From NCBI GenBank assembly GCA_035084275.1, contig CM068749.1:16182001-16246000 (forward strand): DNA of 64,000 nt. Reading direction: 5' to 3'. The position numbers and the translations under genes are program-made. Of the stretch, positions 1 through 64,000 are shown in pieces. The DNA comes from Hydrolagus colliei. Lineage: Eukaryota. The stretch's first letter is position 1, and each line of letters begins with the position of its first letter. The notes beneath the pieces were generated by a model, which had not been told where the DNA came from, did not search any database, and saw only the letters and a list, made by a program, of their open reading frames with translations.

Positions 1-1119
1 GGATTAGGCTAATTAATCTTATGCTGACAGTAGCCTGAGCAGAGTTTTTCTAATCATTCATGCACGCACAATGCGCTCTGTAAAATCACCCTGTTTTTAT
101 TTGCATAAAGTGTCTTGTTAATGGAACTGCTACATTAAAATTGATCAGACAAGCCATATGTAGTCCGTACCATTTACTCAGTGAATTGCAGTATCCTAAA
201 AGACAGTGGACCAGCAGTGCTTGCTTCCTGTGCTTAATTCACTGTTACATTATCTGTACGTTAGAACCCAAGTAGAGCCACAATTGATTAACTGATTTAG
301 TTGATTCAATGTAATTACTTTCTGACGGGATTTTAATGGTCTCCTGTTTTTTTGTTACTTTAAAAAAAACTTCCACAAGAATGACTAGCGACCTGTGCAG
401 TATTCAGTCAAACCTTTTATTAAAGGGAAATGACCCCATAAAGCACCGTGTAGGAGCTCAGCTTTTATCCTCTTGAATGTAAAAGTACACTAATGCATTG
501 ACGATTTAAATAGAAAGTGAATCTCCTTTTCATTTCCACCAACAATTCCCTGCACGTTTCGTGAAAGCACTTATTTTGCAAGCAATTAACATGTTATTTA
601 ATTAATGATAACTTAGATCAGCGATGCAAGCAGGAATCTTGCGCTTTCCTTTTTCCGCCCTCCTTCCTCCTTGGAGGTGGAATGTTGACTGCTCTCTCAC
701 AAAACTGTTCTTTCTGCTGCTTTTCTTTACAGCGATGCTCTAAGCAGAGGTGTGAGGCACTGAGATCCACCTAAATAGGTGGTAGACAGAAGCACCTCTG
801 GTAGGAAGTGACATTGTTGGACTGTGGCTGAGCCCAAGAGTACACTATAGTGTTGGTGTTTCTCGCTCACTGGCCTGTGTAAACTGGTCTATTTGAACTT
901 TCCCCAGCCATTAGCCTCCAAAAACGGTCATGAATCATGCCTGCAAAATGATTGATAGATTCCATGGCACCCACACTTTCTGGCAATATTTTTCAGCTGG
1001 TTGTATAATGCAAATGTAGCCCTCTCTTTCCTCACCTACATACTTTTGCAATAAAAAATAGACAGCCATCTCATACATATCATTAACCTGCTAAGCATGC
1101 TGGCAAGCTACACACGCTC

Positions 1120-1245
1120 AGCTGTGATGTTCCCATGGTTGAATAGCCTGCCAGCACTCACTGTCAAAGCTCACACATGAATAATGGCCATTTGGTGAGG
1201 TACTGAGAGCAACCAGCACTGTGGAACCATGCCCAGGCATAAGGA
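1120..1245 (+). repeat. Dispersed repeat fragment; related copy at ~59731-59790
   Basis: ctcactgtcaaagctcacacatgaataatggccatttggtgaggtactgagag vs ctcactgcgcaagctcacacaagaataattatcacttgggtggggtactagaag. Confidence 0.55.
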
Positions 1246-1837
1246 AAGAGGGGTGGGGAGGGGGGGTGGGGGGAATTCCTTGGTGACAAAAAAAACATTA
1301 ATTATTCTCCATGTAATATTTAAAGTTGTTTACTAATTATTTCTCTGCTGGAGCTACATTTTCCATTCCCTAATCTGCATTTTCATATAAATTTTTTTAA
1401 AGCATCAAATATTTGATAACGGGGCAAGGAGTCAGTCAATGCTGCCTACTCATTTGCATGCAATAACAACGGTTAATAAACTTTGAAGATCACTAATATT
1501 GTTTTACTTTCCTTTGGTTCATAAGTAAATTCCTACAATATGTAGGCTCTGAATTTGTAAGTAGTGGTGGAAAGCTCATCTCCATTGAGACCTCACACAG
1601 GTGAGATGAAAAAGCTAGAAAATCACGAAACATTAAAATACATAAATCATTTGCTACAGAAACATTCTCTACATAATTGCCTTTGTGTACTGCCGGATTT
1701 GCTAGGTTGCTTTTGTTGCTTCCCTGAATGTCTACATTGAACACACGCTGTTTTATTGCATATTTGAAAACGCCATGAAATGTCGAAGCAAACCTGCCGT
1801 GAAACGGTACTAATGAGATTTGTTTCAATGGATCCAG

Positions 1838-2021
1838 GCAATTGTGGACACTGTTGACAACTTGTTGAGAACCGAAGCACTGGATTCGTGGAAAGATATG
1901 AATTCAACAGAGCAGGCTCACACTGCCACTATGTTGCTGGACACGCTGGAGGAAGGGGCTTTTGTCCTGGCAGACAATCTAATTGAACCAGCCAGAGTCA
2001 AAGTACCCACTGATAATATAG
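1838..2021 (+). CDS. ADGRL2: ADGRL2 exon, GAIN domain ([61 protein letters not shown])
   Basis: Acceptor tccag|GCA, donor ATAG|gtgagt; 184 nt, phase 0 to 1; branch-point-like TACTAAT at 1808-1814. Confidence 0.95.
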
Positions 2022-5000
2022 GTGAGTGGCACGTATGTTAGAGCGGAGATCCACAACACAGATCTGTCAGGTTCAGTTGTGAAAACTCTTCCTGTTTGTA
2101 AATCAAACACTTGGCACAAATGCTTTCGTGAGGCCAAAAAAGGTGGAATCATTGCCTGCCTTTGACAGAAGTGATATATTTCAAAAGGGAATAAATGTCA
2201 ACATTCCATTCTGTTGCAAGGAAGCTTGATGATAAACGGGTTTTCCTAAACTGAATAATCTGCGGATCAAAGTTACTAATAAGTGAGCATGAAAAGACTT
2301 TTGGATGTTAGCGAGAGAGTATCATTTCATTCAAACATTTAAGAACACGATCAGGAAGAAGTAAAAGAAACGGGAATGAGCTGCAGCTCACTCAAATCTC
2401 ACTCTTCAATCTGCAGATTTGACACAAAGATTGTGGATTTGTTTTAGACAAATAATCCCCCCCCACTGCTCAAAATGATGTAAGTTACATGTGTGGTGGA
2501 AGTTTCTAAATCCAATGTAGATCAAGGAAGCATTCAGTTCATCTGTTCCTTGGAAATTGATACCATTCAAAGTTCTGTATCCACACTGATTTCAATTAAC
2601 ATTAAACTCATATGTAAGTTTCCAACAAATGGTTATTGGGGACTTTCCTGTCCCCAAAGTTGTGCGCTAGATTTAAAAAGAGCAAAACCGGTTTGGTATT
2701 GTATTGACCACTTTGGGATTGCATTTATTGCATAGCAGGAATAGCCAGATATGGAGGAAACTATCTATATAAGAATGGAGGTTGTGGAGTAAATACTCGA
2801 TCGGTGATATGTAACACATCATTGTAAACTGTGACCAATTTTAATTATCGATTAGTCCACAAACGTAACAGTGTCATGTATTGGACTTCCAGTGACATTG
2901 GAGAGTCGGTTGGTGGATACCATTTTATTTGGGTTGCATTAAGCTACTTGCAGGAGCGACTGACATCATTGTTTATGTTGAACAACATCATCAGGCACTC
3001 AAACAGGAGCAAAGCCATTGTTAGTTATTTATTTTTGTGATCTCCAGTACCCAAATAACTGAGGATGTGCCTGTAATTCATGTAACTTAACTCCCAGCCT
3101 TTTCAATTGTTCCACTGCTGTATTGTGCTGGTTGTGGAGGATGTTTTGGAATGTCATAGAGTCTGGACTCTCTAGCCCAACCCCTTTCATTCCAGAGTTG
3201 GACCTACATGGAGGCAACAGGAGATCAAAATATGTAAGGAAGGGAAAACTGTCCGCTTTGCATTACGAGTTGCCTCCAGAGTTGGCCTTGCCTCTGGTCT
3301 CGAAATATAAAAGCATTATACATATTGCTACCCATTGCTGGAAATGCCTAGAAGCAAATCAGACTGTTTGTGTCAGCAACCTGATGCTGTAGGGCTGATT
3401 TTAAATGGATTTTAAATGGATTTTTGAGGCAAGAGCTATTACCTCAACCAGATTGGAGTAATTAACTCTGCACTGTTTATTCTGTGGAATTGGATGTAAA
3501 GTGGTTGTAAATTCAGAACAAATGTGAACTTTAGCGATGTACTGTAAACAAGGCATCAAAGTGCCTCAGGTAAAGTAAGTCTTGGAGTCATTGCGCATCA
3601 TCACATTGTATCCTAATGACTTGCAGTCTAATAAACATTGAAAATTGAGAAAGAAAGTATTGTTCTGATAGATTTAAGAATTTAAAACAGCAATGTTTGA
3701 GGAAAGGTCATTTCACTACTGATCCCAATTGGGAGTCAATGTACAGCCTGTTAAAGAAGGGACTGATATACTGTATATCCTTCCATAAACTGTACTCAAT
3801 CATTGACTTCCTATGCGTTAGTCTGTAAAACTGCACAAGAGATATCTCTCCTCCAGTTTCATGTACAATTCCATTGTTTGTGGAATTCCTAATCACATGC
3901 ATCATTGTTTGTTTCTTTTACCCCACTGATATACATCAGAACCCATTAAACCTAAGCCTTGTGGACACCCCAAACTTTGAGTTTCTTCGCAACAATGGAA
4001 TGTTTTACTGAAACCTCATTACATTATATATTGACACAAAACTAAGAATGTATCTCCCAGGTCATCTAACCAAATGGCTTAATATCATCAGTATGAGCAG
4101 TTAAAATTGTCAGGCAGGAAACTGGACCGTTGAATGGATACTATCGCCTATTTTCTTGATTTCTTGACTTTTGTGCAACCTTTTGCAATTTGCCCAGCAG
4201 GAATTAATCTTGCACACCATAGGTAAGACTCTCAGCACAAATATGATATGAATTCAGTTGGGTCAATTTGAATTCCAAACAGGCACCCTACTCGGAACAG
4301 ATAAATGTGATCGTTAATTCCAGTAATAACTAAAACCTGATTCTACGCAGTGTACAGCTGCATGGCCTAACTCTGAGTTACAGTGAGTGTAATTGACCAG
4401 CTATTCAATTAATTACTATGCTTAAAGCACCTTTAAATAATGCTTTGCATAAGGTTTTTGTACATGCATTGAACTGAATCTGATATATGTGCTTCGGAAA
4501 CGTATTTGAAAGCATATTCTCACTTTATCCCATGTGTTAATATGCTTCAAGTGATGAGGTGGTTTGTCTAGGCAATAAGTGACGAACCAGCATCTCAAGA
4601 TATTGTGAAACAATAGCAAAATTCCTCAATTCATTCAGAAGAGAAACAGTAGTACTATCAGTACCGGTATTATTTCCAATTAAATCAAGTTCAGTATCAC
4701 AACCTGCTGTACTTACTGGCACTAAAAATGTGGAATATAGTTAGATTGCCTGCAGTCTCGCCACATGGGACAAATATGCAAAATTGCTTAACTTGTCAAA
4801 AGAAAGAATAAAGTGGCAAATCTTGCTGTCCCCCTGTTGAGTGCACTCTTATTATCCAGCAATCTGAAATTCAAAACTGACCCTGCACAGCAACTGTGTT
4901 CAGTGTATCACAGACTTGAGCTGAAAAGGGAAAGTGAAAGTTTTGACACATATCGTTTGCAGTGGGGTGGACTGCTTACCCTACCAACATATATCTGCCC

Positions 5001-5473
5001 ACCGAATGAAATACAGGATGTGATGGTAACAACAGAATCTTATTCATATTCCAGCTCTGTCACCAATGCACTAGTGCTGTAATATAATCACATTCTAAGA
5101 TCCATCTCAGAATTTCTTGACAAATCCGTCTCTTTAGAAATGTAGAGGTAAATTTTTGTTGTTTAAATTCTGTTTGCACAACAATGGAGTGGCTGAATCG
5201 GTGGCTTGACTTAACGAAAACAAGGCTTGTTCCTTTTGTCTGTGGAAGTTTACTAAATACCACTTGCTTTCTGAGCATGTCAGTGCATATCCTCTGAAAT
5301 GGGAGGATGGTGATAGCAGAATAATGATTTTTCAGCACGTGATTGTCTGACACTTTGTAATCTGACTACACAGTAAAAACTTCTGTTTGCTTCTCTCTCT
5401 TTCTCTCCCTTCTCTCGCACTCTCTCTCACACACCCGCTCCCTCCCCTTCGCATTCTTATCTGGCTGATCCAG

Positions 5474-5596
5474 TTCTGGAGGTGGGTGTGCTCGGCACGG
5501 AGGGCCAGGACCAGGACTTCAAGTTTCCCCAAGGCAATATGGGTGGGAATTCGATCCAGCTTTCAGTCAACACTGTCAAACAAAACAGCCGCACTG
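5474..5596 (+). CDS. ADGRL2: ADGRL2 exon, GAIN ([41 protein letters not shown])
   Basis: Long CT-rich tract, ccag|TT acceptor, ACTG|gtaagc donor; 123 nt, phase 1 to 1. Confidence 0.94.
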
Positions 5597-5844
5597 GTAA
5601 GCAAAGCAGCAGCAAACCAGATTCCTCCTCAAGTAAGGATTACTGCTCTCAACTAAATTTGTTTCAACTTTTTCTCCCCACCCCCACTTTGTTAAACATA
5701 TAAAGGTAAGGATTTTACTACTCTGGGCTAAATTTTATTAGCTATAAATAGTCGATCGTCTGAAAGTAAAATCAAAGAGTTGAAGAACAAAGAATACCGC
5801 CAAAAAGCAATGTACAAATAGTAAACCATTTTTTTTGCCAACAG

Positions 5845-6047
5845 GTGTAGCAAAGCTAGTGTTCATTCTGTACAAAAGTTTGGGCCAGTTTCTTACCACA
5901 GAAAATGCAACGATAAATCTGGGTGATACAAACGGACAAAACTATTCCATCGCAGTTAACTCCCACATCATAGCAGCTTCTATCAATAAGGAGTCTATCC
6001 GTGTGTTCCTATCTGATCCAGTAGTTTTCACATTGGAGCACCTGGAT
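5845..6047 (+). CDS. ADGRL2: ADGRL2 exon, GAIN ([17 protein letters not shown]...[11 protein letters not shown])
   Basis: acag|GT acceptor, GAT|gtaagt donor; 203 nt, phase 1 to 0. Confidence 0.95.
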
Positions 6048-6181
6048 GTAAGTTGACTGGCTGAGTTAAATGAATGTCAGAAGGTTAACATTGTTGAATA
6101 AAAATAGAAAGCAAATGTCTCTATTAGAAGAGTTGATTTAGTCACAGAACCTATATTAAATGAGTTTGCTTCACTGATTAG

Positions 6182-6240
6182 TAATAATAATAATAATCCT
6201 TGCATTTGATATAGCACTTTTTATATCTTCTAGACGTCTG
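6182..6240 (-). repeat. 3' tail fragment of the same SINE family
   Basis: taataataatccttgcatttgatatagcac...tcttctagacgtct. Confidence 0.7.
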
Positions 6241-6406
6241 TGTACAGCCTCGGTTTGCTCTAAATAAACGCCTGCTCTTCAATCAGTTAGATTTTGACAG
6301 CCGTATCTTTCAGATCTAAAATTCTGAAATAATCTGTGTGGCCTGGAGCCTACATGTGAAAAAGCTTGACATGTTCTTTCCCTTTCTCCCTTGCAATTTA
6401 TTATAG

Positions 6407-6580
6407 CCTGACAACTATTTTAATGCAAACTGCTCATTCTGGAACTACTCTGAACGCACCATGATGGGTTACTGGTCCACCAAAGGCTGCAGGCTAGTGG
6501 ACACCAATAAGACTCATACAACCTGTGAGTGTCACCACTTGACCAACTTCGCAATCCTCATGGCCCACAAGGAGATTGAG
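6407..6580 (+). CDS. ADGRL2: ADGRL2 exon, GPS motif and tethered agonist ([45 protein letters not shown]|[13 protein letters not shown])
   Basis: atag|CCT, GAG|gtgagt; 174 nt, phase 0 to 0; conserved Cys/Trp residues and HL|T cleavage site (L 6539-6541, T 6542-6544). Absent from the ORF track. Confidence 0.96.
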
Positions 6581-6925
6581 GTGAGTCCATAACGCATTCC
6601 TCAGACTCATGCTCTCCAAACAGCAACATCGTAAATGCAGACAGAATAAAGTACAGCTGCCATTTCGCTCAATTGCACTATTGTTTGCAGACAAGTTCCC
6701 CCCACTTTTTGTTTAAAAAAAATGAATCACTTCCAGTGTGTGTAAAACAAAAAAGGATTAGCCTGATGATTGACGGTCATTGAGCATTTATTTCCCAGTA
6801 TCGCCTATAAAAGGAGATCGTAAATTTCTGGCCGCCTCCTGCTGAAATGATGAATGGAAACATAGCTGTTCTTCTGTTTGTATTGATAAACAGCCATATT
6901 AATTCTGACCATACTTCATTTCCAG

Positions 6926-7135
6926 TACAAAAGTGGAATGCATGAATTGCTCCTCTCTGTCATCACCTGGGTGGGAATCGTCATCTCCCTGATCTGCCTG
7001 GCTATTTGCATCTTTACTTTCTGCTTCTTCCGAGGTCTCCAAAGTGACCGCAACACCATCCACAAGAACCTGTGCATTAATTTGTTTATTGCTGAGTTCA
7101 TTTTCTTAATCGGCATCGATAAGGTTAAATACGAG
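6926..7135 (+). CDS. ADGRL2: ADGRL2 exon, TM1-TM2 ([17 protein letters not shown]...IGIDKVKYE)
   Basis: tccag|TAC, GAG|gtaatg; 210 nt, phase 0 to 0. Confidence 0.96.
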
Positions 7136-9428
7136 GTAATGTGTCGCTCTTTGTATTGATTTTGCAAAATGATAGCCTTGGAAAATGGCTTTTGTTTGAA
7201 ATGAATGAGAATTTAAATATGACTCTGCTCTCCTGACCTTGTGGATCAAACTGCCGCAGTGGTGTTATATAGGCTTATGATTCAAGGCCTCTTGATTGGT
7301 GGCCATGTTTAACTGTGATATTGAACAAGCGGAGGGTGTTGGAGAGTTCATAAATCAAGGTGCTGTTATGGGCTGCATCTCTGCAACCTTTACAGAGACT
7401 TCCACAACCTCTCCATTCCTTAAAGATATAATATGATGGGTCAGAGGTTTGCTATCTAACACTGTCACCATTTGTCTTTTTGATTAAAGAGCATTCTCCT
7501 GGCTGTTTCATTGAAAGATTTGGTTATTGGCAATGTAGAAAGGCAGCCATAAATGCACTGATCCAGAAGATATTGAGTTAATTTTTGGTGGGGGGCAGGG
7601 ACTTTCTCACATATTATTCAAGTTTTTTTTTCCATCTGTATCAACATGTTGTGCTCTTTCATATGGCATGTTGCCATTCCCTGAGGCAGCCCACCCCACC
7701 CCCACCCCGACCACCCCACCCTGTGTAGGAAATGGGTGCAAAGAGTTTGTCCCTGAGCATTTTGGAGGGAGCAAATGGACTGAGATGCTAATTCCTCTAT
7801 GTTCAATGTAAACTAGTATTCTCCAGCCTTACAATAACTATTTAACCATGCAGCTTTCTCCCACAATACAATCATTTTTTTGAATTGAGATATTAACACT
7901 TGAAGAACATTATTGAAAGCTTGATTAATGTTGGTACCTCAGGTGTCCATTTAGCAGGAGGCTGTGAATGTGAAGTGGTGACAGCAAATATTGGGATTTC
8001 TATCCTTGACTGACAACTCACCTGACTTTACCAAAATGTTCAGATGGGATTGTCTGCTAAATACCTAACATTTGGATCTGGTAACTTAATCTTAAATCGT
8101 TAGGCAGCAAAATAACTTATTTGTCAAATAGAATCTGAAATATTTGAAATTAATACTTTTGGAGATTTGGATTTCAATAAAATCTGGTATTATTTAGCAG
8201 TTACCTGTCCAATATATTTACAACATTTATTGCTAATTATTACTATTAGACACAGATTTTAATTTGCTGTGAACCTAGCATGGAATATTGACTTCTCGTA
8301 TCTGTTTCTGAAGGTACTTTAGCGTAACTACTCAAACAGATGTGACACATTTCCACACTCATAAGTGTGTAGTAGTGTTCTGTTAGGGAGTAGACATTTG
8401 GGGAGCATCACATTTTAGTAAGGGCAAATTAAATGGCACAATAGAGTATAAAACTGTTTTGAACAAAACATCCCAAATTACAGAGTATTTTAATGCTTAA
8501 CAACTCATCAAATCCTTGGTAATTTCTGTTCATTTACTTTTCTAATCTCCCGCCTTCCCTCATCAAAAATTCATCTTGTGGTATAACTATTTCAGAGGTC
8601 GGATAGATAAGATGCATATGCGATCTGCATTATGTTTTTTTAATGTAATTACATGGGAAAGCGATGAATTATTTAAAAAATGCAAAGTTTGAAATTAGGT
8701 TTGCAGTGATTAGTCATTTATATAAATGTCAATGCTGTGTTCTGAGAGTTTGGTGTCATTAGAGTAATTTTTAGAGGATGTAGAGACAAAGAGATTGAGT
8801 TAATAATGTTTCGCACAGTAGAGTTCCTTGTTGTTTTCACTGAAACTGGCAATTTGGAAAACTGCTCCTTCCAATCAGTTGAGTAGCCTGACCTTTCCCC
8901 TGGAATAGATGAGGACCAAAATAATTGTTGTGTTTGATTTCAGTCTTTTGTTTGATAAGTGTCTAGAAAGAAAGTACTTGCATATTCGTAATAGCACCTT
9001 CTCACCTTGAAACATCGCCGACTGCTTTGGGTATTTGTTGGCAAACATTTGCACCAGCACGCTCCCACAAAGAGCCATGAAGTTAGTGACCAATTAATCA
9101 GGGGGGGATTATTGGCTAGGACATCAGGAAGAACTCCTTTTTCTTTTTCAACTTCCCTTCTCTTTACCTTCCACTTGAAAACAGGCAGACTAGATCTTAG
9201 TTTTAACACCCCTGAAGATGTTAAGTTAATCGAACAATAACAGTTCTGACAATGCTGTGCTCTAGGCCTGCACTGGAACTCCAGCCTAAACCTCGAAATC
9301 CAGTCTGAAGGTGTAAATGCTAAGATAAACTTTGGGCAGTAATATATCCAGCAGTTTGAAAAGTGTAGTTGAAGCTTATGCTTTTTGTAATTTATTTGTA
9401 ACGATAAATTAATCTTTGTCTGTTGCAG

Positions 9429-9649
9429 ATTGCCTGTCCCATTTTTGCTGGCGTGCTGCACTTTTTCTTCCTTGCTGCATTCGCTTGGATGTGCTTAGAA
9501 GGTGTCCAGCTCTATCTCCTGTTGGTGGAGGTATTTGAAAGTGAATACTCTCGGAAAAAGTACTTTTACCTCTGCGGTTACCTCTTTCCAGCTATTGTTG
9601 TGGGAGTCTCTACAGCTATCGACTATGAGAGTTACGGAACAGAGAAAGC
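9429..9649 (+). CDS. ADGRL2: ADGRL2 exon, TM3-TM4 ([25 protein letters not shown]...YESYGTEKA)
   Basis: tgcag|ATT, GC|gtaagt; 221 nt, phase 0 to 2. Confidence 0.96.
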
Positions 9650-10669
9650 GTAAGTAATGGCAGGCAACTTAAACATTCCGCATTTTGTTGATCATAAGGA
9701 GAATTACTGTAAGCTGGGCAGTCTGTCAGCAGGATACAGACAGCATAACAAAAGCGCTAATGTTAATAGAATGGATACGGTGCATGCAAATTGCATTCAA
9801 GTAATTTGTGATTCTCCAAGCGCACCGGGGTTGCTGTACTGGAAAGGCAGCAAGATTTCAGATTATGCACCGTCCCTGATGCACAGAAGACTTGACCTGA
9901 AACAAATTGGGAAGTAAATACTTCTTGGCTACAAATGGACACTAAGTGAAAAACTTCTCAAGCAAAAATACCTGACTAGCTTAAGAGCATGGTTTTAGGT
10001 TAATGCTTCATGAAATACCTTTGTGCAAAAAATAAACCCTCTCCCTCAGCAAACTATTTTTTTTGTTGTTGAGGCAAACAATGTTTTGTTTGTGTTCTGT
10101 TCAATGTTACAATCCAGTCTGGTGGGTGGGTGGAGGTGCATGTGTGAATGTATTCGCCTGAAGACACGCCATGTTAATGGAAGTCTTAGCTTCTGTTTTA
10201 TTACAAGAGAAATGTGCCCATCTTGCAGGACAATGTTGGATTTACTCTTGGAACTGTGGCCTCTATCTACACACCCACATAAATAGAGCAAATGCTATCT
10301 GATTAGGATTAATTGGACATCAAAGGTTAAACTGTAATATCTAAGATGTAAAGGACTTTGAAAATAGACCAAAAAGAAAGTTATTCTTTTGAAGAATAAA
10401 CCATTTTTGATACCATAATCTATCATTTCTAATCGATTATCGTTCCTTGCTGCCTCAGTTCCTTTTTAAGATGAAAATCTTTATCAAATTGAATGGATCT
10501 TATCAGAGTTTGATGGCATTTTGAAAAGCATATTTCTACCTGGCCAATTTTAAGTGTTATATTTTTAGATATACAAGGAAAGAGTAATAACAATTCCTAG
10601 CTAAATTGTAACTAGGAATTCTTTTGAAATTGAATTTTGATTAATTATTTCTCTTTCCTCTCACTACAG

Positions 10670-10736
10670 CTGCTGGCTGAGAATTGATAATCACTTCATT
10701 TGGAGTTTCATTGGACCAGTTACATTTATTATTATG
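10670..10736 (+). CDS. ADGRL2: ADGRL2 exon, ECL2/TM5 ([22 protein letters not shown])
   Basis: tacag|C, ATG|gtgagg; 67 nt, phase 2 to 0. Confidence 0.95.
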
Positions 10737-13594
10737 GTGAGGCCATTGGCTTTCTTAACTGCTTGTTTTATTTTTATTTGTTTATTTTTAAAGGTCGAAA
10801 GCCCGGGAGAATATTTTAAAATAAAGCAACTTTCAACACTTAGGGATTTGAAAATATAGTGTTTGAACGTACCAGAGGCAGGCTGAGTGATATTTCCACT
10901 TGCCATCAACAGATGCAATAACACAATTTACATTCTGCTTCACAATGTAAATCATCACACTACATAATGCAGGGCAGGAAATATAGCTTATAACATTCCA
11001 AGTTTTTTTTAAATCTACAAGAGGCCAACTTATTTTTCATGTAAAGGAAGCTTCCTTTTTCTGTTGTTGTTAAGCAATTTCTAAGGCTACATGTAGACCC
11101 AGCAGTTTTGATATCCATTTAATATACGTAAATAAATTCTCAGGAAGCGGAATTGGAATTGGGCCAAGTACAACTGTCATTTTGCCAAGACACCCTATAA
11201 TAAAACAAAGGATGCAAGGGTTTTCACGTACAGTATTTTCAAGCAGAAGTTCTGCTCCTTGCTTTTTTTTTGCTCACCAACAGTAGGTGACCTGTCCACA
11301 GTGACACTATTAAATCTTTCTATAAACAGAACATTTTATTGGAGGTGGGAACATTTTATTGGAAGCTCCAGGAATTGCCTCAGTATTTGTGACTAGACTG
11401 CAGAGAACAAATAAACCTAAATGAATGGCACTCAGTTACATTGGCCATGCTTGGTCACAGTTCACTCTTCTTTACCTGGCACGAGATTATTATCTGCCAG
11501 CAAATCATTTAGTCTTGCAACTGAAGGACACCAGGGAGTTGTGGTGCCAGCCTCCAAATGAAATAGCAAGTGGCAATCAAAGTGTAGTAGAACAGGTTCC
11601 TACGAATACTATACTTCTAATCTTCCAATTGCTTTGCCCTCTGATCATCCCATCAGGCAAAGACAAGAGAGTGCACAAAACAGTAAGTGCTAGAATGCAG
11701 TGGAGCAATCGGTTTGGGGAGCTGTGTCATTAACAGCTATCCAATAGGGCTTTAAAACATGCGTAACCTGTAAATTATTTTGGTTTAAAATATGATTTTA
11801 TTCTTATCTTTGTGAAACTGTACACCCTGCCCAGGCTTCCAAGCCAAAGCCACGCACAAAAGTGCCCCATAAAGGCATAATTTTGTCAGCTCCAGCGTTC
11901 CTATGAAGTGTCGTGCCTGTGGGTGCGAAGGTTATCATATCTATGAAAACCTGTATGTAAGTAATGAGCAGTGGGAAGCCATTAGTATGCCTGAATTGCT
12001 TTAATGAAAGCTTAGATCATGACACGTCAATAGCTGTTCTTATCATTTGGACAGCTCCATCTGCACCTTTAATATTTAATTCAGTTCATTTAGAGTTCAG
12101 CTTGCACACATGCTCTGAAGCCGTTCTTCAGAGAGTATTTTTGTAGCCGAGCAGTCCCAGAGAGGAATGGGCTTTTGCATGGCTAGCAGCAAAGATTTTT
12201 AAAAATGAGCGAGGCTTTAGAGCTACTTTCACTAGGTAACGGAGACTCCAGGGAGGATGAAGCGAGTGGAAACATGTTCAGTTCAGATAGGTTACTTTAA
12301 AATAGTGTTTCACTGCTTGCGTCTCATTGTATCCATGTCAGTTCTGCAGGCTGTGTGAAATGAATTTTAAAGCACTAAGCTTTGGTAGATGTGATTCGAC
12401 TGGGCAGGTTGATGGCTATAAAATACACTCTGCGCTCCAGTAATCTGTAGTCTGCAGTTGAACTCTTTAAACTGCTGTAGATTGTAGTGCTAACACTTTG
12501 CTGCAGCCACTTAACATTTAGTAAAAGGAAGCGATAAGACTGTTACTTTACCTGGTTTATCTAGGTATGATCAGCAGTTCATTTATTTGTTAGCCTTCGC
12601 CAGTTCTACACAGTTATGGCGCCAACCTAGAACAATTTAAAAAGAAATGTCGTATAAGATAATCGTCTTAGGAAGGATCCAAATTGTTTGCAGTCTCAGT
12701 TGTATTTTTCCCCTTGACAAATATGCAGTTTTCACTCCCCACCAAATTCCTCTGCAATTTCATACAGACTCTCATACCCAGGTAATGTAATTGCATATAC
12801 CGGTATCTGTCTTTAAAGGACGGTGTAGAAATAGCAGGCCTAATATAAAGCAATGGGAAACATCCCTGGCTTATTCATCTACTAATTGATAGCTTCATCT
12901 ACTGACGTTTTGAATATTTTATTGGAAAGGTAATGATTTATATTATTTTGTACAAAATTATATCACAAGATAGTACTTTTGATTAAATCCTAGTAGTGAA
13001 TGAGATGTTTCAAGCTTTTTCCACATTGATCTATGAGGCTGTGCATCAATGCAAACCTTTTTATATCCAACTCCTTCATCGCTGAGTTTCTTGTAATATT
13101 GATAGGTTCTATAAACTTAAATGCATTTTAATAAATGTTGGGGTTCTCTTTTATATAATAGGAGCCTCAAATCATAGCCTAACTGCTTTTGAAAGCTTTA
13201 TTTCTGTGAATATTTTATTGATTTTAAAGGAAAAATAAATGTGTTAAATAACTGCACTTTGTACCCTTGTCTGTTGCGTAATATCCAGCAGTTGAGTTTT
13301 AAAGATTTAATGCAATATTAAAATCCCACCGTCAAAATTTGATATAAAGCCTGGATTTCCCACTGGAAGCAAACTTACATTTTATGCGACAGCAAGATTC
13401 AAATCATTTTTGCATTTTTAAGTTAATGCTGATCATTAATTGTACAAAAGAATAATTTCGGAACAAGCAATTTTCGAATAATGTTCATCCCGGAACCATT
13501 CATTTCCAATAAAAATGTATTCTAAAACCGTTTCTCTCAGTACCTTGGAATTTGCTTTATAAATATCAATTGTTGTTGTTTTTAACATCAATAG

Positions 13595-13686
13595 GTTAAT
13601 CTTATCTTCTTGGTTATCACCTTGTACAAAATGGTGAAGCATACATCAACCCTGAAACCAGATTCGAGCAGATTGGAAAACATAAA
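13595..13686 (+). CDS. ADGRL2: ADGRL2 exon, TM5/ICL3 ([30 protein letters not shown])
   Basis: atag|GTT, AA|gtaagt; 92 nt, phase 0 to 2. Confidence 0.95.
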
Positions 13687-14743
13687 GTAAGTGACTGTTA
13701 GACAAAGCTTTCCCTCTGAATATGCTTATTAGTCAGAAACCAGCTTCTAGAGAGACTGCAGGGTGGTGCCTATTGTCTCTGTAGTCATCCAAAAGAGCCA
13801 TTTCAAATCACCCACTTTGCCATGCCACAGCCGAAAGGTCATAGATGTTTGCCCAAATTAGATTGTAATCTTAGACTTGAACAAGAGCCAATGAATTATA
13901 ATTCAAATTACCTGCATTATGTTCATCAGAAATCAAGTAATTTCATTTGCATTTAAAATGCAGTGTGACTTTGTTTGCATATTTACTGTGATTTTTCTCA
14001 AGTTTGCTCTGTTAAATTACTTTGTATTTATATATTCTGAAAACTATTTATTTGTAATCCTTCTTTCTTAAGAGATTGAACTGTTGTTGATAGATGGGAG
14101 GTTGTTGGTTGTTTCTCTGATAACTGCACATTTAGCTTTCTATTAACTGACTAATACATAACAGATGGGTTATTTGTGCAGGTATGAGAGCAAATATTCT
14201 AGTTTTATAATGTGTGTGATCTTGGATATATGAAACTATAAATCATATTTCTATCCACACATACTTTCATATGGATTATTATCCTTTTCTGATCCTAACT
14301 GGCCATTAAATACATTGGATTTTTTTTTTTTAATCTGAAACTCCCATCAAAAGTGTTATAAATCAAACGCTTCCCGAAGATCTGTAAAACACAACTTGAT
14401 TTCTACTTTATTAGACTATCTCAAATTAATTCACAATTTGCCACTTATAAATTATGGAACTTGCCAAAATACAATCCTTATCAAACAGACATCCATGTTG
14501 AATTTCATATGTTAATGTAAGTGTGTATATCTGTAGATAGAAAATGCTTAAGAAAGAAAAAAAATAGTCTAACTTTGATTATGCTGTAATGTTTAACGCT
14601 GAAGTAGTGAACTAGAAGGATACTTGAATTCTAGATTCACTGCATGCTGCATGAAGAGAGAGAGCTAATCTATAGGACCTCTCTCTCTCTCTCTTTTCTC
14701 TTTCTCTTTTTTCCTCCCTTTTGTTTCGCTTCATCCACACCAG

Positions 14744-14788
14744 TAATTATCGTGTATGCGATGGCTACTATAACACGGATTTACCAGG
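14744..14788 (+). CDS. ADGRL2: ADGRL2 alternative ICL3 cassette exon (NNYRVCDGYYNTDLPG)
   Basis: Long pyrimidine tract, ccag|T, GG|gtaaga; 45 nt, phase 2 to 2, frame-preserving; peptide matches the latrophilin-2 ICL3 insert as I recall it. Confidence 0.9.
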
Positions 14789-15123
14789 GTAAGAAAGAAT
14801 CATGCAGAAAAAAATGTTGTTAATGCATGATTTTATGCTTGCTGACTTAACTAATTTCTCTTAATATTTGTCATAATTTGGTCAAAAGGGTATTATATCT
14901 TTCGAAATATAATTTTCAGAATATTTTAAAAATTAGAATTATTTCTAATATATATATATTTTATATTAATTCAATATGTTTGGCACTTGCCTTTCTTATA
15001 TTTTAAGAAAACAGTTTCTTCAAATATAATTGTGTGAGTGCATATAAATATAAAATTCTTCATTTTGCATTAAAATATTGTCTAATTTTTTTGTTTCTCT
15101 TTTCTGCTTATAATGCTTTCTAG

Positions 15124-15150
15124 CTATGAAGATAATAAGCCATATATCAA
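15124..15150 (+). CDS. ADGRL2: ADGRL2 alternative ICL3 microexon (YEDNKPYIK)
   Basis: tgctttctag|C, AA|gtaaga; 27 nt, phase 2 to 2; resembles the latrophilin YEDN(K/R)PFIK insert. Confidence 0.88.
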
Positions 15151-15926
15151 GTAAGATCATTAGCCAGAAGCTAAATATACTGAACCCATTTATCCGTTGC
15201 TCGCATTTTTTTAAAAAAATGCTTGAATTGGATATAGGGCCTTTCTCGTTGGGAGGATATCTCAAAGCTTTTCATCGACTTTACTGTAAAATGCAGTTCC
15301 TACAACTGCAGTATTTTGTTTAAGCTTTTCCAACAAATGCTTGTTACCCTTTGCAATGAATTACAAATCTCTGCCATTTTGAATTTCCCCACTTGCTATT
15401 CTTAATGTCTCAGAATTTATCTTCTGGTTCTTTTATTCTGTGTGCTTATGCATAGTTTTGAGAGACATTAGTGTGAATTTTCAACTGAATCATTAAGTTC
15501 TTTTTGATCCATTCATAAAGTATTGATGTTTACCTTGCGATCGTTCTCAGGTCTCACAGCGCCACATTTTTTTTTCTCAGACCCTTGTGCTTTTTCCATA
15601 CCACAACTTTTTCTTACACGGTATAAAAATGTGTGCAATGTCTTTCTTAAGACCTGGTTGATGAGAAACTGTTAAGACACTCCACTGGCTTAAAGTGAAG
15701 GTCAGCAGCAGAGTGAAAATTGCAAGTGTGTCTCACTTAAGCCGAAACTATAAAGTGACAGAAATCCTGGTCAAAATCAAGCTTACAGAGTGAAGATCAT
15801 GCACATCTTAATCTGCTTACTAAAATAAGCAGCTGTAGTAATAATGATTAAAAGCTCCTATTAAGATTTTTTTTTAATGCGGTGCTTATATGGCCTTTTA
15901 CTAAGCGGATTTATTTTTTCCCCCAG

Positions 15927-16095
15927 GTCTTGGGTTCTCGGAGCATTCGCTCTCCTGTGTTTGCTTGGCCTGACTTGGGCTTTCGGATTGCTGTTCATAA
16001 ACGAAGAATCGGTTGTAATGGCATATCTTTTTACAACATTTAACGCCTTCCAAGGAATGTTTATTTTTATATTCCACTGCGCTCTTCAGAAGAAA
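15927..16095 (+). CDS. ADGRL2: ADGRL2 exon, TM6-TM7 ([20 protein letters not shown]...[10 protein letters not shown])
   Basis: cccag|G, AAA|gtaagt; 169 nt, phase 2 to 0. Confidence 0.96.
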
Positions 16096-18318
16096 GTAAG
16101 TGATTGCCTCTCACCCCATAGCAAAGGTTCACACAATCATGTTTTTTTTTCCTTGTGTGTGTTTCACTTTGGTCTCGATCTGTATACAGGATTTTCAAAA
16201 TGACCTTTCTGTAGTGTTTGACAGTAATTGACATCTTATTCTTAATTAACTTCTGCCCCATCACTGGATTTTGCAAGAGAATGTTTCTTGTGCTTAATTA
16301 GAAGATGGTGTTTTGTAGCTGTTTCATTTGTTCTTTGTGGAAGATTGCGAGTGAGGAATAAAACTGAAGTAAAGAGAAAGCAGTAGTATCTAAGCATCTA
16401 TTGTGACTACATGGTGTTATATTCTATATGCAGCATCATATGCAAAAATGTAATGATAAGCCAATCAGGTATAAAACTTTAACCTGTAGCACAGAGATTG
16501 ATTTAAACAGGTACCATTTCTGCCATAAAGAGAAATTGTAATACTTTTTGCTTGAAATTTTCAGCTGGAAGTCAAACTGAATTTCCAGGAGCTAGAATCT
16601 AATCACTATACTAGCTGCCTTAAGATAGCATATTCTATTAAAGCCTAATGAGTTCTACCAATTTAAGACCAGCTGAGGATAAATTAGAATCAAGTCCCAG
16701 AGCCAATGTAGTGCACGCAAAATTACAAAAAATGTCTTGCTTACTATGCAGGGTTTAGGTGCTAGTTAATATACATTTCATATCTTAACAAACTGAAGTT
16801 AAGGAACAACGAAAGACCTACACTTGATTTTATACAGATATTGCACCTCAAGATTAATTTAGGACCAAGACAAACTGCTTTTTTTTTATTCACCAATATA
16901 TTGCTTCAGTTTCATTACTTGGGTCACATAGTTCTGAGTAATTAACACTGAATACATTTAGAGTAATCCGTTTTATGTTTTGTTGTGATGCGCTGTGAAA
17001 ACCCAGTAATACAGGATCCACAGTCAGGCAACCTGCAAACCATCAATCACTGAATACAGTTTCATGCTTTTGTGAATTCATGAATGAACACTCCATTGGT
17101 GTATCCCCATTTACTCTTTGCTGGGCCATAAAACTGACAGAACTAGTTTTTATATTCCCAAGGAATGTCTGACCAAAGACGGCCATCTATTGACACAAAA
17201 ATTTGTAGTTATCTGTTTTGCATCAATACTATTTGCAGCCTAAAAGCATCCGCTTCACTTGCAGATAAAAATGATTATTTGCGAAATGCATGTGCCCTTC
17301 CTGACATGGACATGGATTATTTGTCCACGGGGTTCACCCGAGTGTCTCGTGCAAAACAATTGTACCACACCTGTGCGTTCACAATGGTTTGCAGGGTGAG
17401 CTACATTTCTCACTTATGACCTGAGATATTGCTGAGCTGTTAAGGCTTGCCTGGAGTGGATCTGCGTTTCTCACAGGATAAGTGATGAACAATAGCCTTG
17501 ATTGATCAGCAGCCTTGAAGCTACCGCATGTTTTTCAAAGAATAAAATGTCAGGACTGAAATTGAAGGTGCGCATGGATTTGCCTCTTGACTTTGCACAT
17601 CCTTCCAGCTGCTGTAACATGCATTCTGGGATGGAGGTGGCATAGCGCATGAGAGCCTGTCAGCAATGTTGACAAAAGCTGTGCTGTCGGAGGCAGATAT
17701 CCCAGAGCGCACATTTCCATCTTTTATGCTTATTTGTGCCAAATGATAAAATGAATTAAGCTGATCGACTACCACAGCCTCGCCAGCATTCACTGTGCAT
17801 TAATATCCATAAAAGGATGATGTCCAAGATTTTTGGTAAATGAACTGCAGCAGGTGCTATTACATTTATCCAGCAACTGTTTCCCCCTCATATATTGTGA
17901 AGCGAACACACTGTCAGTTTGTGTAGGAAGAAGAAACTTGTAAACACTAAAGATCACAACTTGGGCCGTTTTGGCGTTTTAATTTGACTGCAGACAACTG
18001 GCTCCCGTCCACACATTGGAGGCGCTAGTTACAACATTTTGAGGTGTAAGCGCGAGTGCGGCAAACAGATTTCAGCGTGTAATTTTATTCTCTCTATTTT
18101 TGACACGATGCTTTGAAGCTGTCATTTTATTTCTGGCTCAAATCTGCAGCATTCTGCTGAAGAATAATTTAGACGCGATAGATGTATGCTTCCCCCCTCC
18201 CTCCCCCCCACACACACATACACACAAATGTCACATTTAAATACAAAAGGCGATCTCAGTTATCTAAGGAATAAATTGCATAAACCATTCAAATTTGTCA
18301 CTATTTTGTTACTCATAG

Positions 18319-18447
18319 GTTCGGAAAGAATACAGCAAGTGTTTCCGTCATGCTTACTGTTGCAGCCGACTTAACACTGAAAGCTCCCACAGCTCAGTGA
18401 AGGCGTCGACTACAAGGACTAGTGCTCGGTATTCCTCTGGCACACAG
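18319..18447 (+). CDS. ADGRL2: ADGRL2 exon, helix 8 and proximal C-tail ([43 protein letters not shown])
   Basis: catag|GTT, CAG|gtacct; 129 nt, phase 0 to 0; absent from the ORF track in this frame. Confidence 0.95.
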
Positions 18448-19859
18448 GTACCTTGAATCTTTAAAATTTATTTTGATTGTAAATGTGAGCGCGCCAGAGT
18501 CTTAACAAATCACAGTAGTTGAAGCCGACTGGTTACCTTTAACCTGCACTAGGTGTGGATGTGAAGAGAATTATCAATCTTTGTCAAATTTAAAGATAGC
18601 ATAGCCAGCTGTTACTTGTTTACAAGCATCAGCATAGAAAGATCTCCGATGTCTCAGAGTTTATCAGTGAGTAGCTGAGCCATACAAACTAGGAAAGTCC
18701 CAGATTTATCAACTGGTCTGGGTCTTCTTTGTGTTAGGAAGGTGAAAATCAACGAGTTCTCAATGCTGATCCCAATCCAGAGGTCCCCATTACAGGGGGG
18801 AAAGTTGTGATGTACCCACCCATTATTATCATAGAGGCCGCCAATGCTCATTGCCAAAGTTAAGACATCATTAATGTTAATTCAGTGAGGTACCAGAAAA
18901 ACTGTACAAGGCAAAAGGAGTCAAATGAAATTCAGGGGAAAAGCAAATAGCTACCGAATTTCTTACGGTTTGCAAAAGTGAAAGTAGCTGGCGGCACTCC
19001 CCACAGCCATTGCCCGACTCTGTTTTGCTTTGACATCAGATATTTACTTGGTATTTTATTTAAAATATCACTGGCTTGTCACAGTAAATGATTTCCAAGT
19101 TTTCATGCATTGAATTCCATTGAATAATTTCCCCCGTGAATAATGATGCTTTCTGTCAGTGTTTAATAAATGATTCTGTTTCAGAAGTGGAGGAGCCCTG
19201 GGGTGGGGGAGGGAATGAAATGACTAGTCTCTTGCCTTGAGAAATACAAAATACATTCTGCCTTTTAACCAAATTCCTGCCAGAAACGCTCCCCCCCCCC
19301 CCTCCCCGCATTCTTAACATGCCTGCAAACGTAAGTGCTCTGTGCTTTTTTTGTTGGAATTTGCCTCTTGAGTTTAGGAACAATCTTGCAGTTTATGGCA
19401 GATTAACCGACTGGGCTGCCAGATTAACTTTAGAAATCTTAAAGTGCAGCTTCAAAGCCTAGAGGTGTTACTGTGGATAATAGGCACAGCTCTTTCCCAA
19501 GCATTTAAGACACAAGCGTCTGTTGTGCCTGCAGAAGAAAAACCTTATTATTATTAACCCTATTTCTGGGTAGGTGGGTGGGGGTCAGGCGGGGGGGATT
19601 ATAAAAGAAATGGCATACATTCTTTTCATTCCAAACACCGAGAATTCTCTGCTAACAAGAAAGTTGTTCGTGAAGTAGGTTATTTTTCTACATGCTCTAA
19701 AAGGCAACCATTTTCCTCCCCCTCCCCCTAGACTGTGACATTAGGGCACGCCTGGAGCAGTCATTCATTCTTTCTTTCAGCATTATAATCCTTTGCCTCT
19801 GTATGTGATTTAAAAAGGATGATTAGGGAAAGATTCTGAGGCTTTGGGAAACAAAATGG

Positions 19860-20218
19860 ACAATTTTAAGATCCACACGTTCACATACAAATCACGTTGT
19901 GCTCCGTCACCTCCCTATCTCTCTGACCGACCTGCTCACTTCCCACTCTTTTACTCGCTGCCTTCGCTCAGCTGGCTCTGGCCTCCTGCGCATCCCTCAT
20001 CCCCTCTGCTCCACCGTGTTCGATCGTGTTTCTTTCCACTGTGCTATGTATGCACTCTGCCACTGTCTGCTTCTATCCCTGTACCTTGCCTCTTCCCCTC
20101 CTTGTCGTACCTGAAAATCATCTTTCCCCTCCAACCCCCCACTCAGTGTAGGGCCACAGGTTAAGCGCTCCGAGATGCTCCTGCATGTGAAAGGTGCTAG
20201 ATAAAAGCAAGTTGTTGC
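19860..20218 (+). mobile_element. L2-type LINE 3' fragment
   Basis: Remnant ORF2 C-terminus NFKIHTFTYKS..PSPPYLSD, C-rich 3'UTR and tail aagcgctccgagatg...gtgaaaggtgctagataaaagcaagttgttg. Confidence 0.65.
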
Positions 20219-22319
20219 GTAACATATGCAGTTGTTGCTTTCTCAATCCGTAAATATTGTCATCGAGGAGGACCACATAAAATACAGTCACTCCACTTGA
20301 TAGTCTAACTTGTGAAGCCTCTTGAGAGTCCTCCTGATGTGAAAGACTACTTTTTTTTAAAAGGTCAGCCAGGTGTCAAACACATACAGAAACTCATCAC
20401 CATGCATAATAATATCCAAATGGGACTGAAAGATTCATGCATTGCCACATACACATGAACATTCCTATGTTTGAGCACACAAATTGTTACTTTGCCCCTG
20501 AAATCATGAGTTTTCTTGATTTTTCTTTCAAACTTTAAGTAAAAAGCTTAAATCTCTCTCGCAGAGAGCTGCTTCAGCATTTGGATCAGGAGGACATCAC
20601 CTTGTCATAGGCTCACTGAGCAGCAAAGATGTCATACAATTATTCTACATATGTTCCTGTGTCATCAGCATACAATCAGCCAAGTGTTTCCTCATTTAAA
20701 TAAAACTTAAGATGATGTTACCTTCAAGATTTTGTAACTGCTGTCACTGTATATTTCCTGCTGATGCAGCAAGCCTGAAATTAATTTGGGAAACAATATT
20801 TCAGCAACATAAATCCAATGAATGTTTGCAAAGTTATAGATAACTCAGCAAGATGCACTGTGCATCTCCATATTAACAAATTGTGAAGTTGCAGTCTTAA
20901 GTTTCACACTCCCTGTGGGTATTTGTATTTACAAATTACAGACTCTATAAGGATTGCACAGATACAGATTTAAAAGCGCTTTCATATTCTGTAGTCACGT
21001 ACATAGTCAATTCTATTTTAAGTACATTTTACTTCCACATTGCTCTTGCTTCTCCAAATAATACTTTGAAATTGTCTGTATTCATTTCACTTAAAGAAAA
21101 ACAATTGTTATCGCCAAAGTATAATTTTTTTGTCTTAATGTCTGGTTTGATTTTTATATATTGGCATTTACAAATGTATGCAAATATAATTCCAGTTTAA
21201 AACTCACTGATTCCCCACAAAAGAGAAAGCTGCGCACCCGGTTAATGAATTGCACTTCATTCATAAGAAGAGATTTTCTTCAGAAACATTCCATGCAAGT
21301 TTGATTTCGTTCCATTGTATCTTGATGTTCTTCCTTTGCTCATATGGCCATCTCTTATTCAAGTTACATCTGTCCTATCTTCAGCCTTTGACCACTGTTA
21401 CACTTTGCTCCTTTGTTGTGAATATTCCTGATTGTTTTCAGTGTCACGTTGCCTGAGCAATTGTCTCTTTTCAGTCAAAGCACGTGAGGGAACCAAAATT
21501 CTTGCTTGGCTCCAGCCTAATATTTTTAGAATGAGGCCCTCAATCTGGGAGAATTAGAATAGATTCCTCAGTTAACGTCTTGTTATTTTCAAGCTTGCAC
21601 ATGCATATTACAATATGCTTACACATTACGTATGCGAAAGGCAACTTCCCCTTACTCTATCTCATACGTCTAGTTTTATCTGACGGAGGTAAAATGAGAG
21701 CTTCAGTCACAGTATACATAGTTAGTTTCTCCAGATTACCAACATGGCTCAGTTCATATTTGCATTTGACTCCTGAGGCGAGCTACAATTTTTACTAGCC
21801 AGCTCATTTTCTACTTTTCACCTCACACAAGTTCCTGGTCGGGATTTTTCCTCTATCAAGAGAGTAGTTTCGTGCCTTGTCAGTGTTGATTATAGGACTT
21901 GGCTTCAAATATTGGCGAACATCAATGAATCACTTTTTAAACTTTGCACCATTGATTTTTCTGGTAGTCACCCTTTCAGAAGTAAGCACCCAGACACAGG
22001 AGTGGTGTCACTGCCAATGTGCAGCAAGATTAATCAGTCAACCTTGCCTTTTGGTGCTCTCAATCCAATTGACAGGCTTGTTAAAAATGAATTTTGTGCA
22101 GTTCTATTCTGCCTGCCCATTTGAATGGCACCATGTTTCACATTATGTACAACAGTAATCTTTGGCCTTCTCTGTGCAGCTGTCACAGATAATAACATCA
22201 CCATAACAGTTATCCATGTTTATAAATGGAGATTAATGTTGCCTTTTTATTTCATGTATTGGGATCATTTTATTTAAAATTTGGCTAAAATATTTAATAG
22301 TTCCCCGCTTCAGACCACG

Positions 22320-22425
22320 TGGAACCTGATTGAGGTTGGCTAGCTCAGTGCCAATTGGAAATTGAACCTGGGACCTTCTTGGTCTGTGGCTCATTTTTAT
22401 ACTGAGTGGTAGCTTTACCAAATTT
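22320..22425 (-). repeat. SINE head fragment; similar piece at ~43330-43400
   Basis: Reverse B-box ggaaattgaacctgggaccttcttggtctgtggctca. Confidence 0.45.
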
Positions 22426-23124
22426 ACCAACTAACATATTTAAAGTTGTTGAATAGGATGGATAACATTCAGCTTGCCTTTGAAATCGAGCAATTCTATG
22501 TTCATCTGTTGCCTCCATGACCACTTGTAAAACAGCTTTGTTTTTTGAGGTGACAATTATGGATTGTATGTTGTATAATAGCCTAAGAGAAATCATCATG
22601 TTTATCCAGCCTTCCATGCTTTTCATACCTTTGAGACTAATTCTTTCCCGGCATTAGTAATTTGCCTATTGGACCAGAACTTGCATTTATGAAGTAGGAG
22701 AGACAGTTCTCAAATGAAAGAAAAATAGTTTGTATTTTTAACTGTAGGTTGTCTTGGATGCTTAGAATGGGATCCTTTAGTTTGAAATGAAATTGGGATT
22801 AAAAGGCAGAATGGTTTTGGTTAGTCCCTATGTTATTGTGTAGAAAATTGGTTTTTTTTCCAGCATATGTTAATGAATCAATGAACTGTCACTCCCTGGT
22901 TCTGGAATTTAAAATTAACTAGTACATTGTCATTCTGTAATGTTTCTATGATCTAAACATTAATGGCAGGTACCTTAAATTATAGCTGTGTCCTGTAGAT
23001 AGCTTGTCTGTTTCATGAATGATGTTAAAACACAGTGATTCGTTTATAATATTTCATTTAGCGCCCTAGAGTTTTTTTTAAAAAGAGAGTAATTTTATTC
23101 ACCAGCCTTTTGGCCTATCCACAG

Positions 23125-23221
23125 AGCCGTATTAGAAGGATGTGGAATGACACTGTGCGAAAACAATCAGAATCTTCCTTTATCTCAGGTGAAATCAACA
23201 GCACTTCAACACTTAACCAAG
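23125..23221 (+). CDS. ADGRL2: ADGRL2 exon, C-tail ([32 protein letters not shown])
   Basis: cacag|AGC, CAAG|gtcagt; 97 nt, phase 0 to 1. Confidence 0.95.
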
Positions 23222-24024
23222 GTCAGTTCCCAGAAAGTATTGACAACAATGTCTTTTGGAATGGGCTTCAGCAAGTGTCTAAAATTGCTGCCGTATTCTG
23301 GCATTTCTGTGATACATCAGTCTTTAAAGTTCCAGGCAAGACTAGAACCTACATAACAATTGAGTTGGTTTTTTTATTTGACTCTAAAACAAAAGTAAAA
23401 CACTGTCTTGAGTGAATTTGACTTAGAAAAGCAACTTTATCTGATGTTTTATTCACATTATTTTGTACCCTAAAGAAAGTGCACTTTACTTGACATTCAA
23501 TAAAATATATATTTTGTAAACCAATGTAAAGAACAATGCAAAATTTCCTTGACGTTAAAAACATTTTGAACACAATGACATCTATAAACTATAATCTCAA
23601 CAATATATGAAACTGAAGATTTAAAAAGGAATATTCATCTTTGCTTATAAATAAGATTATGTTGTGCCATGCTAAGCAGAAATAAGACATATAAATCAAG
23701 CTAGTGTGTTGAGAAGTTACCTAACTTCATTCTAGCACATTATGTAATCTGACTCAGGTTTTTTTTTCTGGCTACTGCTGATAGACAGTTTTACCATTTT
23801 TAAAAAACATGTGTTTATGATGAGAAAGTGCACAGTTGTGTGATAAACGCTGACATACTAGCATAATGTTGATGTACTGTTGGTATCGTGAGTGAAATTT
23901 AGAACACTGCACAAGACACTTGGTGGGGCCAGGAGATATAATATACTCAGGGACCTTATCCTGATGTTTGGTTTTTAAATATTACAGAGGAACAGTAACA
24001 TGAAGTGGGTTAGTCAAAACCTTA

Positions 24025-24537
24025 AGAATCATAGAATATTACAGCACAGAAGGAGGCCATTAGGCCCATCGTGCCTGTGCAGGCTGTTTGAAAGAGCTAC
24101 CCAATCAGTCCAATCCCACTCTTTCCCCATACAGGACTATGGAGTCCTGTAACTCAGTGATTGGAGCATTCGCCTTGCAAGCGTGAGACCTGTGTTCAAT
24201 TCCAAGTAGGTCAGGGCGAAACCTTAGGCAAGTTTCCTTACTCAACATGCCTAATAAAAATCCCTCCAAAAAAACCCAATAATAAAAAGATCATTTCAAT
24301 CCACGACTGTTTGTGGGACACTGCGGTGTGCAATTGCCTGCCACGTTTTGCCCACAAATATACAGTCAATTCACTTTTCAGCGTTTCGAGACGTCTAGAA
24401 GACGTGAAAAGCGCTATAATAATACAAAGATTATTATTATACCCCTGCAATTTTTTCCTTTTCAAGCACCTATTTCATTCCCTTTTGAAAGTTGTGATTG
24501 AATCTGTTTTGATCACCCTTTCAGGCAGTGCTTTCTA
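24025..24537 (-). mobile_element. CR1-type LINE 3' end, split by the SINE at 24133-24440
   Basis: aagaatcatagaat...acagcacagaaggaggccattaggcccatc...ctttccccata continues after the SINE as cccctgcaatttttt...cccttttgaaag...caggcagtg. Confidence 0.7.
24133..24440 (+). mobile_element. Near full-length tRNA-derived SINE (tRNA-Ala-like head, L2-like tail ending in (ATT)n)
   Basis: A-box-like TAACTCAGTGATTGG at 24150-24164, B-box GTTCAATTCC at 24194-24203; tail gagacgtctagaagacgtgaaaagcgctata...gattattattat shared with many copies in this window. Confidence 0.85.
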
Positions 24538-26703
24538 ATTATTTAATCATTAAATACTTAATAAAGAAATAAGTAGTGCATCAAAATATGTATTCAAATA
24601 TAGTGAATAAGTTAATACAGGAATAAAAGGGTAAACTTCCTGAAACTATTCAAAATTGCAGATATCACTTGATAAAAGAAAAGGTCTGGATTGTCATGAC
24701 AACCAAACTAAAATGTAGAATTTGTCAATAAAATAGAAAAATACAAAGATCCATGCTGAAGCCTTACATTGATAAATCTGGGTATATTTATCATGCATTC
24801 CCATGAATAACTAGAGCAAATGTCAAGGTTGCGTCAGCTACAGGATTGCAAGGCCCAGTGCAAGGTTCAGTGTTACCAATACAGCAATATTGGATTAACT
24901 AAAATGTTTGTTGTGCAGCTCATTACCTAAAACCTAAATTAAAATGAGAGATGTAAATGTTTAATTGGCATGTTGCATTTGAAAATGGTAAAACAAAAAC
25001 AAAATAACATTTGTATGGCACCTTTCACATCAGCAGGACATCCCAGGGCATTAAAGTTTTGGTAAATGCACAACTTGGGAAAAGGGGATGTATCAGGCAA
25101 ACTGTCCCAGTGTAGCGCTTATAATGTTAAAGACTGGTGTAATGCCTAAAACTAATCCTGTTAGTGTGGGTCACAAAAATGCCAATGGATAAACTTTTAG
25201 ATGCAATTGGGAAATGTTCTATAGTGTCATTACATTTTACCAATTCTAGATTGAAGTATAAATAATCGCTGGAAAGATTTGTTGATGATAATGTGCTCTC
25301 TTTAAAATCAGGAATGATATATTTCAGCACTCACTATTAGATCAACTGTCCAAAAATAGTGCTAATTAATTTCTTAATAATTAAATTTACACTGATTAAA
25401 TTTTGATTCCCAAGCATTTTGAGTTTCAAACTTAATATCTTGTTGCAGCTATTCGAAATTAAAATGAATGCCTCGTGGAATTAGTTATTTAGGAAAAGGA
25501 GTACTGTAGTTGCTATTGCCTGCAGCGATCCCATGAATAGGTCCCACCACAACTCAGTAGATTGTGCTGAATAATACAGAGGCGAGGTAAGGTCAGACAA
25601 GAAGTTGCATTTCAGTGCTAATCCTCCATAAGTTTGGACAGTTAGACCAAAATGATACGCAGCTGGGAGCAGTGTGCATACCGAGCTCAACCATAATCAA
25701 CTGTGCAGCAACGCAATGTGCATTTGCACCATTGGGCAGTGCTAATGATCAGACGTTAGCAGAAAACGCTAGTAGAATGACACGTTTCACATTGTTAAAT
25801 AAATGCCTCAGAATCTTTAGATTCTGCAGCATATGGTGTAGGCTGTTGCTGCAGAGTAAACAAGGAGATATTGCTACTTCTGAAGGCACTGAGACATGCT
25901 TAAAGAAGCGAATTTCTGAGCATTTCTGGAGGCAGCTTCTCCTGCTGTAGCAATATGAATACCACCTCAGGACTTGCGGACTGCCATTTCTCCTGGCTGC
26001 TGGTGGGCTGAAGAAACAACCTGCCGTTGTAGGCAAACCATGCTGTTGTTCAGTGGTCTGTCTGTTCCGAACCTTCTCCAGACATCAAGATAAATCTTGA
26101 CAGCCAAAGATTCAAGTCTGGAATGCGGCTTTCAAACAATTGCACGCAAGCAATTTGTATGTTAGTCTCGGTGCTGTGAAATGCAACCCGGTTGCAAATG
26201 GACCCAGTCCACAGCAAAGGCAGTTCCGCTTGAAGCAGTTCTGTAGTATACAAGCAGCATTAGCCTTTAAAATATTTTATATGGTTTCCCAATGCAGGTG
26301 AAGTGCATTAGGTTCCTTTTAATTTTCCCCTTCCCTTTGGACTGTAATACTGTTTGGTGAGTTTTTATGCCCTGAGCACCTTGTTAAATCTGCACATTTT
26401 TATAATAAAAAGAAAGAGCAATTAAAGTGCCTTTTACAACTATTTTCTAAGAGATGATAAATGTCAGCAGCTATTTACTTATGGGGGGTGGTTCGTATTA
26501 CACCCATGAACTAGTGGAATTTCATTTGGTATTTCATAATGCATTGGATTGGAAATGCATTGCATTGCAAATTTTACCTCAAAGACCTCATTAACTGAAT
26601 TTCAATGAGCCCATGTCAACACTACCACATTAGGTGGTTTGAGAAAGACCATGGCTGTAGAGCCAGAAAACTGATGCATCTTTTTTCTGTCTTGTTGCTT
26701 TAG

Positions 26704-26832
26704 GGATGACGGGCAATTATCTACTAACAAATCCTCTTCTTCGACCTCATGGCACTAACAACCCTTATAACACTTTGCTTGCGGAAACTGTTGTATGTAA
26801 CGCTCCTTCAGCCGCTGTGTTTAGCTCACCAG
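26704..26832 (+). CDS. ADGRL2: ADGRL2 C-tail exon, skippable in frame ([43 protein letters not shown])
   Basis: tttag|GG, CCAG|gtgtgc; 129 nt, phase 1 to 1. Confidence 0.94.
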
Positions 26833-27346
26833 GTGTGCTTGATTACCTCTTCAAAACCATCATTAATGTACCTGGTAAAGGGCTTTTGTAGTGTAATTCT
26901 TAGGTTGCAAACCATGCAATGCTAATCCCAATCACATTGGTAATTGTAAAAGGGTTTCAAAATAATTTCAAAGTTAACATTGATGATCTTAATGCTCTAA
27001 AGATAGCAGAATTCTACCCTGGCTAAAAACTTGAGTTTTCCGTTTCTTAGTCATTTTATTAAATGAGGCATCCATATGGAAATAATTAATATTTTATTCA
27101 CAGCCATATTCTAGAATAGCAATGTCTGGAGTTAAAAAAAAACTTTAATATTCAAATGCTGTAAATGGATTTCAACTTGTTTTTTAAAATTGCTTCTGAT
27201 AATCTTAAATGATGAAAGTGAAATCTAGAGCTTTCAAAAGCAATTGTACATTGAAACATTTTGAACTTTTATCTGCTGTTTTGAACTTAACCAGAGTTGC
27301 TGCTTTATCAATTTTTTTTTGCTCTTTCCCTTATGCTTTCCTCTAG

Positions 27347-27398
27347 TGACCTACAGAGAGACAAGTATGGGAGTCAAACTTAACTTTGCCTATCAAAT
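27347..27398 (+). CDS. ADGRL2: ADGRL2 dual-donor alternative exon: 18-nt form 27347-27364 (VTYRET) or 52-nt frameshifting form (VTYRETSMGVKLNFAYQ)
   Basis: ctctag|TG acceptor; internal donor ACAA|gtatgg at 27365 and distal donor AAAT|gtaatt at 27399; resembles the latrophilin YRETSMGVKLNxAYQ segment. Confidence 0.85.
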
Positions 27399-28741
27399 GT
27401 AATTTTTTTTTCCAGCATGACATTTCTTTAAAAGAGGCAAAAAGAATAGATCACAAACATAACTGGCGGTCAAGAAGTAGACTCAGTGGGCAAGTGGTTC
27501 ACCGTGTGTTGTAAAGAGCTCTGGTGTCTCAGTTACAACACGGGCAGCATGAGAGAGCAATAGCACAGCTGACAGGATAAGGTTTACAGGCAGCTATTTT
27601 AAGAGGCCTAACATTTGAGCATGCTTGGTGCAAATTCAATTGGCAAGATACAATTTCATTTCAATTTCTTTGAATTAAAAAAAAATCCACAACTTAAAGC
27701 ATGCAGAATCTGTGCCTTATGTCCTGTGGACAGCCATCCCTGAATGAGCATCAGTTTCCTGACCGTTGATTAATTGTAGCCTGGTTTAGAGGGAACAATC
27801 TACTCATGATACGGCTCTTGCAGATACAAGCAAATGTGGCAAAACCCTTAACATAGCATCTGGACTGACCCGCCTCCCCCACCCCCAAAACACAAATTCT
27901 CGCAGTTATTTACGGGTGATGCTAAATTTTTGCAGTATTATTGAAGAGAACTGTTTCCTGCTGTCAGTACCAGCTCTTCTCCTCCTAGCCTTGCATACAA
28001 TGCAGCAGCCTCACAGTGGTCAGTTGCATTCTGCTCACACTGCTTCATTCTGTTTCCAGACACATTTGTCTCATTGGAGTGCGTCTCTTGTGATACATGA
28101 CCAAATAATGTGACTTCCCACAGCATGCTCTGCTCATCGCTTCACCTCATTTCTGTTTTGTTTTCTTTTCCCGTGATAAATGTTGCGTTAGCTGTTTTAC
28201 ATGTCTGTACTATAAAATAATTTTTTTAAATTTGTTTTAAAACATGTCACCATAAAATATCCATTTCTCCGAAAACTTCAAACCTCCTGCAGGCACGCTG
28301 AGTCTGTCATTCCTCCAGTAGCAGAAGATGTTAGCACTAGGTGACATCCTTTCCATTCCACAACTAACGTTTACTTTTCGACATTTTCTGTGACCATTCC
28401 TGGAAGAAATTTCTGACATTTCTTTTATTTTGACCTACAAGGCCATGGTTTCCATGGACCGATCTTTTCCTCTTGCAGCCTGAATGGGTTCATTCAGTGC
28501 TGTCACTGTGACTGATGCAGGCTGCTGGGCTGCAGGCAATCTTTGAACTTTTGAGGTCTCGGGGCAGCGACCAGCAAAAAATAAGTATTTTGCAATGTTT
28601 GCACACAAATTACATGTGGAGGAGGAAGAAAAAAAAATGCATTGATCTAATTTGCTGAACCCTTGCTCTGACTATTTGCTGAGATGTCGAGTGATCCTTC
28701 ATCATGTTACAATGATCATTGTACTTTCTTTTATATATCAG

Positions 28742-28793
28742 CTACTCTTAGACCAGATAGCCTGAGCAGACAGACTTGATGTGAGTTGTCCAA
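28742..28793 (+). CDS. ADGRL2: Putative ADGRL2 stop-containing cassette exon (ATLRPDSLSRQT* in phase 1; LLLDQIA* in phase 0)
   Basis: Acceptor tttcttttatatatcag|CT; two GTGAGT donors (28781, 28794); resembles the mammalian ADGRL2 truncating exon recalled as encoding LLLGQIA*. Confidence 0.6.
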
Positions 28794-29393
28794 GTGAGTC
28801 GTTCCACCCGCTGTCTATGGTGTTTTCGGATGATGCTTGTGGACCCGAATACTTGTAGCGTGAAGGATGACTGGCTGTGTTTGTCATGCTTACTTTGTAT
28901 TTGTCCATTTTTTCCATCCTTTATTTACCTCCATGATGTTTCACTAGAGAAGGACTGTTAAGTAGTTGCCTGCTAGTGTCTGGGTTTCCTTTGTACGTTG
29001 ATTTGCACCCACTTTGTGTAGATTGTATTTTTTTCCAATGTCAGATTTAAGGTTGTTCAGGACAAAACCCACTTTGTTTTGTCTTTTGCATATTGCATAA
29101 AATCCCGCAGTATCTATTGGTTCTGCATTAAATATGCAAGGGTGTGGAGTGTGAAAGCAATTGTACAGGTAAACACTGAAAATTTCCATCTTTCCCTTCA
29201 CCACAGATTAAAATATGAATTATTTAAATCATGAGGGCAAAGGGTTTTTTTCTTCTCTTTCAGATATTTTTATCCTGAACGCTGTACAAATTTTAGCATC
29301 ATCATTTTGTCCTGAACTACATTAAAGTTTTTCCTACTTGGAGAAAAATGCAAATTTACTGCTTGTATTGAAATGTCTCTCCTGTTGTTTCAG

Positions 29394-30151
29394 GCCATTC
29401 ACTGAACAACGCCAGGGATACAAGTGCAATGGATACTCTACCACTTAATGGAAACTTCAACAATAGCTACTCAATTCGAAATGGGGACTTCACTAATGAC
29501 AGCGTGCAGGTAGTTGACTGTGGTATGAGCCTGGGTGACACTGCTTTTGAAAAGATGATCATTTCTGAACTTGTGCACAACAATCTTCGAGGAGTAAACA
29601 AGAACCATAACATTGATCGCAACTTGCCAAACAAAGTGGTCGTTGGTGGTGGAAGCAGCAGCGAAGATGATGCCATCGTAGCAGATGCATCGTCTTTGGT
29701 GCACGGGGACAGCACTGGGGAACATCACCATAAAGAGCTTGAAGCCCCACTGATTCCTCAACGAACTCACTCTCTTCTGTACCATCAGCAGAAAAAAGTG
29801 AAGCTTGAAGCGAACGACCCTTATGTTGCTGAGCTTACAGTAGCGGTAGAAGATCACCTGCAATCCCCCAACAGAGACTCCCTTTACACTAGCATGCCCA
29901 ACCTGAGAGACTCTCCTTATCCAGAGAGTAGCCCAGAAGCTGAAGAAGACTTGTCGCCCTCCAAAAGGAGTGAAAATGAGGATGTTTACTACAAGAGCAT
30001 GCCCAATCTCGGTGCTGGCAACCAACTCCAGACATACTATCAAATCAGCAGGGGCAATAGTGATGGATATATTATTCCTATTAACAAGGAAGGATGTATT
30101 CCAGAAGGGGATGTGAGGGAAGGACAGATGCAGCTAGTAACAAGTCTGTAA
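29394..30151 (+). CDS. ADGRL2: ADGRL2 last coding exon ([27 protein letters not shown]...[10 protein letters not shown]), class I PDZ-binding motif VTSL
   Basis: ttcag|GC acceptor (phase 1), open frame to TAA at 30149-30151; matches the 240-aa ORF of the track. Confidence 0.97.
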
Positions 30152-30772
30152 AATGCACATGTTAAAATTTAAAAGGACCTTTGCAGGTACCCTCATATCT
30201 TATCTGAACGGACAGTGTACTAACTGACCTGTGGTGCTTTTACATTGTACAGGAAAATGGCTGGGACCTACCTGCAGTTCTGTGAGAGCTCATGAGAGAA
30301 GAACTCTGCAGATACACAGAAATGTATTGTTCATGGCAAAAAACTAAACAAGACAAATCATCAGTCTTCACACCCACATACACTGCTACAGATTTCAAGA
30401 ATGTAGTGGGAGAACTTCTGGCCATTCCAGTACACCAGTTTAAAACAAAGTTGTATATATAGTTGCATCTTGTTTTTTTTTCTCCCTCCCCCAGCCTTGC
30501 ATTATCTACAAGAGACAGGTCTCAGAACCCTGTGAAAGTTATCTATTGTACCTTAATACTCCTGGAGAGACTTTGTTGAAAGCAGGAAGAGCTTTGCATC
30601 ATTCTTCAGTTAACAACAGGTTGCCTCCATCCAGTTTACGAATAAGGAAACCTCTTCAATTACTAGCAGTCCAGCCACAGGCCTTATTCCTCACCTTTCC
30701 TCAGCTGTACAGTTGTCTGTTCTCACTGAGAATTGGCTAAAGAAAATATATTTTGTTGTATTGCTAGTGTAA

Positions 30773-30778
30773 AATAAA
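30773..30778 (+). terminator. Proximal polyadenylation signal AATAAA
   Basis: AATAAA hexamer with TGTA motifs just upstream. Confidence 0.45.
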
Positions 30779-31460
30779 CAAATACATGTCAAACCTAAAT
30801 ATAAATGATCTTTAAGAGAATTTAAAAAAAAATGAACTATTGTGTAAAGCTCTTGGTTGCACATATGATATAAACTGTGTTTTTTCTTTCTTAAACTTTG
30901 TTCATTGTGTAGATTTAAATAAGGAGCTTTCCCATTTCCAATTCATTTCTCCTATTCTTGTAAGCAGTGTTTTTTTTCCCCCTCTCTGATATAAGAATCA
31001 GGAATGCTGATCCAGCAGTTCTGATGTTTTTTAAAAAAATATTGGCCAAAAGAATTGTATCATTTATGCCGGAGAAAACTCCTACTGGAATCTTTACTAA
31101 GTAGTTAAGCCAATTATGCCATGCCGTGCACAATTTGGCGATATTAGGTTAATTTTCTTTTAATGTATTATACAGTACTTTGCGGGGGAATGGGAGAGGG
31201 CAAATGGCACTTGAAGTACCGTTGTAACAATCTTGTCCAGTTAATCAAAGAAGCAGTATGGTCTGTTGAACCGTGGATGTCACCTTACCATGTTTTATTC
31301 TGCCGACATCCTCAGAAATTTATTTATTTAGCACAGTCTAAAGCAGATCCAGATGGTTCCAGCACATGTTTGCTTCCATCATCCTTTTTGTGTATTCCTG
31401 TTAATACTGAAACCGCACCACTAATACCCGATGTACAATTTTAACACTTGTTTGACAGTA

Positions 31461-31466
31461 AATAAA
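31461..31466 (+). terminator. Distal polyadenylation signal AATAAA
   Basis: AATAAA preceded by TGTA (31432) and followed by T/GT-rich sequence (gggttttcttttg at ~31501). Confidence 0.6.
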
Positions 31467-31749
31467 TGTGCGAATTTTGCAAATAATCTGAAGCAGGCGA
31501 GGGTTTTCTTTTGAATGTATCAAATATGAACACATTTGTATTACTGCGGCTGTGTGTTCACCTTCTCCTTAAAGCACCTCTGATACCCCTGCTTTGTTAT
31601 GTTTATATGTGACACAAATGTAATTTGGGGATTAATTATGAGTCTAGTTTCCAAACACACATTGATCCAAAATGTACTTGTTTCTATGGTTCTATGAGTA
31701 AACTCTGGGTTTATGGTAAATGGGACTGAGATAATTGCCCTCAAAAGAG

Positions 31750-31809
31750 CAGGCTAAATGGCTAAAGCAGTAAGCTAAATGGCCTTCTTCTGTGCTGTAA
31801 ATTCTATGC
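31750..31809 (+). repeat. CR1 3'-terminal fragment
   Basis: gctaaatggccttcttctgtgctgtaaattctatg. Confidence 0.5.
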
Positions 31810-32230
31810 TGTCCTAAAATATCGTCTGCACGTTTCAAATTTTAGCCTTTAAATCTACTGTAAAGCTACATATTTTCATAGCAAATTAATTTTAGCGTTA
31901 TATGCCAATGGCCCATTAGGTTCAACATTTTAATTATGGCTGACAGTTTACATTACAATTATGTAATTACCATAACATTAAATGGGAGCCTATTAGTTTG
32001 ATTGAATATTTAGGTTAAAAAAAGTCAATTTTGTGGTTGTAAGCTAAATATTATTCATAATCAATATTTTGCATCTTATTATTTAAACTAAGTACATATA
32101 TTGTTTTGTCTCTGGATGATGGCCCCAATCTAGGTGAGGTGTGTAATGATTATCTATATTTTAAATTAGGAATGATACAAAGATGGTCCCGGGAAAAAAA
32201 TCCGAACTTGTTCCAGAGGACAGTCAAAGC

Positions 32231-32549
32231 CAGTGGTGGCCAACCTTTTTGGTCAGTCAACAAAATAAATTTTCAACATTGGCTATTTCTTGATTTACAT
32301 AAAATCAAGATATCAAGAAATATTCCATCAATAAACAAAATGGAAGCAAACTATTGATCGAACACAGACTTACCTAGATGAGGGCGAATATTCATCCGAC
32401 CTTTTTTTGTCAGGCCCAACATTTATGGTCAGCCAGAAAATAATTTTTGGGGGGGGGAATTTTCCCTCATTGATGGCCTCACCATGCGTATCACAGCTCA
32501 GAGCTACTGGAACTTTGCCTGGACTGGTGCGGGTTTTGACCACCCAATG
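32231..32549. mobile_element. Possible hAT-like MITE
   Basis: Left end CAGTGGTGGCCAACC and imperfect inverted right end ggttttgaccacccaatg, ~320 bp apart. Confidence 0.4.
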
Positions 32550-33520
32550 CTCCAAGCAGCAGATCTCAATTGACTGGTTGGAGATTCCTGTATTAGTTGT
32601 AATCGATTGTACATTAGATAGAAGAGATTTAAGATGAAGTTTAACAGATGGATGATTGCCAATGGCTCATTGAACAAACGGGCATATTATGGTACAGTGC
32701 TATTCTGTGCAGCCCAAGAAATATCCCAAGCTTAATCCTTGGTCATGTCAGAGCAGCAACGCATTTCACTGCCACACTGCTTTGTTCTACAGTTCCACCT
32801 TCTCTTTTCAAACTATGCAATTCAAAATTGTCATGTACCTGATACCAGAGCAAAGGACACAGAAATTACCAAATAATCACAACATAATTTGGTTGGAATT
32901 GAGTTGGATATAGTCATTTGTAGAAGAGCATATTTCTAAATTAGCATCAGGATTTGCTTCAGGTTTTCAGAAGAGTATAGGATGCAGTGTTGATTCACTT
33001 GTATTTTTCAACCATGGCGTATAACTCAGGTGCTGCCAATAAATTTGGACATGGTTGATGGCGCCTTTTGCTTTATAACACAGGAAATCTATTCTAAAGC
33101 ATCAACTTATTTCTAATGTATTGAAATCAATACTAATGGATTGGGGATGTTTTGATGTACTGAGCAATTTTGTTTCCACCAAGGATTCCAATTAAAACGC
33201 TTCATGTGCAATTATGAAGTACCAGGTAAATTGCTTTCCATTCCCTGTTCAATTTTCCTGCCTGCCTTTTCGGTAGGCACAAGCTTATGCTGAGGGATGA
33301 TTTTGCCCCATTGCCTAGTCTTAATGTACTATCCTGGGTAGGCACATTTTTTGACTATGGGTATCTTTACAGATTGGCATGCTCACATTTTCACCCAAAG
33401 CCATCACACAATCAATGCATTCACATTCTCACCTGACTCCTTCACATATAAACTCCCACTGCATAGTAAACGGGAGAAGGATTCCTTACTGATTTTCCAT
33501 CCTTTCTGTAGCCCATGACA

Positions 33521-33621
33521 CCCACAAAATATTACAGTCAATTCACTTTACAGTATTCTGTGCCGCGCTTTGAGACGTCTTGAAGATAAGGCACTATATC
33601 AAATGTAAGGATTATTATTAT
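33521..33621 (+). repeat. 3' fragment of the same SINE family
   Basis: cccacaaaatattacagtcaattcactttacagtattctgtg...gagacgtct...aaggattattatta. Confidence 0.8.
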
Positions 33622-35179
33622 GACATTGAAGTCAATTACAGCACGTCACCTGCCACTGCAGCTGATGCTAAGCACAGATGGGGGAAACAAATCTGGGACA
33701 TTTCTGATCTGTACAGATCAGATTCACTGCAGGCAGTGGCTTTACCGAGTAATTTGGTCTTCTGCATTTTAATTTCAAATGGCATATTCCCTTGTGAAAA
33801 TACTGTGTTACATGGGAGCATTAAACTGTGATGTTGCTGGAAATATTGCTTAGTTCTTATTGTTATGATCATCATAATCATTTAGCAAAGTAATGATTAT
33901 AGTCCCCAAACCTAATTAAAATGTTATCAATGGTTAAAGTTTCTGTAATTGTATGTATTACACAATATTTCAATTGCATTCCAAATTAAGCGAGTAAGCT
34001 AAATAAATATTTGTTTCATGTTAAATATAGTGCAGAATTATTAACTAAACTTCGAAGCAATCTTTGGATCTCAAGCTTTCCACTATTGCAAAGAATGGTA
34101 AAGGCCTTGGGTCTGCGGTTTGTACAGCTTTATTACCCAAATGTACAAGTGATTATTGCTCAAAGCTCAGTGATGAGGAAAATAGGTGTGGAGCAGAGTT
34201 CAGGTTCTGTATTAGTTAACATAGTAAATCTGTCAGAGTTTAGTGATCCAGGTTATGATACAACACAACAAATCATCGCTGTAAAATTTTAATTACAGTA
34301 ACAGCAAAAAGATTTACATCAGAGAGCTGAAACTCTTATTTAGAAAATTGTCTACTAAGCATCCATTTCTCTTCCATCCATCCAAAGCTATTAATCTTCA
34401 GGGGCATGGGTCTGCAGTCAGTTTTAATCAATCATTAATAATGGTCATTTACCTCCAGGAATCTACTGCTATGAATTGATCTTTATCCTTTTATCCATAT
34501 TTCAGTTGTATAAACCTTCCCACATCAAAATAATCAATACAATGTGCTCCTTTTATATTCTGCTTGTTTTTCTGTGATGACATTACGTTTGCACAGCAGT
34601 GTTGAAGTTGACAATGAAATACTCTGGATTAATTGTTACACCATTCACCACTTCCAAAAAACACAGTTAAGTGAGAAGTTTATCCTAATGATTCTAAACA
34701 TCTGAATTAATTTAATAGAAATTTTAGGACGTCAATTGCTTTGCAAAAAAGACTTATTTTGTGCTGCCAACCAGGCTGGACAGCCTAGGCTGTGAGGCTT
34801 TTATAGCTGCTGTCAGATACTTCTCGATCAATTGTGTGAATGTCCATCATTTCATTGAGACTAATCTTCTCATGTGTCGGTGCTCTGGGACACCATCCGG
34901 TGTGAAAGCAGATATAGAAATGTTAGTTGGCGTTGTTGTGTTTCCTCTACTCCTGTCAATTGCCAATTAGTGAAAATTTGTCTATAATGATTGCAGAGTT
35001 TTAAGGGATCAGTCGTATTCATTTAGTTCATGTCGCTAAGAATCTGTAGATTCTTTGATATTCATGCTCATTGGTTTACAAATACAACCTCGATATCAAT
35101 CATATCAAAATTTATCACTTTTTAAAAAAACTTCTCCATCCCATATACTTACCCATGAAAACCATGTGATGTTTGAAGA

Positions 35180-35685
35180 CCCTCCTCTCCAACTGTGCTT
35201 ATGGTCACCTATGACCACATCGCCGACTCCATTGGCTCCCCATCACCCAGAGGATTCAATTCAAGATCCTGTTCCTCACATTCAAAGCCCTCCGTGGCCT
35301 CGTCCCTCACTACCCCTATGACCTCCTAACCCCCTACCAACTTGCCCGCTTCCTCTGCTCAGCAGGCTATGGCCTGCTTCATGTCCCCCGACCCATGCGC
35401 CCACCGTTGGCAGGCGAGACTTCAGCCACTCTGCCTCTAACCTATGGAACTCCATCCCACAGTCCCTCTGCCTCTCCCCCACCCACCCCTAACTTCCTTC
35501 AAGTTCCTGCCTCAAGACCCTCCTCTTCGACGGTCCCTTTGGTCACCCCAATTACCCCCCCTTTCCCTCCATCTTCCCCCGTCCCTGACCCCAGCTCAGG
35601 TCTGAAACAATGAGTGTCCAGCGCCTTGGAACGTCCTCCTGACATGACAGGCGCTGTACAGGTATAATTTTCTTGTTATTGTTGT
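35180..35685 (+). mobile_element. L2-type LINE 3' fragment
   Basis: From 35227 translates LHWLPITQRIQFKILFLTFKALRGLVPHYPYDLL, the characteristic L2 ORF2 C-terminal motif; tail cagcgccttggaacg...ggcgctgtaca...ttgttg. Confidence 0.8.
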
Positions 35686-36449
35686 GCACATTTGTTTCAC
35701 CTGTGGATTTATGATACAGTATTTAGGAATTATTGCAACAATGCCCCTCAAACAAAGGTCACAGTTAGCATCAGGGATTACTGCTACTTCCATGGGTGGT
35801 ACTAGGAATTGTTGCACATGAGATATTTGAAAGAAACTAAAACTACCCTATAATTTCTTTTCTGGTTTGCGCTGCTTTATGTTAAGCCTATATCCACTGT
35901 TGTACTCAGCAAGCTGCATGCAATAATGGATTGAACTCACAAATAGAAAACTCACTGATTCTTCCTTGAACACAAACACAGTGCTCAATCTCTGTCCTTG
36001 TGTGCTTACTGTGAATGTTACAATTCGGTGTGCTCACTGGTATTTCCTCTTGTACTCTAGATACTGATTGTTTTTATATTTTCCTCTGTGCAGTTATATT
36101 TTGCTGGAGTATTGATTTATTTTCCTTTCCGTAATTTGTTCATTTTGCTTGCATACGTATTATCGGTCTTGCAACCGAGGACAAAATAATTACATTTTTC
36201 TTAACTTCATTTATTTTGATGTGCCACTGATTTCTGGTTGTCTAACCACATTATTAAAAATGATAACCTAATTGTAAAAGCAGGGTCATTAAAATCCTAT
36301 GCCTGAACTATTGCTTAATCTGTTGTCTCTAGCTAAACCCTTTGCTGAATATCGAAATATTCATTTGGCTATTCTATTTTTCTTCTTCTAGTAACAGTGA
36401 AACTCAGTTTAAATGTCACCCATTACTGTGATATGCTTTTTGTAGCTCA

Positions 36450-36830
36450 TTATATATGGCTTCCCGCCATCCCTCCCCCCCACCGCATGCTCCAACCTCT
36501 GTACATCAAATTCAAGATCCCTGTTCTTCCATTTAAATCCCTCCCCTTCCCTCACCCTACCCTACTTCTGCGGCCTCCTAAAATCCTCCCATCTTGCTGC
36601 ATCCTCCACTCAGCTGACATCGTCTGCTTTCTCCTGCCCAATCTGACCTCCACCCCAACTCTCTGGCACTCTGTCTGCATTCCTTCAGCCCATCCCTCCC
36701 CACCATAAATTCCACCTTAAACCTTTCATTTCTATCGCAATTTTGGTCACCATTCCTCCTTGCCTAGGTCAAGTCTCCCCACCTCAGCTCCCACTTGGCT
36801 CCATTAAGAGCCTTGAGACATCCTCCCAAT
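36450..36830 (+). mobile_element. Degraded L2-type LINE 3' fragment
   Basis: WLP...IKFKIPVLPFKSL remnant, C-rich body, agagccttgagacatcctccc tail. Confidence 0.6.
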
Positions 36831-38202
36831 GAGTTTGAATTGTTATTGGAATACAAACTCACTTGTGAGTCGACTTTCTGTCCTTATTAGTGAGTTTAGA
36901 CTGTTTCTTTTGCATTACCTTCCTACATGGAATATCATTTTTACTTTACTTTCATCTGTAACGCAAGCGTTGGGAGAAATCAAATTTGTAATTGGTGGAA
37001 GGTAAAAGCTCCCTAGTTCTGGCATTCTGGATTTGGGGCTTTTTTTTAAAGCACTTTGATTCAATGTCTAGCAGTGTAAATCTTTCTGCATCTCGGAGTT
37101 TGAATCAAGTGTGCAGCTCACTGATGTGAATGCCCTATTAATACTACATTCCCCCTGCAGAGATGCCATTCAGTTTGAATCAAGATGATCTGAACTGAAT
37201 GTGATCTCCCAGGGTTTAGGCTTAATTCTGCTCTGATTCAGTTCATATACCAGACGGTATTAACTTACCAGACTAATGCATTCATTGAGTTTTCCTTTCC
37301 TGCAGAAAAGGCTAGGAGACTAGGAGATTTGTATCTGTTGTTTACATCAGTCTGATGTGAATCTCCTGCTTTGTAGGTCAGGCCAACTCCAAGGTCAAGA
37401 GCTGAGAGATTTTATCACAAACTATTCATTGGGTTAAATAGCTTCACACTTTCTTATATTTGACCATTTTGATGCTAATCAGCTGTAAATTTGCAACTGT
37501 TTCAACGTGTGGTGTCTGTGAATTTATGTTTGTACATGCTGTCTTTATTCTGATCACCAAGATAGTACAGAGCTGATTCTGGGATCTGATTATTCAGTGG
37601 CAACTGGTGGTTTGTTATTGCTTTGTACTCTGTAATGTTCTGCAGTAAAGATGCCCATTAGGGCTATTATACAAAGTGCCCCAACCACAGATAAGTTTGC
37701 ATTGTGATACGACATCTGTGTGGCTTTAAATGGTCTTAGCTGCTTGATTCTGAGCCCCCCAAGGGAACAATGTAAAAGAAAAATTTCCAGCCTAAATATC
37801 TGTGATGTATTCATGGAACTGGGATAATGGAGAGGGGGTGGGAGAAGGGTGGTGACTACAAGAGGTTGACACATGAATAGCACCACATCAAGAATAAGGA
37901 CAAATGAGGTAAGTGAAACTGCAAAGAATATATTTGGAATATGAAGCTAGCTGTAACACCCTAACTGATCTCAGGACAGAGATGAAAGATGAAACCTTCC
38001 TGCTTTGTGTAACTTGGTAACAAATGGGGATAGTGTATTTACCCACTGAACTACCAGATGGGATGTACTCCAATGGATTAAAGCGTTTTCTAATGTATCG
38101 CATGCATGGGAAAGAGTTATACTAACTGTGCACACCATTTGCAGTTATATGACTTTGAATAATAGATTGCAAGACATACCATTATGGAAATGAAATGTTT
38201 TG

Positions 38203-38602
38203 ATAATAAATAATAAACCTTGCATTTTGATATAGCACTTTTCACGTCTTCTAGACCAGTGGTTCTCAACTTTTTTCAGTAATGTATACTCCTTGTTAAT
38301 TTACAGCATTATCGGGTAACTCACCCCACCATGCGCACCAGCCCCCCCCCCCCCCCCACCACCACCCCCATTCCACTTGCTTTTTATGACAAAGCTTTTC
38401 TTATATAACAAAATAACCAGCACATACAAAACGAGGGGAATAACAATTAAATATACAATTTGGAAGGCTATAAAATGCTGAATAAGAGAGCTAAATAAAT
38501 CAATGTAACGCCACCTGTACCCCCTGGAAGTAATTTTGTACCCCCTGGGGTACATGTACGACGTCTCAAAGTGCTTCATGGAATATACTGCAAAGTGAAT
38601 TT
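38203..38602 (-). repeat. SINE 3' fragment interrupted by a hAT-like MITE
   Basis: SINE tail at 38203-38256 resumes at 38560 (gacgtctcaaagtgcttca...aaagtgaatt). Confidence 0.8.
38257..38559. mobile_element. hAT/Charlie-like non-autonomous DNA transposon, right end deleted
   Basis: Starts with CAGTGGTTCTCAAC (hAT-type TIR) directly after TTCTAGAC, which fits the Charlie target preference NTCTAGAN; subterminal gtaccccctgg repeats. Confidence 0.7.
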
Positions 38603-40375
38603 CATAATTTTTTCTAATGTAATACTCCCACTGAACATATACTGTACATAGAAATATTTATTGATTTTAGGAATGATAATCATAAAGCCTTCAATTTTAG
38701 TTTACAGTAGAAAGTAGGAAGTAACAATTAATTTCAAGAACCAACAATAAGTACAGGAACATAATTTGGAGTGCAGACTTGTGTGTTTTGGTGAGCAGGG
38801 GAGTGGGGTGGGCATATGAAAATCATTATACTGTATTGTGTTTTCACTGGTTCGGGGTCTTTCTCTACTTGGACTGAGCACTATTTGAATGAATTTACAA
38901 AGAAGCTCCTTCGTTCCTCCAGCCTAAGATAGCTTGTGCATAGGTTCGCATTTGAAAATAATTTTAGCCACATTGTGAGGTGCACAAGGTGACCTATACA
39001 GGTTGATCTGTCCAGTATGAAGCTGTATATTCTGATGAATTAAAGCAAGAAAACACCCTTCTACTGCAACTCTATCAGGTTCAATCAGTTCCAATTAGAT
39101 CAGGTTTTCTTATCTATCCTATTGCCAGAAACATACCGAATAAGAATCTCATTTAGACCTATGATCTGTGGCACTGCGACAGTGTCAAAAAAATTGCTTT
39201 CCAGAAATAGAAGCAGATACAGCAGGATCTATAAACCCCAAACTGAAAACAAATTAGGTCATTAAAAAACCTTTAATTCTGGCATCAGGTATTAATTAAA
39301 TGAACATGTCAGATACTAGGCGACCAGACATAAAGAATAGAAATATGGATAGATTATATAATTATCAACCCCAGCCAACCTACTCTAATTAGTGGAATTG
39401 CAGTTACGCAAATGAGATACATGTGGGATAAGAAGAGGTGGCACCTTAAGGGATGTCCTAAAACCAATATGTCAAAACTAAAGTAATGACAAAATTTAGA
39501 TATGCATTATCTTAATCTTTAGAATGTGATGTTTAATTAGAAACTACATTCTGAGCACCCAACTTCTATTTATCCCTTAGGGTTTTACAGCAAAGAGCAA
39601 TTTCTTAGTACCATGGTAATATCTCATTGTGACCAGCACGCAATTTTAAAGAATGATAACTTTGCAAAGGATTATCAAATGCAGATAATTCTAAAAACAC
39701 TGCAAGTTCTCGGTATGTGAAGCAGGAATATGACTGTGCGGTGGTAAATGGTGACATATCACCTTTGTGAATCTTACCTTTTTTTAAAAAGAATTTAAAT
39801 TTTCAATTTGGAGTTGTTTGAAGTTTAAAACATGGAAACATCTAAAACACAGTCTGATAACAGGTCATTGCTGCATGGCTTGGGCAGCCCCAGATATCAT
39901 CAGGAGATGTATGGACTCCAGCCTGAAAAGCCTCAAGGGTGCACAATATTGTAGTATGTTTGAAGGAGAGAGTGGGCCTCTTGAACACATGGTCTCCAGC
40001 AGCTGTATACATTGATGTATTAAAAGAGCAATTGATTTACCTGGCAGTGGCAAGTCTTTGCTACCACTCAAGTCCACAAGAGTGACTGCAGCATACGCTC
40101 TCATGATCATGAGAAGTGCACTTTCACAAATGCACTGAAATATCTGGAATTGAATAACGAAGTATCAGAAGTATTGGCAGATCACGGAGCTCTCTACATC
40201 CCCTTCCTTAACAGCAATTCCATGCCAGACAACAGTCGGGTAAATTCATCAGCCAGAAAAAATAACTTATGCAGCATATGCAGCACTAAAGATAAACGTA
40301 AAAAGAGGACATGTTGCTACTATGTATTTGCATAGCAGATATGATTTGTGTAAGTTCACAGATATACTTTACATA

Positions 40376-40540
40376 TAATAATATTAATCCTTGCATTTGA
40401 TATAGCTTTTTATCACAACTTTGCAATGCTTCACAAATGCTCCACAGAATATACTGTACAGCAAATTTACTGTGTATTTAATGGGGGAAACACTGCAGCA
40501 AGTACACACAGCATTATCCCACAAAATACTGTAGGATTTT
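40376..40540 (-). repeat. Degraded 3' part of the same SINE family
   Basis: taatccttgcatttgatatagc...cacagaatatactgta. Confidence 0.7.
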
Positions 40541-42894
40541 TCATATGTGCCACAATGGCAACATGGGTTCAGTCACTCATCTCTGTGCACTGAAATCCCA
40601 CAGTGCAATTGTACTGCTCACGAAGCTCCTGTCAATTAAGCTCCATCTTGAGTTTCTGTAACATCAGTGAAGCAGCATGTGTCAAACAATTGGCACAGGA
40701 TAGGGATGATCCCAGTGGAGCTTGGAAACTTCCCGTGGCATGGAAATTTATAGCAGTGATAATCCTCACGACCACAAGGGAAATGATTCCAATGTTCCCA
40801 TGTGCCTGGAGGCTTTCCTTGAGCAAATGTGTGTACTCCACTCGATGTGAAAGGCGCGATACAAATGCAATTTTGTATTGTATTTTGTATTGTACTGTCA
40901 GTCACTCTCCAGTGCTCATTAACTCACTACCCATTTCTGATTTATTCCCCATCCTTGCTCATCCAAAATCCACCCCCCAACCACCCCAAAAAAAACTGGT
41001 TATTTATCTTATTTTTGTTGTATGTGGGTGGAACATTTCTGCATTTTCTTAGCAAATTGCATCACTCATTGTAATTCTTTTTGATAAGCATTTTGAGATA
41101 TTTTGATACAATAAGGCACTAGTATATTAAATGTAAGTGTTATTTATTATACAGGACGTATCCCAGCTCTGTGACAGCCTCCCCAAGTGAATTGTCTTCT
41201 GAGACACTGCTCTTCAGTCATTCTCAGGTAGCTCATTCTGTACTTCTAAACTCCTTCCTTTTTCACCATAAGTTTGGTGCGATACCCAGTCTCGCTGTTT
41301 GGAATCCATTCCATCTTAAATAAGAAGTGCAGACAATGTGAAACCAAATGACAAACAGTTCCCAGTAGAATTCAGTAACTATTAAGTCCCCGATACACAT
41401 TGGTTAGCATGAAATGAATGGTTATGGATATATGTTCTCATTAAGATCATCTCATTGAAAAACAGCCAGAAATTTTTATACACAGTATCTTTGTTATTTT
41501 CCTAAACGTCTGAACCTTTTGAAACACATTTGTTTCTCAATTCACTTGGGAAGGCTTTGATAAATTTGTGGTAGCACTAACTGAAGTGGTAAAGCCTTTC
41601 AGCACTGAAATCAAAAAGAAAGACTTACAGAAAACAGGTAGAGATACCAGGAACAATTACTTGCTCTGCTTACTTGCCATTAGTTGCTATTTGCTGCAGG
41701 CTTTTGAACCCAGGGTCAGAACTGGAGCAAATAACCGAGTGTTCGATTAATCTTGCCAGCTGCACAGATTTGCCAGCCTTCAACAAGGCCTTAACAAGCT
41801 CAATTGGCTTCTTTAAATAAGTGTGTTTTGTTTGTAAATGATTGGCTCAACAGCATTTGTTGACTATGGCAACAAATATGTCTCTGATTATGAATGATTC
41901 TGCTCACTCATTTATTTAATTCTATGGTTTACTAACAATAAGGAACTGAACACCCACAGGTTTCTGAGTGCCATTTTCTAATTGGAGGCATCCTTGTTGC
42001 AGCTATGAAGCAATCACTCTATGTTTGGTGTTCCCTAAGTGTGAAAGAGCATTCACTCAGCTTCAGAGCTCTTGTTCTACCAGGAAATGTAGGTAAGAAA
42101 CCTGTGAAGTGTTTGGGCAGTGCACTGGCAAAAGCACTCAGGGTTTGAAGATTTGTTTTGCTTTAAATGGAGATAATTATTCCATATATATTTGTGCTGA
42201 ACCATATGCATTTATTCATTAAGACATTGAAGGGACGTTAATTCATGAAGCTGTATTTTTATGGCCATTGCAGTCTGGTGTTTCTCATTGCGTATTTCGA
42301 CACTTGTATTTCTTGGCCTAATTTGTACTTTATTTTCTTAACACATTTTCACAATGTTAGTGTAGCAGTGATTTCTTCCAGGAAATTACAATGATATTTG
42401 TTTTTCAAAGGGGATTAAATACAACACTCTCAATTCTCTGGTTCATCCCAGCAGCTTAATTTACTGTAGGGATTTACAACCACACTTGCATTTCCCACAG
42501 GGATTCATTCTTGCTTCTAGCAGAGCTTCACTGAAGCACTCCCTTCTTCTCACATGTTTTTCTGTTGTTGTTTTTGTAAAAATTCACTGCAGCACACATT
42601 TTGTCAAAGGATTTGCTGCAGCCAATCTGAGCAATTCATTGTCATTCTCTCTTTGCTTATGAGGATTCACTGTAGAGGAATCAAGTCTCTTTGCTGGCTT
42701 TTGCCCTTTGGTGCTTAATTTAAATGCAATTCCTGCAACATTCGGATGCAGATTTTGTTGCAATATAGTTATTCTTTTAATATTTCCCTGAGTGTTTGAA
42801 TTTCCCATCATAGCATTGTTGTTTCTTATTCACTCTGCCTGCAGCTTTATCCCCACCTTTTCTAACGTCAACGACTCCTGCTTTAGCACAGATT

Positions 42895-43068
42895 CAGATA
42901 GTGCAGTTGCATTCAAGAGGAAGCTAGTACAGTACTTCATATGAGGAAGAAAGGAATAGAAATGTATGGGAGGGATTAAGGAATGGGTGAAGACTTGTGT
43001 TCAGTATAAACACAGACATGGACTAGTTGGGCTGAAAGGCCTGCATCCATTCCGTACATTATTTGTAG
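42895..43068 (+). mobile_element. CR1-type LINE 3' end fragment
   Basis: gcattcaagaggaagctag...ataaacacagacatggactagttgggctgaaaggcctg, a typical CR1 3'UTR pattern. Confidence 0.6.
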
Positions 43069-43859
43069 ATCCACAAGGACAGACATGTTAAGAGTGTCTT
43101 GTCTAAGCTTCATAGTTAATATAAGTAGAATGTTTACATTTAAAATTATTTAAATGTTTTTAATTATTTAAATGTTGCACCTGAAGCTCCAAACAATCTC
43201 ATTTTTGACCCATAGCAACAGATGAACTTGCAATAGGGGTCACGGAATATATGTATGTGGAACTGAAACACTGTGTGATTTATTTTCTCCTTCTTGCTAT
43301 TCTTCACATCAGGTAACTCTCTAGACATCAGGGATCACACCTGGAACCTTTATGGCTTTGTATCATGTTAGCTGATGATTTGCCCATTTAGCCATCGGAG
43401 ACGTTTCTTGCAGATTTGCTATTATCTATTTTGCAATTGGGATTTACTATGGTGCTGCTTTCTCTATGGGGTTCAGAGCAGTGCAATTGTTTCTTGATGT
43501 AATTCTCTGTAATAATCTCATTTTTCACAGAGATTTGCCATTAGTGCTATTATGTTCTTGAACTCCATTCTCACAGACTTCCAGCCGTGCTCTCTTTTCT
43601 AGTACTGAAATGCCCTGGATTTAGTTCCTATAGATTATCAGCGGTGCACCAGATCTTTTATCAGAGTGTCTGTCAGTTCTTGCAGTATTTGCCATGAGCA
43701 TTTTGCTTCTTGCTGGGGGGTATTTCCTTATTGCTTCACTGGGATTCATTCAATGCTTAGTAATGATGTACGGAACACAGGACACAGATTTTTGAAGATG
43801 TCTAACCTAATTGAACATCCTGCCAATTTAGCCAAGCTACAAACCTAATCTTATCAACA

Positions 43860-44085
43860 CCAAAATTATCTTGGTCCAAAAATGTCTTTGTGTCAGCCTA
43901 TAATAGCATTTTGTCTTAAAAATCCAAAGTTGCACAGAATTGGGGATCGTTCTTAAAATCAGTCTTAATTTGGAAGGTATTTTTTTAATGTAGGAGAAAG
44001 CTTCCAAATAAAGATTAAAGAATTTTCCGTAATTCTGTGTCATCTTTAAGACAAAATAGTCTTGCAGGCCAAGACTAAGAGAAAA
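43860..44085. repeat. Imperfect long inverted repeat (MITE-like palindrome)
   Basis: ATTTTGTCTTAAA 43908-43920 pairs with TTTAAGACAAAAT 44045-44057; CACAGAATT 43933-43941 with AATTCTGTG 44031-44039; atttggaag with cttccaaat. Confidence 0.65.
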
Positions 44086-44764
44086 AAATCTTGGCCTCGG
44101 GTCTTGGACATGCTGTTCAGAATTAATCTTAAAATTGTTACAATATTTAAATGTAGACCTCAACTGGGACATGATATTATACAAGAGAGAAGTGCTCTCA
44201 TGATTAAAATAGATGAATGTCCTCCCACAGTAATTACAGCACTAATTTTGTAGGCTGGATTGCCTTGGTTTTGGTGCTAAAGCTATTGTAATGGTAACTA
44301 CATGTAATTATCATGTTACCTCTGAACTGTCACAACACTATTTCCTGCTTTTTTTTTGTTCTTCCATGGTTAATTCATTGGTGATAAGTTAAGCCCTCCA
44401 GCAAAAGCATAGTCCCAGTAATTGGTTCAAGCGTCTTAAATTGCTACAAGTGAGGCCCCATAAATTAAAATTACATAAAATGTGATCTTTACCAAAGAAT
44501 TTCAAGAAGATGTGGCGTACAGAGCAGGAAATTATCCTGATTATGGAGCTTATTATGCTGAGGGTAAACCCCCTAAACCTCAGTGAATGTAGAGTCATAA
44601 GGAATTTAGTGAGAATATCAACATGGTCTCTTGCAGTAAAATAATCTTTCTAATGCCCAGGAAAGTTATTTTCATTTGGATTGATGAAGCCCATCAACGG
44701 CCATTGTCATGCAGCAATCCAGTTCCATTTTTGATGTGTAGAAAGACTCAAGAGATCACCTTAC

Positions 44765-45056
44765 TAATCCTTGTGTTTGATATAGTGCCTTTCACATCTT
44801 CTGGATGCTTCACAGAACATACTGCAGAGTGAATTAACTGTACATTTTGTGGGTGACACAAGACAGCCAATTGCGCAAAAATGTCCTTTAAACATTTGTG
44901 GATAGAGTGACCAAATTTTGATTGTCATTTTTTCTTGCGGGATTATCATCAAGTGTATGGAGTAAGAAAACTTGCCTAAGGTTTTGCCCTGCGGGAATTA
45001 AACCGAGGTCTCTCACATACAAGGCAAGTACTCTAATCACTGAACTACGGGACTTC
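44765..45056 (-). mobile_element. Second near full-length copy of the same tRNA-derived SINE
   Basis: Reverse complement gives gtcccgtagttcagtgattagagtacttgccttg...cagggcaaaaccttaggcaagttttcttactcc (same head as 24143-24243) plus the same tail. Confidence 0.85.
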
Positions 45057-47889
45057 GTGGTTGGTTTAATACTGCTTTCAACTTCTAGCCTACTGAAAAA
45101 AAATCTAAATCTATTTGAATATCCTGTAAACATGATCGGCTTGGTGGAAGAAACACAACTGGATTCAAAAACATTACAATGCTTCCTCCATTGATTTCAT
45201 TAAATGTAACAATTCTGGCAGTGCATTTGCCTTAACGTACCATTTGGCACGAAGCTAATTGATGTCCAATCGCTCTTCTGCCTTGCCAGTGAATCCACTT
45301 CCATTGAGGATCTTGAAATGCAGAAATCAGCCCGAGTACCTGCTCCTGATCATTATTTCTTAGTCGTAGCCTATAACACCAATTTATCTTAAAATCTTAA
45401 AACCTTTGTTGGAAGATGAATGTTGGGTGAGTGCATAGTCAAATCTGCCTGTAATTCTTCCTGAGGACACATACCTTGCCAACAGGCACTCCCCATAAGT
45501 TTACATGTGAATAATGTCTAAGAGGGCAACTGGAACCGTAGGAGTAAATAATGAGTTGAATGTCTACAGGAAAGTGAAACAAATTGGAGGAGAACAATTG
45601 TATTGTCTCTATTACTCTTCGATCATACTGTTTTGACAGAATAATTATTGAATACACATCCTCATTTATTGGAAACGTTAGTGTGCAAAGTTAATGAATT
45701 GATTAAGACCATTGGATCCCAAGTTCAGGTTGGAGCTTATGTGTGTTACTCGATCCTACTAACACTTTAGATGTGATATTGGATAGATTGTAATTAAGCT
45801 AAACTATGCTATACAGGTCAAATAATATAGTCAGCCTGGCTCTGGATTGCTGAAGGGTACAAAATTATTTCTTGCAAAGCTTTGGATTCTGATAAGGAAA
45901 TGTGTCATTATACAAAATTCTCATAATTTGAAAATGATTGTGTTAACTATGTTTCCAAGTTCATGTTTACCTCCCTCCTGTTTTGATGACCTGGTGATGG
46001 CGTAGGATCAATTCTTGAAGGGAATCATGACATTACAGCTGCAAGCAGTTTGTTGCAGATGTGTACTACACTTCTCATTTCACCTTGACTCCTGGTGCTG
46101 GATCATATCTAGCAGGAATTCTCACTTGATTCTTGTTGTTCGCAAGAATTTGCTCGATGGCTCTTCCTTCTTCTGTGAAGTGCGGCAATATTTCTTTATT
46201 GGTTTAGCCACACTCTTTTTTCCAGTGTTTTATGTTATCAGAGCAGTCTTGCTCAATTATTCTCTACAATGTTCTCTTCTTACGGTGATTGCTATGTTAC
46301 TCCTCTCACTGGAATTGACCAATTCAGTCCGTTTTTTTTTCTTTGGAGATCCCCTGTGACTTATTGGAATTCTATTGCCTTTTGAAAGTATTCACTTAAA
46401 TTGACTGAATTGCCAACATAGTTAGTTGAGATTGACAATTGCCGCTTAGTTGGGGAGTTTCAAAATGTTTGCTCTCCCACTCTCCTAACAGCTTACTTGC
46501 TGACTTTGCTCAATATAATGGACTTTTTCTTTGTTTAAATGGGCACAGGAATCAACTATAATAATCTCTGACTGAATTGATTGTCTTTCAGCAACTTCCC
46601 CCACCCACCCCACAAGTATTGACTACATTGGTTTTGTTTTACCAAACCATTTCTTTAGCTGTACTCTGTCAGTTTGGGGGCCCGTTTATACTGCAGCAGT
46701 TTCCTTATACTGTAACTGTTTGGACTATTTCTTTGTTGGGTTTTCACAAACACTCTTATTGTTGGAATTCATCACGCTTTCTTTACTCCCAGGGGTGACT
46801 ATAATTTCTCAGAGGGATGCCACATTACACTCTTGTATCTCTCAGGAATTTGCGATGCTACTCGTGTTTCCTGCCCTGATTTTCCCAAGTGTTTGCCAAT
46901 TATTGGTTGCTGGAGTTCATCACCAAAGTCTTGTTTTCTGCACAAATGTATTCTGGCAGTTGCTTTCCTATCTGTCGTTTCCCACAATGATATCTCTTCA
47001 CATGCAATTCCAGTTACAATCACATCTGTAGCAAGCTTTCATTTTCATGGTTTTCTGTCTGTCATGCGCTTGCCTTGATGTCCTTATGTCATGCATTAAA
47101 ATAATTGTAATGCTATTACTATTCATCTGAGTTGATCAACTGCTGTTTATATAGCTCTTTATCTCTCCCATTCTCTAAGACAATATGTATTTTTCTCAAG
47201 ATTTCTAACTTGAATCTTCAACGGTCAGGAAGAAAATCACTTAGTTAAAGCAGTCAATGTTGGAATGCACAACAAAATATTCCAGGTAACATTTTTCACA
47301 AAGAGTGAACCTGAAATGCTTATACTACCAAATTGGATTCATTTTGAAATATACAAACAAGATCAAAGAGGACATAGATCCCTAATAGTACATAGTTATT
47401 CTGCTTTCCCATGAGCAGCTGGATAGGTAATGTAACGTATAATTGTGCATTTTTCCCCCTCCAAATTTATTTTTTATTTTCTTGGATATGTTTGTGTGTA
47501 CATGTAGAGAGGACAATATATTGGAGGATATCCTATGATTGTTAAAACATGAACTGCCTGACTGTGGACTAATTCTGAATGAATGCACTCACATCCCATG
47601 TGCTAAAAATAAAAGCCTTTGTATTACAGATGCATTTATTTTCTCTCCACTGTGGGCATCTGCGTCTGAGCCCACTTTGATGCCTACTTATCCCTTTTGG
47701 CTCATTTTCCCATGCACTTCTGTTCAGCTTTGCTCCCTGAATTGTCCATTCCTACATAATGTTCCTCCGACTTATTCATAAGCAGAAATCTTGCCAATGT
47801 GGCAGTAGTGTGACAGAAAATATAATGTATTTCATCTAGATGGTGATGGGGGAGGATGGAGAGAAATCCAGCTCAGGTGCAAACCCTCT

Positions 47890-47952
47890 TCTGTCCAGTG
47901 CCTTGGGATATCCTCCCATCATGAAAGGAGCTATATAAATGCAACTTGTTGC
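47890..47952 (+). repeat. L2 or L2-dependent SINE 3' tail; similar tails on the minus strand at ~24990-25052, ~57030-57080 and ~58320-58380
   Basis: gtccagtgccttgggatatcctccc...gaaaggagctatataaatgcaacttgttg. Confidence 0.6.
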
Positions 47953-48811
47953 AGTAGTTATTTTGGGCCAGTGATTGAGGAGAGCATCCACACTTTGATT
48001 TTTTTTCTAGAATGCCCAGCAAAATGCTCCTCATTATCTGTCTTCTGTTTTATGTTACTTTGAGAAAACGTAGTTTCAAAACTCAGAACCATAAATAATG
48101 ACAAGCCATTCCTTGCATCCCACTTACCATCTGGGATTGATGTGGAGAGGCACACGTATCTTTGTTTACAATGTTTTCCATGATTTAATGTCATTACACC
48201 ATTTTCTTGCAAACCTTTTTTAAAAAAAAGGTTCTCATGTTTTCCATCAAGCTTTTATTTGTGTTTTCTTTATAATGTGATTTTTTAGATAGGAATGCAT
48301 GACCTTCGGAAGTAATGTCATTTACCACAAGTGCATTCTGTGGCAATCTGTAGAGGATGTACAGATTAAATGGTATTCCAAGGAAAACAAACAAATTTAT
48401 CTTAGTCGATGGGCTAAATCTCTTTATTTTATTGTTTACATTTCCTGCAGAAGAAATGCAGATGTTATGAATGCTTTAATACATGGTGAAGATTCTAGGA
48501 TGATATGAACTATGCCCAGTTAATGATGGGCTTTTATAACAATGGTATTCAAGAGACAAAGCAGTGTGACTGTGCACCAGGGCACCAAACCAATCTTTCA
48601 TGCTGAGTTTTCCATTTCATTTTGTGCTTTGGTCAGTAGCTAATCAGACAAGCCAATAATTGGGAAGAGTGTCATACCTTTACTGCCTTTCCACTCATCT
48701 CTGATCAACTGTCTTCATAGCTTCATAAGAGGTCAAGTGGAAGCTTGGTGTGTAGTTTAAAAAGAGTTGGGACTTTTTTTTTAAAACCCAATCCAATAAA
48801 ATGTTCAAAAC

Positions 48812-48935
48812 AATAATCCTAGCATTTGATATTCCACCTTACCACATGCCTTAAAGCACTTTATGTAATTTCACTGTAAAGTGTAGTGACTGTATACTTG
48901 TAAGTGAGCATGGCAGCCAATGTGCTCACAGCAAC
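48812..48935 (-). repeat. Older SINE 3' fragment, same or related family
   Basis: aataatcctagcatttgatat...aaagcacttt...gtgactgtata...ggcagccaat. Confidence 0.55.
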
Positions 48936-51900
48936 CATGAAGCGATTGATCAATTTTATCTGGAAAAATTGTTGGCCAGGAGACTGGGAACAATTCTCTT
49001 TATGCATTTTAAAAGAATTTCATTATAAATTGAAACTGCTCATTTCAACATTTGTTGATAAGGCCGCAACTGGAACCTCGTGGACTATTTTAGGAATTAT
49101 ACCCACAACATTTTTTTCTAGTTTATAGGGATAATTATGAGAATAATGTCATGAGAAAATGGCTCATGGAAAACAAAACCTGTTTTTCACTAGGGAAAAG
49201 TTAATGCAAGTCTTTGAGATATTCAAGGGTACAATTTTTAAGATAATTTAAATGTCTATCTGATTGTCGAATCACAAAACCGGAGGATAAATTATAAACA
49301 TTATGCACTACAACTAAGACTATAAATTGAATGAAATTGTTTCTCTCACACCTGCAGGAATTGACATAAATCAAATCAGTTAAAACTATATCAAAATCAA
49401 TTAAATGCAATGGTAATCTAAATATGAATTAGATAACTGACTCATGATGGAATCCAAGATACACAAATACTCCCAGATACTTCTAGCCCTGCTCAACCAA
49501 AGGAAATGTTATCCGTGGTATAGAAATGATTGTTGTTGTTGTTCCCAGTTGACTAATGTTAAACTGATCTCCTGGAGGTTTAATTTGATTTCTTCAAAGC
49601 TCAGCAATTTCTGATTTTTGTCTCATTGGAAACTTGACTGTGGCTATCTAACTGCCTCATCAATAGATTGAGGAAAGTCTATAATGGGTCAAACTGTAAA
49701 TTGGCTGTTTGAAGACATGTTTTTTTGTTGGCTAAATGACTTTTGTTTTTCATCTATTCTTAAATCTGAAATTCATGGCATTGCAAAAGGAAATGTATAT
49801 TTATACTTTGCAGATATTTATTTATCTGTAAATGTACAGTTATAATATCATTGCACACTGTAAGGAATTGCACATCACAGCATATTAATGTGTTGTGAAT
49901 GGGATGTAGTTTGTGATGGTTTATTGATGACCTGTTTATTTATTGTGTTTACTGAGGAACGGAACTTTGTTGGACATTTTTGTACTTGCTACTTATTCCT
50001 CACTACAGAAAGTCTTTGTGACGGTTCTTTGGTTGGTTAGGTGCCTGGGGAGCGCTGCTGGTGTGATTGAGGCATTTTGTGTACATTAAAACTGCTTGAA
50101 AAATCTGGTCAGCATCCTGGCTTGATACGATTGCCGGTATTGGGCCAGAAATGGTGAACAAATTGACCTTACCGAGTGAAATAATTTACACAGTGGACCA
50201 TGTACCGTGCAAGTAACAAAATGCATGTGCCAGAGCTCCTTTGTTAGCTCTGCATACATTTGTTTCCATCACCACTGTGGGTTGTATGGGCAATGCTCAG
50301 GCTGTCGAGAGATGATTTACTACAAGTAAAAGTCAATTCTAAATCAGTGGCATGGGAAATTTAATTTAGCAGTAGAATATGTCAGGTTTGCAGGTATGTT
50401 TGGTACAGCAGCAATGGAATTTGATTAAATATGAATGCATCTTTCTTTGACCCAATGCATAAGTTTCAGCTATGGAGACAGTAGAAGGACAGAACTTGAT
50501 CCATTAATCCAGTGATTTAACACAGGAAAGTGGCGAGTTGAAAGCCTGAACCAAATCTTGTTCATAAAAACATAAAGCCAGGAAGAAATGAGCAGTAAGA
50601 GACAAGCCTCCCCATGGACTAGTATAATTGTAACATGTTTGTCTGTCACCCTTTATTCATCTACATTTTTGTTAAATGATAGTCCCTATAGTGCACTGTA
50701 AATTTAAGACATTTATTGAAAGATAAAGTGGGCGTCATCCATGTTTGGCCAATATAACTGAAATGCTTTTCATATCCATGCCCAGGTCTCTGCCCTCTAT
50801 TGTATAACTACTCTTCTTCGAGACTATTCTTTGTGGTACTACTGCATGTCATATATGGAAAATGTTACCTTGAGACTCATTATACCCACTTGACAGACTT
50901 ACTAACAACCCCCATGAGGCCTTCAAACCCAATGTGCCACACAACACTTCCTCGTACTTCGAACATTGACAACAGACAAACGCCCAATCATAACCTACAC
51001 TTCCCTCATGAGACTCTGCAGCACCACAAAACACACAGGTGACAGATTTAAAAGTAAAATATACACTTCTCACGAAGGAACACCGATGAAGGTGATGAAA
51101 TTCCCCATTAACCAGATTTAAGATGTATTTAAGAAATCCCAGAACAAAATGTCTTCAGCACACAAAAAAAAGATATGTGCTCTCTCCTGAATTTAAAAAC
51201 GAACCATACTGCCGCAATTGTGATGTGCTTCCTCAGAGAGAAAATACAAAGTAATGCAATCAACAGGTGTGGATTTGGAATTACAATTCTCTCAATAAAC
51301 CAATATAAAGTTTAATTTTTTTTTTTTAAAAGGGTTTAGAAAGCCTGGCAGAAAAAGAGGAAGACAATGGAGGCAGCAAATGAAAGATCTCCTTGGATAC
51401 AAGAGCTGAGTTGGGGCCAGAAATAAATACATCTTTTAATTTCTTTTAATAAGCATTTGTCACTACTTTCTAACCCATTCAGTCTAGTCAAAGTAGAATC
51501 AAGTATCACTTGAGTATTGCTCCATTGGCATTGTTTTCTCTGTCTCTCTCTTTTCCCTTCTGCCATGTACATCACCACAGACATCATTCACACAATGCAT
51601 GTTAGGACAAAGTCAAATACTAAGGATGAATCGTGGGCGGTTGATGCTTCCCCAGACAGGAAACTGAAGGGAAAGAAAAATATGAAACTAATGCAACATT
51701 TTCAAACATTGTGTGTGTGGGTGGCAGGGGGGATTTAAATCATAGGGAAAAGACAGAAGGATTTCAGGAGACAATAAGAGGAAATGCAAGCTATTGAATG
51801 CATAATACTACCTGATGCATTTGTTTCTCAGATGAGCTATTTCCCACTCGGAAAGTAAGCCTTTAACCCCATCAATGTCGAGCTTTATTGTGAATGTTCT

Positions 51901-54900
51901 GGTAGATATTGTACAGTAGGATTAACTTGGTATTTGCATGTGATCATTTGTGTCAGGAGAGTGCTCTTATAATGCATATTATGTGCACTAGGGCCATTTT
52001 TGGATTAACATGTGTTTTCTGAGATGACCGCATTCGTCGTTTGCAAGGCAATGTTCACAGATACAACAAAATATTTGGTTTGATGCTGTGTGTGCATGTG
52101 TGAACATTTCACAGGTGATGTTTTGACTTATTTTATGATAGCATTCATATTGAGGCTTCAAAGAAGGGTATACAAATTAAATACATTTTCTGAACAAGGC
52201 TTAAAAAATCAAAGGGAAATGTACTTTAACAGAGCAGTGCAATTTCAAACAATGTAAGCATCGAGGCAAAGCAGTCATCAAAATATCAAAACTAAAACCG
52301 TTTGCACTTAAAAACCTCTTTAAAAAAATTACATATTGAATTTGACCTTTTGACATCCAACTAAGATTTTCAGACAGGCTGCCTTATAGTCAAGCAAAGA
52401 TGATTCAATAAATGCTAGAATTCTGCCCATCCTTTCATTAACCTTGAATTGAAAAGGCGCCCAAATGTTTTTTCTATCAAATTGCTAAGCAATGAAATGT
52501 GCTGTGATAGCTGCAGCAACAATCAAATAGGTAAAAGGTAAAAGTCTGTCACACAGACGCAAAAGTGGCAGGACTTCGTTCAGTGCTGAATTAGCTCACT
52601 TGGGGCAGTACAATTGGCTTGCAAGTTAATGGATTGAAGAAAGTTTCTTTTAAAATCAGATGGAGTTCCTGATATGGTGAAGAGCACAAAATGTTGCAAC
52701 ATATGTAATATAATTTAACAAGTGGCCATAATTGTGGAATTAAATTGTGGAAGGCAAAGTACTTCATGTTGCTCATTCGCATCATGCTTGTTTTCTGGAT
52801 CATAAACTAGTGGGTACTTCAGTTACAATCTTGCTTTAAAAAAACAAAAGTGCAGTGACTGTTTCATAGACAAGCAAGACAGCTAATCTGAGTCAGTCAT
52901 GTCCTACAGACAACATTAGGTTAATGAACATTTAATCCATTTCCTGTCAACGTTTTGCTCGTTTTGCTCACATTTTTCTGGTCTGTGTCAATTTACAGAT
53001 TCATGCTTCACTAGCTGGGCAAGTTGCACTTCTTGCAAACCAGAAGCTGTGATCACCCCAAAGAATATTGCATTTTCAATACAATTCAATCTGAATTGGA
53101 GCGGAATTAAGAGCTGTTTGTATTGTGAGCAAATGCCTGCTGTTAACTGAGTTGAGATTGCTAAACCTTATACCTAATGATGCTGTATATTTATTCCCCC
53201 AATGAGTGAAACAAAAATTCAGGAATTTTAAAATGTGAAGGATGAATAAAGCTCAATCATGGAGCCAGAGATCCAATATGAAAGCAACATAAAACAAAGC
53301 AGCACTTCTTTGAACTTAAAAATCAAACACTGCTCTCTTTGAGGTAGTTTCCCAGAATTGCTTCCTCTTCGCACTGCCCATCTATGTGTTTGTGTACCTC
53401 ATTTAAGCATGAAAAACTTTCATTTTGATCAAAGTAGTTTTCCTTTTTTTTGGTGAATGATAGACCCAGTGTAGCCTATATTTAGTAGGCAAAATATCAG
53501 ACATCCAACCTAAATAAATGGCTACGTGGTCACTTTAAGTATGTCCAAATGGGGCTGTCTCCAAATTAACTAACCACTTCAATGCATTTTATAACCAAAA
53601 GGGAAAATAGTGTAAGCAAGGGTTGGAGGGAGTTCCTCCTCTGTTCTTCATCAAAGTGTTGAGCACACCATTTTATTTTAAAATTCTCAAGCAAATCCAT
53701 TAGCCGGTCTGCAAAGTGAAAAGACTGTGGGCGAAGGAGTACCTCTTGATTTTTATCAGTTAACTTCACAGCCTAAATTAAAAATATATATATATATCAG
53801 ATGTTACCAGAGGACAGTCTGGTAGCTATAAAATTTGGTGCAATTCTGCATTTTGATCTGTTTGGGCAAAATACAGTCAAAATGATGTGAGACTGTTTCT
53901 TGCCATTTTTGTTACGGACACATAAGTTGGATTGAGATGCATTTGCAAGAATTGATGGTCTGACAATACAAATGACCTCCATTTAAATCATTTTGGTCCA
54001 TATTTCTTCTAGGTCTACAATAAGCACATTATAAGATTCAGTCAAAGGCCTGATGATATATCTTTTGATACCCAACGTCCTATCCTCACTTACTTCAACC
54101 TTTTTGAGGACCATCCTCAAAAACCGTTGCCTGGACGCATTCCTGCTTTCCATTTACCAACCTCATCTCCAACCTCCCTTTCTTATCCAAAGTCCTGAAA
54201 CGAGTCATTGCCTCTCATTGCCTCTCCCTCTGCAAACCCCTCCAATCGTGATCTCCAGTTTTCTGATGAGCATTTGCCAGGAAATAATTTGTTTGCATTT
54301 TTGCACTTCCAATTTTGTGGAGAGACATTGGTGCAGTAAACTTTGGAGATCAAGTGTGTTTTTTGCTTGCATACACACAAGATTGTGCAGTAAACCATTC
54401 CAATTACACATTGTTAATGTGATCACTACGTCATATAGCCCAATGCCCAATCAATGTTCTATTTTATCTTTTAAAGCCCAACTATAACCTCATACATCTT
54501 GCTGTTGTTCTCGAGAGAAGTACTTCTTTGAAAACACTCCCATGAGAATAAGATGCTCTTTGGTACATTATTCTGTCACCTCTACCAGACATGTGGTTCA
54601 TACAAAATATATTTGTTTCAGTAAATGTACTAGATACTAGTCAGAGTGGGGGCAATGTGCCCTTTTGTGTATATCCAGATACTGTTCAGAGCTGAGAGCC
54701 CTGATGGTCCCAGGAGCTGTGTAAAATCCAACCGAAATGTCATTTGCCCCTGTGATCAGACTGGGGTTACAGCCTGGAGAAATTGTTTAACTGTAAGAAA
54801 TATTGGCTGATCTCAGATAATTTTATGTTACTTTGAGGGATGTGAAGGGGCTCAAAAATAGGCCAAAGTGGTGAAGCAGCATGTGTTTTATGTGCTGTAA

Positions 54901-57900
54901 ATGTGATTGAAAGGTTTGATGCGTGTTTCACTGTCTGATATTTCTGTATTTTACCTTGCATAATATTAGATCTGTTTTATTTAGCTCCCTTTTATTGCAC
55001 TGTATTCTTAACTTCAAGTCACCATGACATTTTGAAACAAGGTTACAGAGTGCAGTACTGTATATGTATTTGCAAATGTCTATGATTTTCTTTATTCCAG
55101 TGCTTGATTTTGCAGGACAATATTGGATTTTTTGTCGTTTGATAAATCTACCATGAAATCATTTATAGTCCTTCTTCTAATTATTCCTTCTGGAGTGTTT
55201 CATTTAAAAAAAAGATATTTGCCTATATCTTCCATATTATTCAATTCTTTTCCCACACAGTATGTTTTAGGAGACCTGTCCACAGCAAAACACCTTTGCA
55301 ACATTCATGACCTATAAATGAAGATGCAAAACAAAGAGTTAAACACAACTAATCACTTACAGTTTAATTTCTCTGAATATTTAAATGCCAATGTTAAACG
55401 CAGTAATGAAAACTACCAAATGGGTATCTTTCTATACATATACTTAATATTTTGTTGCAAGCTTAGATTCTGGAATCTGTTGGTTTCAACAGAAATGAAG
55501 CTCAGTCTATCTTTTCATCTTCTTGTACGCAGGAGTATATTAATGTGAATTTTAATGTTTTAGGATTAGGGTAAAATGAGATTCAGCTAGGCTATTTGCT
55601 ACAATGTGCACAGAAATTCAGTAAAAAAACTATCGACACATCAAAGAGGTGAACATGGATTGCAGCGAATCTCTAGTCATTAGCTTTGAATTCCTAAATT
55701 AATGGAGCTGTGATATAAACAGCGACTTGGACCAAAGAAGCAAATTAAATTTGAATGAAAATTATTCATATTTAATTTGCTGTATTCCGATTGTATAATG
55801 TCTTTTGTTCTGCACAGGCTCACCTTTCTTAATCCTCGATATCTTTCTCTCTGTTTTCTCTTCCTGCTTCCTCTGTAGCCCTTCTGCATTATTTAATTCT
55901 CCTGTTCCCACTTGCACACACACATTTTGTGGAAATAGCTGTAATTCCCATTGCAGTACTTGAGCTCTCAAAAGAGCTGCTCATGTCTTGCAGTATATCC
56001 ACTATTCTGGAGACATCTAGTCTCTAAAGGTAGTGAAGTAGATTAATCAAGCAACCGTATACAACTATAATGTAAATTTCACACACATAACCCAATAATT
56101 GGAACAATTCTGCCCAGAAAGATGCATTTATCTGCTAGTCATTCCTCATGCCTCCTGATTGGGATCAGACTTCTCCTCTGTACAGTATTACAACGAATGT
56201 AATGCTTTTCCTGGATGTGCTTCTAATATTTTTTGCATTCCATCATCAAGAAAGAAATGAATATCCATTAAATTGCTATGGTAGAAGAATGTTTGTTTTC
56301 TTTGTCTTTATTGTCTCTCTTTTCCTCCTCTTCTTGCAAGAACATAAACCAGGTGAGGCTCTGTGACACTATTGTATGTACTAAACTTTGCCCTTAGGGT
56401 TATGGTTCAAAAATCCCAAATAATGATACATTGTGTGGAACCCTTTAACTTCTATCTTTCAATGTCCAGAAGCTATCTTTCTTTAGAAAAGCTATACATT
56501 TGAAATTTTTGAAGGGTGTACCACATTTCATTTTCCATGACCGTTGAAGGAACACAACCCTTTTTGTAGAAACTTAGAACAAGTGCTACTATGTCCTTTC
56601 ATTTTATGAAAGGAAATGAGCTCATGGTGACTTGTCAAACCATAGTCTGGGTAAATCTTGCTTCATTGTCAAATCTCTTAACTTGTGCTTTTGGATTACA
56701 CTCCCAACTGAGAAAATACATCCTGCTGATTGAACAGTGAACTGTGTACATTTTAAGGATTTGATGTTTCTTAGAAGCGATATGAGATTTTGGGGTTGAG
56801 GATTTTTCCTTAACTTAGCTTCTTTACACTCAATTCTTGAATAGTATTTTCGAAGGCTATTGCATTGCATGGTTATTGAGCAAAACAATATTTTTAAATG
56901 CTAAATGAAATAATATTTTCCACTTCTCCTTGATGGTGGAACAATCCATTCAAGGCTAATCTATTCAAGTGGATGGCTAAATGTATTTTCTAAAATCAGG
57001 GTAGATGTGGTCTGGGTTAATTAATAACAGCAACAAAACAAAATTACATTTGTATAGCGCCATTCACATTGGGAGGATGTAATTAAGTACAATCTACCAA
57101 CTTGCATAGAGGAACTTCTTGAGGAAAATGTACTTTGATGAGCAGATCAATTGATAAGCAAGTCTGTTAGCTGGCATGTTGTAGAAGAAAGAATAAATGA
57201 TTAATCAGTGATGATTTTATTCTTTGAAAGCATCTTCTAAATGCTGTCATGTTGTCTGCCGGAGTAGAGTTACTATATGAATGTGCAAACACTTGCCATG
57301 TGTGTGACCAGGGAAGGCATGCATCAACATGAAATTGAGCTTCCAAAGAATGTAGAGGCACCACAATGGCTGTCCTGTATCCAGCAAGGGTGAATTTTTC
57401 CACCTCTGCATCCCCATCTGGGAAGAGGGTGAGAGGGTGGGGGAATTATGAACAGGGCCCTTTATCTGATAAAAGGTAGGCTACTGCATTGAGAGATCTT
57501 TTTATTTTAATACATCAGTTTTCAAATGTGTCCTAAATAGCAGCAGTAAAATGTGATGCAAAAAAAACTTAAAAGCAGCAAAGTTGATGAAGTTATGGAG
57601 TAGAGATGCTTAAGTTAAGTTTCTGTAACTGTGTCTAATTAGAAGCAAAGGGCCAGGAAGATAAAGGAGCTTATTAAGGGCTTAACATGTTCCATAGAGT
57701 ATGTAGTTTCAGCTGGAATCTTTGTGTGGGTTTGGACTTATTTGGTCCTCTGCTATGTGTGTACCCCCTGGCTAATGGAATTCCTGCTGTATGTGCTGAC
57801 TTGGTTCAAGTTTGATTTGTGCTCTGTTGCATGTCACAGTTAATACATTCTTGTGTGTTAAACAATCTTGAAAAGAGAGCATTCTGCGGGCGTTGCATTT

Positions 57901-58592
57901 TGCAGATGTTTTGGAACATATCAAATAATGAATGGTAAATTTAAGATATATATATAAATATGGACTCTATTGCAGAGAAAGAGATAATACAATAATACAA
58001 GCTGAAGACACAGTACATCTGTAAATCATCATTGATAATTGATTATTGCCGATAAAACTATTTTGTCCTTTGATATTTGGTGGTTAATGTGTCAGGGTAA
58101 ATGTACTTGAATGATGGTCAAAATTTAATGAAAAACTATTAATGTATTACTTCAGAGGAGGAGAAATATCATATGGAAATCTGATCAGATATCCATCATT
58201 GGAGAAATCTGTATACTGGACATAGAAATACAGATTCCAATACAGAATGATCTTTACCATCTCATTCATCTCATTTTGTGATATGGGTTTAAGTTAACTT
58301 GGACAAACAGAAAAAGTCACAAACAAAAACAATTTACATTTATATTCTGCCTTTCATGTCGGGTGGCTGTCTCAAAGGATTCCAATATCTAATGAGCAAT
58401 AAACATCACGGATGAAGTGAGATTGGGGATTCACAATATATTTCCTCCTGGACAAGAGTTCAATCATACAGCTGTTTATAATTTGGGGGTTAAGTAGGGA
58501 AAGTTCCAACAAAATCTTTATCCTGTTTTTTATCTGCCCTGGGAGTACTTAATGTTTGTAATTGAGGAGAAATGTTTCCATCACACTCATTC

Positions 58593-58647
58593 AGAAGACA
58601 TGAAAAGCATTAGATCAAATGCAAGGATTATTATTCTAATAATAATA
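58593..58647 (+). repeat. SINE tail fragment
   Basis: agaagacatgaaaagcattagatcaaatgcaaggattattatt. Confidence 0.6.
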
Positions 58648-59849
58648 CATGGGTCGCTTAGTAAATAAAATCATTTTTTTTAAAAACTAGCATTCTTACA
58701 TTTCTTCCAGTAAAAATGGATTTCAGAAAGACCAAAGTGATGTGTTTGTATTATTGAAGGAAGAGAGTGTGATTTTAATGTAAGAAACATCTGGACCTAA
58801 AATGTTATTAATGGATCTTGTTATTACCAAAATTATTTGCTCACAAACACTTTGGTCTGATCACTTTTTTATTCTACAGCATAACTGTATGTCACATTCA
58901 TTTAAATGAAAGTCTCAATTTACTCACCAATATGTTTCTATAGACAGGCCCGTTAAGTGTTCAATGATGTCTATGGCCGCAAGGTCTAGACCAATAAAAC
59001 TCTTTTTTAAAATTTTGAACTGCAAGATCATAAAAACTAATATTGGATATTTGGGATGAGTGCCCGATAAGGAATTTGTAGGTGAATGTGCACATTGTCT
59101 CCATCATATTCTGTCTGTGCTTTCTCTTAAATCAAGTAAGGCCATATTTACAGAGCAGAATTTGGTGTCTGGAAATTATCACTGATTTGCAAAGACAGCA
59201 TAGATCAAACCTTCCATAAAACATAGATCAAGCTTTCCATAAAATATATACATTTTAGTATACATACATCAGATCATGATATCTGCAGTATTTTGTTATC
59301 GGTTGAAGAAAATGTAATGAAAGGGAGTTGACTCTGTCTTTTATATACATTCTTGAGGCTATATTTATGGAAGATTATTCCTGTGGTAAGAACTTTGCCT
59401 GAAGATCCAAATTAAAATCATAATCTGAACCAGTTTCGATTGAATTAATAATACTTGAACGCCTGGAGCTCCTCCAATGTGCCAGTAATATAAGTACTGC
59501 CTGGAGTAATGCTGGGAAAGTTGCAAGTCTGAATCCAGGTTTGTGCAGATGAGTCAGATGATCTCAGGCACAACAATTTCTTATAGTGCCTCTTTGTTAA
59601 CAAGGGAAATATTGTCTAAGATTGCTGCCCCTGACTGGTGTCCAGGAGCCCAACTGGATAGTATGTGCATATGTGTGTGTGTGTGGATGAAGACAGATTT
59701 AGGTTGGGAGGGTCAAATAACTTGTAAATACTCACTGCGCAAGCTCACACAAGAATAATTATCACTTGGGTGGGGTACTAGAAGGTGGTTAATGCTATTG
59801 AATGGTGGAAGTACAGTCATTTTTTTCATTCATGGCATATTTTTTTAAA

Positions 59850-60155
59850 TGTGGGAAGAGGAAGTTGACAGCGGGTTGTATTCGGACATTTCAACTTTGG
59901 GGCAAGGGTTCGAAACCTGATCCTGAAAGTTCCATCTACGGTAATTTCTTAACTGTACGTTCCATGTGAATTGACTGGGATGCCGTAACCAAGCTCCCAG
60001 CGGACAGTAGTTCAGAGCACAAAATTGTTCTTAATTCGGCACTCGTCAGCAATCTTATTCAGAGTGGCCATATGATGACTGGTGTGAAAAATGACACACT
60101 AGTGCAGTACATAATCCTTTTCTGTGGTTTGAGCTGAGATTCATGTAGAGGTCCT
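59850..60155 (+). mobile_element. LF-SINE-like ancient SINE relic
   Basis: B-box GGTTCGAAACC at 59907-59917, then blocks resembling the recalled LF-SINE consensus in the expected order. Confidence 0.5.
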
Positions 60156-62464
60156 TTGAATTGACAGGAATTCTAACGGGATTCCTTATTAAACAATCCC
60201 ATTAAGAAATAGACCACAATATGGATATGAAGTAAGGTGATAGTTTTTCATATTCTTGCTATGTAGTGCTTTTTCAGACTCCATCTGGAATGGCTATATT
60301 CATTGAGTCACTCAGGAATGTTCAAGGTGATTTATTGATTCACTTGTGCATTGCCTGGAGAATATATTAGTTGCCCAACGTAAGCACAGCAGCAATGGAA
60401 AATTAACTAAGCTTTTTTAGGCATTGCTGCCTATCCCAATATCCTGTAGTGCAGTTGACTATACCCACATAACCGCCCTCACAGCTATTCAGAATACTTT
60501 GTTTCCATGAGAGGAATATTTTCCATTCGATAAATGGGTAACGGGTGGCATTTCAATTGATTAACATTACAGTGGAATTCCGTATGTGTCATTTTCTTTG
60601 ACTTCAATGATAGCTTGTTCAAAAGCTATTAAAATTTGATGAGATATTTCTGGAAGAGGAAGACTGGCAGGTACCTGTAGCTACCTCTGTCTGTAAGTGT
60701 CTGCGTCTCTATACAAAATACCAAATCTCTCCGGTGATATTGTCTGATGTTGTGGCTTATTATACCAATTTTGAATATGCAACCTCCCATAAGAGAAAAG
60801 ATTTAGATGTGCAGATACTATAAAATCCATACTTTGAGTGCATTGAAATTACAAATTTGATCTCAGATTGATCCATTGTTGGATCAAAATCTATATTGGG
60901 CAAAATACTGCAAATTTCTAGTTGCCATTACATCCCGAACAACATGGCAATACTGACATGTTACCTTTTGGAAAGAAACAAAGGTAGTCATTTAGTAGAT
61001 ATGCTTTTATTGCAATAAGTTAATGCTGCTGTTTGCAGAATATTTTTCCCATTGGATAAATGGTCACTTGTATTAACAGTCGAGTGTAATGCAAGCAAGA
61101 TAACCTACTATGAAAGTATTAGTGTCTCAAGCGCTTCACAAGTAATTACTGACAGATAGTAACTAATCTCTTTAAGCAAACAAGTGTAAGAGTAACTATA
61201 GTGCCTGAGGAAAATGTAGCTGCTGAGAAAATGACAATTCAGGCCAGGAATGTCACCTTGAAATGGTTATACAGAGGCAAATAATTCATCATGTTTATGA
61301 AGGCTGCCACAAAACAAGATGGCATTGTGACCCATCTGAAAAGATCATCTCAAAGAAATGACATAGTCCGAAGAGAACTTAACATATGTATTTAACTACA
61401 TTAATATAACTGCTAATCTATCCTTCTGAGCATTGCAGTGTTTTTCTAAATCACTTTGAACATTCCTGGCTGACGCTCACACAAGGAGAAAGGGAATCTT
61501 TCTAGTTGCTTATTATTTTTACTTGCATATATGAAAGTATTGAACACGTATTACTACCGTATCTAGATGTTTCCTCTCTTTGGGTTCTTAGGAGAACATT
61601 TGATTCATTGGGTCATTTTATTTTTATAGCGTAAATTGGATTCAGTTAACTTGACCTTGGTCAAAGAGGACGTGAAGCAAAGAAGCAAATCTGACCAATC
61701 CATACTCCATTGACTGAATATCACCTCATTGATCTTTTGCAGTCGTACTCCCTGCTCACTCCTTCCACCTGATTAATTGGAAATATGATGTTAGTGGTGC
61801 CACTTCAATAATATTGTACGAAATGTATTACTATTTCAATTTGAGCTCCTTCAGAATATAAGGTAAAAAGTAAACTTATTGGAGTCTTCATTATCGCTGT
61901 AGTATTAAGAACTCCACAGTCGTCTACTTTACACACTGAACCTCCATGTCACACTGAAAGGAATGTTTCTACTTTTAAAGCAGAAAATATGTGAAATAAT
62001 CTACTGGTAGATATATTTTATTTGCTGAGTAGTAAATATTTTTGTTTGGTCAGCCAAGTGTCTGACACATGCAGAAAACCATCACTATGATAAGGAGTAT
62101 TCACACCAGACAGAGTTCTACCTAGGCATTGAAATTTCTCTGTGGCTGGTGTGGAATGTTCACTCAGTGGGATGAATCCTACTTATCCTATTCTGAAGTG
62201 TACTAGGCACATGTTGGTGAGAGTCAAGGTTTGGGGACCCTATTTGGGTTTTGTGAGAGCTTAACCAGCTAAAACCCCAAAGCTTTCCATTGAGAGTGTT
62301 GTCTGCCAAGCTTCCTGCTCCTTGTTCAGCTGGGATCCCACCGCTAACAGTGGTTTTGCATTGCATTGGTAATGGGAACTCAGTGGAACGCACCCCTGCA
62401 TCAATGCTGACTTCTAATTTCATATCATGGCTCAGTTAAATTGCAAATACGTGTTGTTGCAAGA

Positions 62465-62572
62465 TTTCGCCCACAAAATATACAGTCAATTCACTTTACA
62501 GTATATTCTGTGAAGCGCTTTGAAACGTCTCCATGATGTATAAAGGCACTATAATCAAACGAAAGATTATTG
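62465..62572 (+). repeat. SINE 3' fragment
   Basis: cgcccacaaaatatacagtcaattcactttacagtatattctgtgaagcgctttgaaacgtct...gattatt. Confidence 0.8.
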
Positions 62573-64000
62573 TGAGGATTATCTCTTGCCATCAGGTTCA
62601 AATGATTTCTGGGAAATTAGTTTAACATAAGTATTTCAGATTACTTGAATCAAACTGATCTGTCACTGCTTGTATTGTAACTAATGTGCAGATAACATTT
62701 TAGACATCTTTAAAAAGAACTCAAGGGATTCCATTTACCACCTTCAAATTCTGGAAAAGAGCTGACTTTCCCATTGACTCTTTAATTGCATACTTCAATG
62801 GCAGCCCTCTGGAGACCAGTGAGCTAAGTTCTCTGCATGATCTTAAGCACACATGGACCAAGTTCTGTTTCCTTGACTCAAGGGTGATGAGATCAGCCTG
62901 TAAAGCCACATCTGCTCACTTGTAACACACACTGTCACTAAATTTCATTTTGTGGAATCTTGGATTAAGATGTCTGGTATAGTTTTGCATGTTACACAAG
63001 ACAATGAATGATCATTTAAGCTCCAAGTAAAGCCATTTTCTCTTTATTTCTGCAAATTTTGAGGCTGTGAAATATTCCTTTACAAATGTGAATTTAATTT
63101 ACTGCTGAAGTCGAAACATTTTTAACTGTTGCCAAATATTGTTAGTGCGCTTGTCATCTATCTTGGTCAGAATGAAAGCATTGCAAACATTCATGCAGAT
63201 GTGTCCATTGAACTATATCCACTGCTGCCCATTATTACAGGGAAAAGAAAATATGTTTGACCTGAAAGTTTTCAATGAAATTAAACATTGTTTACTTTCT
63301 TATGCATTGCTAATTAAAAAAAATTACAGGTTATTGTCTGCATTAAAATCAATAGAGCTGAGAATTGCAGTAATAATATTGCAAATAATGTTGAAAAATT
63401 GCCATTCTGTATGATTATTCTAACTCTCGCATTTACTATAATTTTCTATCCTTACAAGGAATTATCCGGAATCTCAGAAGATGGGTGTCTGTCCGTGCAT
63501 ATGTACATATAATTATGCTGCAGTTATTATTTTGCTTTCCCTGATAGGCAGCAAATCTCAATAAGCCAATCTTGTTGCCCTGCTGAATTGCAATGCAATT
63601 ACTTTTCATTTGTATGCATGCAAGGAATTAACTCGTATCTGATTTCTTCCAAATCCAGGTTTATAACGGTTTGATAAGTGAACATCATTTTTTGGTCACT
63701 CTCCCTCTCTCTCATCTGTTTCCTTTTTTTCCAGTGAGCTCAAATCTGCTTGATAATGTCATGTGAAAATATGTGTTTATACTGTACAATTGTATTACGG
63801 GGAAAGTAGGAAGTATTATATCAGATGGTATTTGTGGCCATCATTCCCTTGACTTTTTCAGTGTTTTTTTGTAAATGCACATAACAATCTGAACGAAACA
63901 GAGCTCCTTGCATCAGCAGTGTATTTATTTTGCTATTCATAGGGGAGTTTAGTCCAATTTTTCTAATTTAACTGTGAGAGCTCTGGTGAATATGGAAGCA

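Follow-up and report, generated by a model that had tools for sequence, protein, structure and literature searches.

Alternative donors and stops at the 3' end of a likely chimaera ADGRL2, with a predicted short tail that lacks the PDZ-binding end

Judged by its sequence, the window (the whole 64,000-nt stretch of DNA analysed here) carries the 3' end of an ADGRL2 orthologue from a holocephalan near Callorhinchus milii. The host is likely a chimaera, a member of a basal jawed vertebrate lineage. A domain scan (3/3 pieces) finds a secretin-like 7TM domain (PF00002, E 2e-22) followed by the latrophilin C-terminal region (PF02354, E 1e-97 and 1e-17). The best match of the translated locus is C. 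milii ADGRL2; among the best 120 matches, all named relatives are ADGRL2 or latrophilin-2, and the rest are unnamed hypothetical proteins. Identity to C. milii ADGRL2 is 95-100% in 11/14 aligned blocks, and identity to bony-vertebrate ADGRL2 is 58-100% per true exon block. The last exon is 99% identical to P0001 (the top match, C. milii ADGRL2) and 83-87% identical to bony vertebrates.

Table 1 Exons, alternative frames and motifs of the ADGRL2 3' end in the window
Feature	Position	Strand	Basis or remark
Counterpart of mouse Adgrl2 exon 26	18319..18447	+	phase-0 end
97-nt exon, mouse 27b	23125..23221	+	mouse exon table; with the internal GT after 23188 as donor, 64 nt long as in mouse 27a
Cassette exon, 129 nt, phase 1-1, 43 codons, mouse exon 28	26704..26832	+	part of PF02354
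18-nt microexon form of dual-donor exon, keeps the frame and corresponds to Lphn3 E30a	27347..27364	+	part of the C. milii RefSeq model P0330 and of 76 fetched long-tail proteins
34-nt extension to second donor (52-nt form), Lphn3 E30b equivalent, frame-shifting	27365..27398	+	in 20 fetched ADGRL2 proteins with shifted tail
Four GCATG motifs, candidate RBFOX-type downstream enhancer cluster (putative role)	27415..27703 (27415, 27547, 27619, 27699)	+	densest 310-nt cluster in window
39-nt stop-containing cassette exon, mouse Adgrl2 exon 30 homologue	28742..28780	+	best of 2,564 AG positions (score 54, next 22)
Last coding exon in main frame (251 whole codons), with the latrophilin C-terminal region	29394..30151	+	PF02354, E 1e-97
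Dual-coded start of last exon, shifted frame	29394..29448	+	stop two codons ahead of relatives' K/E-W-stop end
Third frame of last exon, AIH-stop, 3 codons, stop 29403-29405	29394..29405	+	sequence; C. milii model
Class I PDZ-binding motif VTSL, C-terminal	30137..30148	+	role by likeness to LPHN3 motif (PMC10830413)

The exons upstream of the small exon have counterparts in mouse Adgrl2 (Table 1). Mouse exon 28, the 129-nt cassette, is included in neurons and skipped in endothelium (PMC13108381). A 42-nt in-frame extension of this exon (donor after 26874; 3/12 C. milii models) was set aside as a likely model artefact, because the same models lack the first last-exon residues and the extension is unseen in bony-vertebrate spliced proteins. 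Scanning 2,564 AG positions from 18454 on with lizard, mouse and cyprinid tails, together with a short-motif scan, returned noise, with no clear match to mouse exon 29a/29b in the window and no E32-like last exon downstream.

The small exon has a single acceptor, with the AG ending at 27346 after a long pyrimidine tract and the exon starting at 27347, and two GT donors 34 bases apart, after 27364 (18-nt form) and after 27398 (52-nt form). The upstream exon (26704-26832) ends in phase 1 and the last-exon acceptor lies at 29394. A sequence-only reading of this region had proposed one acceptor, two donors and this last exon, and all of its coordinates are correct on re-reading the sequence. The acceptor and both donors have the same spacing as mouse Adgrl3 30a/30b. 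When the exon is skipped or used in its 18-nt form, 252 or 258 residues follow the upstream exon, ending in VTSL (TAA 30149-30151). The 52-nt form is predicted to add 35 residues ending in YSTT, with the stop at TAA 29446-29448. Both outcomes agree with the reading's frame assignments when recomputed. Translation past the second donor meets an immediate stop, and 4 fetched proteins end at that read-through stop. In a crude matrix, the first and second donors score 1.9 and 1.9, and two upstream donors score 3.7 and 4.4. Neither the 52-nt form nor the 39-nt exon occurs in any of the 12 C. milii cluster members, and no shark or ray ADGRL2 is among the proteins listed.

The last exon can be entered in three frames. 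Within the last exon, the shifted frame stays open over 17 codons; at the position of the ancestral stop, the codon here is AAA. The terminal K/E-W, present in 153/153 annotated shifted tails fetched, is lost through the early stop. Joining exon 26 (18319..18447) directly to the last exon leads into the third frame and a tail ending QAIH; this frame is annotated elsewhere, in C. milii model P0332 (ending GTQAIH) and in three lizard proteins (ending GTQDIH). The length of the open shifted frame was dropped as evidence, because 24% of 20,000 synonymous shuffles keep the alternative frame open as long. The tails are probably disordered. The pairing of C-terminal PDZ-binding motifs with scaffold proteins is textbook knowledge.

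Between the small exon and the last exon lies a 39-nt exon with its own stop. It reads ATLRPDSLSRQT and a stop in phase 1, IYS and a stop after the 52-nt form, and LLLDQIA and a stop in phase 0. Its residues are 12/12 equal to bird and gar isoforms, 40 fetched proteins share the tail end SRQT that it encodes, and 36/39 nt are equal to the mouse exon (by eye). The sequence-only reading had overlooked this exon; with it and the third frame, the two-way switch of that reading has to be replaced by a multi-way one. A literature search, with a scope outside older work such as Sugita 1998 and Matsushita 1999, found no mention of the shifted stop or of a cartilaginous-fish 39-nt exon.

The 10 codons found only in the extension are matched 10/10 by ADGRL2 of bird, frog, bichir, sturgeon and wrasse, and 9/10 by ADGRL3 of human, skate and zebrafish, an agreement beyond chance that is seen in 8/8 proteins compared (five ADGRL2, three ADGRL3). 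Annotated shifted tails occur in 20 ADGRL2 proteins (birds, geckos, frogs, bichir, sturgeon and teleosts) and in 133 ADGRL3 proteins (mammals, birds, reptiles, a newt, teleosts and a skate), counted among 498 fetched proteins that are highly redundant; the skate ADGRL3 proteins are P0279 and P0280. The reading had named the same design in Lphn3. Mouse Adgrl3 E30a/E30b are indeed 18 and 52 nt (exon table, PMC13108381), and the Lphn3 tail given in the reading equals that of fetched ADGRL3 proteins. From the extension codons and these exon sizes, the 18/52-nt switch and its shifted frame are likely older than the ADGRL2/ADGRL3 split.

In ADGRL1, the corresponding position ahead of the last exon is taken by an exon that is likewise 18 nt long (exon 26 of mouse Adgrl1), and an ADGRL1 52-nt form is absent among the matches listed (120 of 196 and 120 of 202, cluster representatives only). 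The proposal that the switch predates the paralogue duplication holds, as likely, for ADGRL2 and ADGRL3, with the skate ADGRL3 tail in its favour; in ADGRL1, the 18-nt exon alone was seen. The 6-residue insert is absent in 2/2 Lampetra latrophilins, which is uninformative because the exon is optional. The exon table of mouse Adgrl2 (PMC13108381) does not list an 18/52-nt exon.

We inferred the main-frame third bases of relatives from their shifted peptides and compared them with the window at 13 informative sites. The third bases match at 10-12/13 sites in 9/9 comparisons; saturation would give 5.5 (P 0.009-0.0001), and against a 49% background (by eye) P is 0.04-0.001, the nine comparisons sharing ancestry and hence not being independent. 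In mouse Adgrl3, 12/15 third positions are equal (by eye), and in mouse Adgrl1, which has no listed 52-nt exon, 2/7 are equal in the shared codons (by eye). The signal in mouse Adgrl2 is weak (12/18 in the dual stretch versus 18/37 downstream; by eye, Fisher P 0.17), and two synonymous changes in its dual stretch change the shifted peptide. Synonymous change thus appears suppressed in the overlap 29394-29448, by site counts rather than a formal dS, in line with the dual-coding constraint that had been suggested for the start of the last exon. The third-base A of a rare Leu codon is common to ADGRL2 and ADGRL3 and differs in Adgrl1. The overlap forms the first 55 nt of the exon, where constraint could also stem from splicing enhancers.

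Together, we consider it highly probable that the 3' end of this ADGRL2, likely of a chimaera, carries two donors 34 bases apart, of which the second is predicted to give a short tail without the PDZ-binding end, and that this arrangement is old, likely predating the ADGRL2/ADGRL3 split. Skipping or the 18-nt form would give the long VTSL tail, and the 52-nt form the 35-residue tail; the 39-nt exon would supply its own stop, and splicing of exon 26 to the last exon would give the three-codon third frame. The truncating stops are predicted to fall either inside the last exon, at 55 nt, or just ahead of the last junction, by 1 and 29 nt. Since none of them precedes that junction by more than 29 nt, the mRNAs would escape junction-dependent decay and, by the 50-nt rule, should yield intact 7TM receptors with short tails. 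Without VTSL, the short form is predicted not to bind scaffolds of the SHANK/PSD95 type. Judged by mouse Lphn3 E30b, which it resembles, the 52-nt form would likely move coupling away from Gs and towards G12/13. Main-frame synonymous sites have likely been held by selection on the second frame since the ADGRL2/ADGRL3 split.

Neural splicing factors probably decide which donor is used, as both donors are weak with equal scores, TGC lies upstream and a GCATG cluster lies downstream. The cluster has a Poisson P of 1.6e-4 for a 310-nt size picked after seeing the data, and 0/4 motifs are the full TGCATG. The 18-nt form fits the size of a microexon (3-27 nt), keeps the frame and has TGC at -13 and -27 of its acceptor. 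SRRM4-type microexons carry a TGC close upstream of the acceptor. The fit to this type is weak, as TGC is common, and the literature covered holds nothing linking the 18-nt exon to SRRM4.

The switch might be real and serve deletion only, the shifted peptide being filler and the third bases being held by exon-start splicing enhancers and the need for an early stop. The two-codon shift of the stop in this lineage by main-frame-silent changes, the tolerance of mouse Adgrl2 for changes in the shifted peptide (by eye) and the several further routes to a truncated tail are consistent with it. We nevertheless regard it as rather unlikely, because the extension residues are kept at 9-10/10 across paralogues, because third bases such as the rare-Leu A are common to ADGRL2 and ADGRL3 and not to Adgrl1, and because LPHN2 variants with small tail differences differ in signalling (PMC12236479). 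The early stop can also be taken as relaxed selection on the second frame, the holocephalan 52-nt form then being a decaying remnant in a gene that uses only skipping and the 18-nt form. Its absence from all 12 C. milii models and the low score of the second donor beside the two upstream donors agree with decay, but the first donor has an equally low score and is in use in C. milii (P0330). Moreover, sequence idle since the holocephalan divergence should have drifted, whereas all 10 extension residues, the GT and 10-12/13 third bases are kept. Such a remnant is improbable.

Very improbable is a role of the 52-nt form and the 39-nt exon as poison exons, lowering ADGRL2 through nonsense-mediated decay and giving no stable protein. 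Small conserved exons with stops are often poison exons, and a long 3' UTR follows the stops of the short forms. The predicted stops, however, lie where decay would be avoided, E30b makes up 20-25% of ribosome-associated Lphn3 mRNA, and conservation extends to residues beyond the mere stops. We therefore keep the dual-donor switch between long and short tails as the preferred reading. Tentatively, it may form part of a tail-length dial of at least jawed-vertebrate age, with two multi-frame exons (the last exon and the 39-nt one, the latter with up to three frames) and at least six decay-avoiding C-termini. Silent changes in the chimaera moved the stop and cost an otherwise invariant Trp, which would suggest that the short isoform depends on the conserved QGYKC segment, or on plain removal of the tail, rather than on its C-terminus.

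Latrophilins help choose synapse sites, and exon choice in mouse Lphn3 alters G-protein coupling. The dual-donor arrangement is real, ancient and already known, from Wang 2024 and a 2026 preprint (10.64898/2026.05.28.727796). As the core claims are in print, the gain here is a fuller map and one usable natural variant: the 39-nt stop exon, the third frame AIH-stop and the stop moved by two codons. The 18/52-nt exon in a holocephalan ADGRL2, together with the skate ADGRL3 tail, is independent confirmation of the pre-split age. The analysis also marks a predicted short ADGRL2 isoform.

In the preprint, Tress et al. report triple coding in ADGRL2 and ADGRL3, with three frames conserved throughout jawed vertebrates; the elephant shark is one of the genomes that they inspected. 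ADGRL2 satisfies their dS/dS cut-off (a ratio of at least 2.5), one or two frame disruptions per clade are tolerated, and the short ADGRL2 isoform is unannotated in human reference sets. The text covered gives no coordinates or sequence, and we infer that their triple-coding region is the exon described here. The shifted stop and the 39-nt exon, both present here, are unmentioned in that text. A second preprint on dual coding (10.64898/2026.02.24.707805) is silent on ADGRL.

Among the closest known systems is mouse Adgrl3 30a/30b, which has, as here, one acceptor and 18- and 52-nt forms, the longer of which shifts the frame of the PDZ-motif exon. The 52-nt forms share 14/17 residues, and the dual-coded stretches 49/54 nt (by eye). 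In Lphn3, E30b shifts the frame and moves coupling from Gs to G12/13 (Wang 2024, PMC10830413), as the sequence-only reading had stated. It had also attributed a change in scaffold recruitment to the switch; in the sections of that study covered, recruitment was assayed on E31, E32 and ΔPBM and not on E30b, and loss was seen for E32/ΔPBM, so that scaffold loss through E30b is an extrapolation. Here, unlike in mouse Adgrl3, the gene is the paralogue ADGRL2, the tail ends in YSTT rather than YSTTEW, a 39-nt stop exon lies in between, and the scan gave no E32-like last exon downstream. Mouse Adgrl1 exon 26 resembles the 18-nt form and has no 52-nt form listed or fetched. Human LPHN2 variants with tails of 34-366 residues signal differently through G13 and arrestin-3, and G13 activation follows no simple short-tail rule (PMC12236479). 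The short tails of bony-vertebrate ADGRL2 (P0122, bird; P0128, frog; P0433, bichir; P0440, sturgeon) use the same exon combinations with near-identical residues and, unlike the tail predicted here, end in K-W.

The gene in the window encodes secretin-like 7TM and latrophilin C-terminal domains (Pfam), and its top protein match is Callorhinchus milii ADGRL2 (best 120 of 1,048 matches). Of 14 blocks aligned to P0001, a C. milii ADGRL2 model, eleven are 95–100% identical; the remaining three cover junctions that the model renders poorly. The last exon shares 99% identity with P0001, against 83–87% with bony vertebrates. These identities point to the ADGRL2 of a holocephalan near, yet not identical to, the C. 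milii reference. Between exons 26 and 27, P0001 also has extra residues, absent from the other proteins compared. The small exons of the loop-3 region agree in length with mouse Adgrl2 exons 23 and 24 and also match a sturgeon model, so this holocephalan has these splice sites too. No other gene is evident in 32000–64000 among ORFs of at least 90 codons.

The sequence agrees with an earlier sequence-only reading of one acceptor and two donors, which would yield a frame-keeping 18-nt form and a 52-nt form that ends at TAA 29446–29448. Translation of the predicted junctions gives 252 residues past the upstream exon on skipping and 258 with the 18-nt form, both ending VTSL, and 35 residues ending YSTT with the 52-nt form. 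The two donors score 1.9 each in a crude matrix (two upstream donors, 3.7 and 4.4), an equality that fits, weakly, with competition between them. Intron read-through beyond the second donor meets a stop immediately, and four fetched proteins end there. Four GCATG copies lie at 27415–27699, a density unmatched elsewhere in the window (noted post hoc), and TGC occurs at −13 and −27 relative to the acceptor. GCATG is the motif of RBFOX, and TGC upstream of an acceptor that of SRRM4; by these rules, both proteins may control donor choice.

Features of the ADGRL2 gene and flanking sequence, in window positions
Feature	Position	Strand	Remarks
Small in-frame exons, third intracellular loop region	14744–14788; 15124–15150	+	45 and 27 nt
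Partial matches to P0001 exon 26/27 insert	21924–22037; 23107–23124	+	
Interspersed-repeat-like	24135–24300; 35000–36700		by appearance only; tRNA-derived SINE-like, LINE-tail-like reading frames
Upstream exon	26704–26832	+	129 nt, ends phase 1; sequence
Extension of exon 28	26833–26874	+	in-frame, 42 nt, in 3/12 C. milii models; rejected, probably a model artefact
Dual-donor exon	acceptor 27347; GT donors after 27364, 27398	+	AG after long pyrimidine tract; sequence
Region with a possible 22-nt exon	28319–28370	+	acceptor 28319; ACTAAC at 28363
Strong-looking acceptor	28479	+	score 9.3; no nearby GT donor (28479–28536)
39-nt stop exon	28742–28780	+	stop one base before donor; AG scan, protein matches
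Last exon	start 29394	+	sequence
Third frame of last exon, AIH then stop	29394–29405	+	reached from phase-0 donor at 18447
AATAAA	30773; 31461	+	possible 3′ UTR ends

We fetched 498 proteins (from the best 120 of 1,048, 120 of 196 and 120 of 202 matches; isoforms highly redundant). The 52-nt form with the shifted last exon occurs in at least 20 ADGRL2 proteins (birds, geckos, frogs, bichir, sturgeon and teleosts) and at least 133 ADGRL3 proteins (mammals, birds, reptiles, newt, teleosts and the skate Rhinoraja), mostly predicted models rather than experiments. In accordance with the claim of the same design in the paralogue Lphn3, mouse Adgrl3 exons 30a and 30b are listed as 18 and 52 nt (PMC13108381 Table 4; preprint 10.1101/2025.10.24.682442). 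The 34-nt extension (27365–27398), which would be intron were the second donor unused, is conserved elsewhere, its 10 private codons being identical at 10/10 in five bony-vertebrate ADGRL2 and at 9/10 in human, skate and zebrafish ADGRL3. Among the matches listed, none is a shark or ray ADGRL2.

The two-form description was correct for both forms and incomplete, missing the 39-nt exon, the third frame and the read-through stop. In phase 1, the 39-nt exon reads ATLRPDSLSRQT followed by a stop, matching the ends of bird, lizard and gar isoforms at 12/12. In a scan of 2,564 AG positions it ranked first (score 54; runner-up, 22), at least 40 fetched proteins end SRQT, and 36/39 nucleotides equal mouse Adgrl2 exon 30 (by eye). 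Joined to the 52-nt form of the dual-donor exon, it reads IYS and stop, an ending shared with crane and bichir-family isoforms. The 39-nt exon has another strong GT donor after 28793, which would lengthen it to 52 nt (matrix score 5.0 versus 3.5); since the stop precedes both donors, the protein would be the same with either. The third-frame end recurs in another C. milii model (P0332), and three lizard proteins end DIH. An AG at 28340 precedes seven bases that agree, by eye, with the beginning of mouse exon 29b, possibly a remnant of that exon, or chance. No fetched protein matches 28479–28536.

All 153 fetched shifted tails end in K-W or E-W; in the window, the shifted frame runs into its stop two codons sooner. 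The early TAA is made by the main-frame Leu codon CTT, and the ancestral stop position became AAA via the Gly codon GGA, both changes being silent in the main frame. The shifted frame of mouse Adgrl1 exon 27 (PMC13108381 Table 2; by eye) stops at the same codon; its residues are not conserved, and the shared stop is likely a coincidence of the CTT codon.

The open second frame is, by its length alone, unremarkable, because 24% of 20,000 synonymous shuffles reach the same length. Main-frame third bases are first bases of shifted-frame codons, and were inferred from the short tails of nine relatives. Conditioned on the open frame, 10–12 of 13 informative third bases match the window, where the codon usage of the gene would predict 5.5 (P 0.009–0.0001; the nine comparisons share ancestry). 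Downstream in the same exon, 18/37 third positions match mouse Adgrl2 (by eye from mouse tables), a background rate at which P is 0.04–0.001. By eye, mouse Adgrl3 matches at 12/15 third positions and 49/54 nucleotides, and mouse Adgrl1, listed with the 18-nt exon only, at 2/7. The proposed dual-coding constraint is supported by the nine comparisons and weak against mouse Adgrl2, which matches at 12/18 in the dual-coded stretch (by eye; Fisher P 0.17), has two changes in the shifted peptide (by eye) and lacks an 18/52-nt exon in its published table (PMC13108381). Part of the third-base signal could come from splicing enhancers at the exon start.

Splice choice would yield receptors with a common 7TM core and tails, past the HCALQKK anchor, of ~50 (third frame), ~140–160 (short forms) or ~380 residues (long), VTSL ending only the long ones. 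We consider it probable that this is a working switch removing scaffold binding and retuning signalling. That the 52-nt form acts just by removing the tail is less likely, and partly compatible with a working switch; human LPHN2 tail variants of 34–366 residues are reported to vary in how they activate G13 and recruit arrestin-3, with no simple length rule (PMC12236479), and some third bases are common to ADGRL2 and ADGRL3 but not to Adgrl1. We regard a leftover in holocephalans as improbable. In its favour, among 12 C. milii cluster members the 18-nt form is in one (P0330) and the 52-nt form in none; against it, the private codons are kept.

Spliced truncating stops all lie within the last exon or 1–29 nt before the last junction. 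Under the 50-nt rule for junction-dependent decay, the spliced short-tail mRNAs should therefore escape, and a role of the short forms in mRNA decay is very improbable. Mouse LPHN3 E30b, the 52-nt form, makes up 20–25% of ribosome-associated mRNA, higher in inhibitory neurons.

Because the design is common to holocephalan ADGRL2 and skate ADGRL3, it is likely older than their split. The suggestion that it predates the paralogue duplication holds to that extent; in ADGRL1, the 18-nt exon is present (fetched proteins P0454 and P0497; mouse exon 26) and the 52-nt form is not seen among the matches listed. Two Lampetra proteins, the only two compared, lack the insert, an absence that says little where the exon is optional.

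The dual-donor feature is both genuine and ancient; the sequence-only reading was largely right, with both of its inferences already published. Tress et al. (bioRxiv 10.64898/2026.05.28.727796) report all three frames of ADGRL2 and ADGRL3 conserved across jawed vertebrates, with elephant shark one of the genomes they looked at, and describe an ADGRL2 frame missing from reference annotation that passes their dS/dS cut-off, its paralogue equivalent being annotated; from the three frames found here, their region is probably this exon. A term search of another dual-coding preprint (10.64898/2026.02.24.707805) returned no ADGRL, and open-licence literature yielded nothing on the moved stop or a cartilaginous-fish 39-nt exon. 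What is new here is limited to a more complete map and a natural variant of the shifted tail, shorter by two residues. The closest known system is mouse Lphn3, whose E30a/b were described by Wang et al. 2024 (PMC10830413), where Lphn2 forms may already appear in Extended Data Fig. 2b. In mouse LPHN3, E30b shifts the E31 reading frame and redirects coupling from Gs towards G12/13, in line with the coupling change that the earlier reading stated; the scaffold recruitment it also named requires the PDZ motif and was assayed, in section 9, on E31, E32 and ΔPBM (PDZ-binding motif deleted) rather than on E30b.
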